Shown here one piece after another: positions 1 through 64,000 of a stretch of 64,000 nucleotides of DNA (positions are counted from its first letter, which is position 1; every line of letters starts with the position of its first letter). The stretch comes from Chlorokybus atmophyticus. Its lineage: Eukaryota > Plantae > Mesostigma and Chlorokybus algae. The position numbers and the translations under genes were made by a program. The stretch spans positions 286,578 to 350,577 of the forward strand of contig RHPI01002699.1 of NCBI GenBank assembly GCA_009103225.1. The letters run 5' to 3'. The notes below the pieces were generated by a model. It saw only the letters and a program-made list of their open reading frames with translations. It did no database searches and was not told where the DNA came from.

Positions 1-107
1 AACTAGTACTAGACAATCTAGCCTAATGACAGCAGTAAATACCTCCAATAACAATATACCCAAAATTGCAGTTCACAACATGCGGCACTGAAACATACAC
101 AACTCGT

Positions 108-1935
108 CTACGCCCAAAACTTTTGCTTCTTTTTCTTGATGAGGTCACTCACATCCAGAGCCTCAATCTTCGCAGCCAGAATGAAATCATTCTCCGTCAA
201 CCCTCCTGCGTAGTATTGCAGAGCGTAGCATGAGCCCATCAATTGACACAACATGTGCCCGACAATATGCACGAGATTGTTGCCTTAGTGTTCAGAAATC
301 CTTGCCCCATACCTGCTGAGTGCGTGCTGGTTTCTACTACAACATTGTTGTAGCCTTCCAGATGCAAGTCAGGATGATGGCCTGAAGGACAAAGGAAAGG
401 TTTCCAACTGATTAACATGCCGATCCATCAATGTCAATAAAGGACAGCCACAACTAGCAACAATCATTTTCAGCAGCATCCACAGGACATGCACACAAGC
501 ACGCACGCGCACACACATACACATACGGTACAGTTGTAAGTGTAGCTAAGTTGAACCTTCTTTCTCTGCCATTGCTCCCACGCGCGCAAACAACTCGAGC
601 CCCTTCTTGAACGAGCCCACAGTGTAGCGCCTTGTCAACAGGACAGGCGTGCCGGCATCGTCCTGCTTGAGATCCCACAAGTCCACCTGCAGGTGCAGTT
701 AACAACCACACATTGATCAAACCAAGTACTCATATACGGATACATGTGTCTACGCACGTGTACTTGCATGCGTATCTGCCCGTTTGCATGTGTACTCGTG
801 CATGCGGGCGTGCGAGTGCTCCTGTGTGCATGTGCATGTGCCCGTGTCCGGCCGTACGCAATCTTCTGCACGTGTATGCGCACATGTGTGTACATGCAGG
901 TGCTTGTGTACACATATATGCATGTATGCTAGACATAGCAGTGCACACTATGCCTCGTATAAGCCAATATGTGTACACATGTTCAGAATGCACATATATG
1001 TACTTGTACATGTAAATGTCTTCATGCGTATGCACATGAAGACAAGTACGCATAGAGACACACTTACGCAAGAGCATGAAGCATATGTATGCAAATATGA
1101 AACCAATGCCTGCTTACCTGTCTCAGCAGTTTTCTGGCCTGGACAGAGTCCAGCACCGTCGTCGCAAGCTGCTCGCTGCATGTAAGTTCATTCAGTTGCT
1201 GCTGTCCGAGCGTCGCCAGCCGCAATGGAATGAGCTTGCGGTGTTCGGTGTCGGCGTTGCCCAAAGTCCTAACAGAGCATTACCGGATGTGTGCAAGAAC
1301 AGTAGCGGCTTTCTTGCGATTTTGAATGGATGGAACTCGAGCTGATGGTTGTCATGTATCGAGTGAATTGACACTCTTCAAGCAATGCAGTCGCAGCGGC
1401 CATTTAGCAACCAAGCTCATCAGAAGTCATGCTGCATGTACTGTATTGCTGATTCACGTTGTTGTGTTTGGCTGTTATCTACCTCGAACACTGGTAGCAT
1501 TAACAGTTTGATACGCATGCGTACGACATACAAACCTTCACAACTATGACTTCAACTTGTAAAGTACCGTAATGCCATGTTACATGGCAATGCTACTAGT
1601 GCAGTCAAAGCAGCAATCTCATTGACAATCAACTACTGCCAAGTCGATGCATGCACACGACCATGTCTGTGTAATCCTAGTTTCAGCCATGCAATGCATA
1701 CAGTACTGGCTTACTTGGAACCGAAGTTGCTCTCAATCTCCCCTGGATACGGGTCCCTTGCGCCAATGTCCCCCACCTGGTTGCCATCCGAGGCGGTGCA
1801 CCTCACCGGCCGCCACCTGACACACCGCCTGCCCCCAACAGCCGGCAAAGAAGAAAGAGACCACGAGGAGGAGGAGGAGGCTAATGAAAGCCTCGCAGGC
1901 GCCGACAAGGCGGCGGCGGCGACGACGCCAGCCAT
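108..1935 (-). CDS. RAF2: Plastid pterin-4a-carbinolamine dehydratase-like protein / Rubisco assembly factor 2 (RAF2/SDIRIP1-like); 5 exons (approx. 1935-1715, 1268-1118, 686-557, 381-313, 205-108)
   Basis: Ser/Ala/Arg-rich transit peptide, then GDIGARDPYPGEIESNFG..TEH, GHHPDLHLE and GGLTENDFILAAKIE..KFWA*, matching recalled Arabidopsis At5g51110 motifs. GT-AG junctions are phase-compatible. Confidence 0.85.
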
Positions 1936-1976
1936 GACGACTACGAGCAATGCACTGCGATGGAAGCACCCAGTTG

Positions 1977-1985
1977 AAACCCTAA
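1977..1985 (+). promoter_or_regulatory. Telo-box (AAACCCTAA) in the RAF2 / ORP-A divergent promoter
   Basis: Exact AAACCCTAA about 40 bp upstream of the RAF2 ATG. A second TTAGGGTT lies at 2254-2261. Confidence 0.4.
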
Positions 1986-2901
1986 TTGCTCCAAGCCCTA
2001 GATCGCATGGCTCAGGTTGGTAGTATGTAAAGCCGTCGATTCTTCAACGAGGATCGCTCAACTTCGAACCAATTCGGGTTAAGAAGCTCTGGTCTTGGGC
2101 TGGTTCGTACGATCTGGCTTGATGGCGGCTGACGTGCCAATAACGTTACGGGCTGGCACGTGGCACTGCCCGTTATAACGTTTTGACGATGGGCGTTACA
2201 GGTTTCAACGTTCAACCTGCGGCAACGGCAGAGCGGCGGTGTCCTTGGTGGGGTTAGGGTTGGGCGGCGGCGGCGGGGTTTGCGGGCGGGGGGATGGTTG
2301 AGCTGAGCGAGATTTAGAGAGGCGTTGGAGCAGGGGCGATGAGTTCTACCAGATCAGGCAGCTTTGTTTGCTGGAGGAGTGTGCTCTCTGCTGCGCAATC
2401 TGTGCCGCTTTTGCTTGCTTTGGTGCATTAGGGTTTTGGTGAGTCACATGCATGAGCAAGAGCTGATAGGTACTATACTAGATCAAGTTGTTATCTCTTT
2501 CAACGCCAATGAACATGCAGACAAAACGTGGAACAACTGTTAGTCTTGATAGTAGTTTTGCAACAAGCATTGGTTAAAGTGGACCACTGCACACCTGATA
2601 ACTGCCGCACACATGTGTAATGTTCAATGCTGAGCATGTCAAGCATGAAACGCTGCATTGGGTTGGATGCAGTAGTTCTCCAACTATCACTCACAACACA
2701 CACCGACACCGATTTCAACACACACGCACAGTTACATGCGTGCTCTTACACTTGCACGCACAAGTTCACACGCATACGTGCACACCCACACAAACGCAGG
2801 CGCACACTCTCACACACACTTTTCCCCTCACGCAGGCTTGCTGCAGGGCAGGCATTGATTGATGCTTCCTCCTCAACATAGCTCCACATGCAACCCGCAC
2901 A

Positions 2902-5900
2902 ATGAACAACAATAATATCACCACCACCAACAGCAGCGGCAGCAATGGCGTCCCGCCCTCTTCATCATTTAGCAGAAAAAATATGAAGTCCGGTAAGGGC
3001 AAGCATTGCCGGTGTCACACATGGGACGGAGGCATCGTGGAGGCGTTTGCAATGGACAGCAACGGCAACAGCCACAGTGGCAGCGGCAGCGCCACACCGG
3101 ACTCGGCGGGCAAAATAGGGGACAAAGTTGTTGTTCCGTCACCACCAAGCAGCTTTGTCACGAGTACGTACTGTTCTTGTGAAATTACTACAACATGCGC
3201 ACATGCACACATGTAAGCACGCACATGCGCCCTCTAGTGCATGCACACGCACATGCATGCCCATGCACACTCTCACCTACAAGTGCACGCTCGTACTCAA
3301 GAGCTCTTCATCCGCACGCATGCACGCACATAGCAATACCAGTTAATGCGAGAATGGCATGCATTTACTGCCGGTGCCACTTGTAAATGCTTCCGGCTGT
3401 TGTTTGCTATTATCAGTGCCAACAATCTTGTCATATTGGGTCACACATTTTATATCAGTCACACTCTTGCGTGCAGGAAGCGCATTGGCGATGCTGCGGC
3501 CCTTTCACCGCGCCCACTCATCCTTACCATCTTCCGCGGGTCCCTCGTCTCCCAACAGCACCAATCCCACCCGCAAACGAGACAACATCAACATCAACAT
3601 CAAGATCTCCTCCACAGTCAGCAGGCCAGTAGCACGTTCATCCTCAACATCTCTCCCTTCCTCGCCCACTCATGAACACGCCCCTGAGCTCCCTGAACAC
3701 CTCGCGTACAAGCAGGGAGACCTCGAGATGTATAAGTCAATCCTGCGGGGCTGGCAAAAAGTCCAGGCAAGCATGAGATGGACACTAGCACTATCACAAT
3801 TGCCTTTTGTGTGCCTTTTGTGACATAGCACATGTGCAAAGGTATGATGTTGTGTGGTGTTGTATATGGTAAGGTGTGGTGTGGTATGCTTTGATATGGG
3901 AGATATGGGAGAGATGTGGTTTGGGGTATTATGGTGTGGTGTGGTGTGGTGTGGTGTGGTGTGCTGTGTGTGCGCGCGCGTGCGTGTGTGCGCGTCATAG
4001 TGCAGTAAATAGAAGATCATGTTGCTAGGTGTCTTGTGTGTCGGTGAAGTCGATGTGACACATGCATGCATGCATGCACGCGCCCACTCCAACTCCCACT
4101 CCCACTCTTGCTTCCACGCACACATAGCATCTGCTCCTCTCACCAGGTGATGTTGATCCACGGTGTGGTATTCGTTGGCAAGAAGAGCAAAGCCTCGCAC
4201 AGCGGCAAGCGTCACCGCGTGGACCTTCCCTGCGCGGCCGTGAGCGCGGGCGACAGCGGGCGCACGCTCGCCGTAGACGACGGACGGCGGGTGTACCACC
4301 TCCGCGCCCACTCGCGCGCGTGCCGCGATGAGTGGATGGCCGCACTCCTCGCATCGAAGAAGTATTATGAAGACCTCACGCGGCTCGGGTATGCGCAGCC
4401 GGGGAGTGGTAGCGGACAAAACAACAACGCCATGTTGTGCTCCTCATCGTCGATGACATCGTCGATGCAACCGCCGCTGCGCCAGGGCTCGGATCTCAAT
4501 GTAGGTTCAGAAGTCAATGTGTTGTGCACTCTTTCTGCGTTCTGTGTGCGTGTGCGTGTGCGTGCCCAAAATGAAGCCACATGCAGACGGTGTTCTATGA
4601 TGCCCTTGGTGAGCTGGAGGACCCTCTGCCTACCCCTCTGCCCGATGACGACGAACTCGCGCGGTCGACCAGCATTCGGCGGCAGTTGCTCACAACCGAA
4701 CTCCAACAACTTCAGGTTTGTGACGATTGCAACCCACCTGCACGCACACATGCACACGTGTGCACATCAACTAGGACACGCGCACATGCACACAAGCACG
4801 CGCACTTGCGTTGTTGTGAGCGGAATCTGCTGGTGATTGTCACCATTGCCAACAGGAGAGGTTGGCAGCGCTGGAGCCCTCTGTGGCAACACTCGTAGAC
4901 CTGCATACCGGTGTTGATGGCACGAGGGGAAAGGGAGTGAGGACGAACATCAGGGAGATTGTGGCCCTCGCGCTCAACGTAATACACACGGAGGACGCCG
5001 CTGTCGCCGCTCGCATTGCTGCGCGAGATGCTACCATCGCCAAAGCACGAACCACCATCGCAAACTTACAGGTAAAGGGTGTGTGCGTGTGTGCTTGCAC
5101 GTGCGCGTGCGCCTCTGTGTGCGCATTGCGCAGATGCATAGGCTCAACAATGCACGCGTGCGTGTGTGCATGTGCACGCGCATGCGCTTGTGTGTAATTA
5201 ATGCAGTCATAGTGCATGAAAGTGCATGTTCTTGCGTTTGCGTCCATGTGTGTGTTTCTTGTTCTTATGGGTGTTTACAATCTCTCCCGCAGAGAAACCA
5301 AAGTGCTGCGGCGGCTGATTTGGCTGCGGTGGTGACCGCGGCGCAAATATCGCCCACACCGCACGGGATGTCGCGGCAAGCGAGCGTAGATATCCGCGCT
5401 GTGTTGGAGGGCCTCTCTGCTCCTTCCGTTGATGGCGATTGCGCTGTGCCAATATCACCACCCCTGCCGTCGGCGATATTGACAGCCCTCCCGATGACAC
5501 GCACACGCCTACCTGAGCTGCGAGGCGAGCAGCCGCGGCCCAGCATATGGGCCATCATCAAAGACAATATTGGCAAAGATTGGTCCAGGATCACCTTCCC
5601 AGTCTCATACAATGAACCTCTCTCATGTATGCAAAAGGCAGACACAGGAGCACACGCAGACAAACACGCACATATACACACGCTTGCGCACATATACACA
5701 CAGCACGCACGCATGTGCGTGTGCATGCGCACTTGCACACACTTGTGCATGCATGCGCTTGCGCTCACACGCGCCCAAGCACAAGTGCTTATACACACGT
5801 GTGTGGCATCAGCCATAAGACTCTGCTCTTGATCCAACGCTGACATTTTGCTTGCGTGTGCTCTGCAGTGTTGCAGAGGGCTGCGGAGGATGTCGAGTAC

Positions 5901-7999
5901 TGCCACCTCCTTGACGAGGCCGCAAGCCCTGCCTGCACGGACCCGCACGAGCGCATCATGCGCGTGGCCGCCTTTGCCGTCTCTTTCTACTCCAGCAACG
6001 ACAACCGCCTCAACAAACCATGTACGTGCGTGACGAGTACGTTATCACAGTATCTCTCAGGCCTCTTACCAATGATGTTGTGTTTGGCTTGCAGTCAACC
6101 CAATCCTTGGTGAGACATACAGCCTCAAAGCCGGGTCCCTACGCTTTATCGCAGAGCAGGTGAGAGCCTTGATGTTTGCAAGCATGTGTGTATATATGTG
6201 TGCGCACATGCACACACTACATGCACACACATGCGCACACCTGCAAAAATGCACTCAGATAGTCGTGTTTGCCCATTCATCCAATGACCAGGTATTTGGG
6301 TAGCGCGTACATGCATATGTGCACGTGCATAAACAGTAGCACATGCACGCACACAAATGCATGTGCACATTACACAAACGAGAACCACCTCAACATCCTG
6401 TGTGAAGGTGTCGCATCATCCACCGGTGTCAGCAGCCCACGCAAGTGGGAAGGGTTGGACGTACACCAGCACGGTGTGGGTGAAGAACGCCTTCTGGGGC
6501 AAGAGTCTGGAGCTCATCCCCAAAGGCACCTGCCGCGTGCATCTCGAGGCGTGGGGGGAGCACTACACTTGGCAGAAGGTGTGTGTATGTGCATGTGTTA
6601 GTGTCTGTGATGTATCACTGTGGGTGTGTTGTGTATCTGACTAGGTTGAGATACTGCGCAGGTCACGTCGTGTGTGCATAATATAGTTATGGGCACCATG
6701 TGGCTCGAGCATTATGGCGAGATGCTTGTGACCAACCACGAGACGGGCGACAAGTGCATCATGAAGGTATGTGCACGCATGCGCACGCACACATATGTGT
6801 GTGTTTAATAGTGCGTGAAGGTCTCATTGATGGGTGGCAAGGAGTCCACATCTGAGATGTGGTGCGTGTGTCACACGCAGTTGCACAAAGCGGGCTTCTC
6901 TGGCGGCAAGCTCGCCCGCGTAACTGGTACGGTCCTCCCCGGCCGCAACGGTGCGATCGCGCGCAGGATGACCGGTCGCTGGGACGACGTCATTGACGTC
7001 ATTGACATCTGCGACCCGACCACATCGACAGCATCATCAACCACGAGCACTCTCTGGAGGCGAGCCCCACCGCCAGAGTGCCCCCGCGCGCGCAAGAACC
7101 GCATGACGCAGTACTCTGTCGGGCTCAATGCACCCGTTAAACCCGACGATCCAAATACACACCCACCGCCTGCACCAACTGACTGTCGATATCGGCCCGA
7201 CCTCAGGTACGCTTCTCAAGTTTTATGCATGCATCTCATACCAACAGCTCACACTAGTCAACCAACAAGTGCAGTAGTGGTGCTGTCACTGCTGCTGTCT
7301 GAGTGTGTGCGCTGATATACTGCATGATGTTCATGTTCCATGCATGGATTAATCACCGTCATAGCACTTCAGCACATACACAGTAGAACAACTGCGGTAA
7401 GACTCTCACCATCGCAACGCTGCGCTGCGCTGCGCACTCTGTCAGACGGGGTTTCGGTAGCATACTATTTGTTTCTGCTTTGAAGCTGTAGATGTTGGGT
7501 TACCAATGGCAGTCTCGTCAAGCACAACAACAAGATAATCAAGTCTACAGCAGCAGCAAACGATGTGCAGGAGCCAAGTCTGTGACTGACTGCTGATTGC
7601 CACCTTTATTAAACAGCAGATGACTGGCAAATTGTGACTCGAGTCCTGCCACCACGTGCATGTACCCGAGTCACAGTCTGGCCGCATTTGTTGCATACGG
7701 GTACACATACCGAAACCTTTGTGCTCAGGGCGCTGGATGACGGCAATTATGAGAGGGCCACGAGGGAGAAGGCGCGTGTGGAGGACAAGCAGCGCACCGC
7801 GCGCAAGTCCAGAGACAAAGAGAGGGAGAAAGGAGGAGCAGGTGGAGAGTGTAACCACAGCTCATACAAGCCTCATTGGTTCGCGCGTGGCAGCAGCGAG
7901 GCCGGTGGAGATGGCGATTGGGTCTACGCTGGCGGCTATTGGGAGGCCCTTGAGAGTCCTGAGGGGTTCGCTGGCATGGACCTGCCGGACTTGTACTGA
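2902..7999 (+). CDS. Oxysterol-binding protein-related protein (PH + ORD), paralog A; multi-exon, start approximate
   Basis: PH-like exons (GDLEMYKSILRGWQK, YHLRAHSRACRDEWMAAL). ORD motifs [41 protein letters not shown]|VSHHPP, TDCRYRPDL and WFARG..WVYAGGYWE; ends DLY*. Confidence 0.9.
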
Positions 8000-8933
8000 A
8001 AGCTTATGTTGTGTTTACAACCACATAATATCCGTGTTGCCCCTGTACGGCAGCCGGTGGTTATGTTGTATCTTGTGTAATTTGTGCTGTGTAGTGCGTA
8101 GTGCATCATTGGACCTCTGTGTAGAGAGATGTGTGGCACAGCCACACATATGTAACGTAGTGGAATAGTTTAGATTCAGGCTCCAAGGATCACGACTTGT
8201 AGTTACACAACTTGTAACGGACTTGGACGTCTGCCAGGCACCCAATCATTCGTGATAGCACAACACAGGTGATTCACCGCTTATGCTGCTAACCCTTCAT
8301 TTGTGTGAAGGTAAGTCATCAGCATGACAGAAATGTTGGCGCAAACAGTTGCCTTGATGATGATGCAGCTCAAGTGGGCGCACAGAGTGTAGTGAGTATA
8401 GACACGAGGTATGCTAGCCTGGTGGTGGTTTTGCTGTTGCGTGTCCATGTGATCTTATGTGCTGCCTGTTGCATGGTATGTCATCGAGCAGAGTGAGTAT
8501 GCATGTCTAACAGCACCACGCTTATGCTGTACACAGCGTGCATGGCATATCCCTCATTCCATACTTTGTACACATTGTACAGTGCTAGCCTTTGGTTGCC
8601 AAAACCCAAACACATGTACGCAACCTCTCACCAAAGCCAACACAGTACTTGCAAACTAGGGAGACTAGCCTAGTGACTGTTAAATGGTTGGTGCCGTTGT
8701 GATAGGATTGGACACGCAGGCTGTGCTTGCGTTTCTGCGTGCCTAATGAAAGTGAGAGAGGGCAGTTTGACCAACTGTACTGTCTATTGCAGAACATTGC
8801 TGCCTTCCATCACTTCTGCGGTTGAAACTCCCATCTCAATCACTTGCTGCAACCAAAACACTTCCAATTGCAAGGTACTGACATCCACATCGCCAATTGC
8901 ACTCTGATCCCAATGGGTCAGCACTGATGTCAG

Positions 8934-11900
8934 TTAAAACAAGTTTGGGTCCGTCAACCCCTTGAACCCTTCCCTCTTCGCCTCGAAGTACCCGCCTTGA
9001 TAGGTCCATTCACCCGTGCGCTCGTCAATGGCAAACCACCTCGGCGCCACCTGATTGAACGTGCACAGCAATATGTGCAAGCATCAGCCCCACAAGCACA
9101 TGCACTAGCGAGAGGGCACACAGATGGTATACGCGCGCACACACAAATGCATGCTCATGCACATATGTACCCGCACGCCACACACATGCACGGATGCTCA
9201 CACGCTCGCACGCAAACATAAGCAACAACATAAGCAACAGCGCATCCATACTGCAACTTACAGATTGTCCGCTGCGAGCGCGAGCCCGCTGTTTCTCCTC
9301 CAACCTCCTTTTCTCCGTTTCCCCTTTAGCGTAGTCCCCGTTGTCAAGCGCGCGCATGTCGGGCCGGTGCCTCGAGTCCGTCGAAGCAACGGACTCATCC
9401 TCTGCGAAAGACAGGTGAATCTGGTTGGTGGTTACGACACACACACACACACATGCGCACATCGGCATATTCACATGCACACGCGCTTACGCACACGCAC
9501 GGATGCAGACGCACATGCATGCGCGCACGCGCACACAATTTGGACACATGTGTTGTGCACAGCATTATGGTAATCTACCTGTGTTGAGTGAGATGGAGAA
9601 CTGAGTCATGCGGTGTGAGCGCGCGCGCGGACACTCGGGATCAGGAGCCTTCTTCCAGACTGGCAACTCTGCTCCATCCTAAAGGAAGAGCCAACGAGAC
9701 AACAGCAACGCGTGTTGAAGTGATAACAATGCCTTGCAAAGTCGCAACAATGTAACTTTGAGTTAAGGCTATGAAACTTTGCTGAGTTGTACTAGGCGTG
9801 CGTGTGCGTGTGCGTGTGTGTACTGATTACTGAATGCGGTTCACATTGCATGCGACCGGGTACTAGCAAAACCCCTCTCAACACACTTCTCATACGAGCC
9901 ACAAACAAGATATCCATGTCCCACACCTGTGCAATCTCGTGCAGCTCGTCGTTCCACCTTCCCGCAATCTCCCGCGCGACGTGGCCAGCGGCGTCCGTCA
10001 CGCTGCCCGTCACGCGAGCGAACTTGTCGCTGGAGGGGGGGCCTTTGTGCAGGGACACCCGCGCCACGTGACCGTCATCTGGCAGGAACGGACAGGTCAC
10101 TCAGTTGATGTTGGTTGAATGAGCATGCAAGGGACTGGGCAAGTGACGAGCACGCGCGCAAACGCACACGCGTGTGTGCATGCGTGCGCGTGTGTCTGTG
10201 AGCGCCTGCAAGGGCGTGTTGGTGTACACATGCGTGTACATATACCACGCATACGAACACATACCACGCACATGCACACTCACACATGTGTTAGCATGTG
10301 TGCGCGCACGCGCTCGCGTGTGTTGGTGATCGGGTACGCGCACGCATTGCTGTTGACTACGGACTCAGCAGAGCAATCTGCCAACGTAACTAATACATCA
10401 ACGCACCAACATCACACAATGGTAACCACCCAGCCGTGTGTCGAGCAAAACAACACGACAAATACATACATGGACAAGAGTAGAACTCCTCAGGTGGCTT
10501 TGTAATTGACAGTCAGGGCAAGTCCAATAAATAACCCAACAGAAGAGTTGTTATTCTCATAGTCTTGCCTTGATCAGCGCCCTTGATGACGACGTTGCCG
10601 TAATGCTGCAGCCACATGGTGCCCACAACCACGTTGTGTATGCAGCTGATGGCCTTTTCCCACCGATACCGCGCCCAACGCACACCATCATCATCATGGC
10701 CATCAACGCCATTCCCATTTACGTCAGCTCGATATCCGTGCCGACGTAGCGATACACGCACGGCTCCGACAGGCGACACCTTCATGTATGACATATATAT
10801 ATATATATATATACAAGTTCATGTACAGTACACTGAGCGGATAGAAGGATACCCAGTGTGATGACAGTATGCTTGCAAGTTGAATAGCATGAAGTGGCAA
10901 AGTGAATGCAAGCAGGGCAGTGTGGTGTTACTGTGTCTCGACCTCAAGGCTTTGGCCCCAAAAGGCTGTCTTGAAGCCGATTGTCGTGTCCCAAGTCCAG
11001 AAATCGGTCTCGCAGTGCGCCGCTGCTATTGGCGGATGATGACTCACCTAATGTTGATTGGTTATGCTTGTCAGTATGAGTATATTGAAAACACATGCAT
11101 GTCTAAAACTAAAACAGAGGTGATGAACACTGTAAAGTAAAATGTACCTGCTCGGCTATGAAGCGCAGACCTCTTTCGGGCTCTTCAAACTCATAAGTCT
11201 CACCAAGCAGCGGATTGAACCTGAGATTAATACATGAGACTCAATGAGCCAAAAGCTTGGGACTTGACATGTTGCCATCAAAGCATGCAATGCTTATTGG
11301 TGATGTCTTACGGCTTTTCTAGCCTCTGCTCCATGGAAGAGTAAAACGACACCGAGAATGCCGCCAGCAGAAGCAACCGCCTGTCAAATGCACATACAAG
11401 TGTCAGCACACATACACACGTGTGCACGCAACACCTTGTACAATTCAGCTGTGTGAGGACAACATCCTCACCGTGATGGATCGCTCTCATGCGCAGCTTC
11501 ATCCAACAGGTACGCATACTCGAGGTCCTCCATATTGCGTTGCAGAAGCGACAGCGGCTCATGAAAGCTACATACAACACAACAAACATTTCTTACCCAA
11601 AACCCGACATAACACTTCACACACACAAGTCCACACCTAATAGGAAGGGAGATTTTCCACAAGTCCTTGCCGAGGTTGTCCTTAAGTATGCTCCACACCG
11701 TCCCGCGAGGCCGCTTTGCCACATATGGCAGCCTCGCTCGCCTTTGCTTGAACAACTTTGATATCAACACGCCCTTTGCTAGTGTTGTGTCCGTAGCACA
11801 TGTTGAGTCCAACGTGTCTTCTGGAGTTGTGTTCACAGTGTCTGTGGTGCTGTTGTGTGGTGCATCGTGTTGGACTTGTTGGACTTGGACGTCGAGTTGG

Positions 11901-14102
11901 CGCTTGAGAGAGGCAATCTCTTGTTGTGCACGCGCCAATTCGCCCTCGGACAAGGCCAGTCGGTTGGCCAAAGCAGCCCGCTCCGTCTGGCGAGTACACA
12001 CCATCATGAGATTATGAGCACGCGCAGGCGCACACAAGCGCGCGCAAACACACGCCACGCGCGCGCACGTATGCGTGTGCGCTCGTCTGCATGCTCGCAC
12101 ACGCACGCGTACGCACACACACACACACACACACACTATGCACATGTCCCACCATTCCGACAGCGATGGAGTGCGCCGCCAGTGCCACCGCCCCCTCCAA
12201 CGATGCGAAACCCCTCCACGATGACGACGAGGGTGGTGAGGCGGATGACGACGACGACGATGTGGAGGCTGACGAGAGAGTGCGCTGGAGACGCAGCAGC
12301 TCGGACAACGCGTGCGCGTGACGCTGCTGCTGTTGGTGGTAGTGTTGCTGTTGTTGTGATGTGGTGCTGGTGCTGGTGAATGCGTCGGAAATCTCCTCCT
12401 GCCATAAAACAACAGCCACTGCCAGTTGAGTCTGTGTTTCACAGGACTATACTTTGAGTACATACTGCCATGACTTAGTGCGCTGCACACCTGAACTGTA
12501 CATGTTCACACAGACTCATCGACCCGTAAACCAAGACGAAACTCAACTCTCTACTCACCGTGTCGGACGACGCCACACTAAGCACCTCCTCCGCATCATA
12601 AAACTGTCCCTCCTCCGTTCCATTCGACAGCGACGCCACCAGACCCTTCCCACTAACATTGTTGATGTCAATGTTGTTGATGTCAATACTGTTGTTGGCG
12701 ACGTCCGGGGAGAGGAGTGCACGAAAGTACGCCTTGTGGGCGCGGAGGGAGGAGACCCAGGCGTCGCGGAGGGGGCGGGTGGAAGCGCGGAGGTGGATTA
12801 CATGCCTGCGGCGGGGGGAGAGTTGGTGTGTGGTGTTTTGTTGGAAAGGTGACTGTGTCAATCATGCAGCACACGCGCGCGCGCACAGACAGGCAGACAC
12901 AAATATGCACACGTGCGATTGCGCGCGCGCACACAATATGTGACAGTATGTGGCGCCGCAGAAGAAGCTTGTGCTGCTCAGATTGTCGCACAGAATAGTG
13001 CTGGGCTTGGAACCTATGTTGCGGTATGCTGCAGCCATCCGCAAATAATGGGTATGTGTCGCACATACCAGTATGTGCAGTAAACAAAACTGAGACATGC
13101 AACCATTGCTTACATACGCATGCAAGCACGCAAAGTCATGCATACGCGCATGCAAACACACACGCACTCACATACCCACGCATGCACGCACCAACGTGCA
13201 AGCAAACTCATGCACACACTCGTGGACACGCACACGCACACATACACACCTTTACATGTGCGCGCACGCGCATGCACAAGCACACAAACCAACTTGTAGG
13301 CCTGTGGACATGCATAGTCAAGAGACATACGCACCCACCTATCGCGTACCTTCCGTCATCGAGGCAGAACCTCCTCGCCCGTTCCTCCCCCTCGTCACCG
13401 CACCCGAGCGCAGCGACCTCGCATGTCTGCACGTCCACGCGATCCGCCCTCCTAGATGACGAGGAGGAGGAGGAGGTGGTGATGTAGAGGACGCCGTTGA
13501 GGAGGACGGCGCGGCGGGGACGCCAGGAGACGCGGGGCCACGTGCCGCAGCGCTGCATGTGTGTGAGGTGTGAGAGTGTGAGTTGGTTGTGTGCTTGTTG
13601 GTGTGAACACAACACAGCTGGTATATTCAACGGTTGGGCTTTAGCAGTAGTAACTTGATAGCCACCGAGCCATACATACACAAAACAAGCTGCTACTAGC
13701 TGTGACTAAGTAGCAGTAGTGGTTGCGTGAACTATACATGTGATTGTCAGCGGCAAGCATGCAAGTATGTACAAGAGAAGCCGATGACTTAGTATAAGAC
13801 GTGTAAGACAGTTGCCATTTGCTACAATATGTGAAAACGCTGCATTCATCACGTGCTAGCAATGATAAACAGTGATAGTCACTTTGCAGCGTCCTGTCAT
13901 ACATGCTGATGTGCAACATACAGCTTTGATGGTGTGCTACCACACTTGCTACAACATCATCACCAACATTACCAAGCAAGTAAGCATAGGAGTACGAGCA
14001 TGGCACACAAGTCCTAGCAGTTGGCACTCTTGTGTGCTATCTGAAAGCTCTCACCTGCTCCAGCTGGCCTTCCTTTTCCACCGGCCGAGCCATCATCAAC
14101 AT
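8934..14102 (-). CDS. Oxysterol-binding protein-related protein (PH + coiled coil + ORD), paralog B; multi-exon, start approximate
   Basis: PH exons ([17 protein letters not shown]). ORD motifs [44 protein letters not shown]|VSHHPP and [12 protein letters not shown]; last exon [37 protein letters not shown] (TAA 8936-8934). Confidence 0.9.
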
Positions 14103-14579
14103 CGTCGTCAACGACGACAGCAATGACAAGAAAAACGAGCACAACAACGACAGCTACGACACACCTCAGCTGTCAAGCAGCGCTCTGTACCAGACCAGAG
14201 CGGCGGAGCTAACAATAGACTGCACTGCCTAATCTATACCGTACAGCTGGTTCCACCGCTCAAAGACCAGCTGTCATTGGTCTCTCGCATCGCCTACTCG
14301 TACTGATTCAAGTCAACCTCGTGACCATGTTCCGCCTCCTCCTCCTTGTCGTCGTCCTCCGCCGCCACCGCCGGCGCAGCATAGGCCGCTGAGCTTGCCC
14401 GTTAGGTGACCCGGTGTTGAGTGCCTGGGACTTAGTTCACTCCAAGGTACACACAATTGAACTACTAAAGCATGACTGGTGATTCAAGTTTGACGCTTCA
14501 CTCATGGGTAGAATAAATTAGCTCGTAACTTGCGAGAGGTGTACTCTGGCGTCAAGTGCTACGTGTCAGCGCCACAGCG

Positions 14580-16920
14580 ATGGCGGCGGCGTTGTCAGTG
14601 GCGGCATGCATGGGGTTGGGGGCATTGCAGGTCAGGATCCAGGGGCCCAGACACGTGTCGCGCTCGCAGAACCGGCTGCAGCTGAAGACGCAGCAGCTGT
14701 GCCGTCGCCGCTGCGCTGTCACTAGCTGCCAGCTGGCTGGGCCTCAGCCGCCACCTGTCAGCACCAATGCCGTCAGCGATGTCGCTGAGGCCGTCTCCGA
14801 CATCGCTGACGGGGTCGCTGGAGGGGTTCAGGAAGCTAAGGCAGCCGTCGCAGCTGTAGCGGACGTTGACATGCGGCAGCTGAGAAGGTGAGGTAAGGGT
14901 GCATTGCCAAATGCACACACATACACATGCGCACACATACACGCACACAACATTCGCACACGCACATGCATATGCACATGCACGCCAACCGAGTTTGTTT
15001 CTCTCTTAATCTGCTGTCAACTTGAAGCCTTGCTTGTTAGTTTCCAGCATTGGAGATGGCTAATAAGCATGCAATGCAGCCATGTGTGAACATGCGTGCT
15101 TGCAACTATCCTACAGCTTTTATGTCACTGCTTGTGTCAACACTGCAGGTCGCATCGCTCATACAGACATCTATGTCGACAGTACTATGCTGCGCAGTAA
15201 CATAGACGGTGTGTCACAGCAAATACATAATGTACAACAACACAGAACAGTCGAATTCACGACTCTATGTCAATATCACCCAGGTTTTTGCTAGCTTCTG
15301 CTACATTATTATCTTCTCAAGCGAGTGCTTTTGGTGGTGCAAGCCTTATACCACACTGTCCTGACACTACAAGGACAGTGTTTGTGGTTGACCTGGCTGA
15401 TTGGTGCTTCACCAATCGAAGCGACCTGCATGTTGTTGTTTGCCGTGAGACACATACATGCACAGGCATTGCACTGGCGCGCGCACGCGCAGAAGTAGTG
15501 CGCGCTCATGCTCGGGCACACCTGCGCTCACGCACGCACGTACACGCGTGCGTGACGGTATGCACGTATTTGCACAGGCACCGCCCACCCACGCATGCAT
15601 GCACGGAGAGCATCACGACCACACCAACCAACAACAACCACAGTGTGCTGATTGTCACCATGCCCACTCCGTCGTGCCCACCCAGGTACCGCACGCTCCT
15701 CGCGCCCTTCTTCGAGCGCGAGACTGTCCTCACGCCCCTCGCGGATGGCGTCTGGGCGCTCGAGCAGCCAGCCGGACTCTTCGGCATCGATTTTGGTAAA
15801 CGACGGCAGTTTGGTGTTTGCAGTTAATTAATGTCTTGTGTTACACGCGTGCATACATTTGTTGTGCTTGTTGGATCATTCTCATGCAAGCGGTTGCTTC
15901 TACCAGGTCTTCGCATGGTGGCTGTGAAGCTTGCTGATGGCTCCCTAGCCCTTATCAACCCGGTAGGTAAGGCACGCCTATTGCAGCGCTTCAGCTATGC
16001 TTGTTGGCTTCCATAATCACCCAAACATCCTCACCACGCAACTGCTATGGTTGCGCCATTGCAACATCTACGGTCTATCCATACATTTGTCTTGAGCACA
16101 AGTGTTATTGTTGTCTCTGCAGCATTGACAGAGGAGTGCAAGCAGCAGTTAGCTTCTCTCTCCTCGCACATCTCTCACCTCCTCATCCTCAACACCAACA
16201 TCGAGCACCGTTACTTCGCTTGCGACTACACATCCACATATTCCAACATAACTATCTCCGCCCCCGAGCCGTTCCTCTCTTCTCCACCCAAAGAGCTTCC
16301 CCGCGTCAACTACGCCCTAACCAACATGCCGAAGGAGTTGAAAGACAAGTTTGATGTGGCTGTGTTGAAAGTTGATGCGTTTGAAGAGTGCGTGCTGTGG
16401 CATAAAGAGAGCGGGAGCGTGCTTGTGGGAGATGTGGTGATGCATGTGACGGAGAGGTTTGCGCGCAACGGGTTGTTCCGAAGCCTGCTGAAGGTGAGCA
16501 AAGCTGGGAACCAGGATATTTGTTCAAGTTGTCGTGTCATCAACCCTCACAAGCGACAAGCAAACACTCTCAAACCCAACATGCACATGCTTCATTAGCA
16601 GTGATGACTACTGTGTGCATGTCACTCACTCATGTGTTTCAGATTGTTGGGTTTTACGATCGGCCGGGAATATTGCCACCGCTCGATAAGTTGATGGTGC
16701 AAAAGCCGCACATGGAGCAAGCACAGGTAAGTATTTGGCACATGCAATGTTGTTGGGATAAGGTCGTTCATGTTCTAGTCACATTACGATTGTGTGTCAA
16801 CAGGTTGCGGTGAGACACATGGCCACATGGGACATCACAAGGTGGGTGCCTGGCCATGGTGAAGTTGTGGAGGACAATGCTGCAGAGTTGTTCAAGAAAG
16901 AGTTTGCTGCTTTGCTGTAG
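14580..16920 (+). CDS. Plastid-targeted DUF4336-like (metallo-beta-lactamase-fold-like) protein; multi-exon
   Basis: Transit peptide, then DGVWALEQP, LRMVAVKLADGSLALINPV, ECVLWHKESGSVLVGD and WDITRWVPGHG, resembling DUF4336 motifs as recalled. Confidence 0.7.
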
Positions 16921-17315
16921 AGTGGGTTTGCTTAGTGTGATTATTTTGAGTTTGCTACAAGTGGTGTAAATCAGCTGCTATAGCTGTTTGTGGTAGCACC
17001 TGTGTGCAATAGCACGACAAACCTATCAATAAGACCAATGTGTACATGTCGTGTGTTGGCGAACCAATTGTTGTGTGTATGTAGGAGGTTGGGGAACCAA
17101 CAGCTGGTGTGTACAACAAATACACCGTGGCATTGCTCACGTGCTTGTCCAAACAAGGATGACATAAAGGCTGTCCATGGAATCAGATTAAGTACAGGTG
17201 AATGTTGACTAGAACTAAAAACCGGTACAAGAATGGAGCAAAACATGCTAAGAAATTATGATGGTACAGGGAGCTTGTGTGTTTTTACAGGTGTGCTGCT
17301 GCATCATCATCATCA

Positions 17316-19059
17316 TCAAAGCTCAAACTCTGCTGGGTTGATGCCGGCAGCATTGCACGCCTCCTTCACAATCTTCTTTTCTTTCTTGTCGAAATTGCCG
17401 TCTGCTCCGCCGATGACTATGCCAACCTGTTCCATGGCAGTGACAGTCAACACCAAGACGTGTAACATATCCCTGCATATGCGTGCAAACTGTGATTGTG
17501 GTGTGCGTGACATTACAGACGGTTGCCTTCATGTGCTATGCAGACATGTGCACATGCATGCAGGCAGGCTGTGACAATAGCAACTGTGTTGCGTATGCGC
17601 GTAACATACAAGTGAATATCGCATATACACATGCAGATGTAATACCTGTATAACCGCGCGCGCCTGCTCAGGCTTCTTCCTCAACTTGCCGACAAGCTGA
17701 AGAAGCTCAATAGACCCAAACTGCGACAACATGATGGTGTAATACACCAAAACAACTCTCCCCCCCCCCCCACCCACCCACACCCACACCCACACTCTCC
17801 ACGCGCACGCGCACACACACACGCACAAACCCACCTTATGCTGCCACGTCACGCTGCCATCAACAACAGACACAACATTCTGCACAAAGCCACATCCCCC
17901 CCTCTCACCTCGAAGTCCCTTTCCAATTTGTCGCAGTACGCCTCGTACTTGGCTCTCAGGTCCTCCAAGTTGAACACTTTGAGCGCGTCGTTGCTGACGA
18001 TGAAGGCGGCCGTCTTGCGACGCTCCGACGCGTCGATCGTGCCGTCGGCCGCGGCGACCAGGGCGCACATCGCCATCGCGGCCTGGGTGGGTGAGTGGGG
18101 GTGCGTGTCGGTGGGGGTGCGGGCGTGAGTACACGCGTGTGCGCACGTGTGCATGGGTGTGTGCGTGTGTGCACGCATATGTTGTGTGGAAGTCAGAAGT
18201 TCGTTTACTCGTTTAATTTTATATTTTATATGCTGAGCTGTGCAAGCAAGCGTAATTTATGCTGACAACAATGCTGGGTGCCAATATTGTGATGCATACA
18301 TGCTGTCAGTATGCAGTTTAATAGGAACTGTTGGCATTACTATATCAGTGTACTAAGAAGCCAACTCAGTACGAGAGAGAAAACTAATGCTTATGCCATT
18401 GTAATGAACCGTGTCCTGCCATGCGAATTGTCATAAACAGCACAAGTACAGTTCAGTGGTATCACAAGTATGATCGACCAGCACTAGCATTACCAGCCGT
18501 TGACATAAACGACTCACGTCAATCATGCTGTGTGCATGCTGGTACATGCTGCATTGAGCAAGAGCCATGCATGCATTGACAACAATCCTGCTTCAAGTGC
18601 AACATGCCACACAACAACAACAACAACAACGCCATGCAACACGCCATATGCCATATTGAGCAACACACACTCACGTCGGCAAACTCCTGGTTGTTGTATT
18701 TGGCGATGGTGTTCTGCAGATTCAGTCCCAGTTTGGGCAGGTTGTTCTTGAAGTCCGCCCACAGGCCCTTCAGGTTGGGCTGGGCCGAGACCACCACCGG
18801 AGACCTCCTGCGGGAGGAGAGGCGGAGAGGGGAGGACGACACCGGCTTGATGGGAAGAGACCTGGGCAATGTAAGTGATGAGAAGGAGGAGAAGGAGGAG
18901 AAGGAGGGGGAGGAGGAGGAGGATAGCCATGAGTACAGTGCCCTGCATAGCTTACCTGAAGCTGCGACGGCCGTCGCCGAGTGTTGCGCGTGTTGCATTT
19001 ACGCGTGTAGGCTGAGTAAGGGCGGCTGAGCATACCACCATCATCGTCGCTGCCGCCAT
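17316..19059 (-). CDS. Plastid-targeted TerB-family (tellurite-resistance) protein of actinobacterial type; 5 exons (19059-18956, 18861-18675, 18082-17909, 17720-17646, 17426-17316)
   Basis: Spliced product is a transit peptide plus ..EFADAAMAMCALVAAADGTIDASERRK..FEFGSIELLQLVGKLRKKPEQARAVIQVGIVIGGADGNFDKKEKKIVKEACNAAGINPAEFEL*. It has two TerB helical repeats (AADG..D..E, GADG.FD..E), and all junctions are GT-AG and in phase. Confidence 0.85.
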
Positions 19060-19815
19060 GGTCGCCAACGACGATGCCGACAATAAGGCGGCGAACAAAG
19101 ACTGTCAGCCGTCGATGGGATGAAGGATTGGATAGCTACAATCAGACGGTGTTGCGTATAATCAGCGTACTGTACACGTGGCAGTACCGAAAGCCTCCGA
19201 CTATCAGCATCCGACGCTTTGAAGCCCCTTGAGTTGTGCTGCTTGTGCTCCTTACGCACAAGAAGCACAACGAGCTTGGTGACTGTGACGCCACTACCAG
19301 TTGGTATCTGGCAATTGTAAACTGGTAGTGGCAATGGCCATTTGCTACACTGATGGCTTGGACGGGCAGTGCCAGTGGCAGACTGGTACTGGTACTGGCG
19401 CTGGCTGGTGGCAGGTGTCGCTTCGTGTCCAGCACGTGCCAGGAACAGTTACTGTAAAGATTTGAAATCGCAGAAACATTGAGAAACGGCTCCCGCGGAC
19501 CGCAATCCTCGGTCAGGTTAACCAAGACAAGTGAACTCGCTCAACAATGGCTGTAACTGCACAAATTACCGTTAAGCTTACTCAACAACTAGCCCAAGGG
19601 GCAGCAGTTTAACTTCAACAAGTGCCTCGAGCGTTCAACTTCAACGAAGTCCAATTCAGGCTGAGTTATTCAGCTGACAATGCAGTTGCGATTTGACTGG
19701 CTTCGTGGAGTTTGACAGCTTTCGAAAAATCATAACGGCTTCTTCGGTGGGGACGTCGGCGAGGTGGCCGGCGGCGTAGCTGCTGTATTTTGTTGCATTA
19801 TTATTGTCGTTGAGG

Positions 19816-19824
19816 TTAGGGTTT
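19816..19824 (-). promoter_or_regulatory. Telo-box (AAACCCTAA on the minus strand) just upstream of the ICME ATG
   Basis: TTAGGGTTT about 15 nt before ATG 19840. Confidence 0.35.
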
Positions 19825-19839
19825 GAGAGCAGGGCGGCG

Positions 19840-22374
19840 ATGGCCGCGGCGGCGGCCGTGATGTTGGCTGCGGGGGTGGAGCTGATCACCGTCGGAGAGG
19901 AGGACGGCAATGGCCACGGCAGCGGCGGGGGCGGCGGCGGCGCTGGGATCAGCAGCGCTCAGGCTCAGCAGGCGCTGAAGAGGCGGCAGTACAAGCTGGC
20001 TAGGTTGACTGCCAGGCTTGCTGCCTCAGGAGGTGGAGGAGGAGGAGGAGGAGGTGGAGGCGGAGCGTTGACAGGGGCGGCGTGCTGCTCCGCCACTGGG
20101 GTGGCGTCGCCGGCATGGCTGCCTAGGGGCAGCAGCTTCGGCAGCTCTTCCAGCCTGGACGGAGTGATCCAGCCGCCTGGCAGGCGTCAGGGAAACCTCT
20201 CCCGTCCGCCGTCGCCCTGCTCGACCAGCAGCGATGCTGGCGGTGATGAGGCTGGCGTCGGCCTCCTCCGTCCCCTTGTCCGTGGCGCCCGCAGCGTTGT
20301 TGCTGAGCTTGTGCACTGCGTCCTTGAGACAGTCCTACTGGGCCGCCTTGCTGTCCGCCTAGCTCGCGCCCTTGGCCTGGGCGCTCAGTGGATTCGCAAG
20401 CTTGGAGCGCTGCTCATTTATGCCACACTGCTTACGCCAGGCTTCTTGCAGGTGAGTTAGACATTCGCATTGCTAGGTGGACATGTGCAAGACACAGTAA
20501 TACTATCACTAACGAAGAGTGATACATTGCACATTGCAAGCAAATCTTCTCCGAGGAAATGGTACTGATGTTGTGGTTTGCACAAGTTCATGCATCAACA
20601 TATGAGATGTGCTCTCGCGGACAGATGCTTAACTGCGTGAGTGCATGTGTGCTTGCCAAACCAGTGCGTAGTAATGATATGCTAAGAGCCACACGCACGA
20701 GAGTGTGTTCATGCGTGTTTTTGCACGCGTGTTCTGTATTTTGGGTGCTGGTTTGTGCGCCCACGCACTCCACTATCACCCATGCACATGTGTCTGCTCA
20801 TCACTTCCGTATACTGTTCTGTGTCATGTGCACACTGTTTATTGACATGTTGGGTTTTATTGTTCAGGTGTTGGCGTTCTTTCTGTCTTCTCCACGAGTG
20901 CTGAAGTCAGTTGTGTACGGCCCAAAGCCGCGCAATCGTCTCGATCTCTTTCTGCCACCGGAGGAGGAAGTCGAGGGCGGTCCTTCACCGCAACAGAGCC
21001 AGCATCCGAAGCCTGTTGTGGTGTTTCTAACAGGCGGCGCCTGGATTATTGGTAAGATAATGCATGCGGGAGTGTTTGCAGGCTGCAGTTACTGTATGCG
21101 TCTTAAGCGCGTGCAAGCCAAGCCGCATGGCGCTTCAGCACAGCAGTATCCAACTGATGCTATAGCAACACAGTAACAGTATTTACGTGTGTGTACTGCA
21201 GGGTACAAAGGATGGGGCGCATTGCTTGGCAAGGTACAACATACCCATGCACCCAAACGCACACACAGGCACATGCACATGCACATGCGTGAATGCACAC
21301 TCACACAGACGGGCGCGTACACACACAAGCACGCGCACCTTACAAGCACACATGGAAGCACACACAGACTCAGGCACACATACGTATCAGACGCACGCAT
21401 GCACATGTGCATGTAAGAACCGGCATGTTTCGCACTAACCATAACGTGACATTGAAGTTGTAGCAACAAAGCTCTCCCAACTTGCAGGTGTTGTCTGAGA
21501 GAGGAGTCATCGTCGCATGTTTAGACTACAGGAACTTCCCTCAAGGCACCATTTCAGATATGGTTGAGGACGTCTCCTGTGGCCTGCAATGGGTCCTGGA
21601 GAACGCGCATTGTTATGGCGGCGACACTTCACAGGTCAGCACGTACAACCACATTGGTGATACAGATGGATATGTGGACATGTGTGCTTGTGTGCTCGCT
21701 ATAAAGCTTGAATTGACAGAAGTGTATCACTGTAGGTGACGATTGTGGGGCAGTCTGCAGGCGCCCACTTGGGCGCCACAGCTTTACTTCAGCAGGCAGA
21801 AAGGGAGTTGAGGGGTGAGAGCGTTAGCTGGGGTTGTGCCAACATACACGCCTTCATAGGCGTCTCCGGTCCTTATGATCTCGCTGGCATCATTGACCAT
21901 TTCGACAAGCGCGGGCTGTCGCGTTCCGTATTCTTGTCCATTATGGAAGGGGAGGAGTCTCTTGCAGCCTTCTCGCCAACATGCATTGTGCAGGCGCAGT
22001 TGTCCTCTCACCTCGCAAACTGGCAAGACCGCATGTCGACACAACAACTGGAGCCGCTGATGGCGCGCATACTCCCCCCGTGCATGCTACTACACGGCAC
22101 ATCCGACTCATCCATCCCATGGCAAAGCTCTGAAGAGTTTGCTGCGGCTTTGCAGTCGATCGGTGCACCGGTCTGGGTGAAGTATTATGAGGGAAAGACC
22201 CACACCGATCCCATTGTGGAAATACCGTTGTTGGGTGAGAGGGACGAGCTCGTGGAAGACATCCTCAGAGTTGTGTGCGGGGATGCGATGATGGAAGAGT
22301 ACAGCCAACGCCCTGGTAGACGATACGTGCCTGACTTTTTGGTTAACTGGGCACGCAAAATATGTCCCTTCTGA
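19840..22374 (+). CDS. ICME: Isoprenylcysteine alpha-carbonyl methylesterase (ICME/PCME-like); multi-exon
   Basis: YGPKPRNRLDLFLP, PVVVFLTGGAWIIGYKGWG, DYRNFPQGTISDMVED, nucleophile elbow GQSAGAHL, LLHGTSD and YEGKTHTD, all typical of plant ICME. Confidence 0.88.
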
Positions 22375-23044
22375 AGCTACTAAGCAGCCGCAACGCTATA
22401 TTTATGTGTTGCACCAGCGTCCATGCGCGAAACGTTGTATCATACATTGGCTTATGTATGTGAGCTGCGTAGAGAGTAGGCTGCGCAGTCAACTTCGCAT
22501 TGACTGGTAGTTTCGTACAGGTGGTAGATTGTGTGCTTGTGTGTGTTTTGGTCCTGACCACCAGCAGCATTAGAATGTGTGCTGATGACCAGTGGTGAGT
22601 TTTGGTAGCTTAGCACAGTACTGTCCCCTGTGGTAAGTATAGGTTCAAGCGCTATTAATCTGTGACCGTGTGGGGGTAGAACTACGGGAGCAAATGCCTG
22701 CGAACAGATGCAATCTCTAGATCGCAAATACCAAAGCACGAAACTACCATGGAATCGCACCTCATCTCAAAGTCCTTGCCTTGCGCATGCAGCTGCTGTA
22801 AAGTTGCGAGGCAATCATGATGGGTAGAGTGGCCTCCTGGTGGGTAGAGAGGCGATGAAAATCACTTGCACTCTGCAACTTCCAAATCCTGGAAAATAGC
22901 CTCGTAGAGGCAGTGCAGTCATAGTCAATTCACCAATATGCTACAACCCAGGACTACTGGGGAATCGTGTATACCGTACATACGCTACATAACCGACAAC
23001 TCAACGAGCTGATAACAAAATCAACAACGCAACAGGCCAAGCCT

Positions 23045-26000
23045 TCAAGTCAATAGATTTTTTAAACTCAACCGCCGCTTGCTGCTGCCAGAAGACACAG
23101 TGCTTTGGCCACTGTCACTGTTGAACAAACTGCTGCGGTGAGTGTTGTCTGGGCTTGGCGCCGCATCCCTAGTAGTCACGCCGCTCTGCGAAACAAACAC
23201 GCTTGGAGCAGTCGATACATGTTGAGCACGTTCGCTCCGCATGCTGCGGCTGATCTTGTTCTTCTTATCAAGCGCTTGTTGCTTGTCGGGTGGCAGCAGC
23301 GAGAAGCACGCCTCGCACAAGCACGTGGACTCTAGGTCGCACTTGCCGGCGGGACCGTGAGGTGAGTAGCGCGTGTGCTCGGGACAGATCACGCCCTGGC
23401 AGCCACCGCAGTAGTGTCTCCTAAATGTCATACGCCAATCCCCGAGCTTGTACCAGCGATCAAAACGTGCACGACAGCCATCAACCTTGCACCTGCCAAC
23501 CACCAGTGTGCAGTGAGTTACTGCCATCCTGGACAACTGCTGGTCACATAGAGGTGAAGCATATTGGAAGACAGCCTGATACCTGTAGCGCATGCGGTCT
23601 GGATCATTCCTTTTGCTGCCTGAGTTTTTGCCATGTCCACCACCGGTTTGCTCATTTCTCTGCACACGCGCATGTCATGACCATGCAGCAAAAGACATTC
23701 CAAGTATCACCTGTGAGAAGAACGCAAGCTGATGCTGCTTACCCTGGACAGCGCGGGTGAGCCTCCTTCATCTTCTGAAGCAGGTGTGCTACCATCTCCA
23801 GTCTACAGGCAAACAACGAGGTCAACTGACGCAACTACTCTTGCAAACGTGCAAAGAGCAACCCCCGGCATACCCGGCGCGCAATGTCAATGTCAGTCGG
23901 ATGCACAAGGCCCATTGCACGCATATTCCTGACCAGCTCAGCCACAACTTCCATCCCATCTGATCTTGTCTGAGGACTGTCTCTTCCGGAACTGCTGCCG
24001 CCGTCTGCGTGCCGGCTCATGTTGATGTCACTGTCAAATGAAACATTGTCAATGGCATACATTTTTGTTGTTGTACTTCGGCTTGCTGTGCTTATTGTCT
24101 GCGCAAGTGTGCCGCTCAGCAACACTGCGCTGGTTATGCCACAGAAGTTTATACCTCAGGACTCGTGTGAGCTCCCTCCTGAGCCTCCTCTCATCCCACT
24201 CATCAACGTCGGTGACTCCCGCCTCAAGCATGGGACTCTCTGATCCCGCACCGCTGTTCAGATCAGGCTGCATTAGCACATGCACGCACACAGATACACC
24301 CTTGCATGCGCACGCATATGCGCACTACCTGCTCTCGTAGCCTGAAGACAGGTGCATTGCATCCCCGGCAGCGTCAACAGAAGTGCCGCTGCTGTCATCC
24401 GTAGGACTGGTCGCCTGGCTGCGCAAAGCTTTCTGCTGCTCCAATAGTATTACCATCTGCGCCATGCACCGCATGGTCGACCAGTGCCGGCTGCGCACCC
24501 CTGCTGATAGGTCAACACCAGCTCAACTTGTGCCAGGCACCCATCATCTACACAAAGGTTACATGAGCTGAACAACCTTCCTATGGGCTGGGCAACAAAC
24601 CTGCTGGCAATGGCATAGGAAGCGGAGGCTTTCCATGAAGACCTGAGAGCCACAAACATTGGGAGTTACAGCACACACACTAGACACACACACACCCTTA
24701 GCCATTATGTTCAAGATGTTGCGCGTTCAGGAAAATTATTGTGATGCCAGCCAGATGTGGCTATCATCGCGTACGCTCACCGCTTGGTTTGTTGTCACTG
24801 GGAGGGCGTGGGGGTCGCGGGTTGGGCGATAGTGGGCTGGAGCGTTGCACCACCTGAAGGTTCGGGTTGGAGCGTGACTTGCTCAGGCCGCGTGCAGCAA
24901 CAGGTGGTTCTGTCGGGGCGATTGCAATGGGCGCAATGGGTGCCGACTTGCTCGACTCATACATGCGGGCTTCAAGACCGTTAGCCATGAGATCAGGAGG
25001 AGGAACAGGAGAAGTTGCAGCAGAAACAAGCTGCTTGGCGGGTGTTTTGTGATACATTGCGTGAGACCATAACCCGTACAGTACAACAGCACCAAGTACT
25101 GCTGATACGACCATGACAGGCAGTGAAGCATTGAAGCTGCTTTTCGAACTGCGTGGCTGAGCTGCAGTTTTGCAGTCTACTGTAGCCGGCTTGCTGTGAC
25201 CATATGCACCCCATGCGGTGACCCTGCCAGGGCATAAACCATCAGCACCTTGACAGACCATGCCATGTCCCCTCCTGTTGAGCGCAACTCACCTGTATGA
25301 GTAGACAGTGTCTGGTTGCAAGTTTCGGTCGAGGTAACCCGTGTCCGTGATTGCTCCATAGAGCTCCCAATACGGGTTGTGCTCTGACCTCCGCCTGATC
25401 TCATACGAATGCACGGGTGGAAAGCCTTCTTGTTCGGGAGGGTCCCACTGCAGTAAACAGGCACCTGAGTCAACGTGTGCAAACACTGCAGTGAAAGGCT
25501 TAGCATAAGAAGCGCGTAACACACCTGCAATGCAACCTTGTCACCATTCACGCTGCACGCCAGTTGCGAGGGCTCACTGGGAGCTGCAGAAAAACAGCTA
25601 TGTTCAATTGCTGCCCTCCAGATTGTGTGTTGTATACATGTGTCGTGCCACGCAGCGCATTTGAAAATAGCGCACCTTTGCCTATCCCAAGCACTTGCAT
25701 CTTGAGAGCACGCAACAGCTGCTCGCGATGAAGGCGTGATGTGACCCCGAGGTCTCGGTCGAGGGCAGCTCCATCCTGCGCAAGCAGCGTCGGGAAGTCC
25801 AACGCTGTAACGGCATTTGCTGCAAATGCTTTAGAGTACTGAGGCAACTTGACCCCGTGTGCAACCCACTCCGCGACTGCATCCGCTGTCAACTTTGCAT
25901 CCCTTCGCGCCTGACCAAGAAGGGAGAGTTGGCATGAATGCCAACTTTGGTACAGTGTGCACAACGTAGCGTGCACATAACTACATGTACTCGTTACACT

Positions 26001-26993
26001 GCATGTGGTACTATGCCACATGCTTACATGCATTCATACATTCTGCCGTGTGTGCACGTCACAGGTGAATGGCTAGTGTTGTGCCTGCAGTGTGCTTGAG
26101 GGTGGTTTGTGGTGAAGCAGTCACCAGGCTAGTAACTAGGATGGTTGACACATACCAAGTGGGACAGAAGCTCTGTTTCAGAGATGGTCAGCCCATGGTT
26201 GACATCGAGGTGGCCAAGTAGCTGTTTAACGCCCTGCTTGATCTCTGCTTCGCTGTCAAAATCCGGCGAGTCGCCCAGCTGCTGGCCCACAAACTCCCGT
26301 GCCTCCTCACTGTCGATCGCACCGTCCAAGTTGCGATCCAACGACCTGAAGAACGCCCTGGCTGCTGCTGTTGCCTCCTTTGCTCCTTCTTCTTTTCCTA
26401 CACGCACAATGCAGTGTAACATGCAAGCCCATGTAACATTGAGCTTACTGTGCACACACCAATTACAAGTTGTATGTCCAGTGCAAGCTGCGGAAGAATG
26501 CGTGTGCAGTTGACTGTCTGCTCCGTCAGCAGCTGCTATGGATATTTTCGCTTGCTTTTGCAAGTAAATCTCATATCAATATCAGCGTCAAGTACCATCA
26601 GTTCCATCACTCATATAGATCTACCAGCCCAAGAGAGAACAATGCACCGTGTCTTTGCATTTTACAGTCAGTTCAATCACCTCTTTCTAAGCACAACTCA
26701 ACACAAACGTAGTTGGCCATTGCTCACTGTCTAACTATGAAGCTTAACACCGCTGTCAAAAACGAGCAACTGATTTGTGAATTACGACGTGGCAGCCCCG
26801 AACAAAGCACACATATGCTCACAAGCAAATCGCATTGAATGAACATGAACGCAAATGCAAGCAGAATGCCAGCACAATCGGTTGAGGCACACGGCCCGCT
26901 TGACTGCTTACCAGCTGCGGGTGCAGTGGCGGCGACCAAACACGACAATGCAAACAGCAGGATAGCAGCCCGCAGCCGGACACGCCACGTCAT
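23045..26993 (-). CDS. Single-pass membrane protein: signal peptide - EF-hand pair - SAM - fibronectin type III - TM - low-complexity linker - FYVE-like Zn finger (STIM-like luminal EF-SAM)
   Basis: Signal peptide MTWRVRLRAAILLFALSCLVAATAPA. EF-hand DRNLDGAIDSEE plus a degenerate second hand DVNHGLTISETE. SAM AVAEWVAHGVKLPQYSKAF..LGVTSRLHREQLLRAL. FN3 APSEP..LQWDPP..LQPDTVYSYRVTAWGAYGHS. TM VMVVSAVLGAVVLYGLW. C-terminal CKVDGC..F..RRHYCGGCQGVICPEH..LCEAC. A phase-compatible GT-AG path joins all parts; the link through 24780-23650 is the least certain. Confidence 0.7.
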
Positions 26994-27319
26994 CTGAGGC
27001 AATGCATGTCCCGCAGAACAATACCGCCACCGCCACCGCCACCGTCGCCGCCCCCTGCCGCTGATCGCCACGTAACAGTGCGGGTTTAGGGCGTCGCAAC
27101 GGGATCACTCAGCCAGTGAGCACCGCAGCGATCATCATATATGATCGTGGGTTCAGTGCTCGAGGATGATCGCGGAATCAATGATAAATTATGATCACTG
27201 TTGATCGCAACCTCAGTGATCATGCTGACAGCGATGAATACAAAGTGATCTTGCCATTGCCTTGTGATCACTTGTGAGCAAGCCTGGTTGAGATTCAAGT
27301 CCCAATCACGTTCAAAGAG

Positions 27320-30300
27320 CATGCGGGAGGCCCTGCTTCGGGAAGTTGTGCTCCGCCCTGGCATTGCCGTGGTCATCGCCACAGGCGCTGTTGGCAAGCC
27401 GCGGCATGGCCTGAGGCACTGCACCCATGCGCAGCAATGGCCAGGCCGGGTAGGATGCCTGCTGAGTTGGTTGCTTGTTTGCGCCGTCGCTTAATGTTCA
27501 GCTTGTTCGGAAAGGAAACTTGATTGCATGTTTGTCAAGCTGGAAGTTGCTTGTTTACTGCATGCTAGCATGATCTTTGCTGTTTGCAGTCACTGTCAGT
27601 GCTTCACAATCAGCCAGTAGCAACAGGCAGTCGTTTCGTGCAATATGCAATTGATGTGTTTGTACAGCAGCACAGACTTTCCAACGTCCAAAGTAGCATA
27701 ATTGAAAATGTTGCATACGCTACCTCGCAAGCTTACTCTGCCAGTGGCTGGTGATGAGCTTCCTGCAACACATTGCTCAGCAGCTGCTTGATAGCTGCTT
27801 TGCTCGCTGCTTCTGCGTAGGGGCCAACAGATGTTTGAGACAGACAAAGCGGGCACCTCCGGTGCAGCAGCGGAGGATGTCCCCTCTCCCAGAGTGGCGC
27901 CTAGACGCCTGCAGGGATCGGCTGCTGCCCAGGTGCTGCGCTGGTTGAGCTGTGCTACACAAACAACAGTCACATTGACAATGTGCGCTACTCTTACACA
28001 GCAGTGCTTGTTCCATGCTTTGCTCACAACAGCTGCAGCTGAGGCTCATGCCACATGTGCACACCTGCTGATCAACAGTTTGCCTGTGCTGCAGCTCACA
28101 ACACCGTCGCATGATCATTCGACGGTGTTGCGAGCTGCAGCACAGCAAGCAAACTGTCGATCAGACTGTTAGTGCTGACGCTCTCAGCCTCGCACTGTTG
28201 AATATGGCTTCTGGCAGTGACTAGGCGTTTTTGTATGCAAGCAACTGCATCGTATGGCAATGCACTAGTTGCAAAACCACACTTGCGTAGAATGGAGAGA
28301 ATTGCAACATTGCAAGTGTGCAACTCTTTACTAGTACTGAAACAGCTTATGAGGCTCTACGGCAGGGTTCTCTCGCGCGCACATACCGCACATTCTTCTT
28401 CGTGTTGGTATGCTTCGGCTCGCTCATCCTGTCGGCAGCACCGGCATTGGCATCAATTGCCGACGTGATGACGACTGGCCTCCTGTACGCGCTGTATTCA
28501 GGGCTTCATTACTCATTCAAGCAATTCACCTTCCAGACAAACATCGCCGATGTCCCGCTGATGTCTGTACTGCGATCGGGCCTCATGTTGCTGTCCTTTT
28601 GCTTCCCCTGTGATCATCACGCCTCTCATCGTCCCTACTTGCTTACTGCCATTGTGTGCTCAGCAGTATCGGCAGGTGCCTTTGTCGTTCTGTCAATCAA
28701 GTGCTGAATTTGTGGTCATACGTCAGCTCATGAACGTATAGATGTTATGTCAGCGTGTCCGGTTTCAATTCGCTTACCCCATCCTTGCGCAGTTTACATC
28801 ATTGTCAAGGCTGCCATGTTTCATTACCACGAGGCAGTCATCATGAGGAGCAAGAAGCTTCACGATTTGCCTACTTGGGTTGCACCTGTGGCTTTTGCAG
28901 TCTCCGCATGTTTGGCGGGGATGCACGTCCTTGTTGCTCATCGCACTGTTGTGGAGTACAAGCGCAGACGTGCTGCTCAGGTACGCTTGCTATCAGCATG
29001 CTCGAGCAAGTGCAGCATAGACATTGTCTTCAAGGTTGCAGCATGCTCATGTATAGTGCATGTCATACAACAACAGAACAAAAGTTAACAATCACATGTT
29101 GTTCTGCTCCTCATGTGCAGTACAACAGTACAAAGTTAACAACCGAATTGTAGTACCCCACCTCATGTTATGGCCTGTGCAGGGTTTGTACAGTTTTGAG
29201 GACTTTGGAAGTGCGCAACCAACATTGCGCCAGCAACCAAGAGGTGGTGCTGAGCGGCAACGATTGTTGCAGCACCAAGAAAGCTTTGGCTATGGTCACT
29301 TGACTCATGATATTGAAAACCAGGTACGCACAAGTTGACCCATTTAGAACACTTCAGCCTGTGACCTGCTCCACTCCATGTGTGTGTGGGTGGGGTTTGG
29401 ATTGAGATTGATAGTAGTACTTGCTTGTGCAGAAGGAGGATGACGACTTGGACGCCACACTGCTCGCCGACTCTGACAGCAAGTTCATCACCGTTGCTGG
29501 CATCCGCTCACTGCACTACAAAGTATGTGGCGACTTGGAGCTTTTCCGACCGCCTGAGACGGTAAGCTGCGCGGGGCTGCAGGCACGTGCGTTGAATGCG
29601 TCACGGGGACTGTGCGTTGACATGTGGTAGTGTTGTGCAGTCAAACACGGCACTCGTTTTGCTTCATGGCTTTGGCGCTGGCGTGTTTGCGTTCAGGCAC
29701 ATTATGGGTTCACTAGCTCAGCACTTGAGGTTAGTTAACACACACAGCATCCAGTTAACCCAGCAGACTTGGTCGTTGTTTTGTCAGATTTCTGCTGCGA
29801 TTGATCGCAGCAATTGGCTTGATCAAGGTTAGCTGCTGCAAACACTACCTCCAATGTATGCGCGGTCTGTGCGCTCAGAAGCTAATTGCTGTGTTAGGTG
29901 CAAAGTTGTGGCTTTTGACCGGCCGGGCTTTGGTTTGACATTTCGACCGCATCGCTCTGATTTTACCAACTCTGAAAGCCCGTACTCTTTTCACGCACAG
30001 GTATGACGATATTGTATACCAATGAACTTATGGTCAAACACAATTCCCTCGCTCATTGCATGACAGTGGCTTGCAACCCTGCAGGTTCACCTTACGCTTG
30101 AGCTCTGTGCAGCCCTTGGTTTGCATCGCGTGGTTCTGGTTGGCCACGCGGATGGCGCCTTGCTTGCATTGATGACAGCTGCTGCAGCAAGTGACAGCCA
30201 GTTCCAGGTGCGACAAGCGTCTGCATGTACATGAGTACTTATATCTCAAACTGTATATTTAGTAACCCTGTTGGGAGCAACGCCATCAGCCTTGTGTGTC

Positions 30301-31703
30301 CACACTCAGGTTGAAGTGGCAGGGCTTGTCCTGCTTGCAGCTGACGTGTCTGGTGAGGTGATCCCTAAGTTTACGGTGAGTCTGTTGAGCTTGACTTCGC
30401 GGAACCAGACACCTATGTGCAAAGCATTATGTAATTTACTCTGCCTTGTAGTACAAACCACCTGAAGCTTATTGCGCTATTTGTCTCTTTCCACGTCAAG
30501 TTGTCGTCCATGATAACATCTTGCTGGCAGCAGTGTCAGGGGTGACAGTATGATATGGTGTTCTCGCCTTGCAGCGCTTGTTGCTTCAAACCAAGCTAGG
30601 ACGGCAGATGATGCGCCCGCTCTTACGCTCTGAAATCGGTGGTATGTGTGGTCCTTTGGTTGTGTAGGTTAACAAATACTGCTGTGTGCATTGCCGCATA
30701 AATTTGCATCTGCCTGCTGGTCGTTGAAGCCACACTATGCAACTTGACTTGTTGATCTTAACACCCACAGGCGATTGCTTGCAAGCCATGTGCTAACTCT
30801 GGTCACATCATGTGCTTACTCTGGTCACATCATGTGGTTATTTGCGTGGTCATGCAAGCGTGTTGTCACAGATGTGTCGAATCGCAAAGCTTGGGCGGAC
30901 TCAGAGAAAATTAGCCCTGAAGTGCTTGAACAATACAAGGTAAGTCATTCATGCTATGGCGGGGTACAATGTTTTAAAAAAGTACAAGGTCACATTAAGT
31001 ATATACAGCCATACCCTTGCATCCTTGTTAGGCCCCACTGCAAGTGAAAGGTTGGGACCGCGCTCTGGCAGAGGTGGGACGCTTGCATCCTCCCAACGAA
31101 GACGCTGTGACAGCCGTGCTGCAGGCGGTCTGCGGCATACCCACGCTTGTTGTGAGCGGCAAGGAGGACCGTATTGTGGCGAGCAAAGAGACTGCCAAGC
31201 TTGTTGAGAAACTGCCAGGCTCGGTATGAGGCCGTCTGCTCGGGCACTGGGCATTCTGTGGACTTTGCCGTTGTGTTTGTCAACAGCGAAGGTGTAATTG
31301 GTAGGTGTTGTTGGAGTTGCCTGATTGCGGGCATCTGCCCCATGAAGAAGCACCGCGCGCGCTGCTGGAGGCTGTGATACCATTCATTGAGAAACTGGAG
31401 TGGAACTTGCAGGTACACTTGGTGCCAAAACGCAATGTGAAACAACAAGCATGCTTGCGCGCATATCTGTGTGGTCCATGCACACTTGCGTTTGCACGCT
31501 ATGCACTCTACGCATTTATGTTGTTAGAAGGTTGCGATTTTGTGAGAACAACTGACCAGATCTATGTGCACACAAGCATGCACACAAGCAGCAGAGCAGT
31601 GGTACAATCCCAGGCACTGACATCCGTGCGTTTCCAACAGGTCACCCCAAGCACTCCTGCAAGCTCGGATAAGGTTGCTGAACCCCAGATCGATTTTGAC
31701 TGA
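27320..31703 (+). CDS. Membrane-anchored alpha/beta-hydrolase (At1g15490/At1g80280-like); multi-exon, start uncertain (27320 or later)
   Basis: N-terminal TM block (RTYRTFFFVLV..ADVPLMSVLRS), then LVLLHGFGAGVFAFRH, VVAFDRPGFGLT, LVGHADGALLAL, VVSGKEDRIV and CGHLPHEEAP. Confidence 0.8.
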
Positions 31704-32638
31704 CCAACACTGCCCAGGGGCACGTCACTGCAACATATCATTTGCCCCTTTGGCTACAGAGCACTGGTACCAGGTAGAATCTTTACCGCTCGCGAATGCA
31801 TTCAGTGCATACATTGTGCATGATATAGGTCACCCACAGTAGCACATACATTCATATGCAGATAGCAGCAAGCACAGCAGGCAACCCCAGACCGGCAGGT
31901 TTGCAATGCCAAACTGTGGTTGCATATTGAACCATCCTCTTCATATACGTGTAAACGGATTTGCACATAGTGGAACATTGATGGCTGCTTATGCTTAGCT
32001 CACCTCCATGCCTGCATCTGGGCCAAAGGCTAGGTACTTCCGCGGACGGAAACTTTTGGTGTAGAAGCTAATGGAACCTTTCGGAAAGCGCTCAGAAATA
32101 GTCTTTATGTGTGATTAGCTTCCTTGACTTTCCGCTAGCTCACAGCAGCCTAGGGTGTTCTTACGGGCTTCCTTCCATGCTGTTCATTGCTGTTCAGTCT
32201 TGACCAGTAGCTATGACAACTGCATACGCGTACTCTGGGCGTCCGCTCTTTTTGGAAGATTTCCAGGAAAGGGAAGGGAGTAGGAAGGAAACCAAGTTGA
32301 AAAGTCGCGGAAGTACCCAACCCTAATCTGAAGGTAGTGCATGCATACACAACGACTCGATGCGTGACTCCTACTCAGCTAGAATACAACAGCCATGAGC
32401 ATGCACAGCTGTAACAAGGCCAGGTAGGCAGGACAAGGGCTGGTGAGGGGTGGCATGCAGCATGACATGGCATCTTGGTGCTGACGGCGCATCAGCTGTT
32501 GTACTAACAGCACCTGAACACCTACCGAACCGGCAATCACTAAAACAAGAACCTATGTTGCAGCGTCTACTGGACAGTCGGGAATGAACAAGTATATACA
32601 AAGAAAGACAGACATGACAGCTAGCTCATCTGGCTTCG

Positions 32639-35600
32639 CTACCGCTGCTTGCGTTGTTTCGCAGAAGATGGTTGCAGCAGTTTAACTAGTGCCAAACTGC
32701 AGCAGAACACAACACGAGCCAATGAACATGGGGCGGTTTCACACACGCACACACTAAAGGCATCAGAACATTGGCAACCAGTCGCAACGATGAGCGACAT
32801 GCACACACAGCACTGAGTACCTTTGAGCATTGGCAACCCGGAAGACAGGTATCCGCCCCACGCTCACGTCCGTGCCATACGCAGCCGAGGCTTGGTCCAC
32901 TGACTTGGCGGGATCAGACGCCATCGCCACCAGCACAAACTGCTCAAAATCCAGTCAGCAAGCCAAAACGCTGCCCAACATGGACAAAATGCAGCAAATA
33001 GCCAATGATAAAGTCCTAATGGACAACAATAATAAACCAGCCAGCATACCAGTGGGAACACCATTGCCATCACGCCAGCGCTCGTCAGCGTGTTGAGAAA
33101 GAAGGTGGCCAATGTGCAGGGGCTTCCTGCACGCAGAAGAGATACACCCGTCAAGACTGTGAGTATCTGATAGCAGCCCAACATCATTGCGATGCGCTTA
33201 GCGACCAGCCTCATTGCAAAACATCCACAAGGAATGCCTTGTAACAGTCCACAAAGGTTCAATCAGAAGAAAACAGAAGTGAATCTAAAAAGCTGGCATG
33301 CGCGCATGTGTGTGTGTGGCTCGCATGTATGTGTGTGCGCAAGCGTGTGCATGTGTTCATGCATATGTGTGCGCGCGCATGCAAGGAAGTGTGTATGCTG
33401 CCTCACCAAATCCAGCAAAGTAAGCCCAATTTGTCTCGAAGAATGTCACGCGCCGGTTCAGGCTCCATCCTGCGAGGCTCCACCGGTAGTCGAAGCAGTA
33501 GAAGGCGTACAGCCACGCCAGGAGTATGAAATACAAGAAAGGGCCGACAGCGGGCACAAAGCTGACTAAAGACACCTGATGCGATATATATGTGTCACAA
33601 TCAGTGATGTGCTGAAGCAAACATGTATGATACAGCGGGTAGAGTACAGGGGACTGGTACCAACCTGAGCGACAAATACTGAAAAGAGGACTATCCGATA
33701 GATCTCCTCGCCGACCATCTGACCAATCCTGCCATGCCATAAGGAAGCCTAAGCATGGACAAGGTGTGACATCATAACATAACAATATGGTACAGTTGCC
33801 TGATGTATTGTACTATAGGTGTATGAAGTGCGTGTGCGTGAAGACGTGCACGCGTGTGTGTCTTTGCATGGCGCACCGGTCAATGCCAGCTGGCAAGCTG
33901 CTGCTTTGCTGCTGTTGTTTGCTGGCGCCGTTTGCTGCAGATTTACCATTGTTGTCCGCTGCTGCATTGCTGGCATCAATTGCGAGCTGCTCCTTATATG
34001 CCACTTTTGCTATCTCATTATACCTGTCGGAACATGAACCATTGCATACAAAGCCACTATACGTTTGCAGATGTGTATGCAAGTACATCAATTAGAGGGA
34101 CACACACAGTGAGACAGATGCACAAACATACAACCTGTGAGTAGGTGTGCATGCATTCATGCATGAACACAACACATGTAAGTCCATCTCACATGCGCAT
34201 GCACACATGCGTGTGGATATATGTATGCTGAAGTCGACTACATGCTCAAATAGGTGTACATGCATGAAATAAACAACACATGCAGCATACCCATCGCGCA
34301 TGCGAGCATGCACACGTCACATGTCACTCTCACCATATGCAGTTGATGATGAAGCTGATAACGTAAGCCGGGTACAGCCACAGTACGTTGTACATGACAG
34401 CGAGCGCGCTGTCGAGAACGCGCGCGACGTCCGCCCTCGCCTCCGCGACAACGGGGCTGTCCACAGCGATATTGCCTCCCGCCCACGCGGGACTCAGACT
34501 CAGCAACCAGCGCACGAAAGGCGTGACCACGCTGTTCAGCAGAACCATACTACACATCCACACGATACACGCATGAGTGCAGAACATGCATAAAGCAGAG
34601 AGCTGGAAAAAACAAAAAATACAACAAAGACACAACAAACCACATAACACCACACCACACAGCACAACACAACACAACCATCACCAACACCAACACCAAC
34701 ACCAACACCACCAACAACAACACAAACACGTTGTGTGCAATTTGCGAAGCAAGTTAAGCCAGCGCATGAAAGGCGTGACCATGCTGTTTAGCAGCTTTAA
34801 AGATTTGTTCTCCAAAGACACACACGAGCGTTTTTCTCCAACAAGCTGGAGAACTGTTGAAGGCAGAATTGTAACTTTGGCTTTGTTCTTACCTGCCGAG
34901 GAAGATTAAGCCGTTGAGCAGGAAGCATTGCGCGGTCTTGACAAGTATTACGCGCGACCTGTGGGCGTTATGCGCTCGCATGAGAAGGGCGACAGGGTTG
35001 GGAGTAGACACTTGTGTGCATTGGCATTTCGGAGTATAGCCATTCATACAACTATCACTATCATTGTGTCGATTCAGCTGGTGAGACAATCCTATTACAA
35101 CAAGTGATGCTGTAATAATGCTGTTGCCATTGCCACTGCTGACATGAACATGTGTGAGAATGACACAAAACACAATAATAATGGATGAAAACGTACGCAT
35201 ACGCACACGCACCTGCACACGCATGCACACATGTGCACAAACACAGGGTGAAGCACTCGAGATCGTTGTTTCATTGGCAGAGTCATGAATTGTGGCACCA
35301 ATACACGTTCTTCTCAGAATGCATGATCAATGTGGTTGGCAACATGCCAATAAGCAGTCTATATACTCGTACGTATGCACCCATCAGGCTAGCAACCTCG
35401 GACCCCAACAGTGGCGGCCCATGCCACAACCGACAACAGTGCACACAATCAACAACCCCAGGCATGAACCAAGCACTACCAAGCTTGAGCAAGCTTGGAT
35501 TGGCTTGCACAATTTTGCCCCCAATCAACTGGAGTGACCGTAAGTGCCAACAGACTGCAATCAGGGTTTGAACACGCACGCCTGATCCACCCTGCACCTG

Positions 35601-35746
35601 GCAAAGTACACCACCGCTCTATGGATCGAGCACGCCTCCTTGAAGCCGGCCCAGAAGAGGCACGCCGCCAGCCTCACGGAAGCAGCGACGGACAACCTCC
35701 TGCCTCCTCCTCCTGCTCCTCCGCCGCCGCCCCTGGACGGCGCCAT
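32639..35746 (-). CDS. EI24: EI24 (etoposide-induced 2.4) homolog; multi-exon, start approximate
   Basis: KTAQCFLLNGLIFLG, VLWLYPAYVISFIINCIW|YNEIA, FILLAWLYAFYCFDYRW..FFETNWAYFAGFG, MVFPL|FVLVA and RIPVF. Confidence 0.85.
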
Positions 35747-37132
35747 GGCGTCGGCGCCGCCCATCGGAATGAACCACGCTGCGGGCGCTGCTGAGGTGGA
35801 AATGCCTGGGACGTTTGCAGCGACGAGCGGGAATGTCAGCAGTCCGAACGTGTACGCAGCGAAGTTGATGTCTGTGGTTGGATCAATGACAACAAGCGTG
35901 TCCTGTCTTGAGGGAATGGCGTTCTGTTTATATGTTGCGCGACGACAAGTCCGCGCGAGAGTGAGAGCGAGCGAGACTGAGGGAGGGACGCACCAACACC
36001 CACACCCACATAGCAAGTGAACGGGCTGCTTTGTGTTAACGAGGCATGCCATACTGTTTTGCTGTTAGTATGAGTGTACTGCTGCATGCACGTGGCTCGC
36101 ATGTTACCCCATGCACGATACTACACTGCCAGAGTGCGACCACCGAGGTAGTACTATTTGCGAAGCACACAACTACGCCACTATAACTACCTGCCCTGCC
36201 CCGTTAGCCAGGCATGCACGAGAACAGGTGTTAGTTACCTACACCACCAGCATATGTCGTGAATAAGGCATGCATATTTGTGTGCGCACCACTTGTTTGT
36301 ATATGTGCGCACTGTGTGCACACAGCGCGCATGTCTCCCCTCATTCCCCACGCACGAGCGAGAGAAACCGAGGCAGAGACAGGGAGATACACGGGTGCAC
36401 GCACGCACACAAACACACACACAATTTGTGTATCAGTCGCTTGGGTGTGTATCGTGAATTGAGCATGCCGTGTTCTACGTGCGGAACATGTGTGTGTGTG
36501 TGCACGCTTTCGTACAGCTCTGTTGTGTGCCTCGCTCGCACCCCATCCCCACCATAAGAATGCTTGCATGCCTTGTTTCGTCTCTTCGTTGCTTTTGTAT
36601 GCTTCACATACACTATCCACTCTGCATCTATTGTAAACAGTCCACAATTGAAGCTTGAGGTGTACACAAAATGCAAGATACGAATCTACGAGTCTGCGTG
36701 CAGCTGAGGACATCAGGTGAATGCATTCGCAACTAATACTGTGTGCTGCAGTGGATGTTTGTCATGGTATTCTTGAAGCAACCAACTTGCTGCATGGAGT
36801 TATGGCGTTGTTTCAGCGCCATCTAACCACACAAGTGGACCAGGATGCAGGCAGACAGACACTGCACCATACAGGTACTCATGCAGTCATCAGCTTTAGT
36901 ATAATCTATACTAGCTCTCTGCAGTATGTTTCCTCCCTGACCATGGTGCAAACTAATGTGCTAACAGCATAGGGAGTACGCTTGTCGTTGGGCTTATTCG
37001 CAGTATACCGCACAAGTGCTATACATGCACTACTAAGCTGCAATGTACTTGATGATACCTGTCACTCACAGCCCCTCGATATGGAGGACGCCAGCGGACT
37101 CACTTCGGTAACGACCACCTGCTTTTTTTCTT

Positions 37133-40100
37133 TCATTGCACCACAGTCAGTGTGGCATTCGTAACGGTTGCCGGCAGTACTAACTCCCCGTTGGCGCTCT
37201 GCATGTACTCAGCCCCCGCAACGGAGGCTTTCATTCTCACATCAGCGGGGAGCTTGAGCACATAACCACCTTGTGGGGGTGATGAACAATGCAGGTTCAC
37301 TGATATGACCCCATCCGCAGGTTCATACTCGCAAGAGCACACGCCAAAGAAAGCCGTGAAGAAGCTGCGCATGCGCATGAGTGAGGTGAACCACTTTGCA
37401 GCCGCTCCCGCAAAGAGTACAAGTCTGTCGTCATCTTCATATGCGCGAGAGTCCCAAAGCAGGTGCCAGAATTCTGATACCATCCGGACCGCGATCGCGA
37501 TGGTTGGCTTCCACCTCGTGTGCAGCTTTGATGATGATACGCCCCACTGGCCCATCCCGCTCCCGAAGCCCTCGTCCAGTACGTAGAACCCCCGCATGTT
37601 GTACGTGTCAAGGAAGTTGTTCAGGGTGGCGAACCCTGCCGCCCTGTTGCCGGCAAGAGCCCCTGCACAATCATCACGTTGTAGCATATATCATGCCGCA
37701 TACGTGCCAAAAAACTGCATGTATGCGTGTGCTACAGGTGTATGTTGCGACTATGAACTCAAAACCGCGTAGCCGTGCGTGTGCCTGCGTGCGTGCGTGC
37801 GTGCATGGTAGTGCACATGTCGGTCCCTCGTGTGTCGCATCACAAATGGAATGATGACGTTTTGTGGACTAGCATCACCGTAAGTGTGTTGCGTAGCAAA
37901 ATTGACAGCAGCAGGACTACCTGGTGTGAGCGTGCAAGGGGAAAGTCAAGCCAATCGTTGTTGGTGGGCTGAGCCTGAGTGCCTGGAAACTCTTCCACAG
38001 CCGGTGACTCCGCTGTTAAGGGATACAGCCTGGTGGGCCACAGGACGTTGAAGGAGCCGTACACATGCTTGAGTGGTCCTTCTCGAACTTCTCCTTAAAC
38101 TCGACGAACAGGTGCTCGGCGAGGTTTGCGGCATCCGCAGCAGCTTGGCTGTCCCCTGCGGCAGCCAGGAGCACCGCGGCGGCCCGCATCCCCACCACGT
38201 CAAAGGCCTCGGTGTACTCGGGCTGGTACCCGTCGCATGCACAGGGCTTCAGCTCCGCCCGTGTGGCCTTTGGAACTGAGTCGCCAAAGTTGCTGGCCAT
38301 GGACACCTGCCAACATGTGCTGGGTTGAAGTACGTGCGGTGCTCAGAGTCAATGTTGAAAGAAGTGTTGAGCAGGTACGGGATGAGAGAGAGCGTGTGTG
38401 TTCGTGTGCATATGCACACACACACGCGCTTGCCTAAGCATGCATGCGCACATGTGGGTGCGTGTGTGCACGTGTGTGCGCGCGCGCATGCTCGACCTGT
38501 CTGCATGCATGCATTGCCACGTGGGGGTGAACTTGCACGCATGCAGTACGCATAGTGCATGCTTACCCAATGTGGCCCTTCGGTAGTCCTGTAGTACTTT
38601 ATCTAGCTGCAAGATTGAGGACTTGGTGGCCAACCTCCTGGAGCCATCGGCGGTCGCGCGAATGAAGCCAGTGCTGCCCAGCCGCCCACAGCACCTGGCC
38701 GGGGTTGTCGGGCTCAGGTGTGTCCCTGCCATTGAAGGGCTTGTCAAGAAAGCGCCGCAGGATGACCTCAGAGACTTCTGTACGGGCAAGCCTCATCTTC
38801 GCCAAGGCCATGTACACGCTATCGCGCGTGTAGGTTTTGTAGTGGAAGACTGACACATCGGGGGCGCCTTGACTCATCGCAAGCAGCAGCAAATGCAGTG
38901 GCATTGCATTGTAAGTTTCCGCCCACCTGTAATGTAAGAAGAATAGCCATGAAATGCGAGCACTCCTGCGGATGTGCAAGCTTGAGACATGTACCAGCAG
39001 TACCACTAGTATACCGGTCCATGCTGTATCGCAATGGTAAGTCTGCTTGTGTACCTCGAGTCTGGGAGTTGTACGCCTGACTTGCCCTTCTGCAATCAAC
39101 AGTCTTTGAGCGCTTCAAGCTCAACTTGTTTTGGAACGAGGCTGGTCCCGAGCCAGGGTGGCCCGGATCCGGCTGCAGCGAACAGCCATTGTTCTCCGCT
39201 ATACTATATACTGTATAGAAGCTCGTCTTCTGTGGCAGGGTTTATTGGCGCCTCATCCACCCATCTGGGGATCATGCGCACATGTGCGTATGCGTGCATG
39301 GATTACATGTTGTCCATGCACTGTCAGCTGCATAAATTCATGATACCTCATTATGTCCGCATGCACAACGCCCGGCCAGCACCGGGAACAGAAACCGAAA
39401 CTTTGCAGATGCACCTGCATGCATGTTGCATGGAACTGACAGTGAGATATAGGTTGTAGGTCAAGTCCTATGCTACCACTGATTGCTGCTAGCTTGGTGT
39501 CAAAGCGCAGACCCGCAGAGCAGTTGCCCTCAGGGCTGACCAAAGGTCTCAAACAAACCGCCAGTTGGAGCGTGCGAGCTAACGTCATCAGACGCACTTA
39601 CAAAGGTCCCACTCGCCATCGTCTTGGCCACAACCGCCGTCTGACCCGCCACCAAGATGGCATCGCTCAAGCCTGGCACTTCCACCTCAAACACCTGGCG
39701 ATGTCAGTTTCAGTCTTGCTGGCTGCCTGACCAACTTGAGACTCGCTTACTTGTGCACCAGCTGGGCCGAGGGAGCGCAGCGCTACATGTAGAGCAATGT
39801 CTTCAACTTGTGTGGCATTGTTGTTGATTATGACCACGTTGGCGGCCACGACTTGGCCGAGAGTGTTGTTGAAGGTGTACATGACCTGCAAGCTCCGACG
39901 TCACATTAATGTTGGTGCCGTCGGCAGAAAGTGGACAAACGTGGTGTAGGGGACCAAACACCCTCCGTGCCTCAACCCAGGCCAGCTCTGTAAGTCAGTC
40001 AGTCAACAACAATCAGGCGCTGTCATAGAGTTACAGGACCACAATTTGCGGTTGGCTGGTTCAATCTCACCGTGACGTTGTCTTGTGTAGCAGAGATGAG

Positions 40101-40322
40101 CTGGCTGCCCTCCTTGTGGTAGAGCCAGAAGTAGATGCCATATGAGGCGAAGCCTAGACTGAAGCTGCCCTCTGCTTCCACAACGGTCTTGAGGGTGTCG
40201 ACACTGTCAGGCAGGCCAATGAGCACATGCTTCGTGCTTTTTGGATCCAGCTGTCTGACGTCGCTACAAACCACAACAGCGGCACTGGCAGCAACAATCA
40301 CACCAAGTAGCAGGGCTTGCAT
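37133..40322 (-). pseudogene. Secreted six-hairpin-glycosidase-like protein of bacterial type; intron-containing, apparently disrupted by frameshifts and nonsense codons
   Basis: Signal peptide MQALLLGVIVAASAAVVVC. Motifs ALRSLGPAG, LPDSR|W, GAPDVSVFHYKTYTRDSVY, EPDNPGQVLWAAGQHW, LWPTRLYP and RLVLFAG..WF. Coding frames 38306-38016 and 38064-37840 overlap out of frame with no room for an intron, and there are in-frame TGAs at about 39903-39901 and about 39097. Confidence 0.55.
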
Positions 40323-41371
40323 GAGCTTGCACCCCATCAGGCACCAGGCACACCAGGCAAAAGCTTCTAAAGCACAGAGCAGCTGACCAGAGGTAACACA
40401 CAAAGCGAAGCAAGATTTCTACTGCCACTAGCTTCAGACTGATCCCGCCGGCAAGCAGCTCCGGCCAGCTTCAGCAGCTTCCAATGCTGCCTCCGCAGCA
40501 AAGGCTAAACCGGCCTTATTGGCTTGGTTACACCGATTGACGCACTCATACCGCAGGCAGTACGTAGCAAGAGTACAGTCCTGTGTGTAAGGTTCCGGGC
40601 GCTGAGGACGCGCGGTTCCAGGCATTTGATGTGACATGCTGCACGTCACACGTCGACAACACGACACACACGGCTCTCAATTTGATGCTGTCAATGCGTT
40701 AAATTGACCAGAAAGCATGCAACGCAGCTTCACATCTTCATCATCCATGCAATAGCTCACAGCTCCAAGCATGCTGTGGCGTACACGGACTTAGTACACA
40801 GGCTAAGACTTACTGTAGCTACCAAGCAGCAGACAGTACATTGCAATCAGCGTCTCACACGCATTGCATTTGTTTAGAAGACAATCACTAAGTACACGTC
40901 TAGCATACTCAAGAAGTCGGCCTAGTTGTCGTTGTGTTCACCATCGCCGTCGCCGTCGCCGTCGCGGCTGTGCATGCTTGTCACTGCCATCCCACAAGCA
41001 GAAGCCAAATAAAACTTAGCCATTCCCCGCTACTGTTGCCAAATAGTGCTTTGCTCAGAGTCGCTAACATTTCCGCTTAGCCATACACAGCGTTCGGAAG
41101 TATGGTGCGTGTGGAATGGTTGTGCGCCGTGAACTTCCGAAAGTGTTGCTCCCCCGCCTTCCTGCGTGTGGGCAGTGGCGGGTTGCTGTGGGCGGCGGCG
41201 GCTGTTGTATGTGCGGTGATGAGGAGCGTGCTGTCATGGGCTTGGTCGTCTATCTGTTAGATTTGCCATGCAGGGTTGCAGTGGCTAGCTGTCACGCAAA
41301 AGCTGTTGGAAGAACTGGGCAGCAGCATGCTGGAGGTTGAGTTTGCTGGCTGACGAGAGCAGTGAGCAGCC

Positions 41372-44300
41372 ATGGGCAGGGGCGCCTTCTTCCGATGCCA
41401 GTTGGTGCTAATGGCTGCAGTCGTGCTAGTTACATGGGTCTCCTTCCACCTCTTACTGGCCTCCATGATTAATCAAGACGGTATGGACGACAACTGTGCA
41501 CAGTGCACAGTCACTATACACCAGCTACAGCTTGATGGCCAGTGACAGCTTCGTTTTTGTCATGATCTTGAATTGCAATCAAAGCCCTAGCGTGGGTTTA
41601 CGTTACAATTTGCATGTTGGTGGTTACATAAGGTGCTTGTCGACAAGCTCTCCATGAGACTTCGCCAGTGAGCAGTTTGATATTAGGCACACTGTCTTGC
41701 ATTGGCTTGTACGGTTGGGCAGGAAGTTGAAGAAGTCTGTACTTGGTTACAGGTGGTGATGAGGCTAGCTGGACGACGTTGGTGCGCAGGCCATGGCATT
41801 GGAGCGATCAACAAGCACATCATAAGGGGTCCTCCCTTTCACCAGCGTTGTTATCTGTGCTTGCTTTGCAAGCCGGGAACGTCTTCTCGTGGGGGAAAGC
41901 TCTTGGAGCCCGTGTTGGTCGCGCAGGACTGGATGCAGACCTCTGTGAGCCTGGCCAGGTTGGAATGGGCTGTGTAACTGCTGTTTATTTGAGCTCGTGT
42001 GTGCATGCATGTTGACACGTCCACCCTACATAGGTGCTCGGAGTCTTAAAGGATGTAAGTGTGGTGGCCATAGCTGCCAGCGGCCACAGCCTTGCCCTTG
42101 ACATCGACGGCCACGTGTATGCCTTTGGCAGAAACGAGTCTGGACAGCTGTCGTACTCGCCTGACGGTGCGTGGGTGTCCAGCGCATTATTGGCTTGTGA
42201 ACAATGCTTCATTGTAAACGTTTGTCTGCACAGGGCAGCCTCCTGTTGTTGATGCGCAGCCGGGACTTGTAGCTGGCTTACTTGACAAGAGGATGGTCTC
42301 CGTCGCGGCTGGCCGATACCACTCTGCAGCAGTCACAGATTCGGGTGAGGTAAAGCGGCTGATTGTTGTGCGGTCTGCGTGCGTTCCAACTAACAACCTG
42401 CCAACATTAGCACGAATGTCGCTTAGGTGTGGACCTGGGGCCGTAATGATCACGGACAATGTGGTCGGGGCCGAAGCGCTGCGCTTCCCCCTGGCCGCGT
42501 GCTTGGCATCCTCACCGACAAACACATCAGAAAAGTTGTCGCTGGCCGCTATCACACCCTGGCTATCTCTTCAAGTAAGTCTCCACTTTCAACTTCAATC
42601 CAAGCACTTCAGACATGCTCAACTCGCATCTGCTGGCAGTTGGCGAGGTGCTCACATGGGGTTTAAACTGCGTCGTGCCTGGGTTGGATGTGGCTACACC
42701 GAGAGTTGTGGATGCTTTGAAGGGTGTCAGTATTGTTGGAGCGGCTGCGGGTTATCTGCACTGGGTTGCTGTGTCCAGTGAAGGTGCCGTGTATACCGCA
42801 GATACTGGTTACGATGGCTATGGTGAGCTCAACAGCAAGCCGAATCAGTGCGGCCAGCTCGGGCGCAGCGGGAACACTGTGACAGTACGTGGTTGATGAG
42901 TTGACACCATGCGTGCGTCTTAAACAGTTGGCTCATCTTATACTTTGGTCATGCTGCAGCTGCGTCAAGTTGAAGCTCTGCATACCACACAAGAGACATT
43001 CTTTGCTGTTGCTGCTGGTAAGACAGCTTTGTTGCCATACAACACACGCATGCACATACGCGCACATGTAATCACAGCGTCATCTCAGGTCGCTGTCACA
43101 CACTGGCGGTGTCTGCAAGTGGGAAGCTGTACTCGTGGGGTGGCAGCAACCATGGAGAGCTTGGCAGAGATGGTGACCCACTTCGTCCTGGCCTCGTGCA
43201 GCTGCCCGACGGTGTTCAAGTTGCAGGAGCTGCTGCAGGCGAGTACTACAGTGTGGCGTGGACGAAGGATGGACAGCTGTGGACATTTGGCGACAATGCA
43301 TACTGCCAGGTGCGCGCTTTTGATGACATGGCTGTTGCTGTTGTTGTTGTCAGATTGTTGAGCTGTGTTTGCTTTGCAGATGGGCAGAGGCCTTGCACTG
43401 TCGGGGGAGATGTCCGGCGTGCAGCGCACTCGCAACCGTCCCGCTATGGTGGACTTACCAGGCTTGCGTGTGTTGAGTGTCGCCGGCGGCTTCCAACACG
43501 CACTCGCAGTTGTTACTGCTGCGCTGTCACAGAACTCTGATGGTGCGCAACCCAAGCAGAGTCCGCAACCCGAGCAGAGTGCTCCTCGCCAGAATGCAGC
43601 GCTTCGCGCGATTGATCCTGCAGTCAAGGCTGAACTACAGCGCATAAAAGCCGAAGTGGCAGCGCAGAGACAAGCACGAAATGAGCTGACGGCGGAGTCA
43701 GCCCTTAGCATAGAGAAACCAAAACCAACTTTGATTCGTGATCTTACAACCAAGTATGCCACCAGGGGAATGCGCTATCTGGCGGAAGATGTGACAACGC
43801 AGTTTGCAGTTCAGCCCCTTGAGCTTGGCGTTGACGATGACACTCGGAGAAAAGACCTGACAGCTACAGATTGGACGGACAAGCTGTTCTACTCTCCTCC
43901 CAACAGGACTGAGGTCGTTATGGCCGCGCAAGACGCTTTCGACGGCGTGCCTGCTGCATTTGATTTGAACTTCAAGAACCCGTGCTGGCGGGAGCCTGCA
44001 TCTCGCGGCACGCTCCACTGCTTACCGTACTTCCACATCCTCGGCGTGTCCAAGTGTGGCACAACCGATGTGTACCATCGGCTCAGCATGCACCCTGATG
44101 TCTATGAGTCTATCAACAAGGTAGGCACGCTTGTTGCTGTCTTCTGTTGCATGCGAGACCAGTTATTGAAGACATCTTGGTTGTCCAACAGGGGCCACAC
44201 TGGTTTGATGAACAAAAGGCTCGCCCATTTTCCTGGTACCGAGACATATACAACATCGCTGCTGAGAAGATTGCGCTGAACCCTGCAGGTGAATTAGTTA

Positions 44301-45333
44301 GCATTCTACACTGCGCACTGATGAGTGCATCAATGTGTCATTATCGCTACTGATGGCAAAAAACTCTCCAGGCATCGTTGGAGACGCAAGCTCCAACACG
44401 TTCACATACAACGGCGTGGGTATGCGCGGGCGCATTGAGCGTCGCGTATATATGGCCGAAGTAATGCGCGCCCTGCAGCCAGACCTAAAGCTCATGGTGA
44501 TGTTTCGCAACCCTGTGGACCGGCTGTACTCCAGCTATTGGTACTACCACGACTACAAGAACAAGCCCAATGCAACGGTTCACGACTTCAGTGCAGACGT
44601 AGACCGCGCGATCGCAGCTTGGAGCAACTGCATAGCCTTGCACACAGACAAGTTCTGCTCGCACGCACTCTACCACTCCCCCGCCCAGCAGCTCATCAAG
44701 GGCATGTACAGCCTGTTCCTGCCCCCATGGTGGAACGTTTACCCTCGTGAACAGTTCCTCTTCCTGCGCCTCGATGACTATGCCATCAACCCGAAGTACG
44801 ACCTCCTCCGCATCATCAAGTTCCTCGGACTTCGCCTGCCTACTGAAGCTGAGTGGTCAGCCATGCTGTCTCTTCAGGTATGACAAGTGTGCACGTGTGT
44901 GCATCTGTGTGTGCATGTGCATGTGGACGCACACGCCTCCCATGCTGCCTCTGCAGCATGTGTGAGCGTGTGCTTGTGTGCAAGTGCACACGCATGTGAA
45001 CATGCGTTAATTACACACGCGCGCACATGTATGGTTCATGCGCCAGCAGTGTGGGGTAGCTCGTGGTTGAGGCCTATCAAACAGCATGTCATTGGCGACG
45101 TGTCTGCACGCATTGTTTACACTGTGTTTGTCACATAGGTGAAGAACACGCGCAAGACCAATAGGCGGGGCAACAGCGCCTCAGTGGGCTCAATGCTGCA
45201 CTCCACGCGGATGAAGCTGGAAGAGTTCTACCGGCCATACAACGTGGAGCTCGCAAAGCAACTTAGTGACGATGGCTTCCGATGGGACGCCACTCGCGCT
45301 ATTCTGAAGCTTCTAGCTCCTTCATCAGAATGA
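41372..45333 (+). CDS. Type II membrane protein: signal anchor - RCC1-repeat beta-propeller - CHST15/GalNAc4S-6ST-like sulfotransferase domain
   Basis: N-terminal TM (LVLMAAVVLVTWVSFHLLLASM). About 7 RCC1 repeats (VAAGRYHS..GEVWTWGRNDHGQCG etc.). PAPS motifs ILGVSKCGTT and MFRNPVDRLYSSYWY. Every junction checked is GT-AG and in phase. Confidence 0.85.
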
Positions 45334-45929
45334 TTGGTTGGTTCGGCAGAGAGCGTCGTTTAGGACTGTAGCATGTAACATTCGTGTTGGTGTCCTTCAA
45401 AGGCCATAGCTGGCATACCAGCTATGGCAGCAGTTTTGCTGGTGCTGTGTTTAGGTTGCAGTGCATTGGGTTGTGAGCTGTACTTGGAGTTTACACAATT
45501 GTTGGTCCAGAAAGTAGTGGTGTTGCAGGTACTGGCAGCATCTTTAGTGGTCAGCATGCGAGCGCTTCTTCACAATCTGGGTTGTTGCTGCATTCAACAT
45601 TGATGAATGGAGCACCAGCAGCTGCACTAGTGTACCCGAACACAAAGCTTGCACATAAAGCCTGAATACTGCCTATCAAGCCACCTCTCGGGTTAGTTGT
45701 GCCGTATTAGTTGTTACAATTGCAAACCAACGACAAAGTTGGCAAGTAACTGATGTATGGTACACGAGCTACCGGCTCAACTGAACGGAAGGAAAACGCT
45801 CCAACCATTTAGCAACTGAAGTCTAATCAACTAAGAATAAAACACTGCAACGGGGAGTCGCACAAGAGGAATGGGAAAGTGAGCAAGAGTCAACAAAAAT
45901 GGAGCATCAGTCATAATGGTGACGAGAAG

Positions 45930-47250
45930 GAAGCATTTGGAGTATGCTGTAGTGCAGGCGCTTTTGGGACAAATGACATCGGCGCCGACGAGATAATGGC
46001 GGGCGAGAAGTTGTATAGTCTTTCTGTTGGCAGTGCGTTTTCATCATGCTTTTCCGATTCTGCTTCTTGCAAGCAGCGGCCCCATTGCACTAGCGTTTCG
46101 CACATGCGACCTGCGCATGTAAGTGATTGAGTTAGCCATCAATCCTATGATTCATAAAAGAGACACACATTATGGCGGCATGGTTGGCCAACTCACCCCA
46201 AGCCTCAGCGAGCAGAGCCCGCGCGTCATCAGCCACATCCACAGCCTCGGGAGAGACGCGCGCCTATGGGAAGAACTCTAGCTGGCACTACTAGATCAAG
46301 CTCCGCGAGCACCCTAATTGGAAACCAGAACTCCCTCTCGACTGGCACCTGCAATGTGGTGTGTCATAGCATACGCACATGATAAGCAAGGAGTGAATGT
46401 GAGCTTGACAGTAGCTGGTACTTACAGTCCTCTCTGTATGCCCTGTAGCTGCCATGATAATGAAAGAGGTGATAGCTAACTAATAGGTGACGCACGGTAG
46501 GCTTGTGTGTGCTGGTGCGTGTGTCGTGCCTGGGCCTTGCTTTTGCCAGGAGGCTTGGCACCTGTCTAGAAGGAGAGCATACTCAGACATTCATTACGAT
46601 TCGCGCATGCATGCACGCGTGGGAGGAAAGGGAGCAGGCAACGGCAGGTGAAGGCCAGTGGCAGGGCAAGACACGCTTGTTGCTGTGTCTTGCGATGTTG
46701 TATCTTGTCCCATGCAGCCATTGTAGACACCTCCAGCAAAGATGCCTCAATTCTCCATCTCTGCCTGCTCTCATATGGACAACAATTTCTCTACACTATT
46801 CAGACTGCGCACGACGTGTAGGTTAAAGACATGCACACACTGTATGCTCTACTCACAACATGCACAGACTCTGCTACGCATAACAACCTTACAAGCCTGC
46901 AACTGACCCAACAGGCGGCTGCCGGCTGACTGGCGAGCAGGCTTGGCAGGAGCGCATAAATCCAAGTAATGCAAGCTCACTCACTCACTCACTCCCTGCC
47001 TTTTCAGCCCATGCACACCGCCCCTCCACCTGCTTCCTGACCTCCTGCCCCTGTCCCTGCCCCTGCTCCTCCTCCCTCACCTTCTCCGCCGCCGCCGCCG
47101 CTGATGCTTGAACGTACTGCACTGCAGCTGATGGATGTGCAAACCGTTGCATGCAACCAGTTTGGCTGAGGCAAAACAAGTCTCGAGATGAGATCAAAGG
47201 CCTGCAGCGAGGGACGGGGAGTGACATGTCGCATTATTGGCCTACCTAAG
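45930..47250 (-). pseudogene. Degenerate spliced gene of unknown family, copy A
   Basis: Exon-like segments with GT-AG borders carry in-frame stops (LLSI*EQAEMEN*GIFAGG; EFFP*ARVSPEAVDVADDARALLAE). Alignable by eye to 62640-64000. Confidence 0.45.
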
Positions 47251-47298
47251 ACCGTCAGGGTGTTGTTGTCGCGACAGTCGCAAGTGGCAGTGCCATCT

Positions 47299-47350
47299 TA
47301 CATGACACGTGCCGTGCTTGCCGCGTCAGCAGCACGGCACGTGTCATGTA
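47299..47350. repeat. Perfect 20-bp inverted repeat with a 12-nt loop
   Basis: TACATGACACGTGCCGTGCT (47299-47318) and AGCACGGCACGTGTCATGTA (47331-47350). Confidence 0.9.
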
Positions 47351-48785
47351 GATTATGACATAAGAGTGTAAGATTGCCCTATGTACGCATTCTCGATGTG
47401 TGATTGTATCTATGTGTCATGTAGCAGTGTGCGTGGTTTTGCACATGCTACTTGTGCTTGTGTCTTGTATAAATTTCATTTCATGAACTTAACACTAGCA
47501 TACGTTTGGACGGCGTTCAAACATAAACCCCATAAGCAATGCTGACGCAACATTTTCCTGTATAATAAAACATACCATTAATAAAGTATCATCATGCATT
47601 ACCATATATACAACACACTATAACATCATTAGAACATACCATTAATAAGGTATCGTCATGCATTAGTATATGCCGCATTGCATACATGCGGCGGTTTTTG
47701 CGGATGCTGTTGCTTGAGATCAGCACACTTGATTCATTGCATTATAAGATTTCACTCACAGTGCAATTTAAATCATGAGATGATTGTATATATTAAAAGT
47801 TCATGATTTTGCCGTTGTTAATGATTGCGTAACTTTATATAACTACATGCATTTTATAACAGCGCTTATTAAGTTTAAAATTTTATATCGCTTGTATGTC
47901 GCGTAATTTATAAAAACAGTTTAAATAGAATAGTGTAGTGTAAATAAAGACTTAAAAGCGAGTCTGCGGCTGAAGTACCACTGTAGATGCATATTATCGG
48001 TTGAATGGTTATATAACTTATTTGAATGAAATGTAGCGTATGAACTCGATATTATAATTAATGATCTACGTTAATACAAATTGTACGGGTTCTCGTTCAT
48101 ACTTGTATTTTCTATGTGGATTGCATCCCATTAAGGTATAGCAAGTTAACATATGACTCGTGGTTGTAAATGTCATCATTTATTAATACATATACAGCAT
48201 TTGTGGTTTGTGGTTTGCAATTTTAAACACAGTCACAAACGCTTCGGTTTGCTTTATATTATCTTGTTAATATGTGTGATGTGTTTGAGCTGTGGCATTC
48301 ATATGCAAGTACTTGATGTTAAGGTATCATGTTTTTTTATATGTTTATCATTATTTATGCTGCCGCAATTTGCAGTATGCAAGCGTTGAACAGCATGCCC
48401 GTACATCAACTTTATATTTCGCAAATATCTAAATATCATCTTAAGTCCCATATGATGTCGCACATGTGGCAGCATACCATGTATATACAGGTGTATGTGG
48501 GTATATAAAGTTGTATATTATTGGCAATGTAATCCATAAAAGGCACATTGTTTTGCAAAAGATTGCAATGGATATTGCAATATGTTGCATGTACATTATT
48601 GCACATATTTTAATTCATTGTTTAAATAGGTTGCAATCAACGAAACAAGTACATTTACACGTTGCTTGGTAAACTATTGCATTATTCATGTTCGTAACCA
48701 ATTGTTGCATGTGCACCTTATCGCAGTATCATTATTTCATTCACAATATATGCATATATATGAGCTCGAGCGCTCACATGCACGC

Positions 48786-49311
48786 TGTAACAGCACCACC
48801 GTCGCCGGTGATGCCCCTTCAATCCTCTACCCCAACACCCACACCGCCTATGACAAGCCTTTCAACGGCGTGGCCGCCACTGAGCAGAGAACTGAAAGTC
48901 CCCACATCAGATTGATGTGACCTTTTATATCAAGAGTATATCAACTATATAACTCTCGATAATTAACTCACAACTAGACATCGACCCTACAGATAGGGTA
49001 GTTAGGAAATCTAGCGTGAGCCAATCACAGCTCAGATAAGGTACCTATCGATAAGGTACTTATCCAAAGATACCTATCGTAAGGTACCTAACGAGATAGT
49101 GATCACATTATATCAAATGTGACACTAAATAGGCTTGAATAAGCGGTTCTACACCCATTGGGACTTATTTAAGCTATGATAAAGCATCATAGCCTTTAAT
49201 AAGCGAGGAACCGTAGAAAAGAGGTATAAATAAGCATATTTAAATACTTATTCATACAAAATGTGTTATTCAGGTAGCAATAATACCCCTATTATTATTG
49301 CTCCCGTTACA
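48786..49311 (-). repeat. 3' LTR (526 bp)
   Basis: Matches 61594-62119 except for 2 transitions found by eye. Confidence 0.97.
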
Positions 49312-49320
49312 TTCCCCCCC
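49312..49320 (-). other. Polypurine tract (GGGGGGGAA) abutting the 3' LTR
   Basis: Plus-strand TTCCCCCCC directly after the LTR end. Confidence 0.85.
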
Positions 49321-49449
49321 ACTTAGGTTTTCAACGTCCTCGTTGAACTCAAGTTGATCNGGCTTGATTTCGAGTAATTGTAACCACTTAGGTTTTCAAC
49401 GTCCTCGTTGAACTCAAGTTGATCAGGCTTGATTTTGAGTAATTGTAAC
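49320..49449. repeat. 65-bp tandem duplication between integrase and PPT
   Basis: CACTTAGGTTTTCAACGTCCTCGTTGAACTCAAGTTGATC.. occurs twice (starts 49320 and 49385). The first copy has an N at 49360. Confidence 0.8.
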
Positions 49450-49523
49450 AAGTGAGATAGCAGGAAATGACAGGGTGGTAATGAAACTGCACTGCCAGTC
49501 TGTCATAAAACCAAGCCCACAGT

Positions 49524-52500
49524 TTATGGGACAGGACATGAATCCCAATAAGCTCGAAGCAACTCGCGGCAGTGCGCAAGATGCCTGTCGGGCTCCCAAC
49601 TGTTATGTTCCGGGCCATACCCTTTCCATTTCACCAAATAGCGAGTTGCGCGTCCTCGACCATTTAGCTTATGGTTCAATATAGCTTCCACCTCGTATTC
49701 GAGCTCGCTGTCCACCTCAACTGGCGGTGGTGGAGGCTGTGTTCTACCGTCTGAGCGGTAAGGTTTCAACAAGTTTACATGAAACACGTTGTGTATACGC
49801 ACACTTGGGGGCAATTGCAGTCGATAAGCGTGCGTACCAACTCTATCAGTGATAGAGAAAGGACCTAACCATCGGGGCAGCAACTTGCGAGCACCCGTAC
49901 CTTTGATGGTTAAGTTTTTTGCATTAAGCAAAACTTTATCGCCGACATCGAAAGTGGCCATTTTTCGATGTGTATCAGCATAAGCTTTTTGCCTGTCCTG
50001 TGCTTCTGACAGACACAGCTTGGCTCGAGCCAAATTTTCTTGCATATTAGTGGCAAATTCCTTTGCCGCTGGCACAGTCAGGGCATTGCGAGGTACACGC
50101 AATGACGCTGGTGTGTTTGGGCGAATCCCATAATTTAAGAAAAATGGGGTTTCCTTTACACTTTCTTGCCACGCGTTGTTCACAGCGAACTCTGCCATTG
50201 GCAAGTACCTGTCCCAATCAGCATGATTAGGAGCCACATAGTGGCGAAGCATTTCTTCCAGTATTTGATTTGCTCGCTCAGTTTGACCGTCCGTTTGCGG
50301 GTGGAAAGCAGTCGACATGCTTTGTTTTACCCCCAACAATTCACAGACTTCTCGCCAAAACTTGGAGACAAAACGAGGATCACGATCTGTGACAAGTTCA
50401 CGCGGTATACCGTGAACGCGAAAGACCGTGGACACAAATAAGTGTGCCAAGTCCCGTGCACTTACAGTTGTGCAACACGGGGCAAAATGCACCATTTTAG
50501 TCAAACGGTCGACAAAAACCACAATAGCAGTGTATTTAGCTGCTGTTTCAGGTAGGTCAGTAATCAAATCCATACTGACACTATCCCACTTTTGTTCTGG
50601 AATTGCTAATGGTTTAAGCAATCCCGCTTGTTTTTGTCGTAGTGGCTTATTACGTTGACACACGTCACATGTGCGAACGTATTGATCCACGTCAGCTGAC
50701 ATTGACGGCCACCAGTATAACTGTTGCGCAGATTTGAGTGTTTTGTGTTTCCCCAAATGCCCAGCATACGGCGGGTCATGCACTGAATGTAAGCATTGCT
50801 TACGCAAGTCGCCCGAGTTGGGAATTGCCAACTGCTCCCCTTTATACCACAGATTGCTAACAGCAGTAAGCTGTTGCAAGTTGGTTTGACTGCTAAACCA
50901 ATCATCTGAGTTATAACCTGTGGACACTTCCTTTAAGAAAGGATCTTCAGGCTGTTGTACATTACGCGTACTTCGAGAGCGCGTAAGTGCCAAAAGAGCA
51001 GGGCTGCGACTTAGTGGATCCGCCACATTGGTGCGACCCGGACGGTATTGCCAAGTGAAAGTGAAACGAGAAATGAATTCATTCCACCTAGCTTGCCGCC
51101 TCGACAGATTTTGTTGCGTATGAAAGAATGTGAGCGGGTTGTGATCAGTAATCACTGAAAACTCCACCCCTTCCAAGTAGCAACGCCATGTGCGCAGCGC
51201 GTGCACCACCCCGAGCAATTCCTGCTCAGTGGTTGTGTAATTACGTTCAGCAGGAATGAACTTTCTGCTTTCATATGCACATGGTCTGTCATCTTGTAGA
51301 AGGACTGCTCCACACCCAATGGTGGAAGCATCACTGATCACCACAAAAGGCTTGGTGTGGTCGGGGAAGGCTAACACAGGGGCTTGTGTTAATGCATCTT
51401 TAATGCGTGTAAAAGCAACCTCGTGTGCCTCCGTCCACACAAATTTAACATCTTTTCTTAGTAAAGATGTTAAAGAATTTGCCATGCCAGAATATGCTCA
51501 CATGAACTTGCGGAAATAATTGGCTAGCCCCAAAAAAGCACGTAACTGATGTACATCCTTGGGTGGCGGCCAATCCTTTACCGCACACACCTTTTGAGGA
51601 TCTGATTTCAATCCTTCTTTGCCAATCACATGCCCTAAAAAGGGTAGTTCATCCTTTGCAAAGTTGCATTTGGACAGGTTGGCATAGAATTTGTGTTCGC
51701 GTAACTTAGCTAGAACCAATTCCACATGCCTGTGGTGGTCCTCCCGGGTTTTGCTGAACACAATAATGTCGTCTAGATATACCAGTACAAACTTGTACAA
51801 TTCATCAGCAAATACCGCGTTCATTGCTGTCTGAAATGTAGCCGGTGCATTTGTTAACCCAAATGGTAACACTTTATACTCAAAGTGTCCTAGTGGGGTG
51901 CGAAATGCAGTTTTTTGTATATCCGACGGGTGGATTTTGATTTGATGATAACCACTGGTCAAATCCAGCGTGCTGAACACTGTTGCACCTGACAGCTTAT
52001 CAAACAAATCATCAATCCGAGGCAAAGGGTATCTGTTTTTCACAGTGACCTTGTTCAACGCACGGTAATCAATACACATGCGTAGCTTGCCATTCTTTTT
52101 GGGCACAAACAAAATTGGTGCACCAAAAGGAGATATGCTCTTTGTTATTAAACCTTTGTCCAATAACTCTTTGAGCTGTTTTTCCATCTCCGCGTGTTCT
52201 AAGGGACTTAGCCTGTATATAGGCCGCCAAGGTGGCTTTGCCCCCTCCTCTAACGGAATGGTATGATGTATGTTTCGATCGGGAGGCAACTCTGGGAGTT
52301 CATCCTGAAATACATCTGCGTATTGTTCCGTAAGTGACTGCACCACAGGGTCACTGATAGCCTGTTCAGCAGGTGTTTCCACCTGTCGTAAGTGCAGTAA
52401 GTATACTTCCTCACGTTTACGCATGCAACGTTTCAGTTGCATAGCAGAGAGGAGCGGAACATTATCGCGTGGTATACGTGCGAGTACAGATGCTGTTAAA

Positions 52501-52621
52501 GTCATCCTACGTTTCCCTTTACGAAGGGTGCACTTATTGACTCGAGAGTCTGATTGTAAACCTGCTTCAGTGTGCCATTGTTCCCCTAAAACAACATCCA
52601 CCCCGGGGATGCCCTGTAGTA
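49524..52621 (-). pseudogene. pol: pol: end of protease, RT, RNase H, integrase, chromodomain; one in-frame TGA at 51500-51498
   Basis: RT LRMCIDYRALNK and YLDDIIVFS. RNase H SDAS..ELLG..TDHNPL..ADPLSR. Integrase HHCC plus D,D,E and GPF. Chromodomain YEVEAIL..YLVKWKGYGPEHNSWEP. ORFs 52712-51498 and 51485-49524 are in the same frame (KFM*AYSGMANSLT). Confidence 0.95.
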
Positions 52622-52682
52622 AAGTGCTGCCAGGCAGCAGTGCAGCGCCGGGTGAAATCTTTAAGAGATGTGTAAATATGTA

Positions 52683-52755
52683 TGGGTACGACAGGACTCG
52701 AACCTGTGACAACTCGGTTAAAAGCCGAATGCTCTACCAACTGAGCTACATACCC
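52683..52755 (-). tRNA. trnK: Mitochondrial-type tRNA-Lys(UUU), within the NUMT
   Basis: GGGTATGTAGCTCAGTTGGTAGAGCATTCGGCTTTTAACCGAGTTGTCACAGGTTCGAGTCCTGTCGTACCCA forms a full cloverleaf with anticodon TTT. Confidence 0.95.
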
Positions 52756-53422
52756 AATGTAAAAGTTACTCCTTTCTTAGAAAAAGATATTAGATAATTG
52801 TTAGATTAATTGCTCTCTACCTTAGGTAATCGATTTGGATTCTAAAGTAATCGAAATCTATTAAGGCGCAGTGCGGAACAGCCGGTAAATTACTAATATA
52901 TTTCGATTCGGGTGATTGCTGCAGAAGATTACCCCCGCTGGACTGGGCTGCTGCAGACTGAGCTGGGCTGCTGAATCGATTCCTGCAGGCAGCCCGCTTA
53001 TGCGAGAAATCGATTACTGCAGCCCGCATCCATCCATCCTTAGATTACCCTATAATCCAACCGATTACCCCCTAATCAATAGATTATCTCGCTGCGCACC
53101 TGCAACTTGCCGATCGTTTTCGTGGTAATCCTACCACGCTGCAGTTGGTAGCTTCCTATTGTGACCATGCTTTAGAGTAAAGTAGAGTAAAATAGCAAAT
53201 TATACCATTACTGCACTTTACTAGACTGCCCTAAGCTGCAGCAGGCCGCACTTCAGCCATAAGGTTCGGGATAATCTTTTTTACGAGAGATTTTTCCTCT
53301 CTTTAGCTGAGTACCATCTTTTATGCGCGAGGCGCAGTGCGGAAACACTTAACTGTGCAATACAATTGTGTTTGGTAACCTTTATTTTCTATTAAATAAC
53401 TTAGTAATAAAAGCTCACTTTC

Positions 53423-53494
53423 TTGGAGTAAAAGGATTCGAACCTTTGCATGGCGGTATCAAAAACCGATGCCTTTCCGCTTGGCTATACTCCA
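53423..53494 (-). tRNA. trnQ: Mitochondrial-type tRNA-Gln(UUG), within the NUMT
   Basis: TGGAGTATAGCCAAGCGGAAAGGCATCGGTTTTTGATACCGCCATGCAAAGGTTCGAATCCTTTTACTCCAA, closely resembling plant mitochondrial trnQ. Confidence 0.93.
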
Positions 53495-53640
53495 ACTTTT
53501 CAGTGTTTTAAATATATAATGCTGTACTGCAGCCGCTGCAGGTAATCGTCCGATTAGAGAGCCAGATTAGATAGATAAATTACGCCGATCGAAGCCTGCC
53601 TTGCCAATTGTGCCAATCAATAGATTACCTTTACTGCTGC

Positions 53641-53686
53641 TAAGGTATTTTAATATTAAGGTATTTTAATATTAAGGTATTTTAAC
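53641..53686. repeat. 16-bp tandem repeat (TAAGGTATTTTAATAT, about 2.7 copies) in the NUMT
   Basis: Read directly from the sequence. Confidence 0.8.
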
Positions 53687-54479
53687 TTTATTTTGTTGGT
53701 TTTTAGGGGGAATTGAATTGCAGGCTGCAGTTAGGCGGGTGGTGATGCAGGGGGTAATCTACCGCACTGCGCCTACCATTTTCTGTTTCTGGTAGTTTCC
53801 TGTGTTTTATTCATAAGCACTGCACTACATTTCACTCTATTCGACCCTTTGTCCACATTAATCACAAACTTTGGTGCAACTTAGTTCGTCTACCGCCGAA
53901 ATACACTGGATGCACCGGACTTGATCGGGATATATTGCACTGGGCTAGGCCGGGCTGTACTAGACTAGACTAAATCTAACTAGAACAAACTAAATAAAAT
54001 TGCACCATTTACTGGATTGAGCTAGGCTGGGTTCCACTGCAACTGCACTGATCTGCCATATGAGAAATTGGTCTTCTACATCGACCCAGAGAAATCTGAT
54101 TGGTCATTTGATCAGTAATCTAAACAATGATCTTTGATAGAGAGTAATCTAATGATTAAAAGGGAAGCCGGCCGCACTGCGCCTGTAGCTCCTGGACTGC
54201 ATAGACTGCATAAAACGTTGAACTACTGCTGATCTTCTAGAGAGAGCAATCTAAGGATTGCTCTTTCTCCAAAATATCAGCTGAGCAAATTACCCTAATC
54301 ACTTAGATTACCGAGTGCAGCAGCCCAGTTTAGTCTAGGTGCGCAGCCAGTCGATGGCCAGATTATAGAGATAGATTAGAGATAAATTACGACAGATGGG
54401 GCGCAGTGTCCACCTAAGATAAATTACAGCAAAGAACCGAGTACTGCAGTGCTCTTCTTTTAATTTATTAATGATCCTC

Positions 54480-56093
54480 TCAGCATTGTAAAGCAAAGTA
54501 GAGTGCAGATTGGCCGCNAAAGACTAAGGGGAGTAATTTTACATAATGTGGTACGCCAAATTCAGATTCTAAGAATAGAAGATTTTTCGGTGTTTTTAAA
54601 AGAGCTGCCCCCCAGAAATCGGTTCCTAAACCAACCATCATATCTTTAGCTAAATACCCAACAAAGACACTACCAAAACCTAATAAGATTAGAGGTATAG
54701 CCATAATAATAGGAGCATCATGAGCATCTCGAACATTTTGGCGTATTCCATTATAAGGAGCTAAAAAGGTTAAAAAAAGTAATCGGAAGGAATAATAAGA
54801 GGTAAATATTACTGATACACTTCCTAACCAAAAGGCAAATCTTCCACTTATACTATATTTAGCAAAAGCAAGTTCTAAGATAAGATCTTTAGAATAGAAT
54901 CCGGTTAAGAATGGAAATCCGACTAAAGAAAGGGATCCTATTAACATCATAGTGTAAGTAAAAGGAAGTATTTGTCTTAAACCTCCCATTTTCCGCATAT
55001 CTTGTTCATCTGACATACCATGAATTACAGAGCCCGCCGTTAAAAAGAGCAAGGCTTTAAAAAATGCATGATTCATTAAATGAAAGATACTAACAGAATA
55101 GTTAGATAAGCCAGAAGCAAAAACCATGTAACCTAATTGACTACAGGTAGAATAAGCTATTACGCGTTTTAAATCATTTTGCATTACTCCAGTAGTTGCT
55201 GCAAAAAATGCAGTTAGAGCTCCCATTACAGTTACAACCACTAAAGCTAAGGGGGCATACTCAAATAAAGGGGATGATCTAGCTATCATAAATACCCCAG
55301 CAGTCACCATTGTTGCTGCGTGTATTAATGCAGACACCGGCGTTGGTCCTTCCATAGCATCTGGTAACCAAGTATGCAATCCAATCTGCGCAGATTTACC
55401 GATTGCACCTACAAATAATAGTAAACATATTGTATTAAATGCGTTTACTTCCATATTGCAAAATATAAATTTTGCTTGGTGTAAATGACCTGCTAAAGCA
55501 AAAAGAGTGGTGAAGTCCACTGTACGAAAAAGGAAGAATAATCCCATAATACCAAGAGCTAATCCAAAGTCTCCCACTCTATTTACAAGCATTGCCTTTA
55601 TTGCAGCATTATTTGCTGCTTCTCGTGTAAACCAAAAGTTAATTAAAAGATATGATGCTAATCCTACTCCTTCCCAACCAAAAAACATCTGAATAAAGTT
55701 ATCTCCGGTTACGAGGGTTAACATAAAGAATGTAAATAATGAAAGGTAGGACATAAATCGAGGTTGATGCGGATCTTCAGACATGTAAGAAATCGAATAC
55801 AAATGTACTAAGGTACTTACAAAGGTTACAACAATTAACATAACTACGGTAAGAGTATCAAAAAGAAACCCCCAAGAAGCATCAAATAGCTCAGAATCAA
55901 TCCAAGGAGCTAATTTTATATAACACGGACTTCCGGATAATGCCACCTCATAGAACGCAACAAAAGAAAAGATAGCGGATAAGGCTACACAAGTGGTTGT
56001 TATTAGTGCAGCTCCTCGATAACCGATAAATCGACCAAATAAACCAGCCAGACCACTTCCTAGCAATGGCAGAAAAACAAGTAATAAATACAT
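54480..56093 (-). pseudogene. nad5: Mitochondrial NADH dehydrogenase subunit 5, 3'-truncated (homology ends near the N at 54518)
   Basis: [13 protein letters not shown].., [48 protein letters not shown]. Open for about 525 codons in the standard code; the C-terminal part of a normal nad5 (about 670 aa) is missing. Confidence 0.95.
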
Positions 56094-56848
56094 AAGTTAT
56101 TTGCTTTTTATTTTCTCTTAATTACAATATTGTGGTTGCAGCGATCGCTGTTCAGGTCTGCTTCTTTTATTAAAACAAATCACACACGGGCTCAGTGCTG
56201 CTGCCTGTTTATCTTCGCTACAGTACAGGTAACTTAAGTTTTACCATCAACTACTGAATCAGCGCAGCAACAACGCAGCTGCGCACCTATGCAGGCGCAG
56301 TGCGGTAGATAACCCTCCTGCAGCCCAGCCCACGCAGTAAAGTAAAGTGACCGTGCTGTCTAATAAAAGTAGGATGCAGTCTGTTTCCAGACGCCAGAGC
56401 GAAGTTATTAAAATTGCATTCTCTTACCAATATGACCTACATCGAAAGGTGGCCCACTTGAGTTTAGGTGATCTAATTAAAAAGATTTATAAATTTCACC
56501 ATTTCTAAAAAGAATTTGAGAGTTACAATTCCATCTACACACTAGGTAGTAATCGTGTTAGAAAATAGATTTGATTAAAACCTCAATAAAGTAAAGCGCA
56601 ATGCTCACTCTCTTATTGTTCAGTAAAGCAGGTGCAGTTGATGGTGCAGTATGATGGGCCTTGCTTTACCTGGCAGTGCAGTGCTGTCAACATATTTTAT
56701 CGGTACACGCTGCATCTGGTAGCTTCCTAAACTTTATAGTTTCTAATGAGTTACAAAAGTGTAAAGATGTATAGCCGCTGCGGTGTTACTAGTAACTGAG
56801 CTATTTTTAGACTTGGCGTATTTGAAACCTTTCATAAATAGATTGCTT

Positions 56849-56921
56849 GAGCCGTATGCTTGGAAACAAGCACGTACGGTTCTGAGGGGGGGAAAGCTTG
56901 AAAAGGCCGACCTATCCCAAC
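56849..56921 (+). ncRNA. Group II intron 3' end (domains V-VI), within the NUMT
   Basis: GAGCCGTATGC-TTGGAAACAA-GCACGTACGGTTC (DV), then GAGGGGGG..CCTATCCCAAC (DVI ending in AC). Confidence 0.9.
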
Positions 56922-56963
56922 ACATACAGTTTTGTATCATGGGTTCGAATCCCATTTCCTCCG
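56922..56963 (+). tRNA. trnS: 3' exon of mitochondrial trnS(GCU) (intron after position 43); 5' exon not found
   Basis: ACATACAGTTTTGTATCATGGGTTCGAATCCCATTTCCTCCG corresponds to plant mitochondrial trnS(GCU) from position 44 onward and starts exactly at the intron 3' splice site. Confidence 0.8.
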
Positions 56964-57225
56964 CTTCCTAGTTTAATAGATTTCCTTTTTCGAGTTTACC
57001 TCTTGCTTAAAAGAGAGTACAGCCGCGTGACAGCACTTCTTGCAAAAGTCTTAGATACCTGTATTTACTGCAGAAGTTGCAGCGGCCGGTTTTTACCCGA
57101 GCTGCAGGAACTATAACTATACGCGCTGCAATACAGCAGCAGCAGCACTCCATTAAATAAAAGGGGGGTGTACCGGCGGCAGTGCAGTTCAGTAAGGTAC
57201 TGTCAGATCTACAATACTAAGGTGG

Positions 57226-57305
57226 TGCAGTGCAGTGCAGTGCAGTGCAGCCCAGTCCAGTCCAGTCCAGTCCAGTCCAGTGCAGCCCAGTGCAGCCCAG
57301 TGCAG
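57226..57305. repeat. Pentanucleotide arrays (GTGCA/GTCCA/GCCCA)n in the NUMT intergenic DNA
   Basis: Read directly from the sequence. An (AGCAA)n array is also present near 58022-58045. Confidence 0.75.
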
Positions 57306-58413
57306 CCGTGCAAAGATGCAAAGGTCCAATTTAATGTAATCGAGCTCCAGTCTAATGCAGCCTGTAGCAGCGCAATTTAGTTTGAGCTAGGTCAGTGTCT
57401 CCCGCAGTACAGTCCAGTCCTACCTTGCCATGAGCCTGGGTACAGTCCAGTGCAGCGCTTATCTGTGCTAGAGAGTAATCTAAGGCGCAGTGCGGATTAA
57501 GTAAGAGCAAACTAAGACTTTCTGATCTCAGTAGGCGGTAGGCGGTTGGGATACCAAGTTGCTGGTATGGTCTAGGCTGCTGCATGCAGACTGCTGCAGG
57601 CTGCTGCATGCAGTCCAGGCTGCTGCATCCATGCAGGCTGGATGCAAACCAGTGTACCAGCTAACGATTGAAAGCGAAGCCGATTGGGTTAGTAGCCGAT
57701 TTGGCAGCATAAAAANTTATATCTAACTCATCTTGACAAACTAGACCATTTATTCTTTTTATATTTCTAGAATAATAAAACATTATAACCACTTATAAGC
57801 TATTCTGTTCTTTTAACTAAACTGACTTACTATTAATGACCTTAAAAATCACAAATCCCTCTCACGCTGCAGCTGGTAGCTTCCTTGAAAAAGAGTTACC
57901 AGGAGCTGGTAAAAGCTTATGGGTAGTAAGATCTTTCTCTTTTTAAATGCACGAAAATGCAGAGAAAGATCTACTTTTATTGAGTTTTTACACTCTTTTA
58001 CTTTACAGCGTTACAAAGTTAAGCAAAGCAAAGCAAAGCAAAGCAACGGTCTCCTACCACTTTCTGGTAGCTTCCTGTATACTCGTGAAAATAGGTGAAT
58101 TAGAGAAATGAAATTGACTCCTCTTTATCAGGTAAACAGCTTACCGTTAGGGGGTGCCTCATATAACCCACACCTTATTAAACTGCAGCTTAAGAGATGA
58201 CTCTAACCTAAACCAGCTTTTAACTAACTCTTTAGAGTCTATTACAAAAAAGGATATTGACTGTTCTAACTTGTAAAGGGATTATGTCTTTTATTTCTTA
58301 CCAAGATCGGCCAACTGCAACAAGAGAATACTAGACCGCACTGCGCCTCTCTATTTGCTTTTTTTGCTGACTTGACTATACCGCTCTTTCAGCTGTGTAN
58401 AGTCTATGTAGTA

Positions 58414-59049
58414 CCACCACGATGAAGGCTGGTCGGGTTATATGGCCATTAATAACAAAACGCCCTTTACCTCTCCCATTGCATTGAGAGTGGAACCAGC
58501 AGCACGTACATATGACGTGACTGGTGTGAAAGGAATGTTATTACGTTTCACTCAAGCATGTTCAACAAAGTTATGGTTTGCACCAGTATTAATCAATGCT
58601 GTACATGGTGTACCTATAAGTTGACTCTCAAATCTCCATTTGAGTGGCACTGAGTGACCATCAAATGTAGCTAATGTCGGAGTGCCGTGATTGGTAGCAG
58701 ACTTGATAAAGATCACTTGCAATGGTGAAGCTCCTGTATCTTTGCGTGAGAGTTGCATGATTACTTCTCCCCCTTTCTACAATCGCGACCACGGGCCATC
58801 ATATCGAGGGATAACTACACATGCAGTGACAGCATGTTGTAATTGCAACTCGTGTAAGTGCTTAACAGCAGTTACTAATTCAGAGAATGGAACATTGATT
58901 AAAACACAACCGTTTGCATTTCTCAACACAGGTGGTGTGCTCATATCAGTCCATACATCTGATACATCGCAAAGAGAGGAAACTTTATCAAGAAGTACAG
59001 AGTTTTTAAAGTCGTTCTGCTCGACTAAGCTACCAACCACGGACAATTC
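58414..59049 (-). pseudogene. 5' part of pol: degenerate adenine-MTase-like segment and aspartic protease (catalytic D to N, stops, frameshift)
   Basis: In frame with gag: ..VLINVPFSELV..TACVVIPRYDGPWSRL*KG..ALINTGANHNFVEHA*VKR.., then a 1-nt shift near 58463-58465 to GRFVINGHITRPAFIVVVL. Confidence 0.8.
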
Positions 59050-60225
59050 CTATTTCTTTTCTCTCTGCTGCTTGGCCTTCTGTGCATTCTGTTTTGCATA
59101 GCACGTAGCCTCCCCATGACCTGTCTTCTTGCAGAAACTGCAAGTGATGATGGATTTGGCCGCATTGTAGGGGCCAGCAGGATGAGATGGTTTCGCCTTT
59201 TTCGCAAAAGGTTTGTTGCCAGTGGCCGGGCGCTTTGCAGCTGAAACCGGGGCTGCCTCTTTTGTCGTGGTTTGCATGTTGGCGTGAGAGCGTTTTACAC
59301 TGTCCACAGCAGCAACCATCTGCATCAGCATTGGTAAATCCGTCGAGGCCCACTCTTGCAAACTCGCGGGGTTGACGGCCACATGCTGCACGAGATCTGT
59401 GTCCAAGCCACGCCTGAACATATCCAGCTGATCAGCATCACTGATAGGTAGTTTGCCAGCATTGATCTTGCTGACAAACGACTGAAAATCCTGGATATAC
59501 TGCTGAACCGGACGCCCGTTCTGACGCAGGTTGTGCAGCTGGTTGCGAGCAACCTGGGCAGGATCTGCGCCACCATAGCGCTGCTCCATGAAAAAGCACA
59601 ACTGATTTACTTCCCGCCCGAGGTTTGTATCCCGTTGCTTACGGCGGTACCACTCTGCCAGAGCATCGTTTGGGATCAGCAACTCAGCTACACGCAATTT
59701 CCCCTCCTCAGAAATGTGAAGGGAGTTGACATAGTGTCGCAACTTCACAAGCCAGTCGAAGATGGCCGCTTGCTTGTTGGGAACAAACTCGGCAGGACGA
59801 GCAAGTGCTTGAACAGGTGGACCACCGTCAGCACGCTGCAGACGCTCGATCATATTCAGAACACGTTTACCTTCACCCATCTGCCCCTCCCAATCTCGCC
59901 CCATAAAGGTGGTGAGCTTTGAAACTTTTTCTACCAATAGGAAGAGAAAGTTCACGAATGAGACAATTGCCTCACGAGGGTCCTGATCATAGGTGCTAAG
60001 GAAATGCTCCATCAAGTCCTGCTGTGTCATGCGAATAGAAAACTCAGGGAATATAGAAGGTGATCTATCATCCACTGAAGCTTCCGCAGCTTTAGCAGCT
60101 TGAGACTCATCAGGTGCATCATCCGGATTCGGAATATCTTCCATGGATGGAAATTCCTCCTCACGGGAAAGTTGCTCTTTTTCTGAGCTCTCCCCTTTTG
60201 AGGTGGGCACCGAGTTTTCTTCCAT
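59050..60225 (-). CDS. gag: gag (retrotransposon capsid domain plus CCHC zinc knuckle)
   Basis: 391 aa: IFDWLVKL..LRQNGRPVQQYIQDF..FRRGL, and CSFCKKTGHGEATC (C-X2-C-X4-H-X4-C). Confidence 0.92.
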   Translation of the reverse strand: MEENSVPTSKGESSEKEQLSREEEFPSMEDIPNPDDAPDESQAAKAAEASVDDRSPSIFPEFSIRMTQQDLMEHFLSTYDQDPREAIVSFVNFLFLLVEKVSKLTTFMGRDWEGQMGEGKRVLNMIERLQRADGGPPVQALARPAEFVPNKQAAIFDWLVKLRHYVNSLHISEEGKLRVAELLIPNDALAEWYRRKQRDTNLGREVNQLCFFMEQRYGGADPAQVARNQLHNLRQNGRPVQQYIQDFQSFVSKINAGKLPISDADQLDMFRRGLDTDLVQHVAVNPASLQEWASTDLPMLMQMVAAVDSVKRSHANMQTTTKEAAPVSAAKRPATGNKPFAKKAKPSHPAGPYNAAKSIITCSFCKKTGHGEATCYAKQNAQKAKQQREKK

Positions 60226-60733
60226 TTGCCTGCAAAACAGGCAGAATGGGGTGGTGAGAACCTCACCAATGGACCAGGTTCAACGAGAGGATCAAAATGA
60301 CCCCAAGTTGTAAAAGTCCCAAACAGAGTCCAAACCAGTCCCAAAACAGGAAAGGTTGGATCTGGAGTGTCACCAAACAGAACAAGTCTGAGTGGGACCA
60401 GAATGTCCTAACCCAGTGTTGTCCTCCACCAAGTCCCAATCTCCAGGCCGAAGCCAGAGGGGGAGGGTTTCAGGCTAACAGGGTTTGGGAACAGATTGTC
60501 CTAGAACCTCCCCACAACTGTCCTAACCAAGTCCCGATCTCTAGGCCGAAGCCAGAGGGGGAGGGTTTGGGAACAGTTTGGTTTGGAACTTACGGACCCG
60601 GGTCAAACGACCCGGCAAAGCCGCTGGCAGGTCACAGGTACGTCACATGCATGCAACAGGCAAGCCACAGGCATGCAACAGGCAAGCCGTACGGTGACTA
60701 ACTGTGACATGCACTGGCAAGCACAATGACAAG

Positions 60734-61306
60734 CAATCACCGCATGCAATGACAGGCAATCACTGCAAGCAATGATAGTGCACTAAGTGTGACAAACAGT
60801 GATGGCACACTAGCAAGCCGCAATCACCGCATGCAATGACAGGCAATCACTGCAAGCAATGATAGTGCACTAAGTGTGACAAACAGTGATGGCACACTAG
60901 CAAGCCGCAATCACCGCATGCAATGACAGGCAATCACTGCAAGCAATGATAGTGCACTAAGTGTGACAAACAGTGATGGCACACTAGCAAGCCGCAATCA
61001 CCGCATGCAATGACAGGCAATCACTGCAAGCAATGATAGTGCACTAAGTGTGACAAACAGTGATGGCACACTAGCAAGCAGCAATCACCGCATGCAATGA
61101 CAGGCAATCACTGCAAGCAATGATAGTGCACTAAGTGTGACAAACAGTGATGGCACACTAGCAAGCCGCAATCACCGCATGCAATGACAGGCAATCACTG
61201 CAAGCAATGATAGTGCACTAAGTGTGACAAACAGTGATGGCACACTAGCAAGCCGCAATCACCGCATGCAATGACAGGCAATCACTGCAAGTAATGATAG
61301 TGCACT
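60734..61306. repeat. 87-bp tandem repeat (about 6.6 copies) in the retrotransposon 5' leader
   Basis: Units start at 60734, 60821, 60908, 60995, 61082, 61169 and 61256. They are near-identical and have no spacers. Confidence 0.95.
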
Positions 61307-61578
61307 GGCAAGCCACTGTGCGCATGAAAGTACACACGTGCACTTGGCAAGCACCTGGCAAGCAGCTGACAAGCAGGCAAGCAGGCAAGTCACCGACGTG
61401 TGATGGTACCTCACACGTGGAGAGGCCGCCTCTTTGATAGGTGGCTTCAACGTGAAGGTAGCGCAGGGAAGCGAACTTGAAGCTTGAGCTGCGTGGACGA
61501 ATAGGAGGCCGCCGCCGACGCCTTCTGATTGGCCGAAAGCAGGTCGCCGCCCCCTATAAGTACCCACGTCACCCCCCA

Positions 61579-61592
61579 GCTCCTGGATACCA
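61579..61592 (-). other. Primer-binding site, tRNA-iMet-like (TGGTATCCAGGAGC)
   Basis: Lies 1 nt inside the 5' LTR. The first 7 nt are complementary to the 3' end of plant tRNA-iMet. Confidence 0.75.
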
Positions 61593-61593
61593 A

Positions 61594-62119
61594 TGTAACA
61601 GCACCACCGTCGCCGGTGATGCCCCTTCAATCCTCTACCCCAACACCCACACCGCCTATGACAAGCCTTTCAACGGCGTGGCCGCCACTGAGCAGAGAAC
61701 TGAAAGTCCCCACATCAGATTGATGTGACCTTTTATATCAAGAGTATATCAACTATATAACTCTCGATAATTAACTCACAACTAGACATCGACCCTACAG
61801 ATAGGGTAGTTAGGAAATCTAGCGTGAGCCAATCACAGCTCAGATAAGGTACCTATCGATAAGGTACCTATCCAAAGATACCTATCGTAAGGTACCTAAC
61901 GAGATAGTGATCACATTATATCAAATGTGACACTAAATAGGCTTGAATAAGCGGTTCTACACCCATTGGGACTTATTTAAGCTATGATAAAGCATCATAG
62001 CCTTTAATAAGCGAGGAACCGTAGAAAAGAAGTATAAATAAGCATATTTAAATACTTATTCATACAAAATGTGTTATTCAGGTAGCAATAATACCCCTAT
62101 TATTATTGCTCCCGTTACA
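61594..62119 (-). repeat. 5' LTR (526 bp)
   Basis: TG..CA termini; matches 48786-49311. Confidence 0.97.
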
Positions 62120-62639
62120 CACGCATATGCACACTATTTTGTAGTACCTTACAACGCAAAGTTGTTTGCACATTTGTATGTTGTACTAATGCAATGCAAT
62201 GCATATAGTACGGATTACTTTTCATCTTTGCACACGATTGTATAAAGAACTTTTACTTTGCATTATGATATGATCGCAACATCACGATTAGACAATTCGA
62301 GCAATGATGTAATCAGCAACACAACTCACATGATGTTGCTGTATACGATAAGATATTTAGCAATTAAGGATGATGAACAACATGATATTTCCATTTATCA
62401 TTAAATTGCGCTCTTGTGATTTGCTAAATATGGATACGGTTGGTAACGTCTTGATTATAAGTGTTATTTAATTCCAACTTTTTTAGATTCTTTTAAAATT
62501 TATTTAGAAACAAAATAAATGAGAAGGGAAAAGGAAAAAGAGTTGTGGCATGACTCTTTTCCCGACGATATAAAACCTTTTGTATCGTGCAACCAGTGGA
62601 GTCAATGTAATACGAGCAGCAGTGAAATCTGGTGAACAA

Positions 62640-64000
62640 AGCGTGCGGAACATGCTGAGGTGTAGGTGGCCATGGCGCTGATGGGACAAACGCCAACATG
62701 ATAAACAATGCACGACAAGCTGTTGAGTCTTCTTGTTGGTCGTGCGTTTCATTTTCCTTTGTCGGATTCTTCTCTTGCAATGACCCCAGCACTAGCATTT
62801 TACACATGCATATGCGATCTACATACGTACGTGTTACGATAGCTCTAAAGTAAGGGGCTTGAATAACTATGAAACCTTAAAACTTAACATGTAAGCGCCT
62901 TTTGCTTACATGGCCTAATGGAAATGCTGGACCTAATAGTAAGTGATTAATTTAGCCATCAATTCTACAATCGACACACATGGCGTCGTGTTGGCCAGCT
63001 AACTTCAGACGTCTGCAAGCAGAGCCCGCACCTTACCAGCCACATCCACAGCCTCGGGGGGGAAGCGCGCGCGCGGGAAGAACTCCAGCAGCGCGTCTAT
63101 CAGATTGACCTCAGCCGGCACCTCTATTGAAAAACAAAATTGTCACGATTTGGGATAAATTGTGACAGACCTCGCTTATAGTAGTGTCTTTTACTACCAT
63201 AGCCTAGTGGTCGGGCCCCAATTGTTACAATGGTAACGGAGCTAAGCGTTTAAGCTTCAATTCTCGTAGGGGACTGAGGCAGATCCAAGGCGAAAACAAA
63301 AACATATGGGGCGGCTTGCCCTAGCCTGGGCGCGGGATTACGACCTACGCGCCGAGCCAGTTCAACCCAAGGCCGCGTCAGCGGTCGCGCTGCGATGGCA
63401 GGTCGCGCGGTGAGGATGGCCGTTCGGTCGATCGGTCAGGACCGTTCGTGGGCCAGATCCAACAGGCCGCGAGCAGACCGATCGTGGTACGGCCGCGAAC
63501 ACGGCGACGTGGGCTAGTGCCTCATTGGATTATGAGAAACTCATGGGTAAATTGGGAGGAATGTCACGATTTGGGATTTGGGATAAATTATGACAAACCT
63601 CACTCAGGGTAGTATCTTTTACTACCATAGCCTAGTGGTCGGGCCCCAATTGTTACAAGAACTCTCAGTCGGCACACACCTGCAATGTACATTGCATGTG
63701 GTGTGTCATGTTGCGGCGGTTTGGACACTAATGGCAAGCAATGCGCGTGACAAACAAGGATGGTGACATAAGTAACCATTTGCACTTACATTTTTCTGCA
63801 TTGCGCTTGCCATTATGATGGAGAAGCCGATAGCAGCTAGCTAAAGCAGGCTAGGGACGTGTGTATGCACGCGTAAGCTTGTGTATGCCCGCGGGTTTAA
63901 CACACGTGTGTCGTGCGTTCTTTCTCCTGCACCTGTCTAAAATGATATGTTCAGTTGTCATTTATACATGCACGCCTTGATACACGCTCGCATGCGTACA
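62640..64000 (-). pseudogene. Degenerate spliced gene of unknown family, copy B (interrupted by a TRIM; runs off the window)
   Basis: Shares blocks with copy A, e.g. AAGTGATT..TTAGCCATCAAT, CAGAGCCCGC..CAGCCACATCCACAGCCTCGGG, CACCTGCAATGT and CACCTGTCTA. Confidence 0.5.
63141..63657 (+). mobile_element. TRIM (terminal-repeat retrotransposon in miniature), 517 bp
   Basis: LTRs at 63141-63229 and 63562-63657 (TGTCAC..GTTACA). PBS TGGTAACGGAGC (63231-63242, iMet-like). PPT GGGAGGAA (63554-63561). Non-coding interior. Decayed TSD AAAAT/AGAAC. Confidence 0.85.

Follow-up and report, generated by a model that had tools for sequence, protein, structure and literature searches.

Gene structure and genomic setting

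The window, by which we mean the whole 64-kb stretch of Chlorokybus atmophyticus DNA that was analyzed, contains a TerB gene of five exons on the minus strand (19059..17316), exactly where a first-pass annotation made from the sequence alone had placed it, and the sequence strings quoted in that annotation are present. All four introns start with GT and end with AG, and their phases (2, 0, 0, and 0) keep a single frame that encodes a predicted product of approximately 216 residues (Table 1). The exon borders agree exactly with a collinear alignment to the TerB proteins of bacteria; the splice junctions, including the acceptor of intron 2, are predicted from sequence signals and homology. Several low-complexity tracts were seen in the noncoding parts, including simple repeats of the GAGGAG/GAAGGA type in intron 1 (18870-18925), a C/CA-rich tract in intron 3 (17755-17830), and a short (CAT)n run directly 3' of the stop codon (17296-17315).

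Table 1. Exons and introns of the TerB gene, its two flanking genes, and the internal acceptor used by the public gene model
Feature	Position	Strand	Description
DUF4336 gene	14556..16920 (approximate limits)	+	Multi-exon; convergent with TerB
Exon 5 (E5)	17316..17426	-	TerB residues 116-151; second ADGxxDxxE motif, GGADGNFDKKE; TGA at 17318..17316
Intron 4	17427..17645	-	219 nt, GT..AG, phase 0
Exon 4 (E4)	17646..17720	-	TerB residues 91-115 (FGSIELLQ...ARAVIQ)
Intron 3	17721..17908	-	188 nt, GT..AG, phase 0
Exon 3 (E3)	17909..18082	-	TerB residues 33-90; first ADGxxDxxE motif, AAADGTIDASE
Internal AG	18023..18024	-	Inside exon 3; used as acceptor by the public model P0003, removing AAMAMCALVAAADGTIDASE
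Intron 2	18083..18674	-	592 nt, GT..AG, phase 0
Exon 2 (E2)	18675..18861	-	Remainder of the leader to ~18771; TerB residues 1-32 (bacterial numbering) from ~18770
Intron 1	18862..18955	-	94 nt, GT..AG; within the leader
Exon 1 (E1)	18956..19059	-	ATG at 19059; 34 codons + 2 bases of leader; phase-2 donor GT at 18955-18954
Alpha/beta-hydrolase gene	19548..22374 (approximate limits)	+	Multi-exon (BD-FAE/Abhydrolase_3); divergent from TerB

The TerB gene lies between a DUF4336 gene and an alpha/beta-hydrolase gene, and further on is a gene for an oxysterol-binding protein that is also split into several exons. The start codons of the TerB and hydrolase genes are approximately 490 bp apart, and this interval may be a shared promoter region. 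No TerD, TerC, or TerA/Z/E gene was found in association with TerB within the window, as is expected for a eukaryotic gene. The GC content at third codon positions is 0.78 for the TerB part versus 0.64 for the neighboring hydrolase, whereas the introns of the TerB gene have a GC content of 0.47-0.58 and the window as a whole 0.50.

High similarity to bacterial proteins, as described below, is what one would see if the gene were a bacterial contaminant or an assembly artifact. However, its reading frame is broken by four GT-AG introns, its leader exon is specific to the eukaryote, multi-exon eukaryotic genes stand on both sides of it on one 64-kb stretch, and the public Chlat1 annotation contains it as well. 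The intron structure thus effectively refutes contamination, whose probability we consider close to nil, and the earlier description of the locus as an integrated, intron-bearing nuclear gene holds. Two sequencing runs of the same organism, both far smaller than a genome, contain 0.32 and 0.26 of the sampled words from 17100-19400, an interval of which exons make up approximately 0.28. The word shares are close to the exon share and fit spliced transcripts, although such a fit is not proof.

TerB domain, N-terminal leader, and public gene model

The mature part of the product is a complete, canonical, single-domain TerB of the type encoded in bacterial ter (tellurite/stress) clusters. The Pfam TerB family (PF05099, gathering cut-off of 24.4 bits) matches exon 3 (8.5e-11, 42.6 bits, profile positions 3-54) and exon 5 (1e-6, 29.5 bits, profile positions 81-114), both above the cut-off, and the same family is precomputed for the public Chlorokybus model (P0003). 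A search of NCBIfam with the separate exon peptides gave no match, the pieces being too short for whole-protein models. In BLASTP searches with each exon and in tblastn, the exon peptides are collinear, without gaps, on 151-aa bacterial TerB proteins and cover residues 2-151: the last 31 residues of exon 2 (E2 32-62) align to bacterial residues 2-32, and exons 3, 4, and 5 to the ranges given in Table 1. Identity to bacterial TerB reaches 80% in exon 4 and 78% in exon 5, and residues 32-62 of exon 2 are 46% identical to the Mesostigma protein described below. The similarity is far beyond chance, given that the tblastn E value is 1e-22 for exon 3 alone. When the Mesostigma and bacterial proteins were compared with the window by tblastn (18143-18178 masked), the same four segments were recovered and no second TerB copy was found.

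The sole match in the PDB is 2JXU, at 5.6e-14 for the public Chlorokybus model and, end to end, at 2.7e-22 for the Mesostigma protein; residues 35-74 of the 2JXU chain match exon 3 and residues 51-150 match P0003. Both ADGxxDxxE motifs are intact in the exon model, one in each internal repeat. The first-pass identification of a canonical TerB with bacterial nearest relatives is thus borne out by approximately 60% identity over the last ~151 codons, together with the PF05099 matches and the end-to-end alignment, and the Streptomyces string that it cited matches a real open reading frame (ORF) of Streptomyces boluensis (L021).

Ahead of the equivalent of the bacterial Met1 is a leader of 65 residues, made up of exon 1, the codon divided by intron 1, and residues 1-30 of exon 2. 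Since intron 1 lies inside it, the leader appears to have been built from host sequence. Its first 64 residues (P0003:1-64, ending at residue 29 of exon 2) include 10 Ser, 9 Arg, 8 Ala, 7 Val, 6 Pro, and 5 Thr, with one Asp as the only acidic residue and one Lys, which agrees with the Ser/Arg-rich, transit-peptide-like leader proposed earlier. The leader starts with MAAAT, its first 18 residues are uncharged, and a VVVSAQ stretch lies near the junction with the TerB domain. From these features we infer that it resembles an organellar presequence, most likely a plastid transit peptide. The N-terminus of the neighboring DUF4336 gene (14556-16920, plus strand) is Ala/Ser/Arg-rich and organellar-leader-like as well.

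It is also conceivable that the TerB is real and that its leader directs it to mitochondria, or that the protein remains in the cytosol. The plastid and mitochondrial presequences of green algae overlap in composition, the leader is rich in Arg (9/64), and Arg occupies positions 6 and 8 of the short extension of the Mesostigma protein. However, an uncharged start, Ser and Thr, Pro, and a VVVSAQ-like stretch are more typical of stromal transit peptides, and the Chlorokybus leader has 18 uncharged residues from a MAAAT start, Ser plus Thr at 15/64, Pro at 6/64, and VVVSAQ near the junction. We therefore regard a mitochondrial or cytosolic location as somewhat unlikely and prefer the plastid.

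The gene is already represented by a public model, P0003 (eukprot jgi/Chlat1/3587/Chrsp234S03578), of 196 aa. This model shares its N-terminus with exon 1 and equals our exon model except that it is without AAMAMCALVAAADGTIDASE, the first 20 residues of exon 3, because an AG inside exon 3 serves as the acceptor of intron 2; with this choice, the first ADGxxDxxE motif is missing. The upstream AG at 18084-18083 is preceded by a C-rich tract, and its use restores the first acidic motif as well as the alignment to Pfam, 2JXU, Mesostigma, and every bacterial TerB, all of which make it the better acceptor. We think that the public model is mis-spliced, judging from these sequence features; it is possible that both acceptors (18084-18083 and 18024-18023) are in use. 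The exon model would thus correct a public model in which half of the predicted metal-binding site is missing.

Distribution, phylogeny, and origin

With exon 3 as the query, phmmer was run exhaustively against 1.84 billion cluster representatives and returned 145 clusters at E <= 0.001. Nearly all of those with a match away from the N-terminus or a length above the canonical one were inspected, and all inspected clusters except P0003 are of bacterial type. The longer clusters, considered as eukaryotic candidates, were rejected: they are bacterial fusions (TerD-TerB, NUDIX-TerB, HTH-TerB, and tandem TerB), over-extended ORFs of high-GC bacteria, or metagenome and Logan contigs with nothing eukaryotic. 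A word search with P0003 gave 444 relatives, and a profile built from this protein and its Mesostigma counterpart gave 2944; eukaryotes are represented among the top 120 of either list only by Chlorokybus and Mesostigma viride (Mv03703, also P0195 and eukprot jgi/Mesvir1/4010). In the profile search, the two algae scored 384 and 358 bits, followed by bacterial proteins of 151 residues at 234 bits. The first-pass annotation had listed the presence of TerB in other streptophytes and chlorophytes as a check; among other eukaryotes, TerB is thus limited to Mesostigma in the databases searched, whose eukaryotic sampling is uneven, and in the same protein searches (145 clusters; best 120 of 444 and of 2944) TerB was not found in streptophytes nearer land plants.

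A scan of bacterial and archaeal genomes, one for each species, with exon 3 as the query yielded 249 confirmed relatives. The best 80 of these are 53-69% identical to exon 3 across all 58 residues, and nearly every ORF at these 80 loci has a length of exactly 151 residues. Many of the best 80 belong to Actinomycetota (Rhodococcus, Streptomyces, Frankia, and Pseudonocardia), in a genome collection in which actinobacterial species are heavily over-represented; no cyanobacterium is among them. Two loci that appeared to be cyanobacterial (L027 and L030) proved to be Rhodococcus loci mislabeled Cyanobacteriota through a genus-name collision in the origin table. A contig of 235 bp in a Psychrobacter proteolyticus assembly (L015) carries only a fragment of this TerB subtype, 66% identical to exon 3 and of uncertain origin. 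Among named proteins, a Microcoleus TerB (P0148), whose gene lies beside TerD genes, is among the top matches at 55-60% identity. Summed over the exons, identities are 92/149 for a Nitrospirae metagenome-assembled genome (MAG), the best genome, 88/146 for Abditibacterium, approximately 85/148 for Rhodococcus, and approximately 82/154 for Streptomyces.

The phylogeny was inferred with FastTree (339 rows) and with IQ-TREE under LG+C20+F+G4 PMSF (95 rows, 151 columns). In both trees, the Chlorokybus and Mesostigma proteins are sisters, with support of 93 (FastTree) and 98/90 (IQ-TREE). The algal pair is in turn sister to P0002 (98/79; IQ-TREE, 151 columns), a metagenomic protein from an 18-kb contig that also encodes StiP/PELOTA, a C-C lyase, three TerD proteins, and AIM24 and is a bacterial ter cluster. 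Next to this group are Deinococcus peraridilitoris, Deinobacterium chartae, and two further proteins (88/84). A separate clade comprises Streptomyces, Frankia, and Actinomadura, with a long stem (0.53) and support of 100/100 (IQ-TREE), the Rhodococcus TerBs form another, and Microcoleus, the only named cyanobacterial entry seen, falls in a neighboring clade of mixed phyla. Rather than to Streptomyces, the best tree points to TerBs like those of Deinococcota and of an uncultured bacterium. The alignment is short (151 columns), and neither a grouping of the algae with Streptomyces/Frankia (p = 0.208) nor one with Microcoleus (p = 0.405) was rejected by AU tests, so that any donor named from the tree is a candidate only.

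The two algal proteins also have five residues in common (K29, N46, L91, Y98, and S113, Mesostigma numbering), each present in less than 5% of 288 bacterial rows and two of them in 0/288. They are only 58% identical to each other, from which we take their split to be old, and each is approximately 60% identical to its best bacterial match. Both the 98/90 sisterhood and the shared rare residues support a single origin. The transfer of the gene from a bacterium to an alga before Chlorokybus and Mesostigma, which are sister lineages, diverged is likely, and a single transfer into their common ancestor is preferred as it requires the fewest events. In this reconstruction, TerB would have been taken once, before the divergence or earlier with later loss, and would then have gained four spliceosomal introns and a 65-residue, plastid-transit-like leader. 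Horizontal transfer from a bacterium, as the first-pass annotation had proposed, is supported, irrespective of the donor, by an intron-bearing nuclear gene that is patchy in eukaryotes and nested among bacterial TerBs in the tree. For the whole account, namely a functional nuclear TerB that was acquired once from a bacterium and gained introns and a leader, with plastid-type targeting and a metal role as its conditional parts, we estimate a probability of roughly 0.68.

That annotation had gone further, in describing the protein as Streptomyces-type and in suggesting a terrestrialization-type acquisition, and these parts are not supported. A donor like Streptomyces, a soil bacterium, with a role in terrestrial adaptation would agree with the many Actinomycetota among the best 80 of 249 genome matches, with the AU value of 0.208, and with the subaerial habit of Chlorokybus. 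Yet the abundance of actinobacterial matches comes from a collection weighted towards such species, Streptomyces TerBs are only ~53% identical, below the 57-62% of Nitrospirae, Abditibacterium, and Rhodococcus, and the long, fully supported stem keeps Streptomyces and Frankia away from the algae, which group with P0002 and Deinococcota. The terrestrial part is further weakened because Mesostigma is an aquatic flagellate and no match was found in streptophytes nearer land plants in the databases searched; for the same reasons, the gene does not bear on land-plant origins. We consider an actinobacterial donor with such a role improbable. Equally improbable, in our estimate, is inheritance from the cyanobacterial ancestor of the plastid, or from the green-plant ancestor, with loss in nearly all other Archaeplastida. 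The rank and TerD-cluster setting of the Microcoleus protein, the AU value of 0.405, and a leader that looks plastid-type speak for it; against it are the lack of cyanobacteria among the best 80 of 249 genome loci, the single named cyanobacterial entry in a clade of mixed phyla, and the lack of any other eukaryote in three protein searches (best 120 per word search), which would require many independent losses.

Independent transfers into Chlorokybus and into Mesostigma from similar bacteria could explain why the algal proteins (58%) are no closer to each other than each is to its best bacterial match (~60%) and why their N-terminal extensions are unequal in length. However, the sisterhood of the two proteins, the five shared residues, which few or none of the 288 bacterial rows have, and the sister relationship of the algae themselves all count against this scenario, and we judge it very improbable. 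A single bacterial acquisition thus remains our preferred reading.

Possible function and comparison with known systems

TerB is a stress protein widespread among bacteria, and even there its mechanism is unsettled; it is regarded as a peripheral membrane protein whose acidic motifs bind metal and which works with TerC, and TerD proteins bind calcium. The close bacterial relatives of the algal protein adjoin TerD genes and, in one case, also a Na/Ca exchanger. That case is a Deinococcales MAG (L003:8-4645), in which the TerB relative lies after two TerD genes and one gene of the Na/Ca-exchanger family and before an NT5C nucleotidase, a neighborhood that hints at a link between this TerB subtype and cation handling. 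In the Nitrospirae MAG whose TerB is most similar (L001:993-3357), the gene comes after one for a GmrSD-type restriction enzyme and one for a RiboL-PSP HEPN protein, which is a defense-island setting, not a ter operon.

Given that the acidic motifs are intact and that each algal protein is still ~60% identical to bacterial TerBs despite only 58% identity between the two, the TerB function has probably been retained. Once imported, the mature protein would adopt the all-helical TerB fold (2JXU), and its two ADGxxDxxE motifs would bind a divalent cation. It would associate peripherally with a membrane and act there with proteins that handle cations, for which the TerC-family protein of thylakoids is the obvious candidate in plastids, and its role would be the buffering or signaling of metal or oxidative stress. 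That a stromal TerB binds a divalent cation and, under stress, works together with TerC or with some other cation transporter is a tentative proposal, which we hold to be unlikely in this full form. Less likely again is the more specific version, in which the earliest-diverging streptophyte algae captured TerB, re-targeted it to the plastid, and put it to work with TerC in Mn/Ca handling or stress signaling.

If a plastid TerB does work with TerC, these algae would offer the first eukaryotic setting in which to study the long-unsolved TerB/TerC mechanism, and a plastid location would make them a simple system, with one TerB and no operon, for the role of TerB and its cooperation with TerC. A TerB copy kept, as it appears, by purifying selection in the two first-branching streptophyte lineages would also be a clean example of an ancient bacterium-to-alga transfer. 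The gene and its PF05099 annotation are already public; to the extent of the searches made, the literature apparently describes neither its origin nor its restriction to two algae nor the error in the model. No literature linking Chlorokybus with tellurite or TerB was found, a search for TerB and chloroplast returned only chloroplast-division papers unrelated to TerB, and the Chlorokybus/Mesostigma genome paper and its supplements mention neither horizontal gene transfer nor TerB.

Compared with bacterial TerB (PF05099; Klebsiella pneumoniae TerB, PDB 2JXU, 151-153 aa), the mature part of the algal protein has the same length and is collinear end to end, whereas the gene adds a nuclear location, four spliceosomal introns, and a 65-residue N-terminal leader, and has no ter genes next to it in the window, unlike the close bacterial relatives beside TerD genes. 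Its closest counterpart, Mesostigma viride Mv03703, is its sister in the tree and has the five rare residues in common with it, but is 58% identical and has, in its model, an N-terminal extension of ~17 residues compared to 65 in Chlorokybus. Another family of the ter cluster, plant and algal TerC works in plastids and is kept in the thylakoids of green plants (PMC4823308). It is a plausible partner of TerB, although the two are unrelated in fold and family. TerC is widespread in green plants, whereas this TerB seems to be restricted to two streptophyte algae that diverged early. Other bacterial-to-streptophyte transfers in the literature followed a similar course, in which a bacterial gene likewise turned nuclear, gained introns, and was kept.

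Follow-up and report, generated by a model that had tools for sequence, protein, structure and literature searches.

The gene described here lies on the minus strand of a 64,000-nucleotide stretch of Chlorokybus atmophyticus DNA (assembly GCA_009103225.1, contig RHPI01002699.1, positions 286,578 to 350,577; "the window"). It is one expressed gene, and its 757-residue product, a predicted type I membrane protein, presents in order a signal peptide, a pair of EF-hands, a SAM domain, an FN3 domain, a single transmembrane (TM) helix, a Ser/Pro-rich linker of ~300 residues and a zinc finger. The EF-SAM part is, by homology and predicted fold, genuinely related to the module with which animal STIM senses calcium. 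The interpretation that we favor, and regard as probable by analogy with STIM, is that a STIM-type extracytosolic calcium switch is connected in this protein to a different cytosolic output, the zinc finger.

The transcript and the domains that it encodes

The coding sequence extends from an ATG at 26993 to a TGA at 23047-23045, precisely the limits (26993 and 23045) set by the first-pass annotation, and comprises 2274 nt in 13 exons: 26993-26912 (exon 1), 26397-26156 (2), 25910-25676 (3), 25583-25525 (4), 25447-25293 (5), 25223-24781 (6), 24642-24601 (7), 24503-24329 (8), 24253-24155 (9), 24030-23874 (10), 23802-23743 (11), 23659-23583 (12) and 23492-23045 (13). Two independent studies supply spliced RNA contigs (X1, 2380 nt; X2, 2549 nt) that delimit these exons and cross 12 GT-AG introns: X2 record 3 covers 22823-27013 with all 12 joints, the same joints are present in X1 record 2, and 22823..27013 is the transcribed unit, 5' and 3' UTRs included. 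Some 33 nt more of 5' leader lie within a (GGC/GGT)n repeat at 27014-27059. In both studies the contigs run through all 13 exons and connect the EF-SAM half with the zinc-finger half, so that a division into two genes, with a transcript ending near 24580, is ruled out, and the single transcript that the annotation had proposed is confirmed. The splice path that had been drawn from the genomic sequence was nearly right in its approximate joints and overlooked the last intron (23493..23582), whose 90 nt are in frame and stop-free; the genomic open reading frame at 23045-23665 runs unbroken through it, but the RNA contigs lack it (joint 23490>23581, cut +2). Translation of the model yields a protein identical to the database entry P0001 (eukprot jgi/Chlat1/3589/Chrsp234S03579, Chlorokybus atmophyticus).

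All coordinates that follow are likewise on the minus strand. Exon 1 (26912..26993) specifies the start codon and a signal-peptide-like N-terminus (residues 1-27, MTWRVRLRAAILLFALSCLVAATAPAAG) with a hydrophobic h-region and, ahead of the predicted cleavage site, small residues; the signal peptide and the TM helix were both assigned by eye and by hydropathy/hydrophobicity. The EF-hand pair (residues 28-108; 26156..26397, exon 2) is delimited by Pfam, by conservation in the family and by alignment with STIM. Its first loop (D48-E59, DRNLDGAIDSEE; 26338-26303) is a canonical 12-residue calcium loop, in which positions 1, 3, 5 and 12 supply the ligands and position 6 is Gly, and it aligns with the canonical loop of STIM1/2. 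The corresponding residues are near-invariant among 71 family members (D1 in 64, D/N3 in 65, D5 in 64, G6 in 70 and E12 in 70). The second loop (D92-E103; 26206-26171) is degenerate, with Gly at position 5 and Leu at position 6; in about half of the family it looks canonical, unlike the "hidden" hand of STIM. The Pfam EF-hand_7 match of the Chlorokybus protein (3.6e-5, 24.5 bits) falls below the cut-off of 30, which relatives exceed. The SAM domain (residues 109-186; 25676..25910, exon 3), recognizable by a STIM-like W...LPQY...F signature and an LHR...R helix, clears its Pfam cut-offs (PF00536/PF07647) as SAM_1 (25.4-30.6 bits against 23) and as SAM_2 (22.7-28.7 bits against 20.5).

The FN3 domain (residues 189-272; 25181..25583, exons 4, 5 and the start of 6) matches Pfam fn3 (PF00041) over residues 189-270 with 28.7 bits, where the cut-off is 25. 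It is flanked by Cys196 and Cys275, whose conservation suggests a disulfide formed in an oxidizing compartment; an N-X-S site and this Cys pair fit extracytosolic placement. The TM helix (L292-W310; 25067..25123), located by a hydropathy scan and by direct reading of the sequence, is followed by His and Lys residues that fit the positive-inside rule. A hydrophobic N-terminus, one TM helix and positive residues after it together indicate, heuristically, type I single-pass topology, which puts the sensor extracytosolically. The signal peptide, canonical and degenerate EF-hands, SAM, FN3 and TM helix that the first-pass annotation had listed are thus upheld by Pfam, loop conservation and hydropathy.

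On the cytosolic side, the linker (residues 311-608; 23583..25066, the rest of exon 6 and exons 7-12) is rich in Ser, Pro, Ala, Arg and Gly and is poorly conserved; a 24-sequence alignment contains no conserved block between the TM helix and the finger. Neither SOAR/CAD (PF16533) nor the STIM coiled coil finds a Pfam match in the Chlorokybus protein or six relatives, even at E<=5, in agreement with the earlier statement that a CAD coiled coil is absent from this side. The zinc finger and its following helix (residues 610-690; 23249..23491) are defined by invariant alignment columns, an AlphaFold2 (AF2) model and Pfam: C610, C615, H635, C637, C640, C645, H648, H654, C660, C666 and C668 are invariant in the 24 sequences, and C671 is conserved in 23 of them. 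A Ser-rich tail (residues 691-757; 23045..23248) ends in KRRLSLKNLLT directly before the stop, with no evident ER-retention motif at the C-terminus.

The relation of the finger to FYVE domains is a distant one. Pfam FYVE (PF01363) scores 14.7-16.4 bits on the Chlorokybus protein, below the gathering score of 27.8, and 26.4-27.4 bits, close to that score, on the distant relatives P0003 and P0006. The Chlorokybus finger has RRHYCG, lacks WxxD and lacks RVC; the family consensus is KHYCxxCQ...CxCxxCF, in which the PI3P motifs are not conserved, and which argues against classical PI3P binding. The AF2 model of the finger (pLDDT 81) has FYVE and FYVE-related folds as its best but weak matches (E 0.16-0.5, TM 0.4-0.59, Z<=4.4), its neighbors including true FYVE domains as well as the FYVE-related Rab-effector fingers of melanophilin, RIM, rabphilin and Rubicon. 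Pfam, motif and fold comparison therefore bear out the description of a FYVE-like RRHYC finger without WxxD or RVC; with a Pfam score below cut-off, motifs missing and weak fold matches, assignment as a true FYVE domain or PI3P-binder was not accepted. Assignment as a C2H2 finger was also rejected: of the matches to GLI, YY1 and WT1 (E 5e-4 to 5e-3), only the C-x4-C...H knuckle fits. Judged by its alignment and its model, the finger is best described as family-specific and FYVE-related.

Kinship of the EF-SAM module with STIM

When residues 28-188 are compared with all PDB sequences by phmmer, STIM2 (1.3e-6) comes first and STIM1 (3.8e-5) second, in alignments that run end to end (query residues 7-153). 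The SAM exon finds STIM2, STIM1 and C. elegans STIM at ranks 2-4 of its 19 PDB matches. The EF-hand exon alone finds generic EF-hand proteins first and no STIM among its best 60 PDB matches; the STIM signal thus comes from the SAM domain and from both halves taken together. This behavior of the EF-hand exon would suit a fortuitous pairing of generic EF-hands with a generic SAM domain, or a merger of two genes, as the source of the resemblance. So would the Pfam EF-hand_STIM1 (PF25578) score of 18.2-19.9 bits (8e-4; below the gathering score of 32.2, with matches at E<=0.01 in 12 of 71 family members, the best 1.4e-5), and the rank of calmodulins above STIM2 when the scores of a 71-sequence family profile are summed. 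However, the calmodulin rank is generated by adding three partial stretches, the best of them worth 37 bits, whereas the profile matches the STIM2 EF-SAM in one 148-position stretch (60.8 bits, E 1.5e-15), and STIM2 is the only chain that it matches in one stretch across both sub-domains. The lead of STIM2 and STIM1 in the single-sequence search, the SAM signature common to the STIM alignments (W...(V/L)xLPQY...F and a final HR..L..L helix) and the RNA contigs that join all exons also speak against chance or merger, as does the predicted structure, and that explanation is highly improbable.

The AF2 model of EF-SAM (pLDDT 95, pTM 0.88) is that of an integrated module: a canonical EF-hand, a second EF-hand paired with it and a SAM domain docked on them, predicted as one globule like that of STIM (2K60, 2L5Y and 6PW7; TM 0.62-0.78, Z 11-18). 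The best three Foldseek matches are C. elegans STIM (TM 0.78, rmsd 2.6 over 161 columns), STIM2 and STIM1; TM values to the three STIM EF-SAM structures are 0.78, 0.67 and 0.62, and all others are <0.47. VIA-align yields Z of 17.7, 12.8 and 11.2 for the same structures with 141-150 residues aligned, against Z <=11.8 over only ~70-99 residues for ordinary EF-hand proteins. No structure apart from the three of STIM EF-SAM is matched over the full length of the model, and arthropod and chordate STIM clusters of the ESM Atlas appear at TM 0.76-0.77. The claim that this module stands nearer to STIM than to generic EF-hand and SAM proteins was put to the test, and phmmer, the family profile and the fold comparison agree on it.

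Range of the family and possible functions

The family to which the protein belongs came to light only in an exhaustive HMMER search whose query was the SAM exon. Word-index protein searches, whether started from P0001 or from the 24-sequence alignment, gave nothing but the query and bacterial FN3 proteins of no relation to it, and are uninformative on relatives. Among the 189 proteins retrieved, EF-SAM is matched as one unit in 183, FN3 in 112 and the finger in 83. Green members occur in chlorophytes, Chlorokybus, Mesostigma, Zygnematophyceae, mosses, lycophytes and Ginkgo, and conservation extends to the complete architecture in chlorophytes, streptophyte algae, mosses, lycophytes and Ginkgo; a diatom, a haptophyte and oomycetes also possess the EF-SAM-FN3 part, the last with a large cluster of this kind. 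No angiosperm member was found in one word-based search and the sampled cluster names; a gymnosperm-like query reached Selaginella (39% identity) and Spirogloea (36%) and no angiosperm. Two members, P0098 and P0039, come from Logan only, and P0098 sits beside Ginkgo by similarity and in the tree. A quick IQ-TREE search gives a family tree that follows the Viridiplantae species tree, and inheritance within Viridiplantae looks vertical on this evidence. The gene identifiers of family members find no mention in the literature searched. The statement that land plants lack STIM, which the first-pass annotation repeated as generally held, requires amendment: an EF-SAM-FN3-TM-finger family exists in mosses, lycophytes and Ginkgo.

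How such a protein might work can be sketched by analogy with STIM. In the ER lumen or outside the cell, the canonical EF-hand, the degenerate EF-hand and the SAM domain folded onto both would be followed by FN3 as a spacer; in the cytosol, a long disordered linker after the single TM helix would lead to the FYVE-related finger. Calcium bound at D48-E59 would hold EF-SAM compact; a fall in calcium on the sensor side would loosen it and allow it to self-associate, and self-association would cluster the cytosolic fingers, which would then bind a membrane or protein partner with greater avidity. The transduction step would be without precedent, because the CC1/SOAR machinery by which STIM turns the unfolding of its EF-SAM into a signal is absent.

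One possible partner is Orai. Reviews up to 2025 place the origin of STIM at the base of animals and regard it as absent from plants and algae, leaving Orai without a known activator in green algae, mosses, lycophytes and gymnosperms (PMC7016017, PMC11085791, PMC8318260, PMC11894410), and, crediting green algae and plants other than angiosperms with Orai but not with STIM, hold that some other sensor must be present (PMC11085791, PMC8318260, PMC11894410). The protein could be this sensor, a STIM counterpart reporting on ER stores, moving to ER-plasma membrane junctions on depletion and gating Orai through its finger or tail. In the green lineage the range of the family matches the one published for Orai ("as far as gymnosperms"); a member also exists in a diatom, and diatoms possess Orai (PMC11085791). 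On the other side, the only known Orai-gating element, SOAR/CAD, is missing; oomycetes have their EF-SAM-FN3 cluster, whereas Orai is reportedly absent from them (PMC4820453, PMC9694693); the angiosperm absence comes from the one word-based search and sampled cluster names just mentioned; and a like pattern of loss in angiosperms is seen in many genes associated with flagellate stages or comparable traits. We consider an Orai partner unlikely on balance. The larger scheme built on it is a tentative one and should be read with equal reserve: the family would be the long-missing luminal calcium sensor of algae and non-flowering plants, EF-SAM would be ancient and widespread among eukaryotes, animal STIM would be derived from it by gain of CC1/SOAR, and the sensor would have been lost together with Orai towards the angiosperms. 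If it held, store-operated calcium entry (SOCE) would be an ancestral eukaryotic mechanism, testable in Physcomitrium, Chlamydomonas and Micromonas.

A different role, which we also think doubtful, is that of a receptor-like protein of the plasma membrane or endomembranes, whose EF-SAM-FN3 portion would read external, vacuolar or Golgi calcium or mediate calcium-dependent adhesion and whose finger would recruit trafficking factors, for example a Rab GTPase, with no part in store sensing. FN3 is a domain typical of the cell surface, and the sensor may therefore face outside rather than into the ER lumen; a conserved flanking Cys pair is likewise typical of secreted and surface proteins. The want of an ER-retention motif, the Rab-effector fingers among the weak neighbors, the unconserved PI3P motifs and the family's presence in reportedly Orai-free oomycetes point the same way. 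Weighing against this role, the EF-SAM modules characterized so far all sense stores from the ER lumen, and the protein resembles them from end to end; STIM1, too, is not known to carry a classical KDEL or KKXX signal.

The favored reading, a STIM-type switch with a zinc-finger output, is neutral between these two. It already places the sensor half of STIM in a conserved, expressed, membrane-anchored family of that part of the green lineage which is reported to keep Orai, as well as of diatoms, haptophytes and oomycetes, and moves the origin of the EF-SAM sensor back to long before animals. It supplies a concrete candidate for the sensing by plants and algae of calcium in stores or outside the cell, and turns plant SOCE and the gating of plant Orai into questions of knockout and reconstitution in model species already in use. 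Were the family to have nothing to do with Orai, it would still probably represent a new output of the EF-SAM switch, in which a zinc finger replaces the coiled-coil channel activator.

Comparison with relatives, STIM and FYVE proteins

The nearest counterparts share the family and the architecture: Physcomitrium LOC112280430, Selaginella LOC9637430, Micromonas XP_002502942, Gonium KXZ44899 and Ginkgo Gb_13753. The algal and non-seed-plant members, named "EF-hand/SAM domain-containing" or "Calmodulin" and uncharacterized, are 24-53% identical per domain to the Chlorokybus protein. They differ from it in nothing of functional note; many chlorophyte members have a C-terminal basic amphipathic W...K..A...F(R/K)..G motif, which the Chlorokybus member lacks.

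With the STIM proteins of animals and choanoflagellates (STIM1, STIM2 and C. elegans STIM-1 among them) the protein has in common a signal peptide, type I single-pass topology, a Ser/Pro-rich cytosolic region and the EF-SAM module, whose sequence identity is only ~21-23% and whose calcium loop aligns with D76-E87 of STIM. It differs in that the SAM domain of STIM directly precedes the TM helix, whereas ~85 residues of FN3 intervene here; in lacking both the CC1 and the SOAR/CAD with which STIM gates Orai; in having no clear counterpart of the polybasic tail; and in that some of its relatives contain two tandem EF-SAM modules. The cytosolic output of STIM is replaced in the Chlorokybus family by the conserved 12-Cys/His zinc finger.

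FYVE and FYVE-related proteins (EEA1, Vps27/Hrs and endofin; rabphilin, melanophilin, RIM and Rubicon) are the best, if weak, matches of that finger in sequence and fold, and the likeness resides in a cross-brace-like spacing, ...H(Y/F)C-x2-C-x4-C-x2-H...C-x-C-x2-C(F/Y). The R(R/K)HHCR of FYVE domains is reduced to (K/R)H(Y/F)C, His stands in place of Cys at one or more sites, and the first ligand pair is a C-x4-C lying 19-22 residues upstream and resembling a C2H2 knuckle. The family finger has 12 conserved ligands and may hold three zinc ions.

One spliced transcript from EF-hand to zinc finger

Exons 1-6 of the gene were first drafted by eye from GT-AG sites, and public contigs were then aligned to positions 22400-27400. 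Two RNA contigs from separate studies (X1, 2380 nt; X2, 2549 nt) match the gene stretch with zero mismatches and lack the same 12 intervals, each of them GT..AG on the minus strand. Contigs without these introns cannot derive from genomic DNA, and X1 and X2 are therefore transcripts. Both connect the EF-SAM half of the gene (EF-hand pair and SAM module) to its zinc-finger half, which bears out the single transcript proposed in the first-pass annotation. The coding sequence runs on the minus strand from ATG 26993 to TGA 23045 in 13 exons (2274 nt, 757 amino acids) that make up one gene. Searched exhaustively with HMMER, the SAM exon retrieves a database protein of Chlorokybus atmophyticus, an early-branching streptophyte alga (P0001, 757 aa; source name jgi/Chlat1/3589/Chrsp234S03579), identical to the gene model. 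The splice path originally read by eye is accurate within a few bases but overlooked the last intron (23582-23493), whose 90 nt are in frame and free of stop codons and are thus concealed within a continuous ORF. Were it retained, 30 residues would be added directly ahead of the finger; the contigs show the spliced form only.

Within the 5' UTR lie a (GGC/GGT)n repeat (27014-27059, minus strand) and an upstream ORF of 5 codons (ATG 27007, stop TGA 26992-26990), which runs into the main ATG in a different reading frame. About 150-300 nt past the 3' end of the gene, at 22675, is the end of another contig (X1 record 1, 1656 nt) that probably represents a neighbouring transcript in convergent orientation. 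Elsewhere in the window, at 48000-58000, G+C falls from about 0.52 to 0.38-0.46, coinciding with a retrotransposon and mitochondrial insertion previously read from the sequence.

The protein begins with a signal-peptide-like N-terminus (aa 1-27, by hydrophobicity), followed by an EF-hand pair (aa about 40-106) with a canonical loop (DRNLDGAIDSEE, aa 48-59) and a degenerate second loop (DVNHGLTISETE, aa 92-103; Gly at position 5, Leu at position 6). SAM (aa 116-186) and fn3 (aa 189-272) domains, both above the Pfam cut-off, lead to a transmembrane segment (L292-W310, by hydropathy), a Ser/Pro/Ala/Arg/Gly-rich linker (aa 311-608, by composition), the zinc finger (aa 610-675) and a Ser-rich tail up to aa 757. 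A conserved Cys pair flanks FN3, a sequence feature that fits an oxidising, extracytosolic compartment.

Relation of the EF-SAM module to STIM

When the SAM exon alone is compared with all PDB sequences, STIM2, STIM1 and C. elegans STIM take ranks 2-4 of 19, and the best single stretch belongs to STIM2. The top two PDB sequence matches of residues 28-188 are STIM2 (1.3e-6) and STIM1 (3.8e-5), in alignments that run from the canonical loop to the final SAM helix. A family profile (A1), built from 71 non-redundant EF-SAM modules, matches the STIM2 EF-SAM in a single stretch (positions 8-155; 60.8 bits, E 1.5e-15). Calmodulins outscore STIM2 against this profile only in summed score, an effect of counting three partial EF-pair stretches together; taken singly, their top stretch has 37 bits. 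The Pfam STIM-specific EF-hand model remains below its cut-off (18-20 bits vs 32.2).

The AlphaFold2 model of the EF-SAM on the A1 alignment (pLDDT 95, pTM 0.88) has as its sole full-length PDB neighbours the EF-SAM structures of C. elegans STIM (6PW7, TM 0.78), STIM2 (2L5Y, 0.67/0.71) and STIM1 (2K60, 0.62/0.66), all non-STIM structural matches lying at or below TM 0.47. In VIA-align the three STIM structures score Z 17.7, 12.8 and 11.2 against the model (141-150 residues aligned), and ordinary EF-hand proteins no more than 11.8 (about 70-99 residues). The nearest ESM Atlas clusters are oomycete EF-hand/SAM/fn3 proteins, arthropod STIM and chordate STIM (TM 0.76-0.77). Four independent lines (SAM exon, whole-module query, family profile and predicted fold) thus place the module, as first claimed, closer to STIM than to generic SAM proteins; that the resemblance is due to chance is essentially excluded.

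Range of the family

The SAM-exon HMMER search yields 314 proteins at E<=1e-3, of which 125 also pass E<=1e-10, and EF-SAM is matched as one unit in 183 of the 189 fetched proteins (FN3 in 112, the finger in 83). Homology to STIM, the predicted fold and conservation are thereby shown. In their sources the proteins carry the labels 'hypothetical', 'uncharacterized', 'EF-hand/SAM domain-containing' or, by automatic naming, 'Calmodulin'. Members occur in streptophyte algae (Mesostigma, Spirogloea, Closterium), mosses (Physcomitrium, with two genes, Ceratodon, Sphagnum), lycophytes (Selaginella, Diphasiastrum), gymnosperms (Ginkgo, two genes) and chlorophytes (Micromonas, Pycnococcus, Pseudoscourfieldia, Picocystis, Pyramimonas, Tetraselmis, Pedinophyceae, Bryopsis, Ostreobium, Symbiochloris, Gonium, Edaphochlamys, Polytomella), and beyond the green lineage in the diatom Proboscia and a Pavlovales haptophyte with two EF-SAM modules. 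The narrow range assumed at the outset must be given up: the family is much wider and includes land plants (mosses, lycophytes, Ginkgo). A quick maximum-likelihood tree matches the species tree (chlorophytes; Zygnematophyceae with embryophytes, support 100; mosses, 99; a gymnosperm group, 100), and this agreement indicates vertical inheritance. With a gymnosperm-like member as query, the matches extend through Ginkgo, lycophytes and mosses to Spirogloea, at identities as low as 36%, and include no angiosperm; nor does the ESM Atlas show a large angiosperm cluster. There the nearest neighbour of the Chlorokybus protein is an oomycete cluster of 70 EF-hand/SAM/fn3 members (565 aa, auto-named 'Calmodulin').

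A tandem pair of complete EF-SAM modules precedes the transmembrane segment in one sub-family (database relatives P0002-P0011, P0021, P0024, P0044 and P0060), which takes in the Pavlovales haptophyte and many marine metagenome proteins; some of these have additional FN3 domains and a finger almost at the Pfam FYVE cut-off.

The origin of STIM has been placed near animals (PMC7016017). Orai is reported without STIM from green algae and early plants, which are said to need another sensor (PMC11085791, PMC8318260), and is retained 'as far as gymnosperms' (PMC11894410). Published surveys find neither STIM nor Orai in oomycetes (Orai absence: PMC4820453, PMC9694693); one dismissed a Phytophthora 'STIM-1 homolog' with a SAM motif as its sole likeness (PMC4820453), a protein that may be a member of this family. 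No description of the family or of its members' gene identifiers was found in the literature searched.

The zinc finger and the output of the sensor

Twelve positions (C610, C615, H635, C637, C640, C645, H648, T649, H654, C660, C666 and C668) are invariant in 26 non-redundant finger copies and C671 is nearly so, with the consensus RCxxxGCxxRFDRW...KHYCxxCQxxYCxKHTRISPHGxxGxCGLESxCxCxxCF...LExxNKL. The Chlorokybus finger is below the Pfam FYVE cut-off (14.7-16.4 bits vs 27.8), and two distant relatives reach about 27 bits. Its AlphaFold2 model (pLDDT 81) comes closest to FYVE domains and to Rab-effector fingers related to them, though these matches are weak (Foldseek E 0.16-0.5, Z<=4.4). The N-terminal C-x4-C...H part of the finger resembles a C2H2 knuckle. 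The original description, FYVE-like without WxxD and RVC, is upheld. With neither motif present and no conservation of the basic RRHHCR motif, the finger is unlikely to bind PI3P in the classical manner; another lipid or a protein, e.g., a small GTPase, is an equally open choice of partner. After the finger, many chlorophyte members have a C-terminal motif of basic, amphipathic character, W(R/K)....K..A...F(R/K)..G (columns ~1310-1345 of A2, the alignment of relatives); it might form a helix that binds membranes or calmodulin, and it is absent in the Chlorokybus protein.

Pfam finds no match to SOAR/CAD or the STIM coiled-coil in P0001 or six relatives, even at E<=5, and a 24-sequence full-length alignment has no conserved block between transmembrane segment and finger. 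By analogy, a STIM-type extracytosolic Ca2+ switch is the best-supported reading: Ca2+ bound to loop 1, which is nearly invariant, would keep a compact EF-SAM stable, and its loss would bring about EF-SAM self-association and clustering of the cytosolic fingers. Ca2+ binding and oligomerisation are inferred, as are the compartment and the partner of the finger. Coupling to Orai is rather improbable: in its favour, the family's green-lineage range matches that of Orai; against it, the protein has no SOAR, and the family is present in oomycetes, which reportedly lack Orai. About as likely is a cell-surface or endomembrane receptor, the reading that FN3 favours.

The initial observation is confirmed and its overall interpretation supported. 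In STIM, SAM is not split from the transmembrane segment by FN3, whereas in the Chlorokybus protein FN3 lies between them. What the two have in common is the sensor and not the transducer; the protein is therefore not to be classed as a STIM orthologue, and the evidence supports a STIM-type sensor with a different output.

Follow-up and report, generated by a model that had tools for sequence, protein, structure and literature searches.

A 7-bp direct repeat flanks mitochondrial-type DNA in the protease region of a chromovirus from Chlorokybus atmophyticus

Introduction

The closest described comparison for the locus reported here is an Oryza catalogue of 828 polymorphic organelle-DNA insertions (NUMT/NUPT, 'NORG'; Genome Res 2025, PMC12129026). 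Duplications longer than 5 bp are found in 13% of these insertions and microhomology at 48% of junctions, fillers occur, and insertions above 1 kb are mostly multi-fragment; the insertions are also often associated with Ty3/gypsy elements (PMC12129026). The Chlorokybus locus appears to be of the same kind, with organelle DNA in a nuclear break, a short duplication, microhomology, a short filler and a multi-fragment insert of more than 1 kb. It differs in that retrotransposons split older insertions in Oryza, whereas the Chlorokybus insertion lies inside a retrotransposon. The host is moreover an early-branching streptophyte alga, and its junction classes are inferred rather than read against an empty-site allele or a donor genome. 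The classical end-joining model of NUMT formation (c-NHEJ and polymerase-theta alt-EJ; PMC12129026) offers further likenesses, namely the absence of transposition signals, a target site that has lost nothing, and ligated fragments that apparently come from non-adjacent mitochondrial regions. However, textbook NUMT joins are blunt or use microhomology, without duplication, and the Chlorokybus insert has the same 7 bases at both ends. Keeping these bases at both ends would need either the filling-in of staggered ends or templated synthesis.

LTR retrotransposons can also transduce or capture gene fragments, as maize Bs1 has done. Sequences captured in this way are common to several copies of an element and usually lack an internal flanking duplication. 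The Chlorokybus insert resembles such captures in that foreign DNA lies within an element with intact, near-identical LTRs, but it is known from one copy and carries a duplication typical of direct DNA insertion.

In its contents, the insert resembles the described Chlorokybus mtDNA (Turmel et al. 2007, PMC1894977). Both have nad5, trnK(uuu), trnQ(uug) and a GC content of about 40%. They also have in common a trnS(gcu) that a group II intron interrupts outside the anticodon loop, as well as short repeats with GGGCTGC and TGCA units, some dispersed and others in tandem. The published mtDNA has a full-length, uninterrupted nad5 and both trnS(gcu) exons, whereas the nad5 of the insert ends at codon 525 and the insert's trnS gene is represented by its 3' half only. 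As set out below, the locus is probably a complex NUMT that arose by break repair in an integrated chromovirus copy, with mitochondrial DNA captured by end joining.

Results

The window is the whole 64-kb stretch of DNA that was analysed. Within it, a 5,785-bp block of mitochondrial-type DNA (52622–58406) has TGTAGTA on both sides and interrupts a Ty3/gypsy chromovirus. The features of this host element and of the insertion site are listed in the order in which the minus-strand element is read, after the element itself and its target duplication.

48786–62119, minus strand: host element, Ty3/gypsy chromovirus (LTR pair by self-BLAST; Pfam domain order)
48781–48785 and 62120–62124: 5-bp target duplication CACGC of the host element
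61594–62119, minus strand: 5' LTR, 526 bp, with TG..CA ends (self-BLAST)
Just inward of the 5' LTR: primer-binding site TGGTATCCAGGAGC (minus strand)
59050–60225, minus strand: gag ORF, 391 aa (Pfam Retrotrans_gag and zinc knuckle)
58414–58776, minus strand: protease region upstream of the insert (three-frame translation, tblastn, HMM alignment)
58407–58413: right TGTAGTA copy (read in the sequence)
52615–52621: left TGTAGTA copy (read in the sequence)
51501–52614, minus strand: remainder of the protease, then the reverse transcriptase, both downstream of the insert (Pfam RVT_1; HMM alignment from GVDVVLG)
49524–51485, minus strand: RNase H–integrase–chromodomain ORF, 653 aa (Pfam RT_RNaseH, Integrase_H2C2, rve, SH3_Tf2-1, Chromo)
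Before the 3' LTR in element orientation: polypurine tract GGGGGGGAA
48786–49311, minus strand: 3' LTR, 526 bp (self-BLAST)

The domain order is gag, protease, reverse transcriptase, RNase H, integrase and C-terminal chromodomain (Pfam, with the protease placed by homologue alignment). The chromovirus hallmarks are all present, these being the TG..CA LTR ends, the 5-bp target duplication, the primer-binding site and the polypurine tract. As assembled, the element measures 13,334 bp, which falls to about 7,542 bp when the insert and one repeat copy are subtracted.

A sequence-only reading of this DNA had claimed that TGTAGTA stands at both junctions and that removal of the insert restores the reading frame, and both observations hold. 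On removal, the minus-strand codons AFIVVV (ending at 58414) and LQGIPGVDVVLGEQW (from 52619) are reunited, and three-frame translation of the minus strand shows that the protease–reverse transcriptase frame joins only when the insert and exactly one repeat copy are deleted. The joined translation was computed locally, while the flanking halves were searched separately in search tools. Among 200,000 random cut-point pairs in the 64-kb window, a flanking direct repeat of at least 7 bases arose with a frequency of 6.5e-4, on which ground a chance origin of the 7-mer repeat was rejected. The repeat and the restoration of the frame are real and beyond chance.

With one repeat copy retained, 200 nt separate the catalytic-site residue of the protease from the D of GVDVVLG, which makes 67 codons after allowing for a 1-nt frameshift near 58465. 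The equivalent spacing in 14 homologues is 66–70 residues, as determined by HMM alignment. As the spacing is the same as in the homologues, the element apparently lost no sequence, which agrees with what had been claimed. We see what appears to be a 7-bp target duplication without element loss, deduced from the reading frame and the homologue spacing rather than by comparison with a pre-insertion allele.

The host element is young, its LTRs differing at 2 of 526 positions (99.6% identity). Judged by its reading frames it is not intact. The protease region has an in-frame stop (58552–58554) as well as the frameshift already mentioned, and its catalytic motif is LINTGA, in which Asn replaces the catalytic Asp (homologues carry DSGA). 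A further in-frame stop at 51498–51500 parts the reverse transcriptase from the RNase H–integrase ORF. These data bear on a scenario in which the retrotransposon served as a vector: mitochondrial DNA would have entered a parent copy, and the whole 13.3-kb unit would have been transcribed, reverse-transcribed by the proteins of other copies and integrated here. The scarcity of LTR differences and the intact 5-bp target duplication leave only a short time for a hit after integration, and the stops and frameshift in pol would have made the lineage dependent on helper copies anyway. However, no second insert-bearing copy was found. Neither gag, the 653-aa pol ORF, a junction-spanning ORF nor the protease ORFs had a match in exact look-ups, and a word search with the reverse transcriptase gave no relative above 66% identity among subjects of about 204–650 aa, a range that longer polyproteins exceed. 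Two rare events in succession would also be required, and the 7-bp duplication lends no support. We consider it very improbable that the insert arrived in this way.

At the left junction, the last four bases of the repeat and the first four of the insert together read AGTAAAGT, and the insert sequence that follows AGTA is AAGTGCTGCC. The motif AGTAAAGT occurs 5 times in the insert and not once in the 58 kb outside it, and AGTA precedes AAGT in 4/59 cases inside the insert versus 0/375 outside. Since AGTAAAGT is confined to the insert and spans the left junction, these counts suggest a microhomology of approximately 4 bp (AGTA), a reading drawn from motif statistics (likelihood ratio of about 17) and not from donor sequence. 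Neither insert end carries a poly(A), an LTR or a terminal inverted repeat, as read in the sequence, so a transposition mechanism is unlikely. Signatures of the end-joining type are seen here, in the form of the 7-bp duplication and the probable 4-bp microhomology, while transposition signals are absent. LINE-type (target-primed) retro-insertion of mitochondrial RNA was considered and rejected, as there is no A/T run at the insert ends and the insert contains spacer DNA and the end of an intron that was not spliced out.

The duplication would not need an unusual staggered break if a cut-and-paste DNA transposon that makes 7-bp duplications had been excised from this site and the gap patched with mitochondrial filler DNA. 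Yet the insert ends hold no transposon end remnant and no inverted repeat, and this account is conjectural throughout. No transposon family that makes 7-bp duplications is known to us from the Chlorokybus genome, and we rate an excision footprint as extremely unlikely.

The features found inside the insert are as follows.

52622–54517, minus strand: block A, mitochondrial spacer contiguous with the left junction (ARAGORN, Rfam; mitochondrial-type dispersed repeats)
52682–52756: trnK(UUU), in block A (ARAGORN/Rfam)
53422–53495: trnQ(UUG), in block A (ARAGORN/Rfam)
54519–56093, minus strand: block B, nad5 codons 1–525 of 678 (protein match; Pfam Proton_antipo_N, Proton_antipo_M)
56847–56965, plus strand: group II intron domains V–VI and 3' exon of a trnS(gcu)-type tRNA with a long variable arm (Rfam)
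56966–57715: GC-rich spacer of mitochondrial type, carrying tandem repeats of 5 and 10 bp (CAGTGCAGTC) and ending at the N at 57716
57717–58399: block D, AT-rich spacer of mitochondrial type, bounded by the Ns at 57716 and 58400
58401–58406: AGTCTA, the 6 nt between the N at 58400 and the right repeat

The mitochondrial origin that had been claimed for the insert is borne out by nad5, the tRNAs, the group II intron end, a GC content of 40.7% (vs 46–50% in the host element) and repeats confined to it. The motif GGCGCAGTGCGG, which is dispersed, has 7 copies, all of them within the insert and one at 58336 in block D, and mitochondrial-type dispersed repeats are present in every insert block and nowhere else in the window. 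The repeat units of the GC-rich spacer agree with those described for Chlorokybus mtDNA (PMC1894977).

The nad5 frame, which had been described as intact, is indeed open but is truncated: it covers codons 1–525 of 678, and the match terminates exactly at the N at 54518. Codons 526–678 were sought across the whole window and not found. Of the 525 residues, 521 are identical to published Chlorokybus Nad5 (P0001), the runner-up match being 78% identical. The published gene is intron-free (PMC1894977). An intron at codon 525 was rejected on this ground, and also as no group II 5' consensus is seen beyond this codon and the second exon is absent from the window; a slight chance is left of an intron peculiar to the sequenced species. 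Of the tRNA genes, trnK(UUU) and trnQ(UUG) are present, and the trnS(gcu)-type gene is represented by its 3' exon only. Its intron domains V–VI (56847–56921) match Rfam RF00029 with 72.6 bits, the trnS(gcu) reading is based on the published positions of group II introns in Chlorokybus mitochondrial tRNA genes (PMC1894977), and a search for the 5' exon or 5' acceptor strand found none.

The sole mtDNA reference, used via its Nad5 protein, is that of strain SAG 48.80, which belongs to a different species of Chlorokybus; splits in the genus date back as far as approximately 76 Myr (PMC8611356). Decay was rejected as an explanation of the four Nad5 amino-acid differences, since the sites are variable and the reference protein comes from another species. 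An exact look-up of published Nad5 (P0001) gave no match, as did exact look-ups of eight small ORFs located in the insert or extending across the left junction. Neither a junction-proximal 31-mer nor a nad5 40-mer was found by exact-pattern scanning of metagenome contigs. A word search for short contig fragments with a 140-residue piece of nad5 gave a best match of 69% identity. No part of the window resembled human sequence.

A multi-block insert with a flanking duplication could also result from a single event of replication-based template switching (FoSTeS/MMBIR type), wherein a broken or stalled end switches by microhomology onto mitochondrial templates and then back. This would fit the two or more internal discontinuities of the insert, one where the nad5 match ends (54518) and one at the half trnS (56847–56965), as well as the probable microhomology at the left junction, and 27% of the Oryza insertions were assigned to this class because they show complex structure together with flanking duplication or loss. 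That assignment requires a duplication (TSD) >20 bp or a deletion >10 bp (PMC12129026), whereas the Chlorokybus site has 7 bp and no loss, and the discontinuities inside the insert could have been introduced in assembly. Template switching is an unlikely origin for this insert.

Chlorokybus has a single published nuclear assembly, made from short reads of total DNA with SOAPdenovo (k=85), GapCloser and Pilon (PMC7027972). The window contains four Ns, all within the host element, and the three that the sequence-only reading had placed at 54518, 57716 and 58400 are real and lie inside the insert, where they may conceal missing sequence. Given these Ns and the short-read assembly, the size, order, mosaic structure and apparent freshness of the insert are not secure. 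Mitochondrial reads presumably dominate the total-DNA data and can overwrite changes specific to a nuclear copy. The intact nad5 and tRNAs had been taken to imply a very recent event, which is plausible but weakly argued, because total-DNA short reads, which could mask nuclear changes, served for building, gap closing and polishing the assembly.

The same data raise the question of an assembly artefact, in which the element is uninterrupted, or the insertion smaller or different, and a short-read scaffolder or gap closer placed mitochondrial contigs or reads here. The exclusive use of short reads is compatible with this, as is the position of the Ns, one falling exactly at the end of the nad5 match and another 6 nt from the right junction, so that just 6 nt of non-element sequence lie between that N and the right repeat. 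ORFs that cross or flank the junctions are also not on record in independent assemblies, as judged by exact look-ups. However, mis-scaffolding does not produce the same 7 bases at two independent junctions together with exact restoration of a frame, and we infer that a chimeric path through a k=85 graph cannot come from a 7-bp overlap. The left junction has no N closer than 1.9 kb and lies in an N-free stretch of 5.2 kb, and the 6 nt before the right repeat are unlike uninterrupted element sequence. An artefact of this kind is distinctly unlikely.

Discussion

Capture of mitochondrial DNA by end joining accommodates what is observed at this locus, namely the repeat, the restored frame, blocks of mitochondrial origin and a young host element. 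In such an account, the chromovirus copy would have integrated first, and a chromosome break would then have fallen in its protease-coding region. Repair by end joining would have ligated in one or several mitochondrial DNA fragments, their number depending on the true inner structure of the insert. Staggered ends of 7 nt, subsequently filled in, would be the simplest cause of the same 7 bases at both nuclear ends, and the left nuclear end probably paired with the incoming fragment via approximately four bases (AGTA). This break geometry, repair pathway and order of events are inferred from the junctions and the host element. The insert itself is likely without function, and the host element would already have been non-functional or have become so soon afterwards. 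The claim that such a duplication is unusual for end joining does not sit well with the Oryza catalogue, given the share of insertions there with duplications >5 bp (PMC12129026).

There is a practical warning in these data. Young NUMTs in the Chlorokybus short-read assembly are joined at single Ns and were polished with what we take to be mostly mitochondrial reads, so truncations, 'half genes' and apparent freshness in such blocks are unreliable and should not be taken as biology without long reads. If the vector scenario were true, a helper-dependent chromovirus would have copied kilobases of organellar DNA, including tRNA genes, thereby spreading NUMTs. Under the preferred reading of break repair by end joining, the locus is one more documented entry of organelle DNA into the nucleus with a short flanking duplication, in a member of the earliest-branching streptophyte algae. 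As its junction signatures match those catalogued in rice, the comparison suggests that the same repair routes may be common across green plants.

The insert interrupts a defective chromovirus

A mitochondrial-type block of 5,785 bp (52622-58406) interrupts the protease region of a single LTR retrotransposon, which the combination of gag, reverse transcriptase (RT), RNase H, integrase and chromodomain in Pfam identifies as a Ty3/gypsy chromovirus.

Table. Features of the host chromovirus (coordinates, strand, feature, basis)
48786-62119, minus: LTR retrotransposon (LTR pair and Pfam domains)
48786-49311 and 61594-62119, minus: LTRs, 526 bp each, 2 differing positions, 99.6% identical
49524-51485, minus: RNase H, integrase and chromodomain (Pfam)
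51498-52712, minus: RT ORF, 404 aa, TTG start, crosses the left junction (Pfam)
~58414-58776, minus: protease, N-terminal side; the C-terminal part resumes at 52621 and below (translation and homologues)
59050-60225, minus: gag (Pfam)

The LTRs have TG...CA termini and lie next to a polypurine tract and a primer-binding site; outside them, CACGC forms a 5-bp target duplication. In-frame stops occur at 58777-58779, 58552-58554 (protease) and 51498-51500 (between RT and RNase H), there is a 1-nt frameshift in the protease near 58465, and the catalytic motif reads LINTGA, with Asn replacing the catalytic Asp of relatives. The chromovirus is defective even without the insert, despite its near-identical LTRs. 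Between gag and the 5′ LTR with its primer-binding site it also carries an 87-bp tandem array (60733-61306, 6.6 copies, 99% matches), and at 49319-49449 a tandemly duplicated 65-bp unit (96% matches) that starts within the polypurine tract beside the 3′ LTR, and whose copy number is uncertain because of an ambiguous base (N) at 49360. The surroundings (47500-48785 and 62120-62500) are AT-rich, with 31-39% GC and no ORF or Pfam signal, and are ordinary spacer as far as tested.

Removing the insert and one seven-base repeat restores the protease frame

The sequence-only reading had placed TGTAGTA at both junctions, and we confirm it at 52615-52621 and 58407-58413. In minus-strand translation, ..RPAFIVVV stops at 58414 and LQGIPGVDVVLGEQW.. 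begins at 52619; as had been proposed, the two share a frame only once the insert has been removed together with exactly one copy of the repeat. Among 200,000 random pairs of cut points in this window, flanking repeats at least 7 bases long arose in a fraction of 6.5 × 10−4. The TGTAGTA repeat is real, and not a product of chance. The further claim that no element sequence was lost was checked against relatives by searching the two sides of the insert separately. It is supported by a profile from 26 homologues, which begins aligning at GVDVVLG, directly past the junction, and by motif spacing: DSGA and D(V/I)ILG lie 66-70 residues apart in the 14 homologues carrying both, and 200 nt apart in the chromovirus with one repeat copy, or 67 codons allowing for the frameshift.

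The only published nuclear assembly (strain CCAC 0220) was built from short reads using SOAPdenovo (k=85), GapCloser and Pilon (PMC7027972). An assembly artefact, with no insertion whatsoever at the locus, is nevertheless improbable, as mis-scaffolding does not yield two junctions with a common 7 bases and a restored frame. The left junction (52621/52622) sits within 5.2 kb free of Ns, and an overlap of 7 bases should be too short for a spurious path to arise, whether at k=85 or during gap filling. Six bases immediately left of the right repeat, AGTCTA, also depart from the sequence expected for an uninterrupted element. The insertion is therefore probably real. Two chimeric ORFs cross the left junction, 51498-52712 (minus, 404 aa, TTG start) and 52423-52797 (plus, 124 aa), and fuse the flank of a mitochondrial trnK to retrotransposon sequence; look-ups found neither on record elsewhere, and they are by-products of insertion, not genes.

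Mitochondrial content and order of the insert

The mitochondrial origin first read from sequence was borne out. An ORF at 54480-56093 shares 521 of 525 residues with published Chlorokybus Nad5 (P0001, 678 aa), and the next best match in a search of 5.8 billion proteins is at 78%. The GC content of the insert is 40.7%, against 46-50% in the chromovirus, and that of the published Chlorokybus mtDNA is 39.8% (PMC1894977).

Table. RNA features and dispersed repeats of the insert (coordinates, strand where assigned, feature, basis)
52682-52756: trnK(UUU) (ARAGORN and Rfam)
53422-53495: trnQ(UUG) (ARAGORN and Rfam)
56847-56921, plus: group II intron domains V-VI (ARAGORN and Rfam)
56847-56965, plus: half tRNA gene, comprising intron domains V-VI and a trnS(gcu)-type 3′ exon
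52865, 53331, 53762, 54172, 56294, 57484 and 58336, both orientations: dispersed repeat GGCGCAGTGCGG; none in the other 58 kb of the window

The 7 copies of this 12-mer include at least one in each block of the insert, and within the window CTGGTAGCTTCC (3 copies) and AGTAAAGT (5 copies) are likewise confined to it. Two tandem units, CAGTGCAGTC and GCTGCTGCAG, are similar to repeat units described for Chlorokybus mtDNA (PMC1894977). Taken together, the Nad5 match, tRNAs, intron end, GC content and repeats indicate that the whole insert is mitochondrial in type.

The nad5 gene is not intact, contrary to the sequence-only reading: the match stops after codon 525 (base 54519), and codons 526-678 are absent from the whole 64-kb window. 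The published nad5 is intronless; the group II introns of that genome are confined to ten tRNA genes and atp9, cox1, cox2 and cox3, and its group I introns lie in cob, cox1, rns and rnl (PMC1894977). The half tRNA gene keeps its long variable arm, T arm and acceptor strand but has no anticodon, and a search of the window found no 5′ exon. In Chlorokybus mtDNA, introns lie outside the anticodon loop in just two tRNA genes, trnS(gcu) and trnI(cau) (PMC1894977); of these, the long variable arm favours trnS(gcu). The intron end and the start of nad5, which is on the opposite strand, are just 753 bp apart, too little for a full intron and 5′ exon. Given the truncated nad5 and the half trnS-type gene, the assembled insert is not colinear with normal mtDNA, and consists of at least three pieces.

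Assembly limits and the age of the insert

All four Ns in the 64-kb window fall inside the chromovirus. That at 49360 lies in register within the 65-bp duplication, 54518 is the exact base where the nad5 match ends, and 58400 lies just 6 nt short of the right junction; the fourth is at 57716. Those at 54518, 57716 and 58400, already flagged in the sequence-only reading, weigh more heavily than was assumed there. SOAPdenovo, GapCloser and Pilon would be expected to leave single Ns where contig ends fail to merge, typically where the assembly graph branches, and these four look like contig joins rather than random ambiguous bases. A young nuclear insertion of mitochondrial DNA (NUMT) would share k-mers with the far more abundant mtDNA, so that contigs would break where nuclear copy and organelle diverge, and gap filling and polishing would be dominated by mitochondrial reads. 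Each N may mark a genuine join between pieces of the insert, or a gap left open that hides sequence such as the rest of nad5. Because of this ambiguity, the 5.8-kb size and block order are provisional.

A very recent event had been deduced from the nad5 frame and tRNAs. The frame is indeed open and the tRNAs perfect, but nad5 is truncated, and since mitochondrial reads may have overwritten nuclear-specific changes, neither feature serves as a clock. The four amino-acid differences from published Nad5 were rejected as a signal of decay: all are at variable positions, and the reference mtDNA is from SAG 48.80, a different species of Chlorokybus, a genus whose lineages split up to ~76 Myr ago (PMC8611356). 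In this short-read assembly, both the inner structure and the age of the insert are provisional.

Probable capture of the insert

The capture of DNA during repair of chromosome breaks is the accepted origin of NUMTs. On inspection of both junctions, the insert ends proved to lack poly(A), as well as inverted repeats and LTRs, and transposition was therefore rejected as its source. Mitochondrial DNA would have been captured while a chromosome break in the chromovirus was repaired. Microhomology leaves a single shared copy per junction; repeats on both sides are unattainable by this route alone, so both nuclear ends must have borne the 7 bases. A staggered break with fill-in, or templated synthesis, could have given both ends TGTAGTA. 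The 8-mer AGTAAAGT straddles the left junction (52618-52625), all 5 of its occurrences in the window being in the insert, and AAGT is preceded by AGTA in 4/59 cases inside the insert versus 0/375 outside. The donor thus probably also read AGTA at the left join, with ~4 bp of microhomology there, although a likelihood ratio of ~17 is suggestive only.

It had also been raised as a possibility that the chromovirus was mobilised with the insert aboard, making the retrotransposon a vector. This idea requires further family copies bearing the same insert. Look-ups of the gag, pol and junction ORFs returned no record in assembly collections, and the closest RT relatives within the length range of the search are at most 66% identical. 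The near identity of the LTRs leaves less time for a hit on the integrated copy, and the protease stop, frameshift, Asn substitution and RT/RNase H stop would have made the chromovirus dependent on helpers regardless; neither observation speaks for mobilisation with the insert, which we consider very improbable.

Among 828 polymorphic organelle-DNA insertions in Oryza, 48% of junctions show microhomology, fillers and blunt joins also occur, and insertions >1 kb are mostly multi-fragment; the authors invoke end joining for most events and replication-based template switching for a minority (PMC12129026). A clean duplication had been called unusual for NUMT capture, a view that does not hold against the Oryza set, where target-site duplications >5 bp are found at 110 loci, or 13% (PMC12129026). 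The Chlorokybus insert matches that catalogue in every testable respect (PMC12129026). It is probably a complex NUMT of an ordinary sort, bounded by a short target duplication and lodged in a chromovirus that is young but dead: a kind of event already known, in a new instance from a distant lineage. The repeats GGCGCAGTGCGG, CTGGTAGCTTCC and AGTAAAGT are handy markers of mitochondrial-derived DNA in the Chlorokybus genome.
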